From positions 11,160,001 to 11,224,000 of the forward strand of contig OZ024754.1 in NCBI GenBank assembly GCA_964016885.1: 64,000 nt of DNA, written 5' to 3'. Shown here in pieces: positions 1 through 64,000 of the stretch. The notes under the pieces were generated by a model. That model searched no databases. It worked only from the letters and a program-made list of their open reading frames with translations, and was not told the DNA's origin. The first letter of the stretch is position 1. Every line of letters starts with the position of its first letter. The position numbers and the translations under genes are program-made. This DNA is from Eledone cirrhosa. Taxonomy: Eukaryota.

Positions 1-321
1 GTGAAAAATGATTACTCAGTATATTATCTAACACAGAAAATGATAATATATACATCTGGTTGAAGTTCCTGTTAGGTTTCTGAAAACTAACAGCTATTCT
101 ATCAGAGATAATGTGGCAGATGTACCAACTCTGAAGCAGGAGTAGTATTTTAGTTTATAAAATATTTAGTTTTAGAATGTGTAGTTTTCTGATCGTGAAT
201 ATTTATTAGGTTGTTTACTCCAAAGCTTATTACAGAAGGATGCATCATACACAGCTTATGTTTATAATTAAAAAGAACCAAAACAAATTACATAAATAAA
301 TTTTTCAATATTATCATCAAC

Positions 322-440
322 TTTAAAAAAAGAAAGTAAAGAAAAAATTTTTAATAATATTTCAGATATTTTTATATAATTTAAAATTTTATAAAAATAT
401 CTGAAATATAATTTATGTTTTCTTTACTTTTTGTTTTTAA
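322..440. repeat. AT-rich imperfect palindrome with perfect 20-bp inner arms
   Basis: ATATTTCAGATATTTTTATA (357-376) is the reverse complement of 390-409; outer AAAGTAAAGAAAA / TTTTCTTTACTTT arms extend it. Confidence 0.75.
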
Positions 441-446
441 GATATA

Positions 447-641
447 ATCGCTGGACAGATTTTTACAGGCAAAACCAACTGGCAAAAGATGGGTGGATAA
501 CATCTATGAGCTTGGCTGGTCATGCTTGGGGATCCAGCCGGATCAGTTGAAGATGGTTGCTTCTGACAGGACCCACTGGAAGGACTGTTTGAGGACTGCC
601 TTCACGACCCTCTCAGGAATAAGTGGGCATAGAAGAAGATA
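447..641 (+). mobile_element. RTE-clade LINE 3' end with short (GAA) tail and 11-bp TSD
   Basis: Encodes RTE-like C-terminus (GKRW.DNI...LGIQPDQLKMVASDRTHW); ends AAGTGGGCATAGAAGAAGA; flanked by TTTAAGATATA at 436-446 and 642-652; homologous to 43356-43567 (-). Confidence 0.8.
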
Positions 642-737
642 TTTAAGATATAGTAATGATGTTTTAGGAAATTATGTGGTGTGTATCTCCTTATATACAA
701 TAAATCAAGAACTTTGAACATATGTTCAATATTTTAA

Positions 738-943
738 CCCTTTAAACAGCCATATCCAGCCAGAATTTTCTTGCCTCTTTCTGTTCAAACTGGCCATAAC
801 TGGTCACTCATACTGGTGTTAAGATATTGTTCTCAAAATAGATATTAAAATCTCATAGATTCTATATTATGTGGGATAATTGTGTGCAATAAAGCCTTTA
901 CCATAAAAATATATTAGTAAATAGTCGAGCCAATGCTAAAGGG
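738..943. mobile_element. piggyBac-like MITE
   Basis: TTAA|CCCTTTA ... AATGCTAAAGGG|TTAA; four related copies elsewhere in the window. Confidence 0.75.
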
Positions 944-994
944 TTAAACCACTACCCTTCTAAATCTAAAATTATTGCTTTCTAACTGATCCTA

Positions 995-1191
995 TGAGGG
1001 TCGACTGAAAAGTTCAAAGGCTGACTATAAAGCAGTGATGCTAGAACTGTGAAATCTAGCACACATTAATTTCAACTCTCCTCATTAATTACTGCATGGT
1101 TTCTTTCCAGGGACTATGGTGAAAAATAAACCTCATTTGGTCATTCCACGAGAGTATTTTGGTAACCCTATGAACTTTTCAGCCAACCTCG
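995..1191. mobile_element. Tc1/mariner-type MITE
   Basis: TA-flanked TIRs TGAGGGTCGACTGAAAAGTTCA ... TGAACTTTTCAGCCAACCTCG; related copies at 52272-52469 and (partial) ~30408-30478. Confidence 0.75.
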
Positions 1192-1629
1192 TACATACAA
1201 ATCTTAACATTTCTTACAAGAATATTAACCCTCAATATCCTGTAATGATTTAGCAGAAAATATCTAAAAACAAGTTTATTCAAATGTTTATAGTGTCACT
1301 ACTAGAGGACAGATCTGTGAAAATTTACACAAGTAGAATAAATACTTTAGTCATTTTTAATGTGATGCAGGCAGTGGTTTTATAATGTTAATATATGTCT
1401 TGCTAATATAATTTCATAGAGTACAGGGTGTTAAGAATTAATTCAGCAAAACTAAAAGAAACCGAGAATAGCAGGGAATAGGGAAGGAGGTGCTGGGAGA
1501 TGGATTAAGATTTTTTTCATTTAAGCCCTTAACTCCCCATGGAATTGTAGAGGTACAGTTATGATATATAGTGTATTTTAAGCACTTTAAACCTGGCAAA
1601 CACCATCCCTCTCCTTGTTCATATATATA

Positions 1630-1901
1630 TCATCATCATTTTACGTCCGCTTTTCCCTGCTAGCAAGGGTGGGACGGGAACTTATTCTGGCTTGATTTCT
1701 ACAGCTGGATGCCCTTCCTAACACCAACTTCATTTACAGTGCTGGGTGCTTTTTTGCCGTGGCACCTCCACGACCACTTTGCAGTGGAATGACCACTTTG
1801 CATCTCATTTCTACAGCTGAGTAAACTGGAGCAATGTGAAATAAAGTGTCTTGCTCAAGGAAACAACACATCACCCGGTCTGAGAATTGAACTCACAACC
1901 T
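1630..1901 (-). mobile_element. 5'-truncated tRNA/CORE-like SINE with RTE-derived 3' tail
   Basis: Reverse complement of most of the full copy at 5284-5624. Confidence 0.85.
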
Positions 1902-2019
1902 ATATATTGATAGTCTTTGGTACATCGACCAAAAGAGGTAACTAAAACGCCTGAGGTCACAGTCAATCCTCTACTTCTTTAAATATATATATATAAGAGA
2001 GAGAGAGAGGCAGAGGTGT

Positions 2020-2165
2020 GGGAAATCGTCCCCACTACTGAACTGATGTATTTATCAACCCTGAAGGATGATAGGCACAGCTGAACTCAGCGGGATTTTA
2101 ATACACAGTACGGAGAGCTGGAACAACTACCACAAGGTATTTATTCTGTTTGACATTCTAATGAC
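2020..2165 (-). mobile_element. Degenerate Nin-domain-like SINE
   Basis: TTTATCAACCCTGAAGGATGATAGGC...CTCAGCGGGATTT resembles the reverse complement of the SINE family at 58885-59068. Confidence 0.5.
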
Positions 2166-2269
2166 TTAATTCACTTTGATATAAATGTCACAATTACCAG
2201 TCACTCCATTATAATGTTACCTTTTAACTATGTAAGATATATTATCAGCTCTTAAGGTAATTCACTTTG

Positions 2270-3060
2270 ATATACAGTATACACTCCATACACTCCATAC
2301 ACTGCATACACTGCATACACTGCATACACTGCATACACTCCATACACTGTATATACACTCCATACACTGTATATACACTCCATACACTGCATATACTTCA
2401 TATACTGCATATACTTCATATACTGCATATACTTCATATACTGCATATACTTCATACTGCATATACTTCATACTGTATATACTTCATATATTGCATACAC
2501 TGCATATATTGCATACACTGCATATATTGCATACACTATATATACTGCATACACTATATATACTGCATACACTGTATATACTCTATACTTCATATACTGC
2601 ATACACTGTATATACTTCATATACTGCATACAGTGCATACACTGTATATACTTCATATACTGCATACAGTGCAACAGTGCATATATTGCATACACTTTAT
2701 ATACTCCATATACTGTATATATATATTGCATATACTCCATATACTGTATATATATATTGTATATACTCCATATACTGTATATATATATATTGCATATACT
2801 CCATATACTGTATATATATATTGCATATACTCCATATACTGTATATATATATATTGCATATACTCCATATACTGTATATATATATTGCATATACTCCATA
2901 TACTGTATATATATATATTGCATATACTCCATATACTGTATATATATATTGCATATACTCCATATACTGTATATATATATTGCATATACTCCATATACTG
3001 TATATATATATTGCATATACTCCATATACTGTATATATATTGCATATACTCCATACACTA
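2270..3060. repeat. Minisatellite, 9-bp TACACTGCA unit elaborating into 18-bp and ~31-33-bp units
   Basis: Tandem periodicity visible directly; accounts for all ORFs at 2252-3085. Confidence 0.9.
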
Positions 3061-3061
3061 T

Positions 3062-3460
3062 AGGACAGCATTCTTCACTGTATGAGATGTCATCTGGTGT
3101 ACCACAGGGATCTGTTCTTGGTCCCCTTTTGTTTGTTGCATATATTAATGACATAGATGCCATAGATGTTTCATGCTCACACCACCAAAATGATGGCAAT
3201 GTGCAAAGAGGCGGGTTAGATTCTGGGGACATTCTGAGACTCGGAAACCATATTCATCCTCTCTGGAGGACTTTTTCGTCCTCAGCTGACTGGACTGTTG
3301 CTCTCAGCTCTGGTCGCCCCCAAAGTGTCAAACTAACTGCAGAACTTGAAGTAATCCAGCAAAGCTACACCAAGAGGATTCCCTCAATGAAAGAGGGGAG
3401 CTATTGGGAAAGGCTGATGAAAGCTTTACTCCCTGGAGCGGAGACAGGAGAGAGGGACAT
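3062..3460 (+). pseudogene. CR1/L2-group LINE reverse transcriptase relic, 5' part
   Basis: SSGVPQGSVLGPLLFVAYINDI RT motif; later ELEVIQQSYTKRIPSMK..SYWERL; split by an RTE insertion. Confidence 0.8.
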
Positions 3461-4750
3461 GATCATCATCATCATTTTACGTCCGTTCTTCCATGCTAGC
3501 ATGGGTTAGATGGGTTGTCCTGTTGTGGGCAGTGTCTGGTCGGCTGACCATGCCTTGCTCATACAGGAACTGATTTGGCTTGATTTCTACAGCTGAATGC
3601 CCTTCCTAACACCAACCTCATTTACAGTGAGTGCTGGGTGCTTTTTCGTGGCGCCTACACGTCCACTTTACAGTGTGGGCTGGGTGCTTTTTTGCCGTGG
3701 CACCTCCACGACCACCTTGCAGTGGGAGGGTGTGGGGGCATATTGTCTATATGCTTCAGCTTGTACCCATGGGAGGTCGGGTACTCTGTATTACTGCGCG
3801 ACGCCAGAGGTCACGGTCGTGTGTCATCGCCTTTGAGAGGTGTAATTGGGTAAGGTTGGCTTTTATAACCTCATCCCAGGTCATCTTGGGTCTCCCCACT
3901 CCGGTTTCCATCGACTTCTAGTGCTCTGCACCTTTTTATGCAGCTGTCATCCTTCATACGCATCACATGTCCATACCAACACAACCTCCTCTCCTGCACA
4001 CAGCATTTGATTCCTCTTATGCTTAGTCTCTCTCTCTCAATTCATTTATGCTTTGTCGTTCGCGTATATTACTATTTCACATCCATCGGAGCATGCAAGC
4101 TTCGTTTCTCTCTAATCTACGTAAGTCTTCCACCTTCAGCGCCCAAGTCTCACTACCATGTAACATTGCAGTTCGGATACACGCATCATACAGTCTGCCT
4201 TTCATTTTGAGGGAGAAGCCTTTTGCAGCTAGCAGTGGCAGTAGTTCCCTAAACTTCTTCCATCCCGTTCTTACCCTACTTATTGTACTTTCTGAACACC
4301 CACCTCCGCTGCTAATTCGGTCACCTAGGTAGCAGGAGCTGTCTACTGTTTCTACAAAGCCCTCCCAGAGATTGGTGGTACTTGTTTCCTGCTTGCTGTC
4401 TCAGCACAGCTGCTGCATGTGAAGCCTACATTCTTAGTTAAGCTTCCCGAGATCCCGCTACATCTCTTGTGTACCCATTGTTTGCATTTGGGGCAGAGAA
4501 TGGAGTTCCTACCTACACCTTTCCTACATACTGAGCAAGGCCATTTCCCTGAGGGGATCTGGGTTCTGTTTTCTCGTCTAATTACAAGGACCTTAGTCTT
4601 TGTCATGTTGACTTTGAGACCCTTTCTTTCTAGTCCCTGCTTCCAAGTTTGGAATTTCTTCTCTAGTGCTACCATAGATTCATCTATAAGTGCGAGGTCA
4701 TCAGCATACAGGAGTTCCCATGGGCATCCGGTCTTAAACTCCTCCGGACA
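3461..4750 (-). mobile_element. 5'-truncated RTE-clade LINE (RT C-terminal half with PHD-like Cys/His finger, 3'UTR, (GAT)n tail)
   Basis: Minus strand reads PWELLYADDLALI, then GLKVNMTKTKVL, CSVC...CPKCKQWVHKRC...CSSC (ORF 4352-4675), VDSSCYLGD; 3'UTR ends GGACGTAAAATGATGATGATGATC. Confidence 0.88.
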
Positions 4751-4751
4751 G

Positions 4752-5090
4752 TGATATACATATGGAAGATCCTGGAAGGGTTAGCAGCAAACTTCAGCAA
4801 AGGTAGGACCAGCCCACGAACAGGACGTCACTGTGTAGTGCCAAAGGTTCCATCAGTTACATCGAGAATAAAGAGCACATACTGCAATAGCCTGGGGTTC
4901 AAGGAACCCCATCTTTTAAGCTGCCAGAAAATCTGAGAGATCTACATGGTGTACATGTAGATGCTTTCAAGAGACATCTCAACATTCTACTGACCAAGAT
5001 CCCAGATGGACCTGCAGCACAAGGTGAAGCACAAACAAGGGCAGTAGCAACAAACTCCCTTTTGCATCAATGGCTAACCAGAGAAGGCTG
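4752..5090 (+). pseudogene. CR1/L2-group LINE relic, 3' part (continuation of 3062-3460)
   Basis: IYIWKILEGL...GRHCVVPKVP...YCNSLGFK continues the reading interrupted at ~3460. Confidence 0.7.
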
Positions 5091-5283
5091 GCTATAGAAA
5101 GTGTGGCATCAGTAGTGGTACTCCAGCATGACCTTATAGATATATATTGAGAAGCACAAAAAAAAAAAAAAAAAAAAAAAATCAAGCATATTCAATGTTT
5201 TAATACCTTAAATTTGTATTTATAATATATATACATATATACAATCATCATCATCATCACAATATATATATATTATATATATA

Positions 5284-5624
5284 TGGAGCTACATGGCTTA
5301 GTGGTTAGAGCATTGGTCTTGCAATCGAAAGGGTGTCAGTTCAATTCTCAGACAGGGTGATGTGTTGTTTCCTTGAGCAAGACACTTTATTTCACATTGC
5401 TCCAGTTTACTCAGCTGTAGAAATGAGATAGGGACTGGTGTCCATATCATTCCACTGCAAAGTGGTCGTGGAGGTGCCACAGCAAAAAAGCACCCAGCAC
5501 TCACTGTAAATGAGGTTGGTGTTAGGAAGGGCATCCAGCTGTAGAAATCAAGCCAGAATCAGTTCCCGTCCCACCCTTGCAAGCAGGGAAAAGCGGACGT
5601 AAAATGAAATGATGATGATGATGA
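5284..5624 (+). mobile_element. Full-length tRNA-derived SINE (A/B boxes, CORE-like body, RTE-derived 3' tail)
   Basis: A-box TGGCTTAGTGG, B-box GTTCAATTC, CCTTGAGCAAGACACTT core, 3' TGTTAGGAAGGGCATCCAGCTG...GGACGTAAAATG(ATG)n shared with the RTE 3'UTR. Confidence 0.88.
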
Positions 5625-5766
5625 TATATTTATATATATATATATATATATATTTGGGGAGGGTCATATTGTTATAATATTGCCAAAAATAATAAAACAT
5701 TTTTTGGTTTGGATTGGTTTTCGCTTCTGCATATTTGATATCCCTATAGTTAACTTAGCTGGCGTC

Positions 5767-6381
5767 ACATACACATATATATTTGCAACATACACATATA
5801 TATTTGCAACATACACATATATATTTGCAACATACACATATATATTTGCAACATACACATATATATTTGCAACAGACACATATATATTTGCAACAGACAC
5901 ATATATATTTGCAACAGACACATATATATTTGCAACAGACACATATATATTTGCAACAGACATATATATTTGCAACAGACACATATATATTTGCAATAGA
6001 CACATATATATTTGCAATAGACACATATATATTTGCAATAGACACATATATATTTGCAATAGACACATATATATTTGCAATAGACACATATATATTTGCA
6101 ATAGACACATATATATTTGCAATAGACACATATATATTTGCAATAGACACATATATATTTGCAATAGACACATATATATTTGCAATAGACACATATATAT
6201 TTGCAATAGACACATATATATTTGCAATAGACACATATATATTTGCAATAGACACATATATATTTGCAATAGACACATATATATTTGCAATAGACACATA
6301 TATATTTGCAATAGACACATATATATTTGCAATAGACACATATATATTTGCAATAGACACATATATATTTGCAATATACAC
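5767..6381. repeat. 21-bp minisatellite (GACACATATATATTTGCAATA)
   Basis: About 29 tandem units; 7-aa periodic ORFs. Confidence 0.95.
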
Positions 6382-6671
6382 ATATATATATTAGTAATGT
6401 ACATATATATTAGTAATTTTTGCCTCAATAGTAACCTATAGAAGAGCCTAGGCAAACAAAAATTAAAGTAATTTGCAAAACTAAACGCTTTTATACCAAA
6501 CCAAATTGACTTTTTTTTCCTTAATTTAAAGACGTAAACTTAATTTTAAAAATATATTAATGTATGTATCATTTGTTGCATGATATACGAGAGGCATATC
6601 AAAAGTATAGCGTATACGAATGGGGTGATTTCCTGGGACCTGAGAAAGTGTTTTTATATATATATATAGAT

Positions 6672-6786
6672 ATAGGGAAAGAGTCAGGACCCCGACGGCT
6701 GAGCTCCGGCCGTTTCGACAGCTAGTTCAGAACTGGCTGTCAAAACAGCCGCAGCTCTGCCGTTGGGGTCCTGACTCTTTTCCTAT
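6672..6786. repeat. GC-rich long hairpin / fold-back element
   Basis: ~57-bp arms (TAGGGAAAGAGTCAGGACCCC...GACAGCTAGTTC-A-GAACTGGCTGTC...GGGGTCCTGACTCTTTTCCTA) with about 7 non-Watson-Crick positions. Confidence 0.9.
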
Positions 6787-7895
6787 TACCCACTCTACTA
6801 CCCATAGTATCGAGGACTGTGGTACGTTATGGTCCACCGGGTTCCTTACCACACTTCCTTCGTTTAGATAGATAGATATTAAAGACTAGCACTCACAGGA
6901 CAGGGAGAGGGGAGGGGACGAGAGAAAAAAATTGTACCCACAGAGAAAATCTGTTCGTTGTAACAAAATATACAAATTAACTAAACTTGTATTTGAGAAA
7001 ATTATGAAACGAAAATAATTTAAAAAATAGTTATTAATCAGCACACTTTACATATTAGAGTTATTGCTGTATTCTGAGTGGGATGGGATCTTAAAAGATT
7101 ATAAAAGACCCAGTTTTATGAAACCCAAGAACAGAGGCGTTTTGTTAATTCTATAACACACCCAAATCAAAATTCCATGTATGCTAGAAACTATTTGAAA
7201 AATGTTTTTCTTTTCTTTTGAAAGTGACGGAAGTTTAGCTTTATGAAACAACGATAAATCTAATGTCAAGTTGAATTAAAGAATTTACCAGCTATACATA
7301 GATATAATTTGTTGTCGAAGCGGCAAAGGCTCAGCAGTCTGGCCCTAACACTTTACTAAACATACATATTTACACACACAAATACATACAAATATACACA
7401 TACATATATATATATACACATATATATATATATACATATATACACAGAAACACATATATATATACATATATGCACACATATATACATATACATATATGCA
7501 CACATATATACACATAAATATACACATATATACACATATATATACACACATATATATACACACATATATATACACATATATACACACATATATACACATA
7601 TATACATACACATATACACATATATATACACACATATACATACACACATATACACACACATATACACACACATATACACACACATATATACATACATATA
7701 TATATACATACATATATATATACACATATATATACACATATATATACACACATATATACACATATATATACACACATATATACACATATATATACATACA
7801 TATACATACATATATATACATACACATATATATACATACACATATATATACATACACATATATATACATACATACATATACATACATACATATAC

Positions 7896-7940
<45 letters not shown>

Positions 7941-10015
7941 CACATATATACATACATATATATACACATATATATACACATATATATACACATATATATA
8001 CATACATATATATACACATATATACACACATATATACACATATATATACACACATATATACATATACACACATATACACACATATATATACACACACATA
8101 TATATATACACACACATATATATATACACACACATATATATATACACACACATATATATATACACACACATATATATATACACACACATATATATACACA
8201 CACATATATATATACACACACATATATATATACACACACATATATATATACACACACATATATATATACACACATATATATACACACACATATATATACA
8301 CACACATATATATATACACACACATATATATATACACACATATATATATACACACACATATATATATACACACACATATATATATACACACACATATATA
8401 TATACACACACATATATATATACACACACATATATATATACACACATATATATATATACACACATATATATATATATACACACATATATATATATATACA
8501 CACATATATATATATATACACACATATATATATATACACACATATATATATATACACACATATATATATACACACACATATATATATATACACACATATA
8601 TATATATACACACATATATATATATACACACATATATATATATACACACATATATATATATACACATATATATATATATATACATACACATATATATATA
8701 TATACATACACATATATATATATATATACACATATATATATACACATATATATATATACACATATATATATATATACACACATATATATATATATACACA
8801 TATATATATATATATACACATATATATATATACACACATATATATATATACACACATATATATATATACACACATATATATATATACACACATATATATA
8901 TATACACACATATATATATATACACACATATATATATATACACACATATATATATATACACACATATATATATATATATACACACACATATATATATATA
9001 CACATATATATATATATACACATATATATATATATATACACACATATATATATATATACACACATATATATATATATATATACACACATATATATATATA
9101 TACACACATATATATATATATATACACACATATATATATATACACATATATATATACACACACATATATATATATACACACATATATATATATATATACA
9201 CACATATATATATATATATACACACATATATATATATACACATATATATATATATACACATATATATATATATACACATATATATATATATACACATATA
9301 TATATATATACACATATATATATATATACACATATATATATATATACACATATATATATATATACACATATATATATATATATACACATATATATATATA
9401 TATACACATATATATATATATATACACATATATATATATATATACACATATATATATATATATACACATATATATATATATATACACATATATATAAATA
9501 TACACATATATATATATATATACACATATATATATATATATACACATATATATATATATATACACATATATATATATATATACACATATATATATATATA
9601 TACACATATATATAAATATACACATATATATATATACACATATATATATATATACACACATATATATATATATACACATATATATATATACACATATATA
9701 TATATACACATATATATATATACACATATATATATATACACATATATATATATACACATATATATATATATACACATATATATATATATACACATATATA
9801 TATATATACACATATATATATATATATACACATATATATATATATATATACACATATATATATATATATACACATATATATATATATATACACACATATA
9901 TATATATATACACATATATATATATATATACACATATATATATATATATACACATATATATATATATACACATATATATATATATACACACATATATATA
10001 TATATATACACATAT

Positions 10016-10474
10016 GGTGGCTGCCAACTCGTTTTCGAGTACGGCCACTACTTTATATCCATGTAGGAGAACCCCTACTGATGCGCTGAACGAGTGCGAC
10101 TTTTTAGTCCAGCCAGCGACTTGAAAGCTCTGGTACAAACACTACACTTGTGACAATCATTGACACATAGTGCTGGGCCCATGGTACCATGTGACGACAA
10201 ATGCAGAGAGATCTCCAGATATAAAGCAATGCCTGTGCCGTGAAGCTTTTATAGTGAGCAAAGGCACTGCACAAAGCCAGTCCCACTCTCTTAACCAAGA
10301 TGATATTTACCAAAAAGAAGAACAAGTCAACATCATTGGATACCATCAGGGTTGCAGGTGTTATATCAGAGTTTTCCTTCTCCTAGAATTCTGCCTTGAC
10401 AAAGGCTAAGGGGTCATCTCTCCCGGTGATTTTGGATGGCCATTGACTCTCAAGAGCTCCTTTGCCTTTTGACA
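10016..10474 (-). mobile_element. Bipartite non-autonomous RTE-like element, copy 1 (shortest)
   Basis: Same 3' end (CTCGAAAACGAGTTGGCAGCCACC + (AT)n) as copies 2 and 3; carries CTAGGAGAAGGAAAACTCTG and the C2H2 relic. Confidence 0.8.
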
Positions 10475-11723
10475 TACATATATACACATATACATACATA
10501 CATATATACACATATACATATACACACATACATACATACACATACATACATACATATACACACATACACATATATACATATACATACACATATATACATA
10601 TACATACATACACATACATATACATATATATACACACACACACACATACATACATATACATATACATACATACATATATATACATACATACATACATACA
10701 TACATATACATATACATACATACACATATACACACACATACATACATATATATACATATACATACATATATATACATATACATACATATATATATATATA
10801 TACATACATACATACATACATATACATACATACATACACATACATACATACATACATATACATACATATACACATACACATACATATATACATACACACA
10901 CATACATACACACATATACATATACATAAATATATATATACACATACATATACACACACATATATATACATATACATACACATATACATACATATACATA
11001 AATATATATATATATATACACATACATACATATATATATATACACATATACATAAATATATACATATACATACACACACACATACATATATATATACATA
11101 TACATACACACATATATACATACATATACATAAACATATATATATACACATACACACACATACATATATATATATACACACATACATACACACATATATA
11201 CACATATACATACACATACATATATACACACACATACATATATACATATATATATACATACATATATATACATATACACACATATACACATACACACACA
11301 TACATATACATACACATATATATACATACATATACATACATATATATATATATATACACACATACACACATACACACACACACACATATACATATACATA
11401 TACATACATACATATATATACATACACACACACATATATATATACATATACATACACACATACATATACATATACATACACATATATATATACATACACA
11501 TACATACACATATATACATACACATATATATATACATATACATACATATATATATATACACATACACACACACATATATATACACACACATACATATACA
11601 TACACACACATATACATACACATACGCACATATATATATACACATATACATACATACACATATACATACATACACATATATACATACATACATACATACA
11701 CATATACATACATACATACATAT

Positions 11724-12265
11724 GGTGGCTGCCAACTCGTTTTCGAGTACGGCCACTACTTTATAACCATGTAGGAGAACCCCTACCGATACGCTGAACG
11801 AGTGTGACTTTTTAGTCCAGCCAGCAACTTGAAAACTCCGGTACAAACACTACACCTGTGACAACTATTGACACATAGTGCTGGGCCCATGGTACCATGT
11901 AATGACAAGTGCAGAGAGATCTCCAGATACAAAGCAATGCCTGTGCCGTGAAGCTTTTATAGTGAGCAAAGGCACTGCACAAAGCCAGTCCCACTCTCTT
12001 AACCAAGATGATATTTACCAAAAAGAAGAACAAGTCAACATCATTGGATACCATCAGGGTTGCAGGTGTTATATCAGAGTTTTCCTTCTCCTAGAATTCT
12101 GCCTTGACAAAGGCTAAGGGGTCATCTCTCCCGGTGATTTTGGATGGCCATTGACTCTTAAGAGCTCCTTTGCCCTTTGACAGGTTTTGTTTTTAGTCCT
12201 GCAGGATGTCCAAAGTCACCCTCCTCACCAAGAAACCTTAGTGGGGTTGCCAGTTTAGTCGCCAA
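11724..12265 (-). mobile_element. Bipartite non-autonomous RTE-like element, copy 2
   Basis: Homologous to copy 1 with scattered substitutions; extends ~83 bp further 5' to TTGGCGACTAAACTGG. Confidence 0.8.
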
Positions 12266-12416
12266 TATATACATATATATATATATATACACATATATAT
12301 ATATATATATACACATATATATATATATATATACACATATATATATATATATATACACATATATATATATATATATACACATATATATATATATATATAC
12401 ACATATATATATATAT

Positions 12417-12457
<41 letters not shown>

Positions 12458-13502
12458 TATATATACACATATATATATATACACATATATATATATACAC
12501 ATATATATATATACACATATATATATATATACACATATATATATATATACACATATATATATATATACACATATATATATATATATACACATATATATAT
12601 ATATACAGATATATATATATACAGATATATATATATATACACATATATATATATATACACATATATATATATATACACATATATATATATATACACATAT
12701 ATATATATATACACATATATATATATATACACATATATATACACATATATATATATATACACATATATATATATATACACATATATATATATATACACAT
12801 ATATATATATATACACATATATATATATATACACATATATATATATACACATATATATATATACACATATATGTATATATACACATATATATATATATAC
12901 ACATATATATATATATACACATATATATATATATACACATATATATATATATATACACATATATATATATATACACATATATATATATATATATACACAT
13001 ATATATATATATATACACATATATATATATATATACACATATATATATATACACATATATATATATATACACATATATATATATATACACATATATATAT
13101 ATACACATATATATATATACACATATATATATATACACACATATATATATATACACATATATATATATACACATATATATATATACACACATATATATAT
13201 ACACATATATATATATACACACATATATATATATACACACATATATATACACACACATATATATATATACACATACATATATATATATACACATATATAT
13301 ATATATATACACATATATATATATATACACATATATATATATATACACATATATATATATATATATACACATATATATATATATATATACACATATATAT
13401 ATATATATATACACATATATATATATATATATACACATATATATATATATATATACACATATATATATATATATATACACATATATATATATATATATAC
13501 AC

Positions 13503-13535
<33 letters not shown>

Positions 13536-13722
13536 TATATATATATATACACACATATATATATATATATACACATATATATATATATATACACATATAT
13601 ATATATATATATACACATATATATATATATATATACACATATATATATATATATATACACATATATATATATATATATACACATATATATATATATATAC
13701 ACATATATATATATATATACAC

Positions 13723-13766
<44 letters not shown>

Positions 13767-15350
13767 ATATATATATATATATACACATATATATATACAC
13801 ATATATATATATATATATATACACATATATATATACATATATATATACACATATATATATACACATATATATATATATATATACACACATATATATATAT
13901 ATATACACACATATATATATACACACATATATATAGACACATATATATAGACACATATATATAGACACATATATATAGACACATATATATAGACACATAT
14001 ATATAGACACATATATATATAGACACATATATATATAGACACATATATATATAGACACATATATATATAGACACATATATATATACACATATATATATAC
14101 ACATATATATATATACACATATATATATATACACATATATATATATACACATATATATATATACATATACACATATACATATATATATATACACATATAT
14201 ATATACATATATATATATACATATACACATATATATATACACATATATATACACATATATATATATACACATATTTATATATACACATATATATATATAT
14301 ACACATATTTATATATACACATATATATATATACACATATATATATATACACATATATATACACATATTTATATACACATATATATATACACATATATAT
14401 ATATACACACATATATACACACATATATATATACACATATATATATATACACACATATATATATATACACACATATATATATATACACATATATATATAT
14501 ATATATACACATATATATACACATATATATATATATACACATATATATATATATATACACATATATATATATACACACATATATATATACACACATATAT
14601 ATATACACACATATATATATATACACACATATATATATACACACATATATATATACACACATATATATATATACACACATATATATATATACACACATAT
14701 ATATATACACATATATATACACATATATATATACACACATATATATATATACACACACATATATATACACACATATATATACACACATATATATATATAC
14801 ACACATATATATACACACATATATATATACACACACATATATATATACACACACATATATATATACACACACATATATATATACACACACATATATATAT
14901 ACACACACATATATATATACACACACATATATATATACACACACATATATACACACATATATATACACACACATATATATACACACACATATATATACAC
15001 ACACATATATATATACACACACATATATATACACACACATATATATATACACACACATATATATATACACACACATATATATATACACACATATATATAT
15101 ATACACACATATATATATACACACATATATATATACACACATATATATATATACACACATATACATATATATATATACATATACACATATATATATATAC
15201 ACATATTTATATATACACATATATATATATACACATATATATATATACACATATATATATATACACATATATATATATACACATATATATATATACACAT
15301 ATATATATATACACATATATATACACATATATATATATACACATATATAT

Positions 15351-15960
15351 GGTGGCTGCCAACTCGTTTTCGAGTACGGCCACTACTTTATATCCATGTA
15401 GGAGAACCCCTACCAATGCGCTGAACGAGTGTGACTTTTTAGTCCAGCCAGCGACTTGAAAACTCTGGTACAAACACTACACTTGTGACAATTATTGACA
15501 CATAGTGCTGGGCCCATGGTACCATGTGACGACAAGTGCAGAGAGATCTCCAGATATAAAGCAATGCCTGTGCCGTGAAGCTTTTATAGTGAGCAAAGGC
15601 ACTGCACAAAGCCAGTCCCACTCTCTTAACCAAGATGATATTTACCAAAAAGAAGAACAAGTCAACATCATTGGATACCATCAGAGTTGCAGGTGTTATA
15701 TCAGAGTTTTCCTTCTCCTAGAATTCTGCCTTGACAAAGGCTAAGGGGTCATCTCTCCCGGTGATTTTGGATGGCCATTGACTCTTAAGAGCTCCTTTGC
15801 CCTTTGACAGGTTTTGTTTTTAGTCCTGCAGGATGTCCAAAGTCACCCTCCTCACCAAGAAACCTTGGTGGGGTTGCCAGTTTAGTCGCCAACGACCCGA
15901 CCATGAGACAGGTTGTACTGGGATACATGTTACCAGTAGCACCAACTAGTGACCTGACAT
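15351..15960 (-). mobile_element. Bipartite non-autonomous RTE-like element, copy 3 (longest)
   Basis: Minus strand: RTE-like 5'UTR, then [26 protein letters not shown] (~15410-15490), stem-loop CTCG-AAAA-CGAG and an (AT)n tail. Confidence 0.82.
15877..15921 (-). ncRNA. Candidate degenerate HDV-like ribozyme in the RTE-like 5'UTR
   Basis: CCAGT...ACTGG (P2), ACC/GGT (P3), T-GG and CTAA (J4/2) in HDV order; P1 5' strand not found. Confidence 0.35.
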
Positions 15961-18900
15961 AAATATATAAGTATATATATACATACATATATACATACAT
16001 ACATATATATATACATACATATATATATACATACATATATATATATACATACATATATATATATATATATACATACATATATATATACATACATACATAT
16101 ACATATATATACATACATACATATACATATACATACATATATATATACATACATACATATATATACACATATATATACACACGTATATATATATATACAC
16201 ACACATATATATATACACACACATATATATATATACACATATATATATATACACATATATATATACATACACATATATATACACATATATATACACACGT
16301 ATATATATATATACACACACATATATATATACACACACATATATATATATACACATATATATATATACACATATATATATATATACACATATATATATAT
16401 ATACACATATATATATATATACACACACATATATATATATATATACACATATATATATATACACATATATATATATACACATATATATATATACACATAT
16501 ATATATATACACATATATATATATACACATATATATATATACACATATATATATATACACACATATATATATATATACACATATATATATATACACACAT
16601 ATATATATATACACACATATATATATATACACACATATATATATATACACACATATATATATATACACATATATATATATATACACATATATATATATAT
16701 ACACATATATATATATACACATATATATATATACACATATATATATATACACATATATATATATACACATATATATATATACACATATATATATATATAC
16801 ACATATATATATATATACACATATATATATATATACACATATATATATATATACACATATATATATATATACACATATATATATACACACATATATATAT
16901 ACACACATATATATATATACACATATATATATATACACATATATATATATATACACATATATATATACACACATATATATATACACACATATATATACAC
17001 ACACATATATATATACACACACATATATATATACACACATATATATATACACACATATATATATACACACATATATATATACACATATATATACACGCAT
17101 ATATATATACACACATATATATACACACATATATATACACACATATATATACACACATATATATATACACATATATATATATACACATATATATATATAC
17201 ACATATATATATATACACATATATATATATACACATATATATATATACACATATATATACATATATACACATATATATATATATACACATATATATACAT
17301 ATATACACATATATATATATATATACACATATATATATATATATACACATATATATATATATATACACATATATATATATATACACATATATATATATAC
17401 ACATATATATATATACACACATATATATATATACACATATATATATATACACATATATATATATACACATATATATATATACACATATATATATATACAC
17501 ATATATATATATACACATATATATATATACACATATATATATATACACATATATATATATACACATATATATATATACACATATATATATATATACACAT
17601 ATATATATATACACATATATATATATATACACATATATATATATACACATATATATATATACACATATATATATACACATATATATATACACATATATAT
17701 ATACACACATATATATATACACACATATATATATATACACATATATATATATACACATATATATATATACACATATATATATACACATATATATATATAC
17801 ACATATATATATATACACATATATATATATACACATATATATATATACACATATATATATATACACATATATATATATACACATATATATATATACACAT
17901 ATATATATATACACATATATATATATACACATATATATATATACACATATATATATATACACACATATATATATATACACATATATATATATACACATAT
18001 ATATATATACACATATATATATATACACATATATATAGTGTATATATATGTGTATATATATATATGTGTATATATATATATGTGTATATATATATATGTG
18101 TATATATATATGTGTATATATATATGTGTATATATATATGTGTATATATATATGTGTATATATATATATGTGTATATATATATATGTGTATATATATATA
18201 TGTGTATATATATATATGTGTATATATATATATGTGTATATATATATATGTGTATATATATATATGTGTATATATATATATGTGTATATATATATATGTG
18301 TATATATATATATGTGTATATATATATATGTGTATATATATATATGTGTATATATATATATACACATATATATATATACACATATATATATATACACATA
18401 TATATATATACACATATATATATATACACATATATATATATACACATATATATATATACACATATATATATATACACATATATATATATACACATATATA
18501 TATATACACATATATATATATACACATATATATATATACACATATATATATATACACATATATATATATACACATATATATATATACACATATATATATA
18601 TACACATATATATATATACACATATATATATACACATATATATATACACATATATATATACACATATATATATACACATATATATATACACATATATATA
18701 TATACACATATATATATATACACATATATATATATACACATATATATATATACACATATATATATATACACATATATATATATACACATATATATATATA
18801 CACATATATATATATACACATATATATATATACACATATATATATACACATATATATATACACATATATATATACACATATATATACACATATATATATA

Positions 18901-21900
18901 CACACATATATATATATACACACATATATATATATACACATATATATATACACATATATATATACACATATATATATATACACATATATATATACACATA
19001 TATATATATACACATATATATATACACATATATATATACACACATATATATATACACACATATATATATACACACATATATATATACACATATATATATA
19101 TACACATATATATATATACACATATATATATATACACATATATATATATACACATATATATATATACACATATATATATACACATATATATATATACACA
19201 CATATATATACACACACACATATATATACACACATATATATATACACACATATATATATACACACATATACACATATATATATACACATATATATATACA
19301 CATATATATATACATATATATATACACACATATATACACACATATATATATACACACATATATATATACACACATATATATATACACACATATATATACA
19401 CACATATATATACACACATATATACACACATATATATACACACATATATACACACATATATATACACACATATATATACACACATATATATACACACATA
19501 TATATACACATATATATATACACATATATATATACACATATATATATATACACATATATATATACACACATATATATATACACACATATATATATACACA
19601 CATATATATATACACATATATATATACACACATATATATACACACACATATATATACACACACATATATATACACATATATATACACACACATATATATA
19701 CACATATATATATATACACATATATATATATACACATATATATATATACACATATATATATACACATATATATATACACATATATATATACACATATATA
19801 TATACACATATATATATACACATATATATATACACATATATATATACACATATATATATACACATATATATATACACATATATATATACACATATATATA
19901 TACACATATATATATACACATATATATATACACATATATATATACACATATATATATACACATATATATATACACATATATATATACACATATATATATA
20001 TACACATATATATATATACACATATATATATACACATATATATATATACACATATATATATATACACATATATATATATACACATATATATATATACACA
20101 TATATATATATACACATATATATATATACACATATATATATACACATATATATATATACACATATATATATACACATATATATATACACATATATATATA
20201 CACATATATATACACACATATATATACACACATATATATACACACATATATACACACACATATATACACATATATACACATATATACACATATATATACA
20301 CATATATATACACATATATATACACATATATATACACATATATATACACATATATATATACACATATATATATACACATATATATATACACATATATATA
20401 TACACATATATATATACACATATATATATACACATATATATATACACATATATATATATACACATATATATATACACATATATATATATACACATATATA
20501 TATATACACATATATATATACACATATATATATACACATATATATATACACATATATATATATACACATATATATATATACACATATATACATACACATA
20601 TATATATATACACATATATATATATACACATATATATATATACACATATATATACACATATATATATACACATATATATATATACACATATATACACATA
20701 TATATATACACATATATATATATACACATATATATATATACACATATATATACACATATATATATACACATATATATATACACATATATATACACATATA
20801 TATACACATATATATACACATATATATATACACATATATATACACATATATATATACACATATATATATACACATATATATATACACATATATATATACA
20901 CATATATATATACACATATATATATACACATATATATATACACATATATATATACACATATATATATATAGACATATATATATATACACATATATATATA
21001 TACACATATATATATATACACATATATATATATACACATATATATATACACATATATATATATACACATATATATATACACATATATATATATACACATA
21101 TATATATACACATATATATATACACATATATATATACACATATATATATACACATATATATATACACATATATATATACACATATATATATACACATATA
21201 TATATACACATATATATATACACATATATACACACATATATATACACACATATATATACACATATATATATATACACACATATATATACACATATATATA
21301 TATACACATATACACATATATATATATACACACATATATATATACACACATATATATACACACATATATATACACACATATATACACACATATATATATA
21401 CACACATATATATATACACACATATATATATACACACATATATATATACACACATATATACACACATATATATATACACACATATATATATACACACATA
21501 TATATATACACACATATATATATACACACATATATATATACACACATATATATATACACACATATATATATACACACATATATATATACACACATATATA
21601 TATACACACATATATATATACACACATATATATATACACATATATATATACACATATATATACACATATATATATATACACATATATATATATACACATA
21701 TATATATATACACATATATATATACACACACATATATACACACACATATATACACACACATATATATACACACATATATATACACACATATATATACACA
21801 TATATATATACACATATATATATACACACATATATATATACACACATATATATATACACACATATATATATACACACATATATATATACACACATATATA

Positions 21901-23401
21901 TATACACACATATATAGATACACACATATATAGATACACACATATATATATCCACATATATATATACACATATATATATACACATATATATATACACACA
22001 TATATATACACACACATATATACACATATATATACACATATATATATACACATATATATATATACACATATATATATATACACATATATATATACACATA
22101 TATATATATACACATATATATATACACATATATATATATACACATATATATATATACACATATATATATATACACACATATATATATATATACACATATA
22201 TATATATACACATATATATATATACACATATATATATATACACATATATATATATACACATATATATATATACACATATATATATATACACATATATATA
22301 TATACACATATATATATATACACATATATATATATACACATATATATATATACACATATATATATACACATATATATATATACACATATATATATACACA
22401 TATATATATACACATATATATATACACATATATATATACACATATATATATACACATATATATATACACATATATATATACACATATATATATACACATA
22501 TATAAACACATATATATATACACATATATATACACATATATATATACACATATATATAGACATATATATACACATATATATATAGACATATATATATACA
22601 CATATATATATACACATATATATATACACATATATATATATACACTTATACATACATATATATATACACTTATACATACATATATATACACACTTATACA
22701 TACATATATATACACACTTATACATACATATATATATACACTTATACATACATATATATATACACTTATACATACATATATATATACACTTATACATACA
22801 TATATATATATACACTTATACATACATATATATATACACTTATACATACATATATATATACACTTATACATACATATATATATACACTTATACATACATA
22901 TATATATACACTTATACATACATATATATATACACTTATACATACATATATATATATACACTTATACATACATATATATATATACACTTATACATACATA
23001 TATATATACACTTATACATACATATATATATATACACTTATACATACATATATATATACACTTATACATACATATATATATACACTTATACATACATATA
23101 TATATACACTTATACATACATATATATATACACTTATACATACATATATATATACACTTATACATACATATATATATACACTTATACATACATATATATA
23201 TACACTTATACATACATATATATATACACTTATACATACATATATATATACACTTATACATACATATATATATACACTTATACATACATATATATATACA
23301 CTTATACATACATATATATATACACTTATACATACATATATATATACACTTATACATACATATATATATACACTTATACATACATATATATATATACACT
23401 T

Positions 23402-23444
<43 letters not shown>

Positions 23445-23736
23445 CACACACACATACATAAAGAAATTAAAAGATGGTTAAAAATGTTCCATATATTTTA
23501 TGCGCATTTCGAAAACAACATCATCCTGGGACAAAAATTGTGTTTTCATCAGATAAAATAAGGTAACATATGAGGCCTAAAAACACTTGTCAACAGGAAA
23601 GTGTCCAGTTTAATACATCTTTTAATTTCTTTATATATACTCCAGTTCTACGAACTGTTGAGTGCTACTTATATGATATATGCATAGTTTTATTGTTCTA
23701 CAATATTACTCACCTCCTACATATACATACATACAT

Positions 23737-23773
<37 letters not shown>

Positions 23774-23779
23774 AACATA

Positions 23780-23861
23780 CAAGGTGTCCCAAAAAATGTA
23801 TACACGGTTTTATTAGAATGCTGTTGAAGTATGTATACATTATGGGGGGGGGGACACCCTG
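23780..23861. mobile_element. Small Tc1-like MITE
   Basis: TA|CAAGGTGTCCC...TGTATACA ... TGTATACA...GGGACACCCTG|TA. Confidence 0.65.
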
Positions 23862-23971
23862 TATATATATATATATATATATATATATGAGGTAAACAGA
23901 AATAATAACACAATCGGTACAGTATGTGGAAGGTATATATTAGGTTAACACTTGATATAGCAGGAAGAGGG

Positions 23972-24007
23972 TCTTAACGTTTCGAACACTAGTCCTTCAT
24001 CAGAAGA
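23972..24007 (-). ncRNA. Minimal type-I hammerhead ribozyme motif (Penelope-like element relic)
   Basis: Minus strand TCTT-CTGATGA-A-GGAC-TAGT-GTTC-GAAAC-GTT-AAGA: catalytic core boxes, stem II, stem I TCTT/AAGA, palindromic ACGT stem III. Confidence 0.6.
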
Positions 24008-24081
24008 AAGAATGAGAAATAAAATAGATTGAGAGGACGGGCGGGATCAAATTGCAAACACCAATCCTTGCTAGCAAGGGT

Positions 24082-24125
<44 letters not shown>

Positions 24126-25857
24126 TGTAAGGAGATTTAATTTTAAAATATTTAATTTGAATATATTAATGTCATGTTATCAAACTGTTGGGGAATGCCA
24201 AGCAGGCTTCAGGCAGACATTCGTTTTATAATAGTAACACATATATAAAACATTTAACTAACTTAAGTATCATTTAGATGATATGTTAAAACTAATTATA
24301 GTGCAATTATAATGATGTTAGTCATTGGAAAGTTATAAGGAAACTACTTTCGCGATATATTTAAGAGGGCTACTAAATGCCTATCACAATAGTTTCATTT
24401 ATTTTCGTGCAATCCCTTCCTCAAGCTTATTTCGCCGTAGTGTCTTTTCACCCTGTTGCATTATTAATGTGGAAATAAATACATCATATTTGCTATAGAC
24501 ATCTTGTAGAACAACAAAACCGAGCGATTAGTGAAGAAGAGAGAGACTGTGGATATAAATTAACAGGAAATAAAGGAGTGATTTTGTTTTCGTAATTGTA
24601 ATAAAGAGTTCATACATTTGTTCAAGAGCAGAGATTTGAGGAGGAAAAATTATAGTCGATAAAAATGAACCCCTCCCTACAAAACTTTATTTCAATGACA
24701 ACAAGAATCGAATGGTAAAGTCAACGCCAGCATCATTGAAATATGTGACAGAATTGTTTTAAGGCTTGTTAATTTGAAATAAGGAATTACTACAGTGGCA
24801 GAAAATCAGATATTTACGGAATATAAACAGATATAGTCAATCAAATCAACACCAGCAAACTTGGTATCTTATCGAAAAAACAATATATATATATAGATAT
24901 ATATAGATATATACCTGAATAATTTGAATATAGAATGTAAAAGAAGGAAATTAAAATACTGTAATGTTATTTAATCTAATGTTTTGTCGTTTCTTTTTAA
25001 TATATTCTACAGTCCTAATAGCCATTTGAAAACAACTGTATAGACATTGTGTTAAGTTTGCTTTACATCCGGTAATTTAACATAGCAACTAGGACATTGT
25101 CAGAGCTGAAGGTAATCATGACAAAGTCTGATAAACACTACATGTCTACAACTATCATAAACATATATGACAAATAAAACTCAAAAGTTGATATTGTTTT
25201 TACAAGAAAGAGGTTTCATGTCAAAGTACAAATATAAAGTGAAAACAATATAGTACAGTGAATAGTTTGACAACTAAACAGGAAACCACACATATTAGAA
25301 AATTGAGGATAGAATGAGAAGAATAAGCTACACACCCTCAACCTTCTGTCATTGTTAACGATATAGATATAGTTTTATTAGTGTTCGGTTGACACTCTGT
25401 AAGTAATGGAAAAGGTTAAATTGTTGTTCCGCTCAACAAGACAACAAACTATGTCAACTAATTGTGTGTGTATGTGTCACTTTTTACTTTCGATAAAAAA
25501 TCAAAATGCCTTTCCTTTCACACATGATATGCAACATGCCAACTTAAATTCTGGATTAAATATTCCAATAAATAAAAGTCCTTATAAATATAAACTTATA
25601 AAGATAGCATTACTTGAAAAAAATGGAAGTATGTGAGGAGATTAAAATGAAAAATGGTCAAATTTCTATTAAGAAATTAATTAGTGACTAATCAACTAAT
25701 CGACCCGAATTAAAATATTTAATGTGATAAATTCTTATCAAACACTCTATACAGTCAAAGAAAATTATGTGTAGTTTGAAATAGTTAAATATATATTGTA
25801 TTCTATCGATCTCTGTCAGAGTTACCAAGTTAAAAATCATATGTAACACCCAGCTGC

Positions 25858-26196
25858 TTTGACCAAGTATATAAATGTATTTTATCTTTGACCAAGTATA
25901 ATTGTATTTTATCTTTGACCAAGTATAATTGTATTTTATCTTTGACCAAGTATAATTGTATTTTATCTTTGACCAAGTATATAAATGTATTTTATCTTTG
26001 ACCAAGTATAATTGTATTTTATCTTTGACCAAGTATATAAATGTATTTTATCTTTGACCAAGTATATAAATGTATTTTATCTTTGACCAAGTATAATTGT
26101 ATTTTATCTTTGACCAAGTATAATTGTATTTTATCTTTGACCAAGTATATAATTGTATTTTATCTTTGACCAAGTATATAATTGTATTTTATCTTT
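25858..26196. repeat. 27/29-bp minisatellite (TTTGACCAAGTATAATTGTATTTTATC)
   Basis: About 12 tandem units. Confidence 0.92.
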
Positions 26197-26923
26197 CATG
26201 GAGAATACAGGTTGTGTGTAGAAAAAAAAAAAAAAAAATCTTCCACGAATTTTCTGAGTCTAGAATTAAGAAATAATATAAGTAATAATAATATAAGTAA
26301 TTCTATTTCTTTGATAAAGTAAGAAGAGGTTTTCGTTGTATGATGTACAGACAACCCGATAAAAAGTTACTATTTATCAATAGAAGACAAACACTGAGAA
26401 TTAAATTAATTACTTACAATATAAGTATAGGTCTCCAAATGAAAACAGCAAATTTTATAAATCCACAATATGATCAGTTGTCTGTGGTATAATGTGTCCC
26501 AGTCGATGGATTGCTTGAGGAAAAATGACGGAGCCGGCCTGATTTACTCAAACGTGTCAAAAGGCTGCTAAGAATCCCCCTTTACTTTTGTATAACGTTT
26601 GAACTATGTACCTGTTTAAAACGTATAAGTATTTCCTCTTTTATATTTGTATATAAATTCCAGGGTGTGGGGTGCTTACAGGAGTTGTTAAGCCTGTGGT
26701 AATTGTTTAGAACATCAATAGACGACACCCACTACGTATAAAACGGTCTGCAGTAGATAATGTTTCTTTCATCGTTCCCAATTTACTTGTCTGGGTTGCA
26801 TGACGGGAACTGTTCTTCAACCAATCACTGAACGTCTTACTTACAAACTTCGGCCAAGTAAACACACATTGCTGTAGATGTGATTAAATTTACCATAGAA
26901 CAGCTAGCATCATATATATATAA

Positions 26924-27196
26924 TAATAATTGTGTTTACTTTTGGCACAAGGCCAGCAATTACATAGTGCCTTACTGGTATTTTATTTTATCGACCCCGT
27001 AGGCACAAGGCCAGTAATTTAGGAAGGAGGGGAAAGTCGATTAAATCGACCTCAGTACGTTACTGGTACTTTATTTGATCGACCTAGTAAGGATGAAAGG
27101 CAAAGTTAACCTCGGTGGGATTTGAACTCAGACCGCAGAGGACCGTAACTCTATCCTGCAAAGCATGGTGTCCGACTCTCTACCGATACTGCCAAT
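26924..27196 (-). mobile_element. Two tandem Nin-domain-like SINE copies
   Basis: TTTATCGACCCCGTAGG and GGATGAAAGGCAAAGTTAACCTCGG, reverse complement of the family body. Confidence 0.8.
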
Positions 27197-27859
27197 GAAA
27201 ATGATTGTGTACAGTGTTCAGGTGCACTGCAACTCATCAAAGGTGCATGTATAGTAGATAGAATAATGTGGAAATGTCAGTACATAGAATAATTGTACTG
27301 TGTCATTTGCTTTATATTTCGAATACAATCATGTGGGCCGTTATCTGATATCGCCCAAATATTTCCTAGCTTTCACACTTATACCAAGCATTCATTCAGT
27401 GCCCTTTGCATTATATTAGATTAAATTACAAGCCATTAATCATAATCAAAATAAATACTTAACATTTTCTCAAACTGGACCCAACGTTAACACATTTCAA
27501 TCTATATTCGGATGTCTTGGGGCATCACAAGAATTTATTTTTGCCGTTTATTATTTCTGTTTCCTGGAAAATGAACGCTTAGTGCAAATCGTAAAAAGAG
27601 GTTGATACCTAGCAATTATTTTTTCTATTAGTATTTCTATTATTTTCAGATACCGCTACTATAAAGCAACCATTTCTATGCAACATTTGAAATGTAACGT
27701 TAATTCTAATACTGACTGCTGAAGAATTCCTAATAATTTTTATTTATTCATTTTTTAAGTTAAACAAAAAAAATACGTGATTTGAGCAAGCCAAATATAT
27801 AACAAAAATCATTACATATCACCTCCACTAGAAGTACCAGTGTTTATACCGGGTGGGAA

Positions 27860-28080
27860 TGCAGTTGGTACATCGATCGTGGGGGGGGGGGGGTACATCG
27901 ATCGTAGGGGGGTGGGGCACAATCAGTAGCTCGATCGGAGGGGGTCAGTTTGTACTTCGATCGGGAGGGGTGGGGGTGCAGTCAGTACATCAATCGTGGA
28001 GGGATACAGTCAATACATCGATCGTGGACGAGGGTGTACTGTCGGTATATCGGTTGTGGGGTGGGGGTGGGGTGGGTGTC
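27860..28080. repeat. G-rich degenerate tandem repeat with TACATCGATCG core
   Basis: About 7 units, each followed by a G-run. Confidence 0.7.
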
Positions 28081-28389
28081 ACTGGGCAGCCCATGAATAT
28101 CTGAGGCCCTTCGTAATAAAATACAAAACCTTTTGAACCCCTTGAACTTCAAGAGGAGTTCCCCCTCTTCCAACCCAAAAGCAGTTTGGTACAACCTAAG
28201 CAATTTCTCTCGGAAGTGACAGAGAGTGCTGTTACACTATGATCTTTGTTTCACACAACTCCATAACCAGTTTCGAAGCAAACTGCCCTGGATTTATGAT
28301 ACAAAACTGATGGTCATTTTAAAATGTTTATTTAGCCATAGATTTTATTTCGGATATTTTTGTTAACTGATGTCCTATATATCAACTTA

Positions 28390-28540
28390 CTGTATTTCCC
28401 GGCCCCTCGAGGACACCCTAATTTTGATAACCAAAAATTTGAAAAAAAATAATAAACAACCTTCAGCCTCCAGGACGCATGGTAGATTTTTTATACTTAT
28501 TTTAGGAAAAAAGTAGTGTCTTTGATGCCAGGAAATACGG
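28390..28540. mobile_element. pogo/Tigger-like MITE
   Basis: TA|CTGTATTTCCCGGC ... GCCAGGAAATACGG|TA. Confidence 0.65.
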
Positions 28541-28817
28541 TAGTTATGGAGCTTCGTTTTCTAGGAAACAGAGCAGTGGCACTGAAGGGGCTTCCGTAGG
28601 GAGAGCATGACCGCAGTGGCTAATACTATTTACAAATCTGGGTTTGGGAATATCTTTAGTTCATGTTTCTTGCCCTCCTTGTGGAAAAAACAACAGTGAA
28701 CTTTGGCACTGATATACCTCACAATGATGATGATGTATTGTTGCTCTAATGCACCATTTCTCAACCTTTTCACCCTTGTGGAACCCTGAAAATAGTTTTC
28801 ATGTCTGAAATAGTTTT

Positions 28818-29187
28818 CACCTTTGGTGTTACGCAGTAATACAGAAGACCCGACTTCCCACGGGTACAAGCCAAAGCTGAAACATATAGACAATATGCCC
28901 CCAAGCCCCTCCTGCTGTAAATTGGTCGAGTAGATGTCACAACAAAAAGCTCCCAGTCCACACTGTAAAGTGGTTGTGTGGGCGCCACAGTGAAAAAGCA
29001 CCCAGTACTCACTGTAAATGAGGTTGGTGTTAGGAAGGGCATCCAGCTGCAGAAACCAAGCCAAAATCAGTCCTCTATGAGCAAGACATGGTCACCTGAC
29101 CTGGCATTGCCCACAACAGGACAACCTGTCTAACCCATGCTAGCGTAGAGACATCGACATAAAACAGTGATGATGATGATGATGATG
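28818..29187 (+). mobile_element. RTE LINE 3' fragment (family of 3461-4750)
   Basis: CAGTAATACAGAAGACCCGACTTCCCA...TGTTAGGAAGGGCATCC...CCATGCTAGC...(GAT)n. Confidence 0.85.
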
Positions 29188-29221
29188 TCTCAGGGAACCC
29201 TTGCATAAATATTATTATATA

Positions 29222-29402
29222 CTGGCAGTATCAGTAGAGGGTTAGATGCCATGCTTTGCAGCAAAGAGTTACAGCCCTTTATGATCTGAGTTCAAATCCT
29301 ACCGAGGTTCACTTTGCCTTTTATCCTTACAGGGTCGATAAAATAAAGTACCAGTAATGTACTGGGGTGATTGCTGGCCTTGTGCCAAAAGTAGAAACAA
29401 TT
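29222..29402 (+). mobile_element. Nin-domain-like tRNA SINE
   Basis: GAGTTCAAATCC B-box, TTTGCCTTTTATCCTTACAGGGTCGATAAAATAAAGTACCAG body. Confidence 0.85.
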
Positions 29403-29540
29403 GTTTCTACTTTTGGCACAATTAATACTATTTAAATGTATTAATTTATTTATCAATGTTTCTTATAAAACCGAACCCCATATGACCTCTTACAGAACCC
29501 TGGGGTCCAGGGTACAATGGTTGAGAATCACTGCTCTAGT

Positions 29541-29770
29541 GTGGTGGATTGGCAGAATCGTTAGAGCATTGGACAAAATGTTTTGTGGCATTCCGTTATG
29601 GCTCTTTACATTCTAAGTTCAAATGCCACCAAAGTCAACTTTTCCATTCATCGTTTTTGAGATCATTAAAATAAAGTACCAGTTAACTACTGGGCTCAAT
29701 ACCATTAATTGACTTTCCCTTCCCTACAAATTGCTGGCCTTGTGCTTAAAGCAGAGATTGTTAATTATTG
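29541..29770 (+). mobile_element. Nin-domain-like tRNA SINE (older copy)
   Basis: GTGGATTGGCAGAATCGTTAGAGC head, diverged body, TTGCTGGCCTTGTGC end. Confidence 0.75.
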
Positions 29771-30505
29771 TTCTAGTGCATTAGTAAGAATACTCATGCT
29801 AGCGTGGCAAAATAGACGTGAAACGGTGGTGGTGGTGGTGGTGGCGTGGCGGCAGTGGTGGTGGTGGTGGTGGCGTGGCGGTGGTGGTGGTGGTGGTGGT
29901 GGTGGTGGTGATGATGATTCAGTTCTGCTGCCAAATTGGTGAAGTGTTAAAACAATTAACTCAGCTCTCTTGCCTTGTGTGGAAGGGGAGATTCGGATGT
30001 TGTTTAGTCCTGGGTCAGCTCTCATTGAGCAGACTTATAATAAAAGCAATTCCAGCCTTGACCATCACCTATGAGGATGATTTTATGCGCCCTTCTCTTT
30101 AAGATTATAGAGTAGTAATTTGATGGTGATTTGGCTGCTATTTCTAACAAATCGAGTGCTGCCTGATTCTTAGATATGTTTGTTTGCCAAACAAATGGCA
30201 GCAAAGAAAAACAGATGTTAAATGATGATGATGGCTTGACTGCTGCCAAAATAAGATGTATAATTCATAGCTTTTGTTATGGCTGTCTCAATATAAATTC
30301 AGTATTGGAATAGTAGAATGGCTGCAACTTGAGATTGAAAACTTCTGATAAAGACTTGACCATGAAGACAGGACTTTGAACAGGTTTGGTAATGTAAATA
30401 ATATTCTGTAAGGGTGGGCTGACAACTTCATAGGTTGGCTATAAAGAAGTGATGCTAGAGCTGTGAAATCTTGCACCTGAGCACTGTACACAATGATTTT
30501 CATTA

Positions 30506-31178
30506 ACAGGGTCGATAAAATAAAGTACCAGTAATGCACTGGATAATTGCTGGCCTTGTGCCTAAAGTAGAAACAATTATTATTGTGGATTGGCAGTATC
30601 GGTAGAGGGTCGGACGCCATGCTTTCCAGCATAGTTACGTCCCTTTACGATCTGAGTTCAAATCCCGCTGAGGTTGACTTTGCCTTTCATCCTTACGGGG
30701 TCGATAAAATAAAGTACCAGTAATGCACTGGGTAATTGCTGGCCTTGTGCCTAACGTAGAAACAATTATATGCTTTATAGCATAGTTACGTCCCTTTACG
30801 ATCTGAGTTCAAATCCCGCCGAGGTTGACTTTGCCTTTCATCCTTACGGGGTCGATGAAATAAAGTACCAGTAATGCACTGGGTAATTGCTGGCCTTGTG
30901 CCAAAAGTAGAAACAATTATTATTATATACATTGGATTGGATTGGATTGGCAGTATCGGTAGAGGGTCAGACGCCATGCTTTGCAGCATAGAGTGCGGCC
31001 CTTTACGTTCTGAGTTCAAATCCCGCCCAGGTTAACTTTGCTTTTCGTTATTACGGGGGTCAATAAAATAAAGTACCAGTAATGCACTGGGGTAATTGCT
31101 GACCTTGTGCCAAAAGTAGAAACAATTATTAAGAGTAGTGGATTAGCAGAATCGGTAGAGCATCGGACACAGGCTTCG
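30506..31178 (+). mobile_element. Head-to-tail array of about 5 Nin-domain-like SINE units
   Basis: GTAGAAACAATTA ends recur at ~30580, 30770, 30920 and 31130, with variable 5' completeness. Confidence 0.88.
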
Positions 31179-31371
31179 TACTAAATCGTTCTAAATTTTT
31201 GATTATTTTAATTAGGAATACAATCACTTAAGGGATAATTAAGTAAATTTATAAATACATGAACATGTTTATTTGTACTTATCAGAGATGATAGAAGCAT
31301 ACATTTCTCTTTACACCATAGTTATATCATTACATTTCCTTTTTTTTGTTGTTGTAGTGTTATTTTCTTTC

Positions 31372-31397
31372 CCTCTCTCTCACTCTCTCTCTCTCTA

Positions 31398-31436
<39 letters not shown>

Positions 31437-31666
31437 ACATGTATATATATATATACACACATACATATATATATGTATACACACATATATATATATATAA
31501 ATATATACATACATATATATATATATACAATATTAAACTCTGTATACCGTTTATCTTTCACCGAAAGTGATTTTTCATTACATCTCTTCTTTCCATGATA
31601 TCCGGAATACATTGAGTTCTTCATACGGATTGGACACTACCGTAAACTCTTGGTAGATTTATCTAC

Positions 31667-31715
<49 letters not shown>

Positions 31716-31816
31716 AATATATACATACATACCCAACACCCCACTCTCCAGAGCGTGAAATTAATAAACATTCGTTGTACTGCCTCTCTGTTTTGTCCCT
31801 GTTCAAATTTTTCCAT

Positions 31817-31908
<92 letters not shown>

Positions 31909-32022
31909 AATATATATATACATAATATATATGTATATATATAGTTATATATATATATATGTGTGTGTGTGTATATATATATGTATTTATATATATATAT
32001 TATATATATATATATATATATT
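31372..32022. repeat. (CT)n/(TA)n microsatellite cluster with unique interruptions
   Basis: Direct inspection. Confidence 0.85.
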
Positions 32023-32436
32023 AATAAGAGCTCTGAGTTTTCATCCTCAGTGTATACTGATTAATGTTCAGAGCCATCCTCAGCATTTTCGTGTAGCACC
32101 CATCCACCATCTGAGTGAGTTTCTTGGTCAGTGTCCAAGTCTCAGACCCATACAGCAGCACAAACTCGACTACAGCAATGAAGAGGCGGATTTTCAGGTC
32201 TCTACGAAGGTCCAACTTCCACACCGATCTCAGAGTTGACATTGCACTCAGTGCTCCTTTGGGAGCCCCTACATGGACACACTAGAAGAGGAAGACCAAG
32301 GTTAACGTATGTTGATGCCCTAAGGACAGACACTGGTCTGTTGGAGACGCAGGACATGGCAGCGATAATGAGGAACAGAGACCGCTGGAGAGAACTCGTC
32401 CATGGATCTCGGGAATTTTACCCGCCTTAGATAGAG
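32023..32436 (+). mobile_element. RTE LINE 3' fragment with 5' inversion
   Basis: Minus ORF 32021-32242 (LKIRLF..VVEFVLLYGSETWTLTK...DGCYTKMLRMALN) abuts plus ORF 32236-32430 (VLLWEP..GHTRRGRPRLTYVD...MRNRDRWRELV). Confidence 0.85.
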
Positions 32437-32439
32437 ATT

Positions 32440-32490
32440 GACAGTCAAGTTTGCAATTTTCAACTGTTGAAAATTGCAAACTTGACTGTC
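32440..32490. repeat. Perfect palindrome, 25-bp arms, 1-nt spacer
   Basis: GACAGTCAAGTTTGCAATTTTCAAC-T-GTTGAAAATTGCAAACTTGACTGTC. Confidence 0.95.
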
Positions 32491-32704
32491 ACCACACATT
32501 ATGAACCTGAAGATTGCGAAAGCATGAAAGTACTTGTTCAATTAACACTTAACATTTAATATTCTATCATACTATTTCATTATAATACCATTATAAATTT
32601 TAAAGGATTGTAAATAAAACGAGTAAATCAGACAAAGTTGGAATTCCTCTTATTAATATAATCTTCTATACACAATCATACACACCCGTGTATATTTATC
32701 TATC

Positions 32705-32766
<62 letters not shown>

Positions 32767-32979
32767 TGTATATATATATTTATATATATATATATAGATA
32801 GATAGATAGATATATATATATATATATATCCCCCCCCCCATCCTCCTCTCTCTCTCTCCGCTATTATGATTACAATGAGGCAGTGAATAATGGCTGGCTT
32901 GTTCTTCCTGTCTTCATGGCAACAGTTTTGCAGCCTTGCCTGGAGTGTATATAGATGAAACAGACTGTTATTCTCATTG

Positions 32980-33460
32980 GGAATTTATATAGAAAAGAAA
33001 CATGGACATAAATGAGAGTCGTTATTGCTCAAATTACAGAACAAAGAAATGCCTCAACCTCAACAGTCTTTACTCAATTCTCTTGCCGCTAGATTTATCT
33101 CTAGCAATTGATACAGTGGATAGTGGAATTCCACTATAAGGTTTGCTCAATCATTTATCTACAGGGCTTTGCTTCTAATATAAAAGCCAAGATTAGACTG
33201 ACACAATTAATCAAGTAACAACAGCGGTGTTATCTGTAAAAGTATACCATTGCTTGCTGCTGTTTTAGTAAACATAATATATCTAAACAGCCATACTTTC
33301 AATACATATGGCTATGCATCTAACCATAAATCTCCTAATTCTTTTATTTCACATCTCTCTCCAATTGAAAACATTCAGAAAGGATTTACTCCCTGTCATA
33401 AACAATACTACCAAATGGACAACTATGGTCTCAAATAACACAAAATCAGAATTTTTTCAA
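32980..33460 (+). pseudogene. Ancient L2/CR1-type RT relic
   Basis: ESLLLKLQN...SILLPLDLSLAIDTVDS resembles ETALLKVQN...LVLLDLSAAFDTVDH. Confidence 0.55.
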
Positions 33461-33934
33461 GAGGTAAAAAACTTTGGTGTAATGTGAGATAAATATACGA
33501 TTTTCAATATTTTTCAACCAATAGGGTAGTCACATCTACTCTGCCCTATATAATCAAATATAAATGGAAGCATTTATACAAATGTTTAATATATATGTAC
33601 TGGATCATTACATTTTGAGTTCAAATCCTGCCAAAGTCAACTTTGCTTTCACATTCTGGGGTCAATAAACTAAAGTACCATCCTGTATAACTTATGTCAG
33701 CATGGAAAGATGGATATAACATCAATAGTGATGATGATGATGATGACTGTAGATAACAACTGGATGTGTATAATCTTATGTGCTATATTCGCTCTCTCTC
33801 TGATCGATCGACAAGATCCCAGGCCTCATTCACTTGCGAAGTGGGGTGGACCTCGTCAAATCAGACCAAGGAAACAATGTCTCCATTGGTCTTGCCATTG
33901 CTGCTATCATCTACCGGTTGCAACTCCTAACAGA

Positions 33935-34055
33935 AAGAACAATGTGAAATAAAGTGTCTTGCTCAAGGACACAACATATCACCTGGTCCAAGAATTGAAC
34001 TCACAACCTCACTATGGTTAATCCAACTCTCTAACCACTAAGCCACCTTCACATG
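33935..34055 (-). mobile_element. SINE head fragment (tRNA + CORE-like)
   Basis: AAAGTGTCTTGCTCAAGG...GAATTGAACTC...CTAACCACTAAGCCA. Confidence 0.7.
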
Positions 34056-34296
34056 TTCTATATTATTACTTTTTATTATTGCTCTCAGTACACTCATACA
34101 AATTAAATTCTAATTACAGTCAATCTTACTTAATTCGATGCAGGATAATTAAATGGTTTTGTTAACTGAATAACTTTTCAAAACAGAAAACTGTTTATCA
34201 TTAAATCTATGTAAAGTTCATTGGTCAATTACATATGCAAATAACATCAATTTTCACTAATTGCATAATTTTTTATCATTTTGAGTAAAATGTTGG

Positions 34297-34891
34297 TGAA
34301 CATCATATAGCATTGAACATCATGTAGCATTGAATATCATGTAGGATTGAATATCATGTAGCATTGAACATCATCTAGCATTGAACATCATGTAGCATTG
34401 AATATCATCTAGCATTGAATATCATGTAGCATTGAATATCATGTAGTATTGGACATCATCTAGCATTGAATATCATGTAGCATTGAACATCATGTAGCAT
34501 TGAACATCATGTAGCATTGAACATCATGTAGTATTGAACATCATGTAGGATTGAACATCATCTAGCATTGAATATCATGTAGCATTGAACATCATGTAGC
34601 ATTGAACATCATGTAGGATTGAACATCATGTAGCATTGAACATCATGAAGAATTGAATATCATGTAGCATTGAACATCATCTAGCATTGAATATCATGTA
34701 GCATTGAACATCATGTAGCATTGAACATCATGTAGCATTGAACATTGTGTAGCATTGAACATCATCTAGCATTGAACATCATGTAGCATTGAACATCATC
34801 TAGCATTGAACATTGTGTAGCATTGAACATCATCTAGCATTGAATATCATGTAGCATTGAACATCATCTAGCATTGAATATCATGTAGCAT
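34297..34891. repeat. 17-bp minisatellite (AGCATTGAACATCATGT), resuming at ~35598-35652 after an RTE insertion
   Basis: About 35 tandem units. Confidence 0.92.
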
Positions 34892-35597
34892 AGAAAGAGA
34901 TGAAGCTTGCATGCTCCAATGGATGTGTAATAGTAATATACATGAACGGCAAAGCATAAATGAATTGAGAGAGAGACTAAGGATAAGAGGAATCAAATGC
35001 TGTGTGCAGGAGATGAGGTTACATTGGTATGGATATGTGATGTGTGTGAAGGATGACAGCTGCATAAAAAAGGTACAGAGCACTAAAAGTCGATGAAAAC
35101 CTTGGAGTGGAGAAACCCAAGAAGACCTGCAATGAAATGTTAAAAGCTGACCTTGCACAATTGCACCTCTCAAAGGTGATGACACAGGACCGAGACCTCT
35201 GGAGTCAAGCAGTAATACAGAAGACCCGACTTCCCACGGGCACAAACCAAAGCTGAAGCATATAGACAATATGCCCCCACTCCACCCCTGCCACTGTAAA
35301 GTGGTTGTGTAGGTATCATGACAAAAAAGCACCCAGCCCACACTGTAGAATGGTCGTGTAGGTATCACAACAAAAAGACACCCAGCCCACACTGTAAAGT
35401 AGTTGTGTAGGTGCCACGGTAAAAAAGCACCCAGCACTCACTGTAAATGAGGTTGGTGTTAGGAAGGGCATCCAGCTGTAGAAATCAAGCCAAAATCAGT
35501 TCTGTATAAGCAAGACATGGTCACCTGACCTAGCACTGCCCACAACAAGACAACCCATCAAAACCATGCTAGCGTGGAAGAATGATTCTGATGATGA
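34892..35597 (+). mobile_element. RTE LINE 3' fragment inserted in the minisatellite
   Basis: MLQWMC...ELRERL.IRGI.CCVQEMRLHWYGYV plus a 3'UTR with three ~48-bp internal repeats and a (GAT)n tail. Confidence 0.85.
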
Positions 35598-35653
35598 TTG
35601 AATATCATGTAGCATTGAATATCATGGAATATTGAATATCATGGAGCATTGAC

Positions 35654-35925
35654 CGTTGTGTTCTTGAACAAGACACTTTATTTCACGTTGTTCTAGTTTA
35701 CTCAGCTGTAGAAATGAGTTGTGAAGTCACTGGTGCCACGCTGTATCAGCCTTTGCCTTTCCCTTGGACAACATCGGTGGCGTTGAGAGAGGAAACTGGT
35801 ATACATGGGTAACTGCTGATCTTCTATAAACAATCTTGCCCAGATTTGTACCTCGGGTACTTTCTAGGTACAAATCCCTTGGTCATTTGTAACCGAAGGG
35901 GGGGTCTTTACTTATACCTTTTTAC
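35654..35925 (+). mobile_element. 5'-truncated CORE-like SINE with a different 3' module
   Basis: Shares CTTGAACAAGACACTTTATTTCAC...CTCAGCTGTAGAAATGAG with 5284-5624, then diverges; ends GAAGGGGGGTCTTTAC. Confidence 0.6.
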
Positions 35926-35946
35926 TATGACCTATGACCTGAAGCA

Positions 35947-36296
35947 TATCATCATCATCATGATCATTTCATTTTACGTCCGCTTTTCCCTGCTTGCAAG
36001 GGTGGGACGGGAACTGATTCTGGCTTGATTTCTACAGCTGGATGCCCTTCCTAACACCAACCTCATTTACAGTGAGTGCTGGGTGCTTTTTTGCCGTGGC
36101 ACCTCCACGACCACTTTTCAGTGGAATGATAGGGACCCCAGTCCCTATCATCTCATTTCTACAGCTGAGTAAGCTGGAGCAATGTGAAATAAAGTGTCTT
36201 GCTCAAGGAAACAACACATCACCCGGTCTGAGAATTGAACTCACAACCTTTCGATTGCAAGGCCAATGCTCTAACCACTAAGCCATGTGCCTCCAT
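35947..36296 (-). mobile_element. Full-length tRNA/CORE-like SINE with RTE tail
   Basis: Reverse complement of 5284-5624. Confidence 0.88.
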
Positions 36297-37342
36297 ATAT
36301 CTGTATTATTGATGGAGTAGTTAGTGTACAACAGGAAGACAGAATATTGAATCAAACATTACCATTGAAATTGATTTAAAACATATTTAGCTGCTAGAAT
36401 AACAAATGTCAAAGTTCACTAAGGTGTGATCGAAATTCAAAAAAATGTCAGAAATGCTCAATTCAATAGCTTGATTAAGTTTATCATTATTTTGTTATCT
36501 GGTCATTTTGATGCACAGTAATTAAAGCATTTACAAAATTATACCATTTGTCATATCCAAATAGTTTTAGATTAGTCAATACCTTGAACAGGATTTTATA
36601 ATCTTGCACCAAACACTAAATATTTTGATTATATTTTATCATAACTATATTTTTCTACAAAGAAGATATGAAATATACTATACATACATTCATACATACA
36701 TCGCTATTTCAGAACACCAATACTAATTCCTAATTTTTGCTGGACTGGCAACTGTTCTGTTTAATCAGCTCTTAAACATCACTGGAATTCTATAAGAATC
36801 CAGCTTCTATAAATCCCGGCAGAAGCGAAGGGATAAGCAATCTTGATAACCGCTAATGAGCGAGAAACAGCCGTCGGTTGCTTCCCTTTGTTTTTTGCCG
36901 AGACTAAGTAAGTGACATAGTCACTACTTTAAAACTCATAGCGAATGGTCTTCAAAGTGTTTTTAAATAAACATACAGTATATTATCAAATATACTATAC
37001 ATACATTCATGTATACATCGCTATTTCAGAGCACTGATACTAATATAACTTTAAATTTTCACATGACACTTTTATCTTTATTGAAAAGACTTAATTGAAG
37101 ATTGAAAGTCTATTTAGACATTAAATTCTTAGTTTTTAGAAGGACCTAAAATCAATTATGTTCTTCCTTGCAAAATATTTCTCAAAGGCTGTAACTATAG
37201 TTACCTACTTTCTTTACTTTCGTGTCGTATTCACTTCTAATTATTACAACAAAATAATTAAATGAATTTACCAGCTCAGGACGACCCATCTAACTCATGC
37301 CAGCATGGAAAAAGGACGTTAAACGATGATGATAATGATTAA

Positions 37343-37469
37343 CCCTTTAGCATTTAAACCGGCCATATCCGGTCAGAATTCTCTTACCTTTTTCATGCTA
37401 TTTATTTTGAGAACAATACCTTAACATCAGTATGTGTGACCAGATACAGTCAGCTTAAATGCTAAAGGG
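37343..37469. mobile_element. piggyBac-like MITE (internally deleted)
   Basis: TTAA|CCCTTTAGCATTTAA ... TTAAATGCTAAAGGG. Confidence 0.75.
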
Positions 37470-37604
37470 TTATTCCAACTTTCACAATGTCCCTTCTATT
37501 ACCCTCAAACAATGAATGAACCCCAGAGACAGCTCTGTACTTTTTGTCACCCTCTTTCTTTCTCTGGAAGAAATCAACAACGTTTCAATGGGGAGAGAGA
37601 TGGG

Positions 37605-40600
37605 CTTCTTCTTCTTCTTCTTCTTCTTCTTCTTCATCTTCTTCTTCATCTTCTTCTTGGTCTTCTTCTTCTTCTTCTTCTTCTTCTTCATCTTCTTCTT
37701 CTTGGTCTTCTTCTTCTTCTTCTTCTTGGTCTTCTTCTTCATCTTCTTCTTCTTCTTGGTCTTCTTCTTCTTCTTCTTCTTCTTCTTCTTCTTCTTCATC
37801 TTCTTCTTCTTCTTGGTCTTCTTCTTCTTCTTCTTCATCTTCTTCTTCTTGGTCTTCTTCTTCTTCTTCTTCTTCTTCTTCATCTTCTTCTTCTTCTTGG
37901 TCTTCTTCTTCTTCTTCTTCATCTTCTTCTTCTTCTTGGTCTTCTTCTTCTTCTTCTTCTTCATCTTCTTCTTCTTCTTGGTCTTCTTCTTCTTCTTCTT
38001 CATCTTCTTCTTCTTGGTCTTCTTTTTCTTCTTCTTCTTCTTCTTCATCTTCTTCTACTTCTTGGTCTTCTTATTCTTCTTCTTCTTCTTCATCTTCTTC
38101 TTCTTCTTGGTCTTCTTCTTCTTCTTCTTCTTCTTCATCTTCTTCTTCTTCTTGGTCTTCTTCTTCTTCTTCTTCTTCTTCTTCTTCATCTTCTTCTTCT
38201 TCTTCTTCTTCATCTTCTTCTTCTTCTTGGTCTTCTTCTTCATCTTCTTCTTCTTCTTGGTCTTCTTCTTCTTCTTCTTCTTCTTCATCTTCTTCTTCTT
38301 CTTGGTCTTCTTCTTCTTCTTCTTCTTCATCTTCTTCTTCTTCTTGGTCTTCTTCTTCTTCTTCTTCTTCTTCTTCTTCTTCATCTTCTTCTTCTTCTTC
38401 TTCTTCTTCTTCATCTTCTTCTTCTTCTTGGTCTTCTTCTTCTTCTTCTTCTTCATCTTCTTCTTCTTCTTGGTCTTCTTCTTCATCTACTTCTTCATCT
38501 TCTTCTTCTTCTTGGTCTTCTTCTTCTTCTTCTTCTTCTTCTTCATCTTCTTCTTCTTCTTGGTCTTCTTCTTCATCTTCTTCTTCTTCTTGGTCTTCTT
38601 CTTCTTCATCTTCTTCTTCTTCTTGGTCTTCTTCTTCTTCTTCTTCTTCATCTTCTTCTTCTTCTTGGTCTTCTTCTTCTTCTTCTTCTTCTTCATCTTC
38701 TTCTTCTTCTTGGTCTTCTTCTTCTTCTTCTTCTTCTTCATCTTCTTCTTCTTCTTGGTCTTCTTCTTCTTCTTCTTCTTCTTCATCTTCTTCTTCTTCT
38801 TCTTCTTCTTCATCTTCTTCTTCTTCTTGGTCTTCTTCTTCTTCTTCTTCTTCATCTTCTTCTTCTTCTTGGTCTTCTTCTTCTTCTTCTTCTTCTTCTT
38901 CTTCTTCTTCATCTTCTTCTTCTTCTTGGTCTTCTTCTTCTTCTTCTTCTTCATCTTCTTCTTCTTCTTGGTCTTCTTCTTCTTCTTCTTCTTCATCTTC
39001 TTCTTCTTCTTGGTCTTCTTCTTCTTCTTCTTCTTCTTCATCTTCTTCTACTTCTTGGTCTTCTTATTCTTCTTCTTCTTCTTCATCTTCTTCTTCTTCT
39101 TGGTCTTCTTCTTCTTCTTCTTCTTCTTCATCTTCTTCTTCTTCTTGGTCTTCTTCTTCTTCTTCTTCTTCTTCATCTTCTTCTTCTTCTTCTTCTTCAT
39201 CTTCTTCTTCTTCTTGGTCTTCTTCTTCATCTTCTTCTTCTTCTTGGTCTTCTTCTTCTTCTTCTTCTTCTTCATCTTCTTCTTCTTCTTGGTCTTCTTC
39301 TTCTTCTTCTTCTTCATCTTCTTCTTCTTCTTGGTCTTCTTCTTCTTCTTCTTCTTCTTCATCTTCTTCTTCTTCTTGGTCTTCTTCTTCTTCTTCTTCA
39401 TCTTCTTCTTCTTCTTGGTCTTCTTCTTCTTCTTCTTCATCTTCTTCTTCTTCTTGGTCTTCTTCTTCTTCTTGGTCTTCTTCTTCTTCATCTTCTTCTT
39501 CTTCTTGGTCTTCTTCTTCATCTTCTTCTTCTTCTTGGTCTTCTTCTTCTTCTTCTTCTTCTTCATCTTCTTCTTCTTCTTGGTCTTCTTCTTCTTCTTC
39601 TTCTTCATCTTCTTCTTCTTCTTGGTCTTCTTCTTCTTCTTCTTCTTCTTCATCTTCTTCTTCTTCTTGGTCTTCTTCTTCTTCTTCTTCTTCTTCTTCA
39701 TCTTCTTCTTCTTCTTGGTCTTCTTCTTCTTCTTCTTCTTCTTCATCTTCTTCTTCTTCTTGGTCTTCTTCTTCTTCTTCTTCTTCTTCTTCATCTTCTT
39801 CTTCTTCTTGGTCTTCTTCTTCTTCTTCTTCTTCTTCTTCATCTTCTTCTTCTTCTTGGTCTTCTTCTTCTTCTTCTTCTTCTTCATCTTCTTCTTCTTC
39901 TTGGTCTTCTTCTTCTTCTTCTTCTTCTTCATCTTCTTCTTCTTCTTGGTCTTCTTCTTCTTCTTCTTCATCTTCTTCTTCTTCTTGGTCTTCTTCTTCT
40001 TCTTCTTCATCTTCTTCTTCTTCTTGGTCTTCTTCTTCTTCATCTTCTTCTTCTTCTTGGTCTTCTTCTTCATCTTCTTCTTCTTCTTGGTCTTCTTCTT
40101 CATCTTCTTCTTCTTCTTGGTCTTCTTCTTCTTCTTCTTCTTCATCTTCTTCTTCTTCTTGGTCTTCTTCTTCTTCTTCTTCTTCTTCATCTTCTTCTTC
40201 TTCTTGGTCTTCTTCTTCTTCTTCTTCTTCTTCATCTTCTTCTTCTTCTTGGTCTTCTTCTTCTTCTTCTTCTTCTTCATCTTCTTCTTCTTCTTCTTCT
40301 TCATCTTCTTCTTCTTCTTGGTCTTCTTCTTCATCTTCTTCTTCTTCTTGGTCTTCTTCTTCTTCTTCTTCTTCTTCATCTTCTTCTTCTTCTTGGTCTT
40401 CTTCTTCTTCTTCTTCTTCATCTTCTTCTTCTTCTTGGTCTTCTTCTTCTTCTTCTTCTTCTTCATCTTCTTCTTCTTCTTGGTCTTCTTCTTCTTCTTC
40501 TTCATCTTCTTCTTCTTCTTGGTCTTCTTCTTCTTCTTCTTCATCTTCTTCTTCTTCTTGGTCTTCTTCTTCTTCTTGGTCTTCTTCTTCTTCATCTTCT

Positions 40601-43355
40601 TCTTCTTCTTGGTCTTCTTCTTCATCTTCTTCTTCTTCTTGGTCTTCTTCTTCTTCTTCTTCTTCTTCATCTTCTTCTTCTTCTTGGTCTTCTTCTTCTT
40701 CTTCTTCTTCATCTTCTTCTTCTTCTTGGTCTTCTTCTTCTTCTTCTTCATCTTCTTCTTCTTCTTGGTCTTCTTCTTCTTCTTCTTCTTCTTCATCTTC
40801 TTCTTCTTCTTGGTCTTCTTCTTCTTCTTCTTCTTCTTCATCTTCTTCTTCTTCTTGGTCTTCTTCTTCTTCTTCTTCATCTTCTTCTTCTTCTTGGTCT
40901 TCTTCTTCTTCTTCTTCTTCTTCATCTTCTTCTTCTTCTTGGTCTTCTTCTTCTTCTTCTTCTTCTTCATCTTCTTCTTCTTCTTGGTCTTCTTCTTCTT
41001 CTTCTTCATCTTCTTCTTCTTCTTGGTCTTCTTCTTCTTCTTCTTCATCTTCTTCTTCTTCTTGGTCTTCTTCTTCTTCTTCTTCTTCTTCATCTTCTTC
41101 TTCTTCTTGGTCTTCTTCTTCTTCTTCTTCTTCTTCATCTTCTTCTTCTTCTTGGTCTTCTTCTTCTTCTTCTTCATCTTCTTCTTCTTCTTGGTCTTCT
41201 TCTTCTTCTTCTTCATCTTCTTCTTCTTCTTGGTCTTCTTCTTCTTCTTGGTCTTCTTCTTCTTCATCTTCTTCTTCTTCTTGGTCTTCTTCTTCTTCTT
41301 CTTCATCTTCTTCTTCTTCTTGGTCTTCTTATTCTTCTTCTTCTTCATCTTCTTCTTCTTCTTGGTCTTCTTCTTCTTCTTCTTCATCTTCTTCTTCTTC
41401 TTGGTCTTCTTCTTCTTCTTCTTCTTCTTCATCTTCTTCTTCTTCTTGGTCTTCTTCTTTATCTTCTTCTTCTTGGTCTTCTTCTTCTTCTTCTTCTTCT
41501 TCATCTTCTTCTTCTTCTTGGTCTTCTTCTTCTTCTTCTTCTTCATCTTCTTCTTCTTCTTCTTCTTGGTCTTCTTCTTCTTCTTCATCTTCTTCTTCAT
41601 CTTCTTCTTGGTCTTCTTCTTCTTCTTCTTCTTCATCTTCTTCTTCTTCTTCTTCTTCTTGGTCTTCTTCTTCTTCTTCATCTTCTTCTTCTTCTTCTTC
41701 TTGGTCTTCTTCTTCTTCTTCATCTTCTTCTTCATCTTCTTCTTGGTCTTCTTCTTCTTCTTCTTCTTCTTCATCTTCTTCTTCTTCTTGGTCTTCTTCT
41801 TCTTCTTCTTCTTCATCTTCTTCTTCTTCTTGGTCTTCTTCTTCTTCTTCTTCTTCTTCATCTTCTTCTACTTCTTGGTCTTCTTATTCTTCTTCTTCTT
41901 CTTCATCTTCTTCTTCTTCTTGGTCTTCTTCTTCTTCTTCTTCTTCATCTTCTTCTTCTTCTTGGTCTTCTTCTTCTTCTTCTTCTTCTTCATCTTCTTC
42001 TTCTTCTTCTTCTTCATCTTCTTCTTCTTCTTGGTCTTCTTCTTCATCTTCTTCTTCTTCTTGGTCTTCTTCTTCTTCTTCTTCTTCTTCATCTTCTTCT
42101 TCTTCTTGGTCTTCTTCTTCTTCTTCTTCTTCATCTTCTTCTTCTTCTTGGTCTTCTTCTTCTTCTTCTTCTTCTTCATCTTCTTCTTCTTCTTGGTCTT
42201 CTTCTTCTTCTTCTTCATCTTCTTCTTCTTCTTGGTCTTCTTCTTCTTCTTCTTCTTCATCTTCTTCTTCTTCTTGGTCTTCTTCTTCTTCTTGGTCTTC
42301 TTCTTCTTCATCTTCTTCTTCTTCTTGGTCTTCTTCTTCTTCTTCTTCATCTTCTTCTTCTTCTTGGTCTTCTTATTCTTCTTCTTCTTCATCTTCTTCT
42401 TCTTCTTGGTCTTCTTCTTCTTCTTCTTCATCTTCTTCTTCTTCTTGGTCTTCTTCTTCTTCTTCTTCTTCTTCATCTTCTTCTTCTTCTTGGTCTTCTT
42501 CTTTATCTTCTTCTTCTTGGTCTTCTTCTTCTTCTTCTTCTTCTTCATCTTCTTCTTCTTCTTGGTCTTCTTCTTCTTCTTCTTCTTCATCTTCTTCTTC
42601 TTCTTCTTCTTGGTCTTCTTCTTCTTCTTCATCTTCTTCTTCATCTTCTTCTTGGTCTTCTTCTTCTTCTTCTTCTTCATCTTCTTCTTCTTCTTCTTGG
42701 TCTTCTTCTTCTTCTTCATCTTCTTCTTCTTCTTCTTCTTGGTCTTCTTCTTCTTCTTCATCTTCTTCTTCATCTTCTTCTTGGTCTTCTTCTTCTTCTT
42801 CTTCTTCTTCATCTTCTTCTTCTTCTTGGTCTTCTTCTTCTTCTTCTTCTTCATCTTCTTCTTCTTCTTGGTCTTCTTCTTCTTCTTCATCTTCTTCTTC
42901 ATCTTCTTCTTGGTCTTCTTCTTCTTCTTCTTCTTCTTGGTCTTCTTCTTCTTCTTCTTCTTCATCTTCTTCTTCTTCTTGGTCTTCTTCTTCTTCATCT
43001 TCTTCTTCTTCTTCTTCTTGGTCTTCTTCTTCTTCTTCATCTTCTTCTTCATCTTCTTCTTGGTCTTCTTCTTCTTCTTCTTCTTCTTCATCTTCTTCTT
43101 CTTCTTGGTCTTCTTCTTCTTCTTCATCTTCTTCTTCTTCTTGGTCTTCTTCTTCTTCTTCATCTTCTTCTTCATCTTCTTCTTGGTCTTCTTCTTCTTC
43201 TTCTTCTTCTTGGTCTTCTTCTTCTTCTTCTTCATCTTCTTCTTCTTCTTGGTCTTCTTCTTCTTCTTCATCTTCTTCTTCTTCTTCTTCTTGGTCTTCT
43301 TCTTCTTCTTCATCTTCTTCTTCATCTTCTTCTTGGTCTTCTTCTTCTTCTTCTT
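37605..43355 (-). repeat. 5.75-kb (GAA)n-based satellite with GAT and GACCAA interruptions; expanded RTE 3' tail
   Basis: (TTC)n punctuated by ATC and TTGGTC on +; directly abuts TGCCCACTTATTCC, the LINE 3' end. Confidence 0.92.
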
Positions 43356-43567
43356 TGCCCACTTATTCCTGAGAGGATCGTGGGGGCAGAGTCCTCAAAC
43401 ACTCCCTCCAGCGGGTCCTGCCAAAAGCAACCGTCTCCAACTGATCTGGCTGGATCCCTAAGCGAGACCAGCCAAGCTCATGGATGTTATCCAGCCATCT
43501 TACTCTGGGTCTACCCCTGAGTTTCCTGCCTGTTGGTTTTGCCCGTAAAATCTGTCCACCACGATTA
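43356..43567 (-). mobile_element. RTE LINE 3' end (family of 447-641)
   Basis: Minus strand encodes GRKLRGRPRVRWLDNIHELGWSRLGIQPDQLETVAFGRTRW. Confidence 0.85.
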
Positions 43568-43613
43568 AATTATCCAAGACACACTGTGTGTCAGGTGAGT
43601 GCTCCTTTCACAC

Positions 43614-43661
<48 letters not shown>

Positions 43662-43787
43662 TTTCTTCTTTTTTCTCATGTCTGTGTGACATAGGGAACT
43701 AGGGATAGTTAATAGTAAAAGTATAATAGTTCCAGTAAAAAAAATATTAAAAAAAAGGGGTGGAAGAAGTTCAGGGGACTATTACTT

Positions 43788-44190
43788 CAGTAGGGTCGGA
43801 CGCCATGCTTTCCAGCATAGTTACGTCCCTTTACGATCTGAGTTCAAATCCCGCCGAGGTTAACTTTGCCTTTCATCCTTACGAGGTCGATAAAATAAAG
43901 TACCAGTAATGCACTGGGGTCAATTTCATCAACTTTTCCCCTCCCCCCAAAATTGCTGGCCTTGTGCCTATATAAGAAACCAATATTAATATATATAAGG
44001 GCGGTGGATTGGCAGTATCGGTAGAGGGTCGGACGCCATGCTTTGCAGCATAGTTACGTCCCTTTACGATCTGAGTTCAAATCCCGCCGAGGTTGACTTT
44101 GCTTTTCATCCTTACGGGGTCGATAAAATAAAAGTACCAGTAATGCACTGGGTAATTGCTGGCCTTGTGCCTAAAGTAGAAACAATTATT
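43788..44190 (+). mobile_element. Tandem pair of Nin-domain-like SINEs
   Basis: Two family bodies; the second starts GGGCGGTGGATTGGCAGTATCGG at ~43998. Confidence 0.88.
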
Positions 44191-44221
44191 TCAGTTGGTA
44201 ACAAAGGGTGGTGTTTGTCTG

Positions 44222-44580
44222 TCTCTCTCTCCCCTCACTCTCTAGCTATCTCTCTCTTCTCTCTTCCTCTATCTATCTCTTTCTCTATCTCTCCTTCCTC
44301 TCTCTCCCCTTTCTCTCTCGCTGTCTCCTCTCTCTATCTATTACCTCCTCTCTCTCTCTATCTCTATCTCTCTACCTACTCAGTCTATCACCCCTCTCTC
44401 TATCTCTCCTTCCTCTCTCTATCCATCACCCCTTCTCTCTATCTACTTCTGTATTTCAATCTCCCCCTTCTCTCTCTATCTCCCCCCCCCTCTCTATCTC
44501 TCCCTCTCTCCCCCTCTCTCTATCTACTTCTGTCTTTCTATCTCCCCCTCTCCCTCTTTCTCTCTATCTACCTATCTATC
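44222..44580. repeat. Degenerate (CT)n polypyrimidine tract
   Basis: Direct inspection. Confidence 0.85.
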
Positions 44581-45478
44581 TATACTGTATAAAATATGTA
44601 GATAAGAGGTGTATATACTGTATAAAATATGTATATAAGAGGTGTATATACAGTATAAAATATGTATATAAGAGGTGAGTATACTGTATAAAATATGTAT
44701 ATAAGAGGTGTATATACAGTATAAAATATGTATATAAGAGGTGTATATACAGTATAAAATATGTAGATAAGAGGTGTGTATACAGTATAAAATATGTATA
44801 TAAGAGGTGTGTATAGAGTATAAAATATGTATATAAGAGGTGTGTATACAGTATAAAATATGTATAGAAGAGGTGTATATACAGTATAAAATATGTATAT
44901 AAGAGGTGTATATACAGTATAAAATATGTATATAAAAGGTGTGTATACAGTATAAAATATGTATATAAGAGGTGTATATACAGTATAAAATATGTATAGA
45001 AAAGGTGTGTATACAGTATAAAATATGTATATAAGAGGTGTATATACAGTATAAAATATGTAATAAGAGGTGTATATACAGTATAAAATATGTATATAAG
45101 AGGTGTATATACAGTATAAAATATGTATATAAGAGGTGTGTATACAGTATAAAATATGTATATAATAGGTGTATATTCTGTATAAAATATGTATATAAGA
45201 GGTGTATATACAGTATAAAATATGTATAAAAGAGGTGTGTATACTGTATAAAATATGTATATAAGAGGTGTATATACAGTATAAAATATCTATATAAGAG
45301 GTGTGTATACAGTATAAAATATGTATATAATAGGTGTATATTCTGTATAAAATATGTATAGAAAAGGTGTGTATACAGTATAAAATATGTATATAAGAGG
45401 TGTATATACAGTATAAAATATGTATATAAGAAGGTGTGTATACAGTATAAAATATGTATATAAGAGGGTTGTGTATAG
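44581..45478. repeat. 33-bp minisatellite (AAGAGGTGTATATACAGTATAAAATATGTATAT)
   Basis: About 27 units; 11-aa periodic ORF. Confidence 0.93.
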
Positions 45479-45506
45479 ATGATAGAAAGACATGGACATT
45501 GGAATC

Positions 45507-45964
45507 CTGTGTGAGAGAGTATATGTCTCTATGTGTGTGTGTGTGAGAGAGTATATGTCTCTATGTGTGTGTGTCTGTGTGAGAGAGTATGTCTCTATGT
45601 GTGAGTGTGTGTCTGTGTGAGAGAGTATATGTCTCTATGTGTGTGTGTGTGTCTGTGTGAGAGAGTATATGTCTCTATGTATGAGTGTGTGTCTGTGTGA
45701 GAGAGTATATGTCTCTATGTGTGAGTGTGTGTCTGTGTGAGAGAGTATATGTCTGTCTGTGTGAGAGAGTATATGTCTCTATGTGTGAGTGTGTGTGTCT
45801 GTGTGAGAGACTATATGTCTGTATGTGTGAGTGTATGTCTGTGTGAGAGAGTATATGTCTGTATGTGTGAGTGTGTGTCTGTGTGAGAGAGTATATGTCT
45901 GTATGTGTGAGTGTGTGTCTGTGTGAGAGAGTATATGTCTGTATGTGTGAGAGTGTGTCTGTGT
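45507..45964. repeat. ~40-bp minisatellite (GTGTGAGAGAGTATATGTCT...)
   Basis: Tandem periodicity. Confidence 0.88.
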
Positions 45965-46049
45965 CAGCACATGTGTTGGGTGTTAGCAAGAGAAAGAATT
46001 AGTTTGATGAGTAAGGTGTAGAAAGAAAGATAAAGCCGGAGTGTGTGAG

Positions 46050-46231
46050 TGGCAGTATTGGTAGAGGGTCGGACGCCATGCTTTGCAAGCAAAGAGTTAC
46101 GTCCCTTTATGGTCTGAGTTCAAATCCCGCCGAGGTTAACTTTGCCTTTCATGCTTACGGGGTCGATAAAATAAAGTACCAGTAATGTACTGGGATAATT
46201 GCTGGCCTTGTGCCTAAAGTAGAAACAATTA
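46050..46231 (+). mobile_element. Nin-domain-like SINE
   Basis: Family head, B-box and body. Confidence 0.85.
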
Positions 46232-46300
46232 TGATATACTACTAGTCCTACATAGGGAGAAGGATACTTCATATTTACTTAACTCAGTACTGTAAGTTAA

Positions 46301-46521
46301 CCCTTTAGCATTCACATCACTCTATATATACTATTGTATTTTGGTAGTAAACACTTTATCTTACATAATTATCTCACATAATATCGAATCTATAAGATTT
46401 TGATGTTATTTATCTTGAGAATAATACCTTAACATCAGTATGAGTGGCCAGTTACAGCTGATTTGAACAGAAAGAGGTGAGACATTTCTGGCCGGATATG
46501 GCCGGTTTGAATGTTAAAGAG
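46301..46521. mobile_element. piggyBac-like MITE
   Basis: TTAA|CCCTTTAGCATT ... AATGTTAAAGAG|TTAA. Confidence 0.75.
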
Positions 46522-46650
46522 TTAACAAACATTCATTAAATGTAATGTGTAACAACTGTTACTAGAAATCCCAAACATTATAAAATAAATAAGACCCAGT
46601 TGGGGGTCTCAATATGTAAACTAAACAACTAATTCTGTTTTTTTTTTAAA

Positions 46651-46940
46651 TGGGATGACAGTGAAAAGGGGCTTGGAAGCGCCAGTTTGTGTTAGAGTGA
46701 ACCCCACACTGGAATTGAAAGGGGTGAAGTGATGGGATGTCAGTGAAAAGGGGCTTGGAAGGGCCAGTTTGTGTTATAGTGAACATCACACTGGAATTGA
46801 AAGGGGTGAAGTAATGGAATGTTAGTGAAAAGGGGCTTGGAAGGGCCACTTTGGATCATAGTGAACACCACACTGGAATTGAGAGAGGTGAAGTGATGGG
46901 ATGTCAGTGAAAGGGTTTGGAAGGTGTAAGGAGTCCCTCA
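46651..46940 (+). repeat. 82-bp tandem repeat (CAGTGAAAAGGGGCTTGGAAGGGCC core)
   Basis: Cores at 46659, 46741, 46823 and 46905. Confidence 0.85.
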
Positions 46941-47020
46941 ACAGAGACAACATAGCAAAATTACTGATTTTCCACAAAAAAAACAAGATATACTGAGATA
47001 ATGTAAAAATAAAAATGGAA

Positions 47021-47252
47021 ATTAAAATAAAAATAAAAATAAAATAAAATAAAATAAAATAAAATAAAATAAAATAAAATAAAATAAAATAAAATAAAAT
47101 AAAATAAAATAAAATAAAAATAAAATAAAATAAAATAAAATAAAATAAAATAAAATAAAAATAAAATAAAATAAAAATAAAATAAAATAAAATAAAAATA
47201 AAATAAAATAAAATAAAAATAAAAATAAAAATAAAACAAAATAAAATAAAAA
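47021..47252. repeat. (TAAAA)n microsatellite
   Basis: Direct inspection. Confidence 0.95.
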
Positions 47253-47429
47253 AGTTTAAATAGGGAAGTGCAATGGGTGGCAAAATAAGCATTAAAAAGA
47301 AAAATGATAAAGAAAAAATGGAAAGCAGGAGAAGCTATAAAGCTGCTAGGTTTTGTTGCTGAATCTTTCTGTAACCACAATTATATATTTATAAGTTGGA
47401 ATTTTTTTGTTTATTTTTCTGGCAAACGT

Positions 47430-48480
47430 TTTGGCTTGGTTTCTACGGCTGGATGCCCTTTCTAACGCCAACCACATTTCAGTACAGACTGGGTGCTTTT
47501 TATCATGGCACTAAAATGACCATCTAACAGGATGGATGGATCCTTTTTGTCATGTCACCAACACAACCACTTTACAGGGTGGGCTGGGTGTTTTTTGTCT
47601 TGTCACCAACACAACTATCTTACGGGGTGAACTGGGTCTTTTTTGTCTTGTCACCAACACAACCACTTTACAGGATGGGCTGGGTGTTTTTTGTCTTGTC
47701 ACCAACACAACTATCTTACGGGGTGAACTGGGTCTTTTTTGTCTTGTCACCAACACAACCACTTTACAGGGTGGGCTGGGTGTTTTTTGTCTTGTCACCA
47801 ACACAACTATCTTACGGGGTGAACTGGGTCTTTTTTGTCTTGTCACCAACACAACCACTTTACAGGGTGGGCTGGATGCTTTTTGTCTTGTCACCAACAC
47901 AACCACTTTACAGGGTGGGCTGGGTGTTTTTTGTCTTGTCACCAACACAACTATCTTACGGGGTGAACTGGGTCTTTTTTGTCTTGTCACCAACACAACC
48001 ACTTTACAGGGTGGGCTGGGTGTTTTTTGTCTTGTCACCAACACAACTATCTTACGGGGTGAACTGGGTCTTTTTTGTCTTGTCACCAACACAACCACTT
48101 TACAGGGTGGGCTGGGTGCTTTTTGTCTTGTCACCAACACAACTATCTTACGGGGTGAACTGGGTCTTTTTTGTCTTGTCACCAACACAACCACTTTACA
48201 GGGTGGGCTGGGTGTTTTTTGTCTTGTCACCAACACAACTATCTTACGGGGTGAACTGGGTCTTTTTTGTCTTGTCACCAACACAACCACTTTACAGGGT
48301 GGGCTGGATGCTTTTTGTCTTGTCACCAACACAACCACTTTACAGGGTGGGCTGGGTGTTTTTTGTCTTGTCACCAACACAACCACTTTACATGGTGGAC
48401 TGAGTGCTTTTTGTCTTGTCACCAACACAACCACCTTACAGGGTGGACTGGGTGCATTTTGTTGTACCACCAACACAACT
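47430..48480 (-). repeat. RTE 3'UTR fragment whose 48-bp internal repeat has expanded into a ~20-unit minisatellite
   Basis: GGCTTGGTTTCTACGGCTGGATGCCCTT (RTE 3'UTR), then alternating ACCACTTTACAGGGTGGG / ACTATCTTACGGGGTGAA 48-mers. Confidence 0.85.
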
Positions 48481-48529
48481 GGCTTAATCCAGTTTTTATA
48501 ATACCAAGTACCAACACAATATTTTTTTC

Positions 48530-48712
48530 AAATAATTTTGGCACAAACCCAGCAATTACCCCAGTGCATTACTGGTGCTTCATTTTATCAACCCTGAAAG
48601 GATGAACGGCAAAGCTAACCTCAGCAGGATTTGAACTCAGGACGTAAAGAGACGTAACTATACTCCACAAAGCATGTTGTCAGACCCTCTACCAATATTT
48701 CCAATCCACCGC
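48530..48712 (-). mobile_element. Nin-domain-like SINE
   Basis: Reverse complement of the family, ending CCAATCCACCGC. Confidence 0.8.
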
Positions 48713-49125
48713 TCTTTTCAAATAATCAAAAGTTGTTAGTGAATTAAAAGATGACAAGAAAGGTTGGATATGACCAGTTTAGGGGAAACCAACACCAAAG
48801 AAAAAGAAAATAAATACCTTTTCTGTTTTTCAGACATTTTGTTATACTGAAACAATAAATAGCAACAATAATTAAATAACAATAATTATAACGAATTTAG
48901 CACTACTAACGTTGGTGAAATGGGTATTTATTACATTTATAAGTCTAGCCACAAAATATAGCAGTTACGTTAGAAGCCAGAGACAGATATATTTCTTTAT
49001 TTACCATAAAGGCATATAGCCAGAGACAGATATTTAGGTAATTAGAATTTGTGTATATGCGTGTGTGTGTGTGTATGTGCATATGCATACATTTATATGT
49101 ATGAATATATAAATATAAACGTGCA

Positions 49126-49536
49126 GCGACAGATATGCGTGGGAGGCTGGCATATATCTCTCTCAAAGTCAGATGTCCCCAGGTTATGTTCTGAATGCGT
49201 CGAAGCAGGCGAATGTAGGTGCCATCAAGGCACTTTTGTTGTTTGGATGAAAGCGTTCCATGTTTCACTTCCATATAGCAAGATTGGTTGAATTGTTACT
49301 TGTGCATAAAAGGAGAGTAAGATTAGCTGGCCACTACCATCGTGCCTCCTATGAGGCTGTGTCCCCATTAGTGCTTTGGAAACCACAAGCAGTCACTAAT
49401 AACAAAGGATGCAAGCTCTCCTATCCCGATGTTATCTCCAGAGATTCTGGTATTGAAATCCAGGTTTTGGCAACGGCAATGAACAACAGACCCACGTGGA
49501 GATCAATTCTTGAGTCGATTTCAGCTGATGATGATG
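49126..49536 (+). mobile_element. RTE LINE 3' fragment with 5' inversion and TSD
   Basis: Minus part ILLYGSETW...LDGTYIRLLRRIQNITW...IYASLPRIS; plus part LLVHKRRVRLAGH...VLWKP...AMNNRPTWR + (GAT)n; ATAAACGTGCA (49115-49125) / ATAAACATGCA (49537-49547). Confidence 0.85.
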
Positions 49537-49941
49537 ATAAACATGCAAACAAAGACACACTTATAAAAATACACACTCACAGACATACATTCACACAAAT
49601 ACATATACATTCACACAAGCACATACACACATACACAAACACACACATACACTCACACACATATATTCACACAAACACACACATACACCACGTAGCAAAT
49701 GGATCGCCAGCTGCTGTTTTTGCTATATTTTTTTCACCATCCCCTTCCTTTCTTTTACACACTCTCATACATTCACACAAACACACACACATACTCACCC
49801 ATTGTGTGACAGACGGAAGTCACTCAAATTTATAAATAGATTTATGAGTCTAACCACAAAATATAGGAATCATATTCAACCATCTTTGGCCATAAATTCT
49901 GTTTACAGGGAGTACCAGCTTCAATATTATATGTGGAAAAG

Positions 49942-50457
49942 TGGCCCTTCCAAGCCCCTTTTCACTGACATCACTTCACTCCTTTTAATTCTAGTGAGGG
50001 ATTCCTATACCACAATATGGCCTTCTAAGCCCCTTTTCACATCACCCCCTTCCAATTTCAGTGAGGGATTCTTATAACAAAATATGACATTCCTAGCCCC
50101 TTTTCACTGACATCACATCACACACCACCTTCAATTCGAGTGAGGGATTCCTATAACTCAATACGGCCTTCCAAGCCCCTTTTCACTGACATCACTTCAC
50201 TCCTTTTAATTCTAGTGAGGGATTCCTATACCACAATATGGCCTTCTAAGCCCCTTTTCACATCACCCCCTTCCAATTTCAGTGAGGGATTCTTATAACA
50301 AAATATGACATTCCTAGCCCCTTTTCACTGACATCACATCACACACCACCTTCAATTCGAGTGAGGGATTCCTATAACTCAATACGGCCTTCCAAGCCCC
50401 TTTTCACTGACATCACTTCACCCCTTTTAATTCCAGCGAGGGACTCCTTATACCACA
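49942..50457 (-). repeat. ~74-bp tandem repeat with 221-bp higher-order period, related and inverted to 46651-46940
   Basis: CCAAGCCCCTTTTCACTGACATC at ~49950, 50171 and 50392. Confidence 0.85.
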
Positions 50458-50784
50458 AAGTCAGATAAACGGAAATTTGTTACATTCGTATTTTTCTCAG
50501 GGACATCATTAGCAATGTAAGTTAAGTTAAATGACTTCAACAAGGAGTCAGTCCCAAGTCTAAAATGTAATTGCTGGGAGGTTACTACATACATTTCGGA
50601 GCTTGCTACTAATCAACTAATTATTGTTTCTTATGTGAGGATAGCGACTGATGGCTATTTCTTTTCAACCCCATTTTACAAGCTATCTTTATAGCACTTC
50701 TGTCCTTGAGCACTTTCTAGCGCTTCAAAAGCCGAAAAAAGTCGGCTTCGTATATTGTTTATTTTCATTATTCACGGTTGTATT

Positions 50785-50988
50785 GGCGGTGGATTAGCAG
50801 TATCGCTAGAGGGTCGGATGCTATGCTTTGCAGCAAAGAGTTACTGCCCTTTACGATTTGAGTTCAAATCCCGCCGAGGTTAACTTTGCCTTTCATCCTT
50901 ACAGAGTCAATAAAATAAACTACTAGGATAATTGCGAAGAAGCACTGGGATATTTGCTGGCCTTGTGCCAAAAGTAGAAACAATTATT
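50785..50988 (+). mobile_element. Nin-domain-like SINE
   Basis: Family head and body. Confidence 0.82.
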
Positions 50989-51259
50989 CACAGTTCTATA
51001 AATAACATTACAGAATGAAAATGTGTAAAAAAAATTGCTGTATTTTTTGATCGGCAATCAATGTAGAAATGATAGATACTAGAAGTTATTTTATTATCAT
51101 GTTACAAATATATAAGATTAACTAGAAGTACATACATATAATCAATGAATTATTGCTAGGGACCTTATAAATATAATACACAAAAATATATAAAGCGAGA
51201 AAAAAAAATAGAATGAATGTGAAATGAATGAAAGGAGAACCCTGAAAATGAATAAAATT

Positions 51260-51530
51260 CTAAAACACAAGGAATTATCGACAAACTATTTTCTTTTTTC
51301 CGAAGAGCTTGGCTGCTGACAGCGAAGTTCTTGTCAACATTGGCGGCTTGCTTTACCCAGGTGTCGGGAGATATCCACAGGTGATACTTCGTTATAACAG
51401 CACCTTAGCCCAGCTAACAGCCGCGGCAATGCTGCCAGTGATTTGGTTTGCCTAAAAAAATGATTAGAAGGAGGGGGGGGGGCACATCGTTGTAGTGTGT
51501 TACTCAGTGTGCGGGTCTCGCCACCCACCT
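51260..51530 (+). pseudogene. CRE-clade non-LTR retrotransposon 3' relic
   Basis: LTAKFLSTLAACFTQVSGD...HLSPANSRGNAAS (RGNAAS at 51422-51439). Confidence 0.6.
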
Positions 51531-51777
51531 TTTTTTATTTTTCATTATATAAATCTTTTTTTTTTCTGTTTAGATAAAATGAAACTGAATGAAATACGAA
51601 AATTTATCGCAGCCAAACGCCAGATTCCTTCTTTACGAGCTGCAAAAAGTCTGTTGTGAAGAAATAGGTCGGTATAAAAAAAAATCATAAATGAATCATT
51701 CGACAGAATTTTTAATTTATTTGTTTTTTTCTGAAACGCTCACACGTTTCATCAGTTTTAATATGTTTGAAATTAAT

Positions 51778-51844
51778 TGTTTCTACTTTTGGCACAAGGC
51801 CAGCAATTACCCAGTGCATTACTGGTACTTTATTTTATCGACCC
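51778..51844 (-). mobile_element. 3' SINE fragment with 12-bp TSD
   Basis: TTTGAAATTAAT at 51766-51777 and 51845-51856. Confidence 0.8.
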
Positions 51845-51899
51845 TTTGAAATTAATAGTTGAATTCATTGAACAATAGTCATAAAGGAAAGAGAAAAGA

Positions 51900-52260
51900 G
51901 GGGGTGGGGTGCAACTCAACACCAAGTGCGACAATCGGCCGCACCCCATACCTTAGGACTTAACTATACTTTGAGACAAGTCAACACGCTCGCAGCATTA
52001 CCGCGGGTGATGGCGAGGCTAAGGCACTGAGATAACCAGGCACCTTCACGGGCATCACCTGACACCTCAGTAAGGCCGGATAATGGCGAGGCTAAGAGGC
52101 TAAAATAACCAGGCACCTTCATGGGCATCACTTGACACCTCAGTAAGGTGAGCCGCCAGTGATTACAAGAACTTCGCTGTCAGCGGCCCAACCCCGCCAA
52201 AAGTCACAGGCTGGGAAAAAATTATTATTTGATAAGGAATCATTCAGAATAAAATCTTTC
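51900..52260 (-). pseudogene. CRE-clade non-LTR retrotransposon 3' relic with ~73-bp internal duplication
   Basis: TFGGVGPLTAKFL...LAAHLTEVS.DAREGAWLSQCLSLAITRGNAASVL. Confidence 0.72.
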
Positions 52261-52271
52261 AAAAATAAATA

Positions 52272-52469
52272 CAAAGGTCGGCTGAAAAGTTCATAGACTG
52301 ACCAAGATACTCTCATGGAATGACCAAATGAACTTTATTTTTCAACATAGTCAATGGAAAGAAATAATGCAGTTATTAATAAGAAGAGTTGAAATTAATG
52401 CATGCACGGTTTCACAGCTCTACCATCGCTCCATCATAGTCAGCCTATGAACTTTTCAGCCCATCCTCC
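52272..52469. mobile_element. Tc1/mariner-type MITE
   Basis: TA|CAAAGGTCGGCTGAAAAGTTCATAGACTGAC ... GTCAGCCTATGAACTTTTCAGCC. Confidence 0.75.
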
Positions 52470-53484
52470 TATTTCAGTTTATCGATTTGTTTCAAAAGCC
52501 GATGATTCACAACACAAAAAGCAGGTGCTTTTCATTTTCCAATTTGTCTCTATTTTATATACCTAAAACGAAACATTCCTCTTCTTATATATTATTAAAG
52601 GTTCCATATGATAGTAAGGATAAAAAAGCAAATATTTTTTCTTTTTTAAATGATACTTACGGAGTAATAGGAGCTAGGTGCATAACCCAACTAGGAAAGT
52701 TTGGAGGGTTTTCTTTTTTAGTTTATGAAGGTAAAGCGGTTATTTAACCGACGAAATCCGGGTATCCGATATATAAAGATATAAACAAGTAATCAGTTAT
52801 TATTTTCTTAAATTTCACTGTAATGAGATGTTTAGGAATATAAACCAACGAGTTTGTTGTTGATTTTTCTATACCAATCGATATATTAGAGATAACTTCT
52901 TTCAGATTATTTCTAATATAATGGTGTACCTGTCGTTATTTGTTTCATAGATTTGCAATATTGTAATATTTCCTGTTATAATTAACCACACAACCGTGGC
53001 TAAAATTAACCACAAACAAGCTCGTTAGTTATCCGAGTCATACAAGGAAAACCTTCTAAAAGGAAATATTGTTTATCGGCTGACCTGCTGTATGTGAATG
53101 TCACCAAGATGACGTGTCTACGGGGTTCTGTAAAGAAATCGATAAATTCTAGTTCTAAAGCAAACAACTCGTGATATTGCGGTGGGATAATGTGTCCAAA
53201 CACTATAAAATAGAAGTTATATACAATAAAGTTTAAAAGCTTCTTTCGATTGCCGTTTGTAATAATTTTCGTTGACAATATTAATGTGTGTGTGCGCGTG
53301 TGTGTTCTTGTTTTTTCTTTTGTCCTGTCATTTAAGTTAGTAGTTCAACAATTCGAAATCAATAAAATAAGTAACAGCTTGAAATAAGTCATGCTATCGA
53401 TATAATCGTGAAAACTCATTCAAGAGATTGCCCCAGTATGACCACGGTTCAGTCGAATGTTTAAAACCAAATCAGTGAAAAATC

Positions 53485-53670
53485 AGATACCATGCTTTGC
53501 TACATAGAATTATGGCCCTTTACGTTCTGATTTCGTAAACCCCCACCCCCGAGGTTAGCTTTGCCTTTCATTTTTACGAGGTCGATAAAATAAAGTACCA
53601 GTTACGCACTGGTGTCGATTTAATCGACTTTCCCCTCCACCAAATTTGATGGCCTTGTGCTATTATTATT
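53485..53670 (+). mobile_element. Nin-domain-like SINE
   Basis: TTTGCCTTTCAT...GTCGATAAAATAAAGTACCAG body. Confidence 0.78.
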
Positions 53671-53739
53671 GTTCTTTGTATATGTATGGAACTAAATTAT
53701 CACCCCCCCCCCCCCCCCACCCTTCAAATGCTAGACTTT

Positions 53740-53962
53740 ACATCCCCTAAAGATCTCTCATGGCAAGCCATACATCGGTAGAACTGTGTCAAAAAGATTG
53801 TCTCTCCTCTTATACAAGCCCCTGACCACTACAGATCCTTATCAGTGTTCAGGTAAAGCCTACAATAGATTAATTAGTGCTCCACATCTGGGTCAGTGCT
53901 GCTTCCACATATACAAATACCCTAGACCCCTATCTAGAAAAAGGTCATTTGCCTGATTGGTA
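53740..53962 (+). pseudogene. Jockey/CR1-type RT C-terminal relic
   Basis: KDLSW...QVKPTID..HIWVSAASTYTNTLD resembles DLSW..H...QVRP.MEYCSHIW...LD. Confidence 0.5.
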
Positions 53963-54099
53963 TAGAGAAGGGGTCGGCAACCTGTAGCTCTTTAGCCCCC
54001 TCGCTGCAAATTCCAACATAGCTTTGAACAAATGAATGTTGAGCAGTTTTATTTTTGTTTTGGTTTTGTTTTATCAATTTTCTTGCACAGTTGGTGTTT

Positions 54100-55721
54100 A
54101 AGATGATATTGTGAAATGATACTGGGAGATGATACTGGGAGATGATATTGTGAGATGATACTGTGAGATGATATTGGGAGATGATACTGTGAGATGATAT
54201 TGTGAGATGATATTGGGAGATGATACTGTGAGATGATACTGTGAGATGATATTGTGAGATGGTACTGTGAGATGATATTGGGAGATGATATTGGGAGATG
54301 ATACTGTGAGATGATACTGTGAGATGATATTGTGAGATGATACTGTGAGATGATACTGTGAGATGATATTGTGAGATGATACTGTGAGATGATATTGGGA
54401 GATGATATTATGAGATGATACTGTGAGATGATATTGTGAGATGATATTGGGAGATGGTACTGTGAGATGATATTGGGAGATGATATGAGATGATATTGGG
54501 AGATGATACTGTGACATGATATTGTGAGATGATACTGGGAGATGATATTATGAGATGATATTGGGAGATGGTACTGTGAGATGATATTGGGAGATGGTAC
54601 TGTGAGATGATATTGGGAGATGATACTGTGAGATGATATTATGAGATGATATTGGGAGATGATATTGTGAGATGATACTGGGAGATGATACTGTGAGATG
54701 ATATTATGAGATGATATTGGGAGATGATACTGTGAGATGATATTGTGAGATGATACTGTGAGATGATATTGTGAGATGATATTGTGAGATGATACTGTGA
54801 GATGATATTGGAAGATGATATTGGGAGATGATACTGTGAGATGATATTATGAGATAATATTGGGAGATGATATTGTGAGATGATACTGTGAGATGATAGT
54901 GGGAGATGATACTGTGAGATGATATTTTGAGATGATATTGTGAGATGATACTGTGAGATGATATTGGGAGATGATACTGTGATGATATTGTGATGATATT
55001 GTGATATAATACTGGGAGATGATATTGGGAGATGATACTGTGAGATGATATTGGGAGATGATACTATGAGATGATATTGGGAGATGGTACTGTGATGATA
55101 TTGTGATGATATTGTGATATAATACTGGGAGATGATATTGGGAGATGATACTATGAGATGATATTGGGAGATGGTACTGTGAAATGATATTGGGAGATGA
55201 TATTGGGAGATGGTACTGGGAGATGATACTGTGAGGTGATATTGTGAGATGATATAGTGAAATGATATTGTGAGATGAAATTGGGAGATGATACTGGGAG
55301 TTGATATTGGGATATGATACTGTGAGATGATATTGTGAAATAATATTGGGAGATGGTACTTTGAGATGGTACTTTGAGATGATATTGGGTGATGATATTG
55401 TGAGATAATATTGTGAAATAATACTGGGAGATGATATTGTGAGATGGTACTGTGAGATGATATTGGGAGATGGTACCGTGAGATGATATTGGGAGATGGT
55501 ACTGGGAGATGATACTGTGAGATGATACTGGGAGATGGTACTGTGAGATGATACTGGGAGATGATATTGTGAAATGATATCGTGAGATGATATTGGAGAT
55601 GGTATTGTGAGATGATATTAGAGATGGTATTGTGAGTTGATATTGTGAGATGATACTGTGAGATGATATTGGGAGATGATACTGTGAGATGATACTGGGA
55701 GATGATATTGGAGATGATACT
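54100..55721. repeat. 13-bp minisatellite (GAGATGATA[C/T]TG[T/G])
   Basis: ~1.6 kb tandem array. Confidence 0.95.
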
Positions 55722-56180
55722 AAAGCTGTTAATTATAGAAATTGTTCTGTAATTCTGAAGTCTTAAGATGTCTTTCTTGGGAATGGGTATCGTTAATGAT
55801 TGGATCCACTCCTTCCGCCATCATTTGTCATATCTATTGCCAGCTGATAGTGCCTTGATAAGTTTTGGTCCTCCATGTTTCAGGAGTTCTGATGGAATTT
55901 TCCATCTTTGAGTATGCACACTGCTTCTTTGATTTGACTTACCTCTAGAGAATTGAAATATCTCAAGTTCTCTATTCTTGTTGGTGGAATTAACCAGGAT
56001 GCTAGTGTCATGTCTGAGCTTGTGGTTATAAACGTCTTTGCAATACCCAGACTATCTTCTGAATACAGCAGTCTTATCTGTGAGGTGTGGGCCTATTTTG
56101 TCCTCAATAACAGTGATGATGTGTTGCTTTATTTTTGTTAGTATTTTAAGGGTTTCATAAGCAGCCTTGCCATTGCCCCC
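55722..56180 (-). pseudogene. RTE-type RT N-terminal relic
   Basis: IKEAVCILKDGK...IPSELLKHGG...KEWIQSLTIPIPKK...QNYRTIS. Confidence 0.75.
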
Positions 56181-56361
56181 CAACTCCTTTTTTTTTTTCA
56201 TGTATCTATCTATCTATCTTTCTTTCTTTTCTTCTCTCGCGTCCCTTTTTTTTAATCCCAGTTTCAATGGGTTTTTTTGGCTCTGGTCTGTTATCAATTA
56301 CTAATGATAATGGAAAACCCATTGTTAAGGGTTTCAGTTATTAATATATCTCATCTCTGTG

Positions 56362-56790
56362 TGGAAGCAGTATGGCTAAATGGTTAAGAAGTTCACTTTG
56401 CAATCATTAAGTTCCAAGTTTTATCCAACTATCAGACATCTTAGGCAACTATCATCTACCATAGTCGCAGGTCAACCAATGCTTTGTGAGTGAAATTGGA
56501 TAGTTAGAAACTGTTTGGAAGCTCGTCAGATGGACTGTACCTGTAATTCCTTGGGCCAGTCTTGTCACGCAGTGTCACACTGAATCTCTCTGAGAATTAT
56601 GCTAAGGGTACATGTGTCGGTGGAATACTCAAACACTTTGGCAATAATTTAACATGGAATATACTTGAAATTCAAAGGGCTAGCCTTATCTCACTGAATC
56701 TCCCTGAGAATTACATTAAGTATTCAATGTCTATGTAATGCTCAGCCACATACACATCAATTTCATGAGCATGCTGGAACACTGAAATTT
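56362..56790 (+). mobile_element. Degenerate tRNA/CORE-type SINE (octopus OR-like)
   Basis: TGGCTAAATGGTTAAG A-box; CTTAGGCAACTATCATCTACCATAG...CAACCAATGCTTTGTGAGTG body. Confidence 0.55.
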
Positions 56791-57229
56791 GTCAGAGATC
56801 CATTCTATTCTATTCCTTCTAAACCATTTCCCTGTTGACTCTTTAACTAAAATCTTATAACTATAATTAATATAATTTTTATGATTATTAGTTTGGTTAT
56901 TATGGTAATAAAAAATAAAAAATATCTTGCCAAATCAATGGGTGGCAATAGTGTCAGCTGCATCGAAAGACTGGTGTAGTGGTTCTGAGAACAATGCGGC
57001 TTTGCAGATGATCAATGCAAATTGACAATGGAAAGGCACTCCCGCTCAAGTTAGAAGAGAACTATTGACCTTCAGGAGAAGCAGCGACCCCTGATTGTAT
57101 TCAGCAACCAAAACAAATATGAAGTACACCAAAATCCAATGCTCCTAGGGGCGGCTCTGTTTCTTCTTATTTGTGAGCGTAAACTCGGCCAGATTAGATT
57201 AAATTATTATGGTAAAATTTAGGTAATAA

Positions 57230-57482
57230 AGAAGAGAAGATCCTCACACTCAATCACATGTCACTACAAGGGAGGGCTTGTAGCCTCCCTCCAATAATTT
57301 TTTAGGCGAGCCAACGCACTCTTGGCTTTGCAGCTAAAGTGCTGGAATAATCAAGTACCACTGCAGACATCAACTGATACTTTGGTAAGGTGAGCCACCA
57401 ACTATGACAAAAACCTTCTTGCCAGCAACCCCTTAAACGTCTCAAATGCTAAATGCTGGAAAAAATAGTTTACCAATAATTA
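57230..57482 (-). pseudogene. CRE-clade retrotransposon 3' relic
   Basis: NYFFQHLAFETF...RFLS*LVAHLTKVSVD...LFQHFS; nucleotide similarity to 52140-52235. Confidence 0.6.
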
Positions 57483-57624
57483 ATGGTGTTTCAATTTATA
57501 TTCATAACACCTTCCCCTACCATCTCCCTTCCCATACACCACTCTTGCTGTAATCATCCCACCCCTATACCTATGTCCCCAACCCTCACCATAAAGTTAT
57601 CCCCCTTGAGCCTCGACATTAAGT

Positions 57625-57956
57625 GCCCAGCCCTCACTATATAGTGGTTACGTAGGTGTCACAACAAAAGCGCCCAGTCCACTCTGTAAAGTAGTCATGT
57701 AAGTGTTACGACAAAAAAGCACCCAGTCCACACTGTAAAGTGGTCGTGTAGATGTCACAACAAAAAGCACCCAGCACACACTGAAAATGTAGTTGGCATT
57801 AGGAAGGGCATCCAGCTGTAGAAAACAAGCCAAAATCAATTCTGTGTATGCAAATCAAGGTCCTCTGACCTGATCTTTCACAAAAGGACTGCTCGTCCTA
57901 CCCATGCTAGCATGGAAAATGGATGTTAAATGATGTTGACGACGATGATGATGATG
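57625..57956 (+). mobile_element. RTE 3'UTR fragment
   Basis: Three ~48-bp repeats, TTAGGAAGGGCATCCAGCTG, CCCATGCTAGCATGG, (GAT)n. Confidence 0.8.
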
Positions 57957-58035
57957 AATACAGGTTCTAAAATTAACTGCTGTTAAACAAGTCTGAGAAA
58001 ACTGTTAGAATTTCTTCTTAAGGAGAAAACATAAT

Positions 58036-58221
58036 TATTTCTACTTTAGGCACAAGGCCAGCAATTACCCAGTGCATTACTGGTACTTTATTTTATCGAC
58101 CCCGTAAGGATGAAAGGCAAAGTCAACCTCGACGGGATTTGAACTCAGATTGTAAAGGGACGTAACTATGCTGGAAAGCATGGCGTCCGACCCTCTCCCG
58201 ATACTGCCAATCCACCGCCCT
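58036..58221 (-). mobile_element. Young full-length Nin-domain-like SINE with 18-bp TSD
   Basis: TTAAGGAGAAAACATAAT at 58018-58035 and 58222-58239; an older diverged copy follows at ~58240-58460. Confidence 0.9.
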
Positions 58222-58621
58222 TTAAGGAGAAAACATAATGGTTTCTAATTTAGAAACAAAGCTAACAATTTGAGGGGAATGAAAATCAATTTAATCTATC
58301 TCCAGTACTTGACTGGTACTTTATTTCATTAACCCTAGAATGATAAAAGGCAAAGTTGACTCTGGTGAGATTTGAACCCAGAGTATGAGTGTAGAGATCC
58401 AGAACAAATGGTACTTGGTAATGTGTCTGATGCTTTACTAATTCTGACAATCCACCATGCATACGATTTCAGTGGAAAATGTCAGCTTCATGTAAAGATG
58501 ATAAAAGAATATAAGGGCAAAGCTAGATTGATAGGAGTAAAGAAGAGAATTGATCATAGTCCAACAGGTGTAATTTTAACTGATTAATATACAGAGTATG
58601 TTATCCCAGAGTTTGTTTTAA

Positions 58622-58826
58622 CTCTTTAGCATTTACATTACTCTATATATACTACTGTATTTTCACGGTAAACACTTTATCTCGCATAATATTGAATCTA
58701 CAAGATTTTGATATTATTTATTTTGAGAATACCTTAATATAAGTATGAACAGCTGGGTATGGCCGGTTTGAACAGAAAGAGTTGAGAGAATTCTAGCGGG
58801 ATACAGCCAGTTTAAACCCTAAAGGG
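58622..58826. mobile_element. piggyBac-like MITE
   Basis: TTAA|CTCTTTAGCATTT ... CTAAAGGG|TTAC; body matches 46301-46521. Confidence 0.72.
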
Positions 58827-58884
58827 TTACGGGAATTTTTGAACAGCACAAATCTTTAAGGCAGGTAGTATTTGATATTCTCTG

Positions 58885-59068
58885 GGCGGTGGATTGGCAG
58901 TATCGGTAGAGGGTCGGACGCCATGCTTTCAAGCATAGTTACGTCCCTTTACGATCTGAGTTCAAATCCCGCCGAGGTTGACTTTGCCTTTCATCCTTAC
59001 GGGGTCGATAAAATAAAGTACCAGTAATTCACTGGGTAATTGCTGGCCTTGTGCCTAAAGTAGAAACA
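58885..59068 (+). mobile_element. Young full-length Nin-domain-like SINE with 18-bp TSD
   Basis: AGTATTTGATATTCTCTG at 58867-58884 and 59069-59086. Confidence 0.9.
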
Positions 59069-59308
59069 AGTATTTGATATTCTCTGAACCTGAGAAGCAT
59101 TTGTAATAGCTATTTTAAAACAATATTTACCATATAAGTGAATGTGGTATCTGACACAAAATATATTAACTTACAGCACAATATTAGATTTAGAACTACA
59201 AAAGCAAGGGTGAACTGCCGGTTAAAACGGTCCCTGTGGTATCCCAATTCACGATCTAGAAGGCTTCTTTAGAAAATTTCCCTATATCATTATTTTAAAT
59301 TGACTAAA

Positions 59309-59520
59309 GGGCAGTAGATTGACAATATTGGAAGAGAGTCGAACATGATGTATGGCATATAGCTATGTCCCTTTACGTTCTGAGTTCAAATCCCGCAGAG
59401 GTTAGCTTTGCCTTTCATCCTTACGGGGTCGATAAAATAAATTACCCGTAACGCACTGAGGTCGATTTAATCGACTTTCCCCTCCCCCAAAATTGTTGGC
59501 CTCGTGACTAAATAAGAATT
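59309..59520 (+). mobile_element. Nin-domain-like SINE
   Basis: B-box GAGTTCAAATCC and family body. Confidence 0.82.
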
Positions 59521-59559
59521 ACCTAATGAGTGAATAATTTTTATAAAAACCTATTTTAT

Positions 59560-61135
59560 ATTACGCTCATTATTTGATGTAACAAGTACGGGTAAGACGC
59601 CTTATAATGCCAAAACGTGTTGGGATTTGTCAACATATTGGCCAAAAATCAAACTCCCAGCTGCCATTCAATTTTTAATTAATTTGAATTTCAAAGTTTT
59701 CTCCCTTTGACTTTAAACTATAATTATTCTACATTAATAGGCGTTACTACTGGTCCAAGGTAGATAACTTCAGCCATCTCTTATCGACCTGTCCAAACAA
59801 GTAATTCGTTCTAATTTCTATAATTCCACCGAAAATACTTCTTTGTTGTTTTGGAAAGGTCATAGGTCTACAAACGAACAGCCATTTTGAAAATCAACTG
59901 GGAAGAAAGAAATCAATGCAAGTATAAGCCACGCTGATTGGTATATGAATGACAAGAACTCAAGTAGAGCAAGGTCATAATTAAATCTAATTCCCATGTC
60001 TTTAAAACGAATGGGCGAATTTGGTGGCATCCGCAAACTCGTGTGTAATAAAATGCGAGCTCAGCATGAACATAAGCTAGGTAGCGTTCCAATTTTTTCA
60101 GATTTCTCAGACTCTCCAAATCCACTGGTTTATCTGTTAAGATAACCAATAGAATATCTCTAAGCGTGAGAGGGGTAGAAAGTAAATTTCTGTCAATAGA
60201 ACTTGGAAAGCTAATCGATGGAAATTCCATGTACCATTATGACTCTTTCCGAAAAGGATCTGTTAAATATTAACAATTTGCATCGCTAATATTGAAGCCT
60301 GTATCCCGGCAATAGGAAATAGGAAATCACGATCGCTTGATCCAGAACAGAATCATTTAAATAGCAGATGTTCAATTCTGATGACACCTCTTTAGCAATG
60401 TGGTCAATGAAAGGCAGTGAGGAGTTCGAATGGTTACGTTATCGGATGCAAGGGAACAATCTCCAAAGCTCTTTATACAAATCTACGAACCCAGAAAGCA
60501 AACAGTATATTAACAACGAACATTTGCATCGACAAACGCGTTATTGTCCATGTTAGAGAAGGCGTTCTTAACATCAAGTTTTAATATTACTTTCGAACCG
60601 ACAGAACGTTGGATAAAAGATCGGGAAAAATTTACGGCTTCATAACCATGTTTAACAGCAACAGAGATCTACTTGGTTTCTCAATGACCAAAGAGAAGCC
60701 TTCAATGCTAGTCTTCTGTACGTATTTTCAACTGTAATCAGATGAACGTCACCATTTTCTTAAGGACACATAATTGAGCGCCGGAAAAAAACACAACAAA
60801 AAAATCAAAAAGACTTGGGGTCCCCACTATCAGCAATACTAGGATATAGTGCAGACAGTATGTGCATTAATTTAGCATCAGGTGGTTCTACTTCTTTCGA
60901 AATGGAATTTTTGAGATGTTAATGACTAAGAGAGTCATGTCCCGAGCACCAAACAGAGGAAACAGCGGCTCTGATATCGTTATCCGAGAATACGAAGTAC
61001 GGCAGTCAATTGGAGAAGGACTGAAAATGATTTCAATCTGTGTTGAGAGGTATTTTGAATGAAATGGCAGAGTTGCTACTGACAAATAAGCTACCGGACG
61101 ATAAACAACAAACAGCTTCTTTGACATCAAAATTA
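59560..61135 (-). pseudogene. Decayed CRE-clade non-LTR retrotransposon ORF (reverse transcriptase)
   Basis: FSGAQLCVLK..GDVHLITVENTYRRLA (60706-60753), VAVKHGYEA, VILKLDVKNAF (60558-60590), SSELNICYLND (60352-60384), LLSTPL; collinear with the CRE RT consensus, with stops and frameshifts. Confidence 0.78.
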
Positions 61136-61689
61136 TACAATTTTTAATTTGGTTATAAGGTTCAGGGAGGAAACACCATTACGCGAGCTGGCGTTTGATC
61201 TGGTTCTATTACGATTATTGGTATTTGGGAAATCGATTTTGGAAGTAAATATAGATATTTGATTCTTAACAATATTAGCGACTGAATTTTAATTAAGATC
61301 TTTAATTGTCCAGAGTAAGGAAAAAGGAGTGAATGAAATTTGATGTTGTCTTGGAAGACCGACCAGTTTTGATAAACACTTTTAAAGTTGATGTTTTTTA
61401 AGTAAACATTTCAACTTCTCAGTGGAGATATAAACTGCTTTGTTTGTAGCTCGATATGTATTATAAAAGGGTTTTTCTTGTGGAGAATACAACAAAAGGA
61501 AAAGTTTGTTTTCATGTGATGAGTCGGTTTTGATAAAACCTTTTAAAGTTGTTGTTTTATTTTTTGTTTTGTTTCGCTTAAAAAAAAAAAAGGTAACGAA
61601 TTCAACTTTTCTGTGAAAATATAAAGTGCTTCGTTACAGATCTGTACGTAAAAGGGAAAACATGTGGAGAAGAAGAATACACGAAAAGG

Positions 61690-61806
61690 AAATTGCTGAT
61701 CGTAGCGCATGAGCACTTAATAAGTTCCGGTGTCTTCCGTTGATGCTGTTGAATTACGTGTGGCGTGAGATTCCAAGTTGTTGTATGCGTACTGTAATTA
61801 ATAAGC
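61690..61806 (+). promoter_or_regulatory. Candidate housekeeping-type promoter / 5'UTR
   Basis: Locally CpG-rich non-repeat DNA with TTCCGG and CTTCCG (ETS-like) and GCGCATG motifs upstream of an ATG and a splice donor. Confidence 0.35.
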
Positions 61807-61844
61807 ATGGGCAAACCTAAGAAAAAGCAACAAGAAGATAATAT
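61807..61844 (+). CDS. Candidate first coding exon, MGKPKKKQQEDN(x), phase 2
   Basis: AGCATGG Kozak-like context, 38 coding nt, then a consensus donor GTAAGT and AT-rich intron-like DNA; no downstream exon identified. Confidence 0.45.
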
Positions 61845-63239
61845 GTAAGTAAAATAAAGTTATAGCTTGTTATGATGATCTAAAGTGTGTAGTAGCAAAA
61901 TAATTAATTTCCCGATTTTAGAGCACATGGTTATATACCGTGCCATTATGTCTACTTTTCAAGGATATTTTTAATATTTTCCTTGCTGCGTTTTTTTTTT
62001 TTAATTTAACTTCATGCTCATCTTCTGTAGATGTTTTCATGTGTATTTATTATTGGTGATCTGATTGAAAGTTTTCAACTCTTAGTCTTAGAACAAATCG
62101 GTCTTTGTGACGTCATATCTTAATGTGCGACTTTTAAATGTTTAACTTTTAGAATGTAGCAATTGCTTCATATATATATATTTCTGTTGTGTAATTCAAC
62201 ATTTCCCTTAGTAAATATTCAACCATAGAAAGTGTCTGTTAACACAATCTGTACTCATATGCCCATATAATATCCCATATTTGATGTCTTTTTTTTTGTC
62301 TAGTTGTTTCTATAACTTTTTATTGGACGAAAAAGCCAACAACAAAAACTCCCCCAGCTTTTTAATAAATATTATCCTAATCATCAAAAAATAAGCCACC
62401 CACTAATTTCTATAGCGGACATATGATATAATCTTAATTTGGTAAGGTTTCTATTTTTGCTGGGGTTTTATCCGCTTTGCGAACATGCCGCCTTAAATTT
62501 GATTGTAAGTTACCATATGGCTATAATATAAACTGTCTGATGTTTAAAAAAAAAAGCTGATCGTCGCTTGCCCCAGTAATATCACTTCCAAAATTGTTTT
62601 ATTTATCTAATTAAAGATGTACCAAACTAAATTCCTTCCATATTTAGTTTGGTATATCTGCAACCTTCTAAATACCTTGATATTGGAAGCTGCATTTCAT
62701 ATTTCATATATTTCACATAGTTTACACGTAACTTTTTGAAGTAAAAAATGCAGTCACGTCACATTTTCACTAGTTTTACAGTACTGTATGAATGGGAAAA
62801 GATAATTGACCACATTATCAGATGGCAGTGAATATATTTCATGGTAGATTTCGACTAAATATATCGCTCCTGGAAATATTTTGCAAGTTTGAACACATCA
62901 AAGTATTTTTGAATAGATTAGAAATCATGTAAATACAAGATTTAAAATATTTAATTTCCTACGGAAGAGGAAAGTCGAATTATTAAAAGAATGGTAAATA
63001 GTACACATCGATAAGCAGTTTTTTGTCAACAGGCGATTATTGTTAGTCTGTCGCGATATGAAGTTAGTAAGATGCAATAAAAATTCCTGAAACTTTTTTT
63101 TATTTTTTAGAGAGAGCAGGAAAAAGTTTATTTACTAATTGTAACCAGAACGGATATGTTTAGAAATAATTGAATTAAAAGATAAAATATATGGATTGGC
63201 ATTGATATTTTATTTTATTTTTATACGTTTGTCAAAGGA

Positions 63240-63420
63240 GGCAGGGCATGATTATGACCCTTGCAAGCTCTCCTAGATTGGTAAGGTTCATATCTATAGG
63301 ACGTGGAGAGAATTCCAGACAGTTGCAGTTCTAATGATAAGTATAGACATAGTGTTTAATGAGGTACCTAGGAGTAATGGTGATGAGTGGTTGTGGGAGA
63401 AGAGGTTAGGCAGTTAGCTG
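63240..63420 (-). pseudogene. Jockey/CR1-type LINE 3' relic
   Basis: IIRTATVWNSL resembles the FF.RT..LWNSLP C-terminal motif. Confidence 0.4.
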
Positions 63421-63737
63421 TTCTCAAAAAAAGCAAAAGCTGATGTAATAGTGATAGAAAACAGAGAAAGAGAGAGTGGGGGAGTTTAAACATTTATAAA
63501 CTAGTGGTTGGATCTTTGTTAATCCTTGTGTTCATATTTAAATTTAAACCTTTCATCGTGATTTTATCAAGGAAAATTTTAAAGCTTCAAACACCAGCTT
63601 AATAATGTAAAAGTTATTTAATTTACTAAATATCCAAATTCTTGATTATTTTCAGAATTAATTGAAAATCCTAGAATTAGAATTACAATTAGAAATATGG
63701 TAATCAGTGGAAAAGTCTCCTTTTAAAAGCAGTTTAA

Positions 63738-63935
63738 TCCTTTAGCATTTACATTACTCTATATATACTATTGTATTTTCGTGGTAAAGGATTTATCTTA
63801 CATAATATTGGATCTATGAGGTTTTGATGTTATTCATTTTGAGAACAATACCATAACATCATTATGAGCAGCTGGTTACAGCCAGTTTGAACAGAAAGAG
63901 GTGAGAGAATTCTGGCCGGTTTAAATGCTAAAGGT
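63738..63935. mobile_element. piggyBac-like MITE
   Basis: TTAA|TCCTTTAGCATTT ... AAATGCTAAAGGT|TTAA. Confidence 0.75.
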
Positions 63936-64000
63936 TTAAGATGTTAATATCTGCAGTAGCAGCACCACCTCATGTATGTAAGCATTCCTTTTATGTGGGT

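Follow-up and report, generated by a model that had tools for sequence, protein, structure and literature searches.

The 64,000-nucleotide window of the Eledone cirrhosa genome analysed here contains, within a long field of alternating repeat, copies of a young, high-copy, bipartite non-autonomous RTE-type short element of 610 bp. The observations set out below show that this element is targeted and tail-less and that it generates TSDs, and make it probable that copies stacked in the repeat are retrotransposed jointly with the linker between them and that the carried repeat is edited from A to G before insertion. A first-pass annotation had read three independent insertions in the window. There are two, the monomer c3 and a c2-linker-c1 dimer (Table 1), since the latter is one composite dispersed over 11 loci.

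Table 1. Features of the repeat field and of the element copies within it, by position in the window
Feature	Position	Strand	Remarks
Strand-polar (TA/CA)n field, insertion target	7361..23444		A/C on +, G/T on -
c1, 3' member of composite	10016..10474	-	Element positions 152-610; 98.0% identical to element
AT/GT linker inside composite	10475..11723	-	1,249 bp; surplus sense-strand G relative to sister copies
c2, 5' member of composite, 5'-truncated	11724..12265	-	Element positions 69-610; 97.8% identical to element
c3, full-length monomer, separate insertion	15351..15960	-	610 bp; 100% identical to element
3'-terminal hairpin and end motif	15351..15382	-	87% to 3' end of intact RTE
ORF-end remnant with C2H2 finger	15416..15505	-	Non-coding relic
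RTE 5'UTR-like part	15561..15767	-	Element positions 194-400; 69% to 5'UTR of intact RTE in genome

The element and its copies in the window

The coordinates of the three minus-strand copies, and their common 3' end with its CTCG-AAAA-CGAG hairpin (15363-15374 in c3), are as first annotated, but the repeat field, then thought to end at 15960, continues to 23444. The 5' ends are indeed staggered but the substitutions are not all private, c2 alleles 469, 478 and 495 being common to copies on other contigs. The three copies fall into three separate groups of the copy tree, which bears out the earlier view that they are not a local tandem duplication. c3 is matched at 100% over 610 bp in at least 10 other places (among the 40 of 952 candidates that were scored), and these matches are not due to chance. 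Its 5' junction is present at this locus only, so the idea that c3 had carried in its own 5' flank was rejected.

The bipartite composition proposed for the element is upheld. Its 5' part matches the 5'UTR of intact RTEs (L218, L220-L225) at 69% over 229 columns and its 3' part matches their ORF end and 3' terminus at 78% (41 nt) and 87% (30 nt), while six-frame translation of the copies revealed no RT, endonuclease or long ORF. The ORF end with a C2H2 finger is present as a remnant (PF00096, E 5.8e-5, its 23.8 bits lying below the 25.2 cut-off), although the stop lies one codon beyond its annotated place, c3 ending in ...SAHW*. No tRNA head was found in the element, and Rfam gave no significant match to it, so that it shows no ribozyme. 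The 3' hairpin folds with a z-score of -1.86 (8 of 200 shuffles were equally good) and the 5' end with one of -0.05; the hairpin and end motif together are likely to act as the recognition signal for the RT. The hallmarks of target-primed reverse transcription (TPRT), the mechanism first proposed, are all found, namely a fixed 3' end, 5' truncation, TSDs and 5' inversion.

Insertion into AT/GT microsatellites

Exact element 3' ends number 26,650 genome-wide and, in the first 100 of these, AT follows directly in 94. Sequencing-run depth was very high in one of four runs, 3-19 in two and none in the fourth. Among 172 copies examined, which are mostly best matches to c1-c3 rather than a random sample, alternating AT/GT flanks are seen on the 5' side of 155 and on the 3' side of 154, compared with 49 of 1597 background 30-mers (about 3%) and two of 28 control ends of a CR1-like element. 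The flank has TG>CA in 157 of the 172. Insertion, in agreement with the (TA)n targeting first proposed, is thus confined almost wholly to AT/GT microsatellite, at fixed phase and orientation. Since the polarity of the tract fixes the orientation of the element, neighbouring copies are co-oriented (15/16 of those less than 2 kb apart, with 1.0 pair expected).

TSDs are of 10-20 bp, with a mean of 11.2 nt against 5.9 nt in 200 permutations (permutation maximum 7.8), though they are unreadable in most pure repeats, the copies in the window included. According to the first-pass annotation, an (AT)n tail is newly added at each insertion. However, the TSD starts at offset 0, directly at the element end, in 11 of the 16 cases that are informative, and (RT)n runs are no longer on the 3' side (median 48 nt) than on the 5' side (44 nt; p=0.58, 125 copies). 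Repeat on the 3' side alone is found, by threshold, in 14 of the 172 copies, most of which are inversions, adjacent copies or have near-threshold flanks. The pattern of tail-type seeding, repeat at the 3' end and absent from the 5' side, is therefore not that of the element.

Composite dimers and trimers

Allele 468G and the linker sequence are common to 10 of 12 matches to the c2-linker-c1 junction, and L234 adds one locus. The two matches dropped, L112 and L114, are without allele 468G and the landmarks, and were taken to be independent truncations at a microhomology hotspot. The flanks of the composite loci are unrelated. The upstream copy is retained in seven composites, whose linkers measure 1249-1365 bp, and 5' truncation varies, sister composites starting at element position 1, 1, 23, 42 or 188, or in an inversion. 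A trimer junction occurs at four loci and a second dimer lineage at two. From these dispersed dimers and the trimer it follows that microsatellite moves as read-through cargo: stacked copies and the microsatellite between them are likely to have been transcribed and reverse-transcribed together, reverse transcription of the present composite probably beginning at c1. It also follows that stacked copies should not be counted as separate insertions. In its 6-mer profile the linker has a likeness of 0.52-0.54 to the field, whereas likeness between the two outer flanks is 0.94. Of the roughly 14,470 microsatellite bases in the field, 1,249 (~9%) are repeat that was carried in, so that the element is not the builder of the field, contrary to the feedback loop first suggested.

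Two other accounts of the stacked copies deserve mention. That all three inserted independently, each with an (AT)n tail expanding into the next target and so building the field, would suit the different subfamilies of c1, c2 and c3 and the 14 one-sided copies, but the former implies only that the dimer arose once by stacking, and most of the latter have the simpler explanations given above. Given that this linker and c1 junction recur at 11 loci, that 11 of 16 informative TSDs show no tail and that there is no 3' length excess, this account is very improbable. We give equally little credence to an origin of the composites in segmental duplication, ectopic recombination between microsatellites or misassembly. 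Some repeats are indeed local duplicates (L093 and L094, and tandem copies on the unplaced contig C177), and two lineages lie in part on unplaced contigs. Nevertheless, homology stops at the element 3' end with unrelated sequence outside, composite 5' ends range from position 1 to within the linker, one copy has an inversion of the twin-priming type and, besides the local duplicate and C177, there are eight chromosome-scale sites on seven contigs.

A-to-G changes in the carried linkers

Comparison of the linkers across copies shows that G has been gained in place of A, and on the sense strand alone. Of the 32 columns that vary in ungapped landmark segments, 31 are A/G, with 12 singleton G and no singleton A (p=0.0005, an optimistic value, as are all for the linkers, since linker lineages are not independent). 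A five-lineage model of gain predicts 27.2 fixed A, with 27 seen, while the corresponding model of loss predicts 1.7 fixed G, with 11 seen. A>G accounts for 7 of 10 changes in the element bodies of composites, compared with 8 of 41 in the remaining young copies (p=0.004), and for all four changes in the linker of the second dimer; L234 has four A>G in 6 nt and zero other substitutions. The linker RNA is predicted to be 95-96% paired. The gains are thus likely to represent ADAR edits made in (AU)n RNA paired with itself and then fixed by reverse transcription, in so far as genomic sequence can indicate this.

The one-way, clustered A>G pattern is restricted to composites. When the singletons of all 172 copies are pooled, A>G and T>C are equally frequent (32 each), and a 5'-neighbour bias of the ADAR kind is not clear, G preceding A in 6 of 32 against 30 of 156 in the background; in (UA)n each A has a 5' U. 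Changes in the autonomous ORF run the other way (G>A 50, A>G 25), three C>T changes are seen in copy three of the L091 trimer, and the second dimer shows, in its downstream copy, no change from A in L117 to G in L116.

Accepting targeting and multimers as real, the A/G differences might instead come from DNA slippage after insertion or from gene conversion between arrays. Gapped alignment of any (RT)n arrays produces A/G mismatches, a DNA-level tandem duplicate shows them too, a genome-wide A>G excess is absent and editing is read from DNA alone. However, the differences in that duplicate are balanced (9:6 and 10:11) where near-ungapped linker pairs differ 13:0 and 14:2. Furthermore, 9/9 linkers retain a segment length of 54 nt and 8/9 one of 72 nt, none of 21 core G is ever lost, linker 2 has in its unique part, by eye, seven A/G and no C/T columns in four copies, and the L234 cluster lies in non-repetitive sequence. 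Slippage or conversion therefore seems unlikely, though it is the least implausible of the alternatives.

The preferred reading, of editing before insertion, would involve the following steps. An intact sister RTE may provide the protein and recognise the common 3' hairpin, with nicking or priming that favours ATRT on the G/T strand, a preference which would leave neighbours co-oriented. Transcription from an upstream copy would read through to the 3' end of the downstream copy, which would prime TPRT; meanwhile the (AU)n linker would fold on itself, ADAR would turn A to I, and the RT would fix I as G. A more speculative extension, which we hold to be possible but doubtful, is that RTE retrotransposition and ADAR form a germline RNA-to-DNA editing loop, (AT)n borne by UTRs and read-through transcripts being edited from A to I and re-inserted as strand-polar (AT/GT)n mosaics that offer new oriented targets and slippage seeds. 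Were it true, the loop would help to make the abundant one-strand AT/GT microsatellites of this genome and each composite would log germline editing round by round. If the gains are ADAR edits, composite loci preserve in DNA the history of germline RNA editing, and the long-open question of whether retrotransposition makes A-to-I edits heritable becomes testable, since the genome reveals source copies, daughter copies and the direction of change.

The autonomous sister element

The genome contains intact frames of 1214-1244 aa, with ends homologous to those of the short element, that carry an APE rather than an RLE endonuclease, an RT and three C2H2 fingers; PF03372 (APE) and PF00078 (RT) are above cut-off in one 1244-aa frame. 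We take these to be RTEs from their architecture and from C-terminal motifs, the 89 homologues bearing no clade names. Their 3' ends lie inside the same AT/GT repeats in 23/23 cases, and this RTE, which is young, intact and directed at the same target, probably drives the short element. Being only 69-87% identical, it is a sister family, so that the autonomous partner sought by the first-pass annotation was found as a relative with homologous ends rather than as one sharing both termini. Among the first 100 of 205 matches, obtained with a pattern that could miss the parent, no such direct parent was found, the exclusion pattern matching indel variants only. The C2H2 peptide led to no longer protein. 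A peptide search yielded at least 150 identical-peptide matches (longest frame 198 aa), and the 20 odd-frame or paired and 20 ordinary loci taken from these all contained the short element at the matching site. Thirty RVT_1 loci were also rejected, as an unrelated family with ATT tails.

Relationship to known elements

Dong, Waldo and Mino are LINEs specific for microsatellites. The RTE-type element described here joins such repeat-targeting LINEs, and resembles Togen and some HERO elements, also microsatellite-specific, in phase-specific insertion into simple repeats and tandem stacking in the target (PMC4640811). According to the same source most target-specific LINEs belong to the RLE, Tx1 and R1 groups, whereas the short element probably relies on an APE-bearing RTE-type protein. 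Bipartite non-autonomous RTEs, as described for Bov-A, the dimer Bov-A2, RTESINE, MAR4 and WALLSI3, similarly combine a 5'UTR piece with an RTE 3' end and have no coding capacity (PMC5786205). In contrast to these, the dimers and trimers here are low-copy read-through lineages that have captured 0.15-1.3 kb of microsatellite, and insertion is nearly confined to (RT)n repeats. The first TSD base matches the element 3' end, as in other RTE insertions for which microhomology priming was proposed, but those are described as favouring a run of T about 10 nt upstream and as having a repeat tail (PMC6007223, PMC13295347), whereas the present element goes into a polar AT/GT tract and shows no tail.

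Clustered changes of one type are known from ADAR hyper-editing and APOBEC DNA editing, self-folding repeats being ADAR substrates, and a 2016 review in this group of papers called the role of ADAR in Alu subfamily evolution undetermined (PMC5625713, PMC2873906, PMC4982230). The editing described there is either A>G at the RNA level or G>A at the DNA level, unlike the A>G that here appears fixed in genomic retrocopies. Our search of titles and abstracts, mostly of open papers, found no report of ADAR edits fixed in LINE retrocopies, nor of this element, which Repbase or Dfam, outside the scope of the search, may already name.

An RTE LINE from Octopus vulgaris brain has a single ORF of 1109 aa with EN, RT and a C2H2 finger, the frames here having about 1180 aa when counted from the first Met, and is like L218-L225, by description, in its microsatellite-rich 3'UTR; the passages concerning it describe neither targeting nor short derivatives (PMC9115989). 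Seeding of microsatellites by LINE tails has been described for RTE in Lepidoptera (PMC2887409) and for CR1-L3 and Rex in snakes (PMC6050309). The present element is similarly a LINE-type spreader of simple repeats, but in those cases the repeat is the 3' end, whereas here it travels as internal cargo and the repeats on either side were there before insertion. Microsatellite can evidently spread without tail synthesis, in kilobase tracts carried between stacked copies. The seeding first proposed thus holds for this internal cargo, not for a 3' tail, and microsatellite is also seeded via the UTRs of the autonomous element.

Microsatellite targeting

Database searches gave 240 raw hits, from which 172 unique copies with flanks were retained, mostly best matches to the three window copies c1-c3 of the short element and not a random draw. 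An alternating purine-pyrimidine repeat lies at the 5' flank in 155 of these and at the 3' flank in 154. The corresponding backgrounds are 49/1597 for 30-mers from the window and 2/28 for the ends of an unrelated LINE, so that the microsatellite targeting proposed in the first-pass annotation is well supported. ATAT or ATGT follows the 3' end in 166/172 copies and ATAC in only one (among the first 100 genome-wide 3' ends listed, 94 have AT directly after them). The flank on the element's strand is TG, not CA, in 157/172, and this polarity of the target tract explains why neighbouring copies are co-oriented (15 of 16 less than 2 kb apart; 1.0 pair expected).

Features of the window
Feature	Position	Strand	Remarks
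(TA/CA)n field	7361-23444		strand-polar; holds c1-c3
c1	10016-10474	-	element positions 152-610
Linker	10475-11723	-	AT/GT microsatellite, 1,249 bp
c2	11724-12265	-	element positions 69-610
c3	15351-15960	-	element positions 1-610 of 610
Reversed polarity	18038-18348	G on +	310-bp part of field; local inversion of repeat
(CTT)n array	37605-43355		5.75 kb; CAT and GGT variant units, several frames open; probably plain satellite
LINE-like fragment	48945-49295	-	degenerate protein, by eye; no Pfam match
LINE-like fragment	~54639 region		degenerate protein, by eye

Three insertions (L013, L072, L169) differ in their 5' ends, represent at least two subfamilies and all occupy one position of another dispersed repeat, which shows site preference at the sequence level. 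L118-L147 form a young LINE family, which we take to be CR1-like; its members have ATT tails and an intact frame of 945 aa, and no tie to AT/GT repeats.

The exact 3'-end pattern of the short element occurs 26,650 times in a pattern search of the genome, which is animal-type, 3.0 Gb in size and may resemble that of a coleoid cephalopod in its repeat landscape, and c3 is matched at 100% in 10 other places among 40 scored. Truncated 5' ends cluster at element positions 152 and ~202-209 (bins of 20 and 18 among the 172 copies, some of them belonging to composites); the sequence at 152 starts like the true 5' end, which suggests microhomology at this pile-up. Sequencing runs X4-X19, labelled as 15 other organisms, contain at least half of the sequence words that make up the element; depth is low in the two that were mapped, and contamination, diet or relatives may account for this.

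The first-pass annotation also had each insertion adding a new (AT)n tail, which the insertion ends contradict. Own-flank target-site duplications average 11.2 nt, compared with 5.9 nt in permutations, and in 11 of 16 informative cases the duplication starts exactly where the element ends, the offset being 1 in one case and 7-23 in the other four. Alternating purine-T runs show no 3' excess of length (medians 48 nt at 3' and 44 nt at 5', 60 vs 62 copies, p=0.58).

Microsatellite carried as cargo

The window copies had been read as three independent insertions; two events are indicated instead. The linker-c1 junction occurs 12 times, and not in the control. The c3 junction is unique. Ten of the 12 matches share linker sequence and allele 468G (G at element position 468); the two lacking both were dropped as members of the composite, c2 plus linker plus c1. 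L234 is an eleventh member, and L093/L094 represent a single local duplication. Seven composites retain the upstream copy, which begins at element position 1, 1, 23, 42, 69 or 188 in six of them and has an inverted 5' piece in the other. Their linkers measure 1249-1365 bp, and their outer flanks are unrelated. In the copy tree the downstream copies group together with support (11 rows, L114 excluded and L234 not among them); bootstrap values had not stabilised. For the composite in the window, the outer flanks are 0.94 alike, while either scores 0.52-0.54 against the linker. The junction of a longer unit, which includes a third copy, is present at four loci, and a separate dimer with a 155-167 bp linker is found at two.

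The simplest reading of the composites is that stacked copies would be transcribed by read-through, with priming at the 3' end of the last copy. Imported linker makes up ~9% of the repeat in the field; the rest consists of regular units and probably grew by slippage. At L096 a composite lies directly beyond the 3' end of another LINE, by eye of restriction-endonuclease type.

A-to-G gain in the linker

Linkers were compared in segments between rare landmarks, where lengths are kept. Of the 32 variable columns in these segments 31 are A/G; 21 G are retained throughout, and the singletons comprise 12 G and no A. With one copy per lineage, the lineages not being independent of one another, 27 invariant A are observed where a model of G gain predicts 27.2, and 11 invariant G where a model of G loss predicts 1.7; for all nine copies the predictions are 32.6 (48 observed) and 4.1 (21 observed). 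Near-ungapped linker pairs differ 13:0 and 14:2, a DNA-level duplicate being balanced. A>G accounts for 7/10 changes in composite element bodies and 8/41 elsewhere, with four such changes inside 6 nt of L234. Folding predictions pair 95-96% of the linker RNA, and the best fit, which we consider reasonably probable, is that such self-paired RNA would be edited by ADAR before reverse transcription, fixing A-to-G in DNA. Against ADAR editing, A>G shows no asymmetry over all copies (32 vs 32), G>A is ahead in the autonomous ORF, and one trimer copy has three C>T.

Relationship to known elements

The short element is of the bipartite RTE kind. As far as the available text of each source goes, bipartite RTEs and the Bov-A2 dimer (PMC5786205), RTE priming signatures (PMC6007223), microsatellite seeding by LINE tails (PMC2887409; PMC6050309), repeat-specific LINEs in other groups (PMC4640811), an octopus RTE with C2H2 and a microsatellite 3'UTR (PMC9115989) and ADAR editing of self-folding repeats (PMC5625713) are already described; the effect of ADAR on retro-element copies is called undetermined (PMC4982230), and the short element is not among the active RTE families described in PMC13282606. 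No published account of this feature combination was found in literature largely excluding subscription papers, Repbase and Dfam. What is new relative to known bipartite RTEs is the behaviour: repeat-targeted, tailless, with microsatellite moved as cargo and, probably, RNA edits fixed in DNA.

The repeats targeted by the short element also house at least two older bipartite families (L036, L047, L071, L079, L096, L097, L112), which have its 5'UTR type and a similar 3' hairpin but different junctions.

A young intact RTE-type element in the genome (eight loci fetched) has frames of 1214-1244 aa with APE, RT and C2H2 fingers. Its identity to the short element is 69% in the 5'UTR, 78% at the ORF end and 87% at the 3' hairpin end. 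It is a sister and not the direct parent; genome searches, one by pattern, gave no closer parent among the matches listed. It is probably the source of the short element's protein. All 23 of its 3' ends (two are duplicates) lie in the same AT/GT repeats, and its UTRs contain GT, AT and ATT tracts, a second route of microsatellite seeding. In this young family (L218-L225, e.g. G000:C2:205637500-205645500) many frames exceed 1200 aa, and the UTRs are largely CA, CCA, GT, AT, ATT and T runs of varying length between copies. At L155, L158, L172 and L052, several short- and intact-element ends pass through (ATGT)n into one common downstream sequence, either a shared target repeat or 3' transduction.

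What the first reader, a model, noticed from the sequence alone, without database searches (positions are those of the whole stretch)
37605..43567. 5.75-kb GAA satellite is the hyper-expanded 3' tail of an RTE LINE, with an unexpanded sister copy in the same window
Seen: on the minus strand the LINE 3' end ...GGAATAAGTGGGCA runs directly into (GAA)n with periodic GAT and GACCAA interruptions for 5.75 kb. The homologous copy at 447-641 ends ...GGAATAAGTGGGCATAGAAGAAGA, about 10 bp of tail before its TSD. Inference: a several-hundred-fold expansion seeded by the retrotransposon tail. Known: long GAA/TTC tracts form triplex H-DNA and impede transcription and replication; interruptions tend to stabilise them.
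Basis: partly seen in the sequence, partly recalled or inferred. Interest (0 to 1): 0.7.

Follow-up and report, generated by a model that had tools for sequence, protein, structure and literature searches.

The report
LINE tail grown into 5.75-kb repeat
A broken jumping-gene copy, whose relatives mostly end in about 10 bases of GAA repeat, here ends in 5,752 bases of interrupted GAA repeat that likely grew on the spot after insertion, an extreme case of a known and likely harmless process.

Summary
Confirmed in the assembly, and a known kind. A 202-bp 3' end of an RTE-type (Rex3-like) LINE (43558-43357, minus strand) runs into 5,752 bp of GAA with GAT and GACCAA interruptions. Its two flanks are halves of one interspersed repeat; in 26 of 26 other copies they are adjacent, with no LINE and no GAA array. 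The compound unit occurs only here (103 of 103 genome matches). Of at least 5,303 family copies, 40 unselected ones have a median tail of 10 bp. Thirteen others found reach 465-1,344 bp, all interrupted; this is the longest found. The array is a single-locus ~40-bp compound minisatellite with internal block duplications up to 579 bp, not a pure GAA tract (longest pure run 12 units), so the Friedreich-type triplex reading is weak. The 'sister' is just another family member. Length is not verified by long reads and no orthologue was seen. LINE-tail seeding of microsatellites is published, and this scan noted larger LINE-tail-seeded arrays (48-bp unit, up to 84 kb; unchecked) elsewhere in this genome.

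The parts
43357..43558 (-). 5'-truncated 3' end of an RTE-type (Rex3-like) LINE: last ~60 codons of the ORF, stop TAA at 43365-43363, 6-nt 3' UTR
   Evidence: tblastn to aa 988-1046 of the 1,047-aa endonuclease+RT protein P0003, 56% identity, E 4e-12; 87% DNA identity to the 3' end of a 2.3-kb family copy, L223; 5,687 candidates in the genome
37605..43356 (-). Expanded tail, 5,752 bp: 137 compound units GAC CAA (GAA)~4 GAT (GAA)3-12, mostly 39-45 bp, with nested block duplications
   Evidence: unit found nowhere else in the assembly
39067..40749 (-). Exact 579-bp internal duplication (40749-40171 = 39645-39067, offset 1,104)
   Evidence: longest exact repeat in 200 unit-shuffles was 321 bp
41197..42696 (-). 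Exact 456-bp internal duplication (42696-42241 = 41652-41197, offset 1,044), sharing rare marker triplets
43555..43600 (-). 5' half of the host interspersed repeat (SINE-like; label inferred); 4 bases (43558-43555) fit both host and LINE
   Evidence: aligns to 26 paralogous copies up to the insertion point
37531..37606 (-). 3' half of the host repeat, resuming where the 5' half stops; 2 bases (37606-37605) fit both tail and host
447..641 (+). Second, independent copy of the same LINE family: 24-bp internal deletion, 13-nt tail (629-641), flanked by an 11-bp TSD (436-446, 642-652)

Best explanation
A 202-bp 3' fragment of an RTE-type LINE sits inside another interspersed repeat whose other copies are empty at this spot, and its short GAA tail likely grew in place, after insertion, into a 5.75-kb single-locus compound repeat with no likely function. 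Steps: (1) Shown: the family ends in short (GAA)n; the pre-insertion site, read from paralogues, has no GAA tract. (2) Inferred: insertion by target-primed reverse transcription with 5' truncation, short microhomologies at both ends and no TSD. (3) Inferred from the family series: replication slippage lengthened the tail, as in the 102 copies with at least 20 pure units. (4) Shown as structure, inferred as history: point changes made a ~40-bp unit, which was multiplied and then copied in blocks of 0.3-1.1 kb (unequal exchange or template switching), while slippage went on in the longer GAA run of each unit.
For: Empty site: 5' and 3' flanks lie -7 to +12 bases apart in 26 of 26 host paralogues (overlap of one base in 6), with at most 3 GAA in a row in any of them. 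No GAA on the 5' side of the LINE. Unit unique: 103 genome matches of a 31-mer, all 103 in this array. Tail series: median 10 bp, max 127 in 40 unselected copies; 63-689 bp in 30 of the 102 copies picked for at least 20 pure units; 13 of 20 candidates fetched have 465-1,344 bp, each with its own interruption letters. Internal history: exact duplications of 579 and 456 bp against a shuffle maximum of 321 bp; unit-level self-alignment score 70 against a shuffle maximum of 21. The short run is 4 units in 105 of 127 cases while the long run varies 3-12 (mode 8 in 38 of 121), as length-dependent slippage would give (copies are not independent). The copy is 7-11% diverged from its nearest relatives, so time was available.
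Against: No TSD encloses LINE plus array, so the classic proof of in-place growth is missing here (exact TSDs of 8 bp or more were seen in only 6 of 40 unselected copies). The empty sites are paralogues, not the orthologue. No reads or contigs confirmed either junction or the length. The array is 4.3 times longer than the next tail found, and long exact internal duplications are also what a mis-assembly could leave. The census needs an exact 12-nt anchor and misses diverged copies, so 'longest' holds only for those found.
Confidence: 0.85

Rival explanations
1. The array is real but its length is inflated by the assembler, which duplicated 0.5-1-kb blocks of a shorter or heterozygous repeat.
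For: Exact 579- and 456-bp internal duplications; outlier length against 13 other long tails of at most 1,344 bp; no read support obtained.
Against: No N and no 1-2-base indel in 1,916 triplets. Duplicated blocks differ by whole GAA units and are nested at several offsets (1,044, 1,104, 1,713, 2,817), which is not one doubled read. Other multi-kb simple arrays lie in the same window (16 kb) and near other loci (2.6-5.1 kb). Even with both exact blocks removed, over 4.5 kb remain.
Confidence: 0.08
2. The LINE inserted at the edge of a GAA array that had already formed in this copy of the host repeat, its GAA tail priming on the array.
For: No TSD at this copy. Five of 8 long GAA-tract loci sampled on contig C1 have no match to this LINE upstream, so such tracts also arise otherwise. 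LINE insertion into microsatellites is described (PMC3812793, PMC2887409, passages).
Against: The host has no proto-repeat at the site: at most 3 GAA anywhere in 26 paralogues, and the flanks rejoin with -7 to +12 bases. All GAA lies 3' of the LINE and in its tail orientation.
Confidence: 0.03
3. The long tail was written at insertion by repeated slippage of the reverse transcriptase on its GAA template.
For: RT slippage is proposed to lengthen RTE tails (PMC2887409, passages).
Against: Rare point changes are shared between blocks 1-3.8 kb apart (for example a TAA..GTA marker at 41886, 39066 and 38073), which needs DNA-level copying after mutation. Fresh-looking tails are about 10 bp. The LINE part is 7-11% diverged while array blocks are identical over hundreds of bases.
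Confidence: 0.02
4. The array has a role, such as triplex-mediated damping of transcription of a host gene or a replication barrier, as in GAA expansion diseases.
For: 92.5% purine strand; 109 of 293 purine runs are 20 nt or more; longest purine mirror arm 29 nt, so small local triplexes are possible.
Against: Pyrimidine interruptions break the strand into 293 purine runs, median 16 nt; longest pure run 12 GAA. Interrupted repeats are reported to form less H-DNA and to be more stable (PMC11667243, passages). No host-gene Pfam domain in 76 frames of 65 aa or more (short exons would be missed). About 43% of the window is tandem arrays of 500 bp or more.
Confidence: 0.02

Closest known systems
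Microsatellite seeding by RTE-clade LINE 3' ends in Lepidoptera (PMC2887409, passages) and by snake CR1 and Bov-B LINEs (PMC3157835, passages)
   Same: Abundant 5'-truncated 3' fragments each deliver a short simple-repeat tail at a new site; tails can be perfect, compound or imperfect; GAA is among the listed units.
   Different: The passages give tails of 2 to >35 units; here about 1,900 triplets, reorganised into a ~40-bp unit with kb-scale block duplications.
Rex3 of teleost fish (PMC6274825, passages)
   Same: Stop codon a few bases before a tail that starts with GAA; endonuclease, RT and C-terminal domain; no poly(A).
   Different: Rex3 has 3 nt (GCG), then (GAA)2 and a tetranucleotide repeat as its signature; this family has 6 nt and then (GAA)n only.
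Alu-derived GAA repeats, including the FXN intron-1 expansion in Friedreich ataxia (PMC3812793 and PMC11667243, passages)
   Same: A retroposon-born GAA tract that expands in place far beyond its relatives.
   Different: FXN is a pure GAA tract that arose by mutation of an A-rich Alu stretch and lies in a transcribed intron. Here the GAA is the LINE's native tail, is heavily interrupted, and no host gene was found.
RTE-2_OV of Octopus vulgaris (PMC9115989, passages)
   Same: [quoted passage not shown]
   Different: Described with a 3' UTR of about 600 nt; identity with this family was not tested.

Membership tests
RTE-clade LINE | One long ORF with AP-endonuclease followed by reverse transcriptase | tested here: met
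   Family copy L223 aligns collinearly to aa 198-1047 of P0003 (1,047 aa; Pfam PF14529, PF03372, PF00078), 50-66% identity; RVT_1 at E 1.8e-6 on a stop-free piece, other pieces weak and all below cut-off. The window copy keeps only the last ~60 codons.
RTE-clade LINE | Very short 3' UTR ending in a microsatellite rather than poly(A) | tested here: met
   TAA + 6 nt + (GAA)n; 5,303 exact matches of the 17-nt end; tails
RTE-clade LINE | Variable 5' truncation | tested here: met
   41-620 bp in 40 unselected copies, measured against references of at most 670 bp; 2.3 kb shared by L222 and L223
RTE-clade LINE | RT groups with named RTE references in a tree | not tested
   None of the 52 homologues carried a clade name; no named reference sequences were on hand
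RTE-clade LINE | Target-site duplication | tested here: inconclusive
   11 bp at the 447-641 copy; 0-1 base at the long copy; 6 of 40 with 8 bp or more. Fugu Expander had TSDs of 10 bp or more in 93 of 345 copies (PMC6007223, table passage).
Rex3 proper | Tail GCG (GAA)2 followed by a tetranucleotide repeat | tested here: not met
   Tails are (GAA)n with no tetranucleotide repeat in the copies read against PMC6274825; Rex3-like only
Retroposon-seeded microsatellite | Repeat lies at the element's 3' end and is absent from the pre-insertion site | tested here: met
   26 of 26 paralogous host copies are empty; the orthologue was not available
Satellite DNA family | Same monomer at several loci or in very long arrays | tested here: not met
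   All 103 matches of the 31-mer and all 16 of the 70-mer lie in this array
Friedreich-type GAA expansion | Long uninterrupted (GAA)n | tested here: not met
   Longest pure run 12 units
Friedreich-type GAA expansion | Lies in a transcribed intron and lowers expression | not testable with these tools
   No annotation or RNA reads; Pfam scan of 76 frames found only a LINE RT piece

The most novel reading that the evidence does not exclude
In this genome, LINE GAA tails pass a few hundred bases only after interruptions turn them into a locus-specific compound unit that then grows by block duplication, mostly on the smaller chromosomes. Interruptions would then license kilobase growth rather than stop it, and the 5,000+ copies sharing one anchor form a natural series for testing this. 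Basis: all 14 tails of 465 bp or more are interrupted (longest pure runs 10-58 units), the longest pure tail seen was 60 units, and 2 of 14 lie on contigs C1-C4 against 68 of 100 for pure tails of 20 units or more (Fisher p 0.0002; p 0.053 against 18 of 39 best-match copies). Against: any long tract gathers interruptions with age, and diverged-anchor long tails do occur on C1.
Probability: 0.3. Interest if true: 0.45.

Novelty: new member of a known kind. Interest (0 to 1): 0.27.

Why it matters
It is a clean worked example of the route from LINE tail to microsatellite to minisatellite, with the empty site readable from paralogues and the growth history readable from marker triplets. It also shows that this LINE family is one real source of long GAA tracts in the genome (3 of 8 sampled loci). 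It does not reveal a new mechanism or a function. Its practical value is as the extreme point of a large anchored series for studying how GAA repeats grow, a question otherwise studied mostly at a few human disease loci.

Tried and rejected
Read support: the run search gave contigs of the likely same species (X14 has an exact 213-base piece at 37100-37312) and weaker holders. Laying 4 runs on each junction gave only pieces from other repeat copies, with no cover at 37594-37640 or 43563-43610; holes there prove nothing, so this is no evidence either way. No run from another organism gave an orthologous contig. TSD search around the long copy found nothing near the junctions. Coding role of the array: the three plus-strand frames are open (poly-L, -F, -S) and the minus frames have 4-146 stops; rejected as a trivial property of (CTT)n. 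Ranking the array among all multi-kb GAA tracts in the genome could not be done; only a 400-base span could be searched (9,014 match pairs, 262 of them from the window and the 20 loci L182-L201). Seven of the 20 long-tail candidates were dropped because their tails were under 200 bp. Literature searches for an octopus GAA LINE tail or a compound expansion from a retrotransposon tail listed no report of this locus or of tails this long; only listings were seen for most hits, no supplements were read, and subscription papers are not searched.

Full report
Observation. The array is in the assembly as described: 5,752 bp on the minus strand (43356 to 37605), with no N in the window. In the GAA frame it has 1,484 GAA, 146 GAT and 137 GAC CAA pairs, plus 12 rare triplets, and never leaves frame in 1,916 triplets; the longest pure run is 12 GAA. 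It starts directly after a LINE 3' end. A homologous copy at 447-641 has a 13-nt tail and an 11-bp target-site duplication.

The element. The window lies on contig C14 of a 3.0-Gb genome. It is likely an octopus; this rests on my recall of its SINEs, the genome size and earlier scan notes, and was not tested. The 202-bp fragment encodes the last ~60 residues of a LINE protein: 56% identity to aa 988-1046 of P0003, a 1,047-aa endonuclease plus reverse transcriptase. A longer family copy (L223) is 87% identical to the fragment at its 3' end and aligns collinearly to aa 198-1047 of P0003. The stop codon is followed by 6 nt and then (GAA)n. This resembles fish Rex3 but lacks its tetranucleotide signature (PMC6274825, passages). 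RTE membership rests on architecture and tail; no tree with named references was built. The 17-nt end has 5,303 exact matches, so the second copy in the window is simply another family member. It is on the other strand, has a 24-bp deletion and is less alike than many distant copies.

Was the array there first? A substitute turned up. A search with the 3' flank found other loci in which the sequence upstream matched the window's 5' flank. Both flanks are halves of one interspersed repeat (3,289 candidates). In 26 of 26 paralogues examined (25 loci, one of them the query locus, plus L119), the two flanks lie -7 to +12 bases apart, with no LINE and at most 3 GAA in a row. The insert is therefore LINE plus array, placed with 4 bases of microhomology at the 5' junction, 2 at the 3' junction and at most one duplicated base. 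This also moves the LINE start from 43567 to about 43558. A 31-nt piece of the compound unit has 103 matches in the genome and all 103 lie in this array, so there is no donor locus in the assembly and no satellite family.

How unusual is the length? In the first 40 loci listed on C1 (unselected for tail), the median tail is 10 bp and the maximum 127. The commonest end variant has 102 copies with at least 20 pure units; 30 of them measured 63-689 bp. A gapped search for tails still GAA-rich 400 bases on gave 21 loci including this one. Of the 20 others fetched, 13 have tails of 465-1,344 bp and 7 under 200 bp. All 14 long tails are interrupted, each with its own letters. This array is about 575 times the median and 4.3 times the next longest found. 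The census needs an exact 12-nt anchor: among the first 8 long GAA-tract loci on C1, 3 were tails of diverged copies that it missed and 5 had no match to this LINE upstream. Multi-kb simple arrays are common here: about 43% of the window is arrays of 500 bp or more, including one of 16 kb, and arrays of 2.6-5.1 kb lie near several fetched loci.

How it grew. The array consists of 137 units of the form GAC CAA (GAA)~4 GAT (GAA)3-12, of which 91 are 39-45 bp. The short run is 4 in 105 of 127 cases, whereas the long run varies, as length-dependent slippage predicts; the copies are not independent. Above this level lie block duplications: exact repeats of 579 bp (offset 1,104) and 456 bp (offset 1,044) against at most 321 bp in 200 unit-shuffles, and a unit-level self-alignment score of 70 against at most 21 in 50 shuffles. 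Rare markers recur 1-3.8 kb apart. The likely order is insertion, slippage, point changes, amplification of the compound unit, then block copying by unequal exchange or template switching. The structure is shown; the order and the molecular route are inferred.

Artefact check. Not settled. Public runs were contigs or RAD reads, and neither junction was covered by a copy-specific piece. The absence of any small indel and the nesting of imperfect duplications at several offsets argue for a real array; long exact blocks and outlier length leave about 8% for inflation.

Function. None is indicated. A review states that interrupted purine repeats form less H-DNA and are more stable (PMC11667243, passages). 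Here the longest purine run is 38 nt and the longest purine mirror arm 29 nt, so only small local triplexes are plausible. A Pfam scan of 76 non-repetitive frames of 65 aa or more found only a LINE RT piece; short exons would be missed, so an intronic position is open.

What is known. RTE 3' fragments as progenitors of simple repeats, GAA included: PMC2887409 (passages). Seeding by snake LINEs: PMC3157835 (passages). Retroposon-born GAA repeats, including FXN: PMC3812793 (passages). A microsatellite at the ORF end of an octopus RTE: PMC9115989 (passages). Repeat-rich octopus genome: PMC13282606 (first of three parts read). RTE insertion signatures: PMC6007223 (passages). Searches listed no description of tails of this length in this family; supplements were not read. 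Earlier notes of this scan describe 48-bp arrays of up to 68-84 kb grown from LINE 3' UTRs in the same genome (not checked here); none was near this locus or matched a GAA-tail word search.

Verdict. Real in the assembly, seeded by the LINE tail, grown in place into a single-locus compound repeat: an extreme member of a known kind. Interest 0.27.

Noticed in passing
window 7392-23444: A 16-kb AT/AC-derived tandem array (TRF periods 2, 16 and 18), nearly three times longer than the GAA array.
   Followed up: no
window 4355-4780 (-): One frame holds a piece of RVT_1 followed directly by a PHD finger (E 2.6e-5 and 1.1e-7), likely a decayed LINE of another family.
   Followed up: no
window 54101-55820 (-): A 1.6-kb 13-bp array abuts a frame that looks like a LINE RT fragment (resemblance recalled, not tested).
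   Followed up: no
L198 8794-9758 and L200 9363-9930: Tandem arrays made from the LINE's own body: a 40-bp unit spanning the 3' end (24 copies) and a 48-bp unit from further inside (12 copies). L006 and L024 also carry short tandem copies of internal segments.
   Followed up: partly
G000 contigs C1-C4 versus smaller contigs: Tails of 465 bp or more: 2 of 14 on C1-C4, against 68 of 100 for pure tails of 20 units or more (p 0.0002) and 18 of 39 best-match copies (p 0.053); weakened by the diverged long-tail copies on C1.
   Followed up: partly
L127-L151 (host repeat): The host is a conserved ~110-bp module followed by a variable (GA)n stretch and then the common SINE body; probably a composite SINE subfamily, not classified here.
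   Followed up: partly
L084 (C1:10.66 Mb) and L103 (C1:30.39 Mb): Two copies with the same 70-bp element, tail and flanks, probably a segmental duplication; L093 and L095 also share a 3' flank. The 40-copy sample is therefore slightly non-independent.
   Followed up: no
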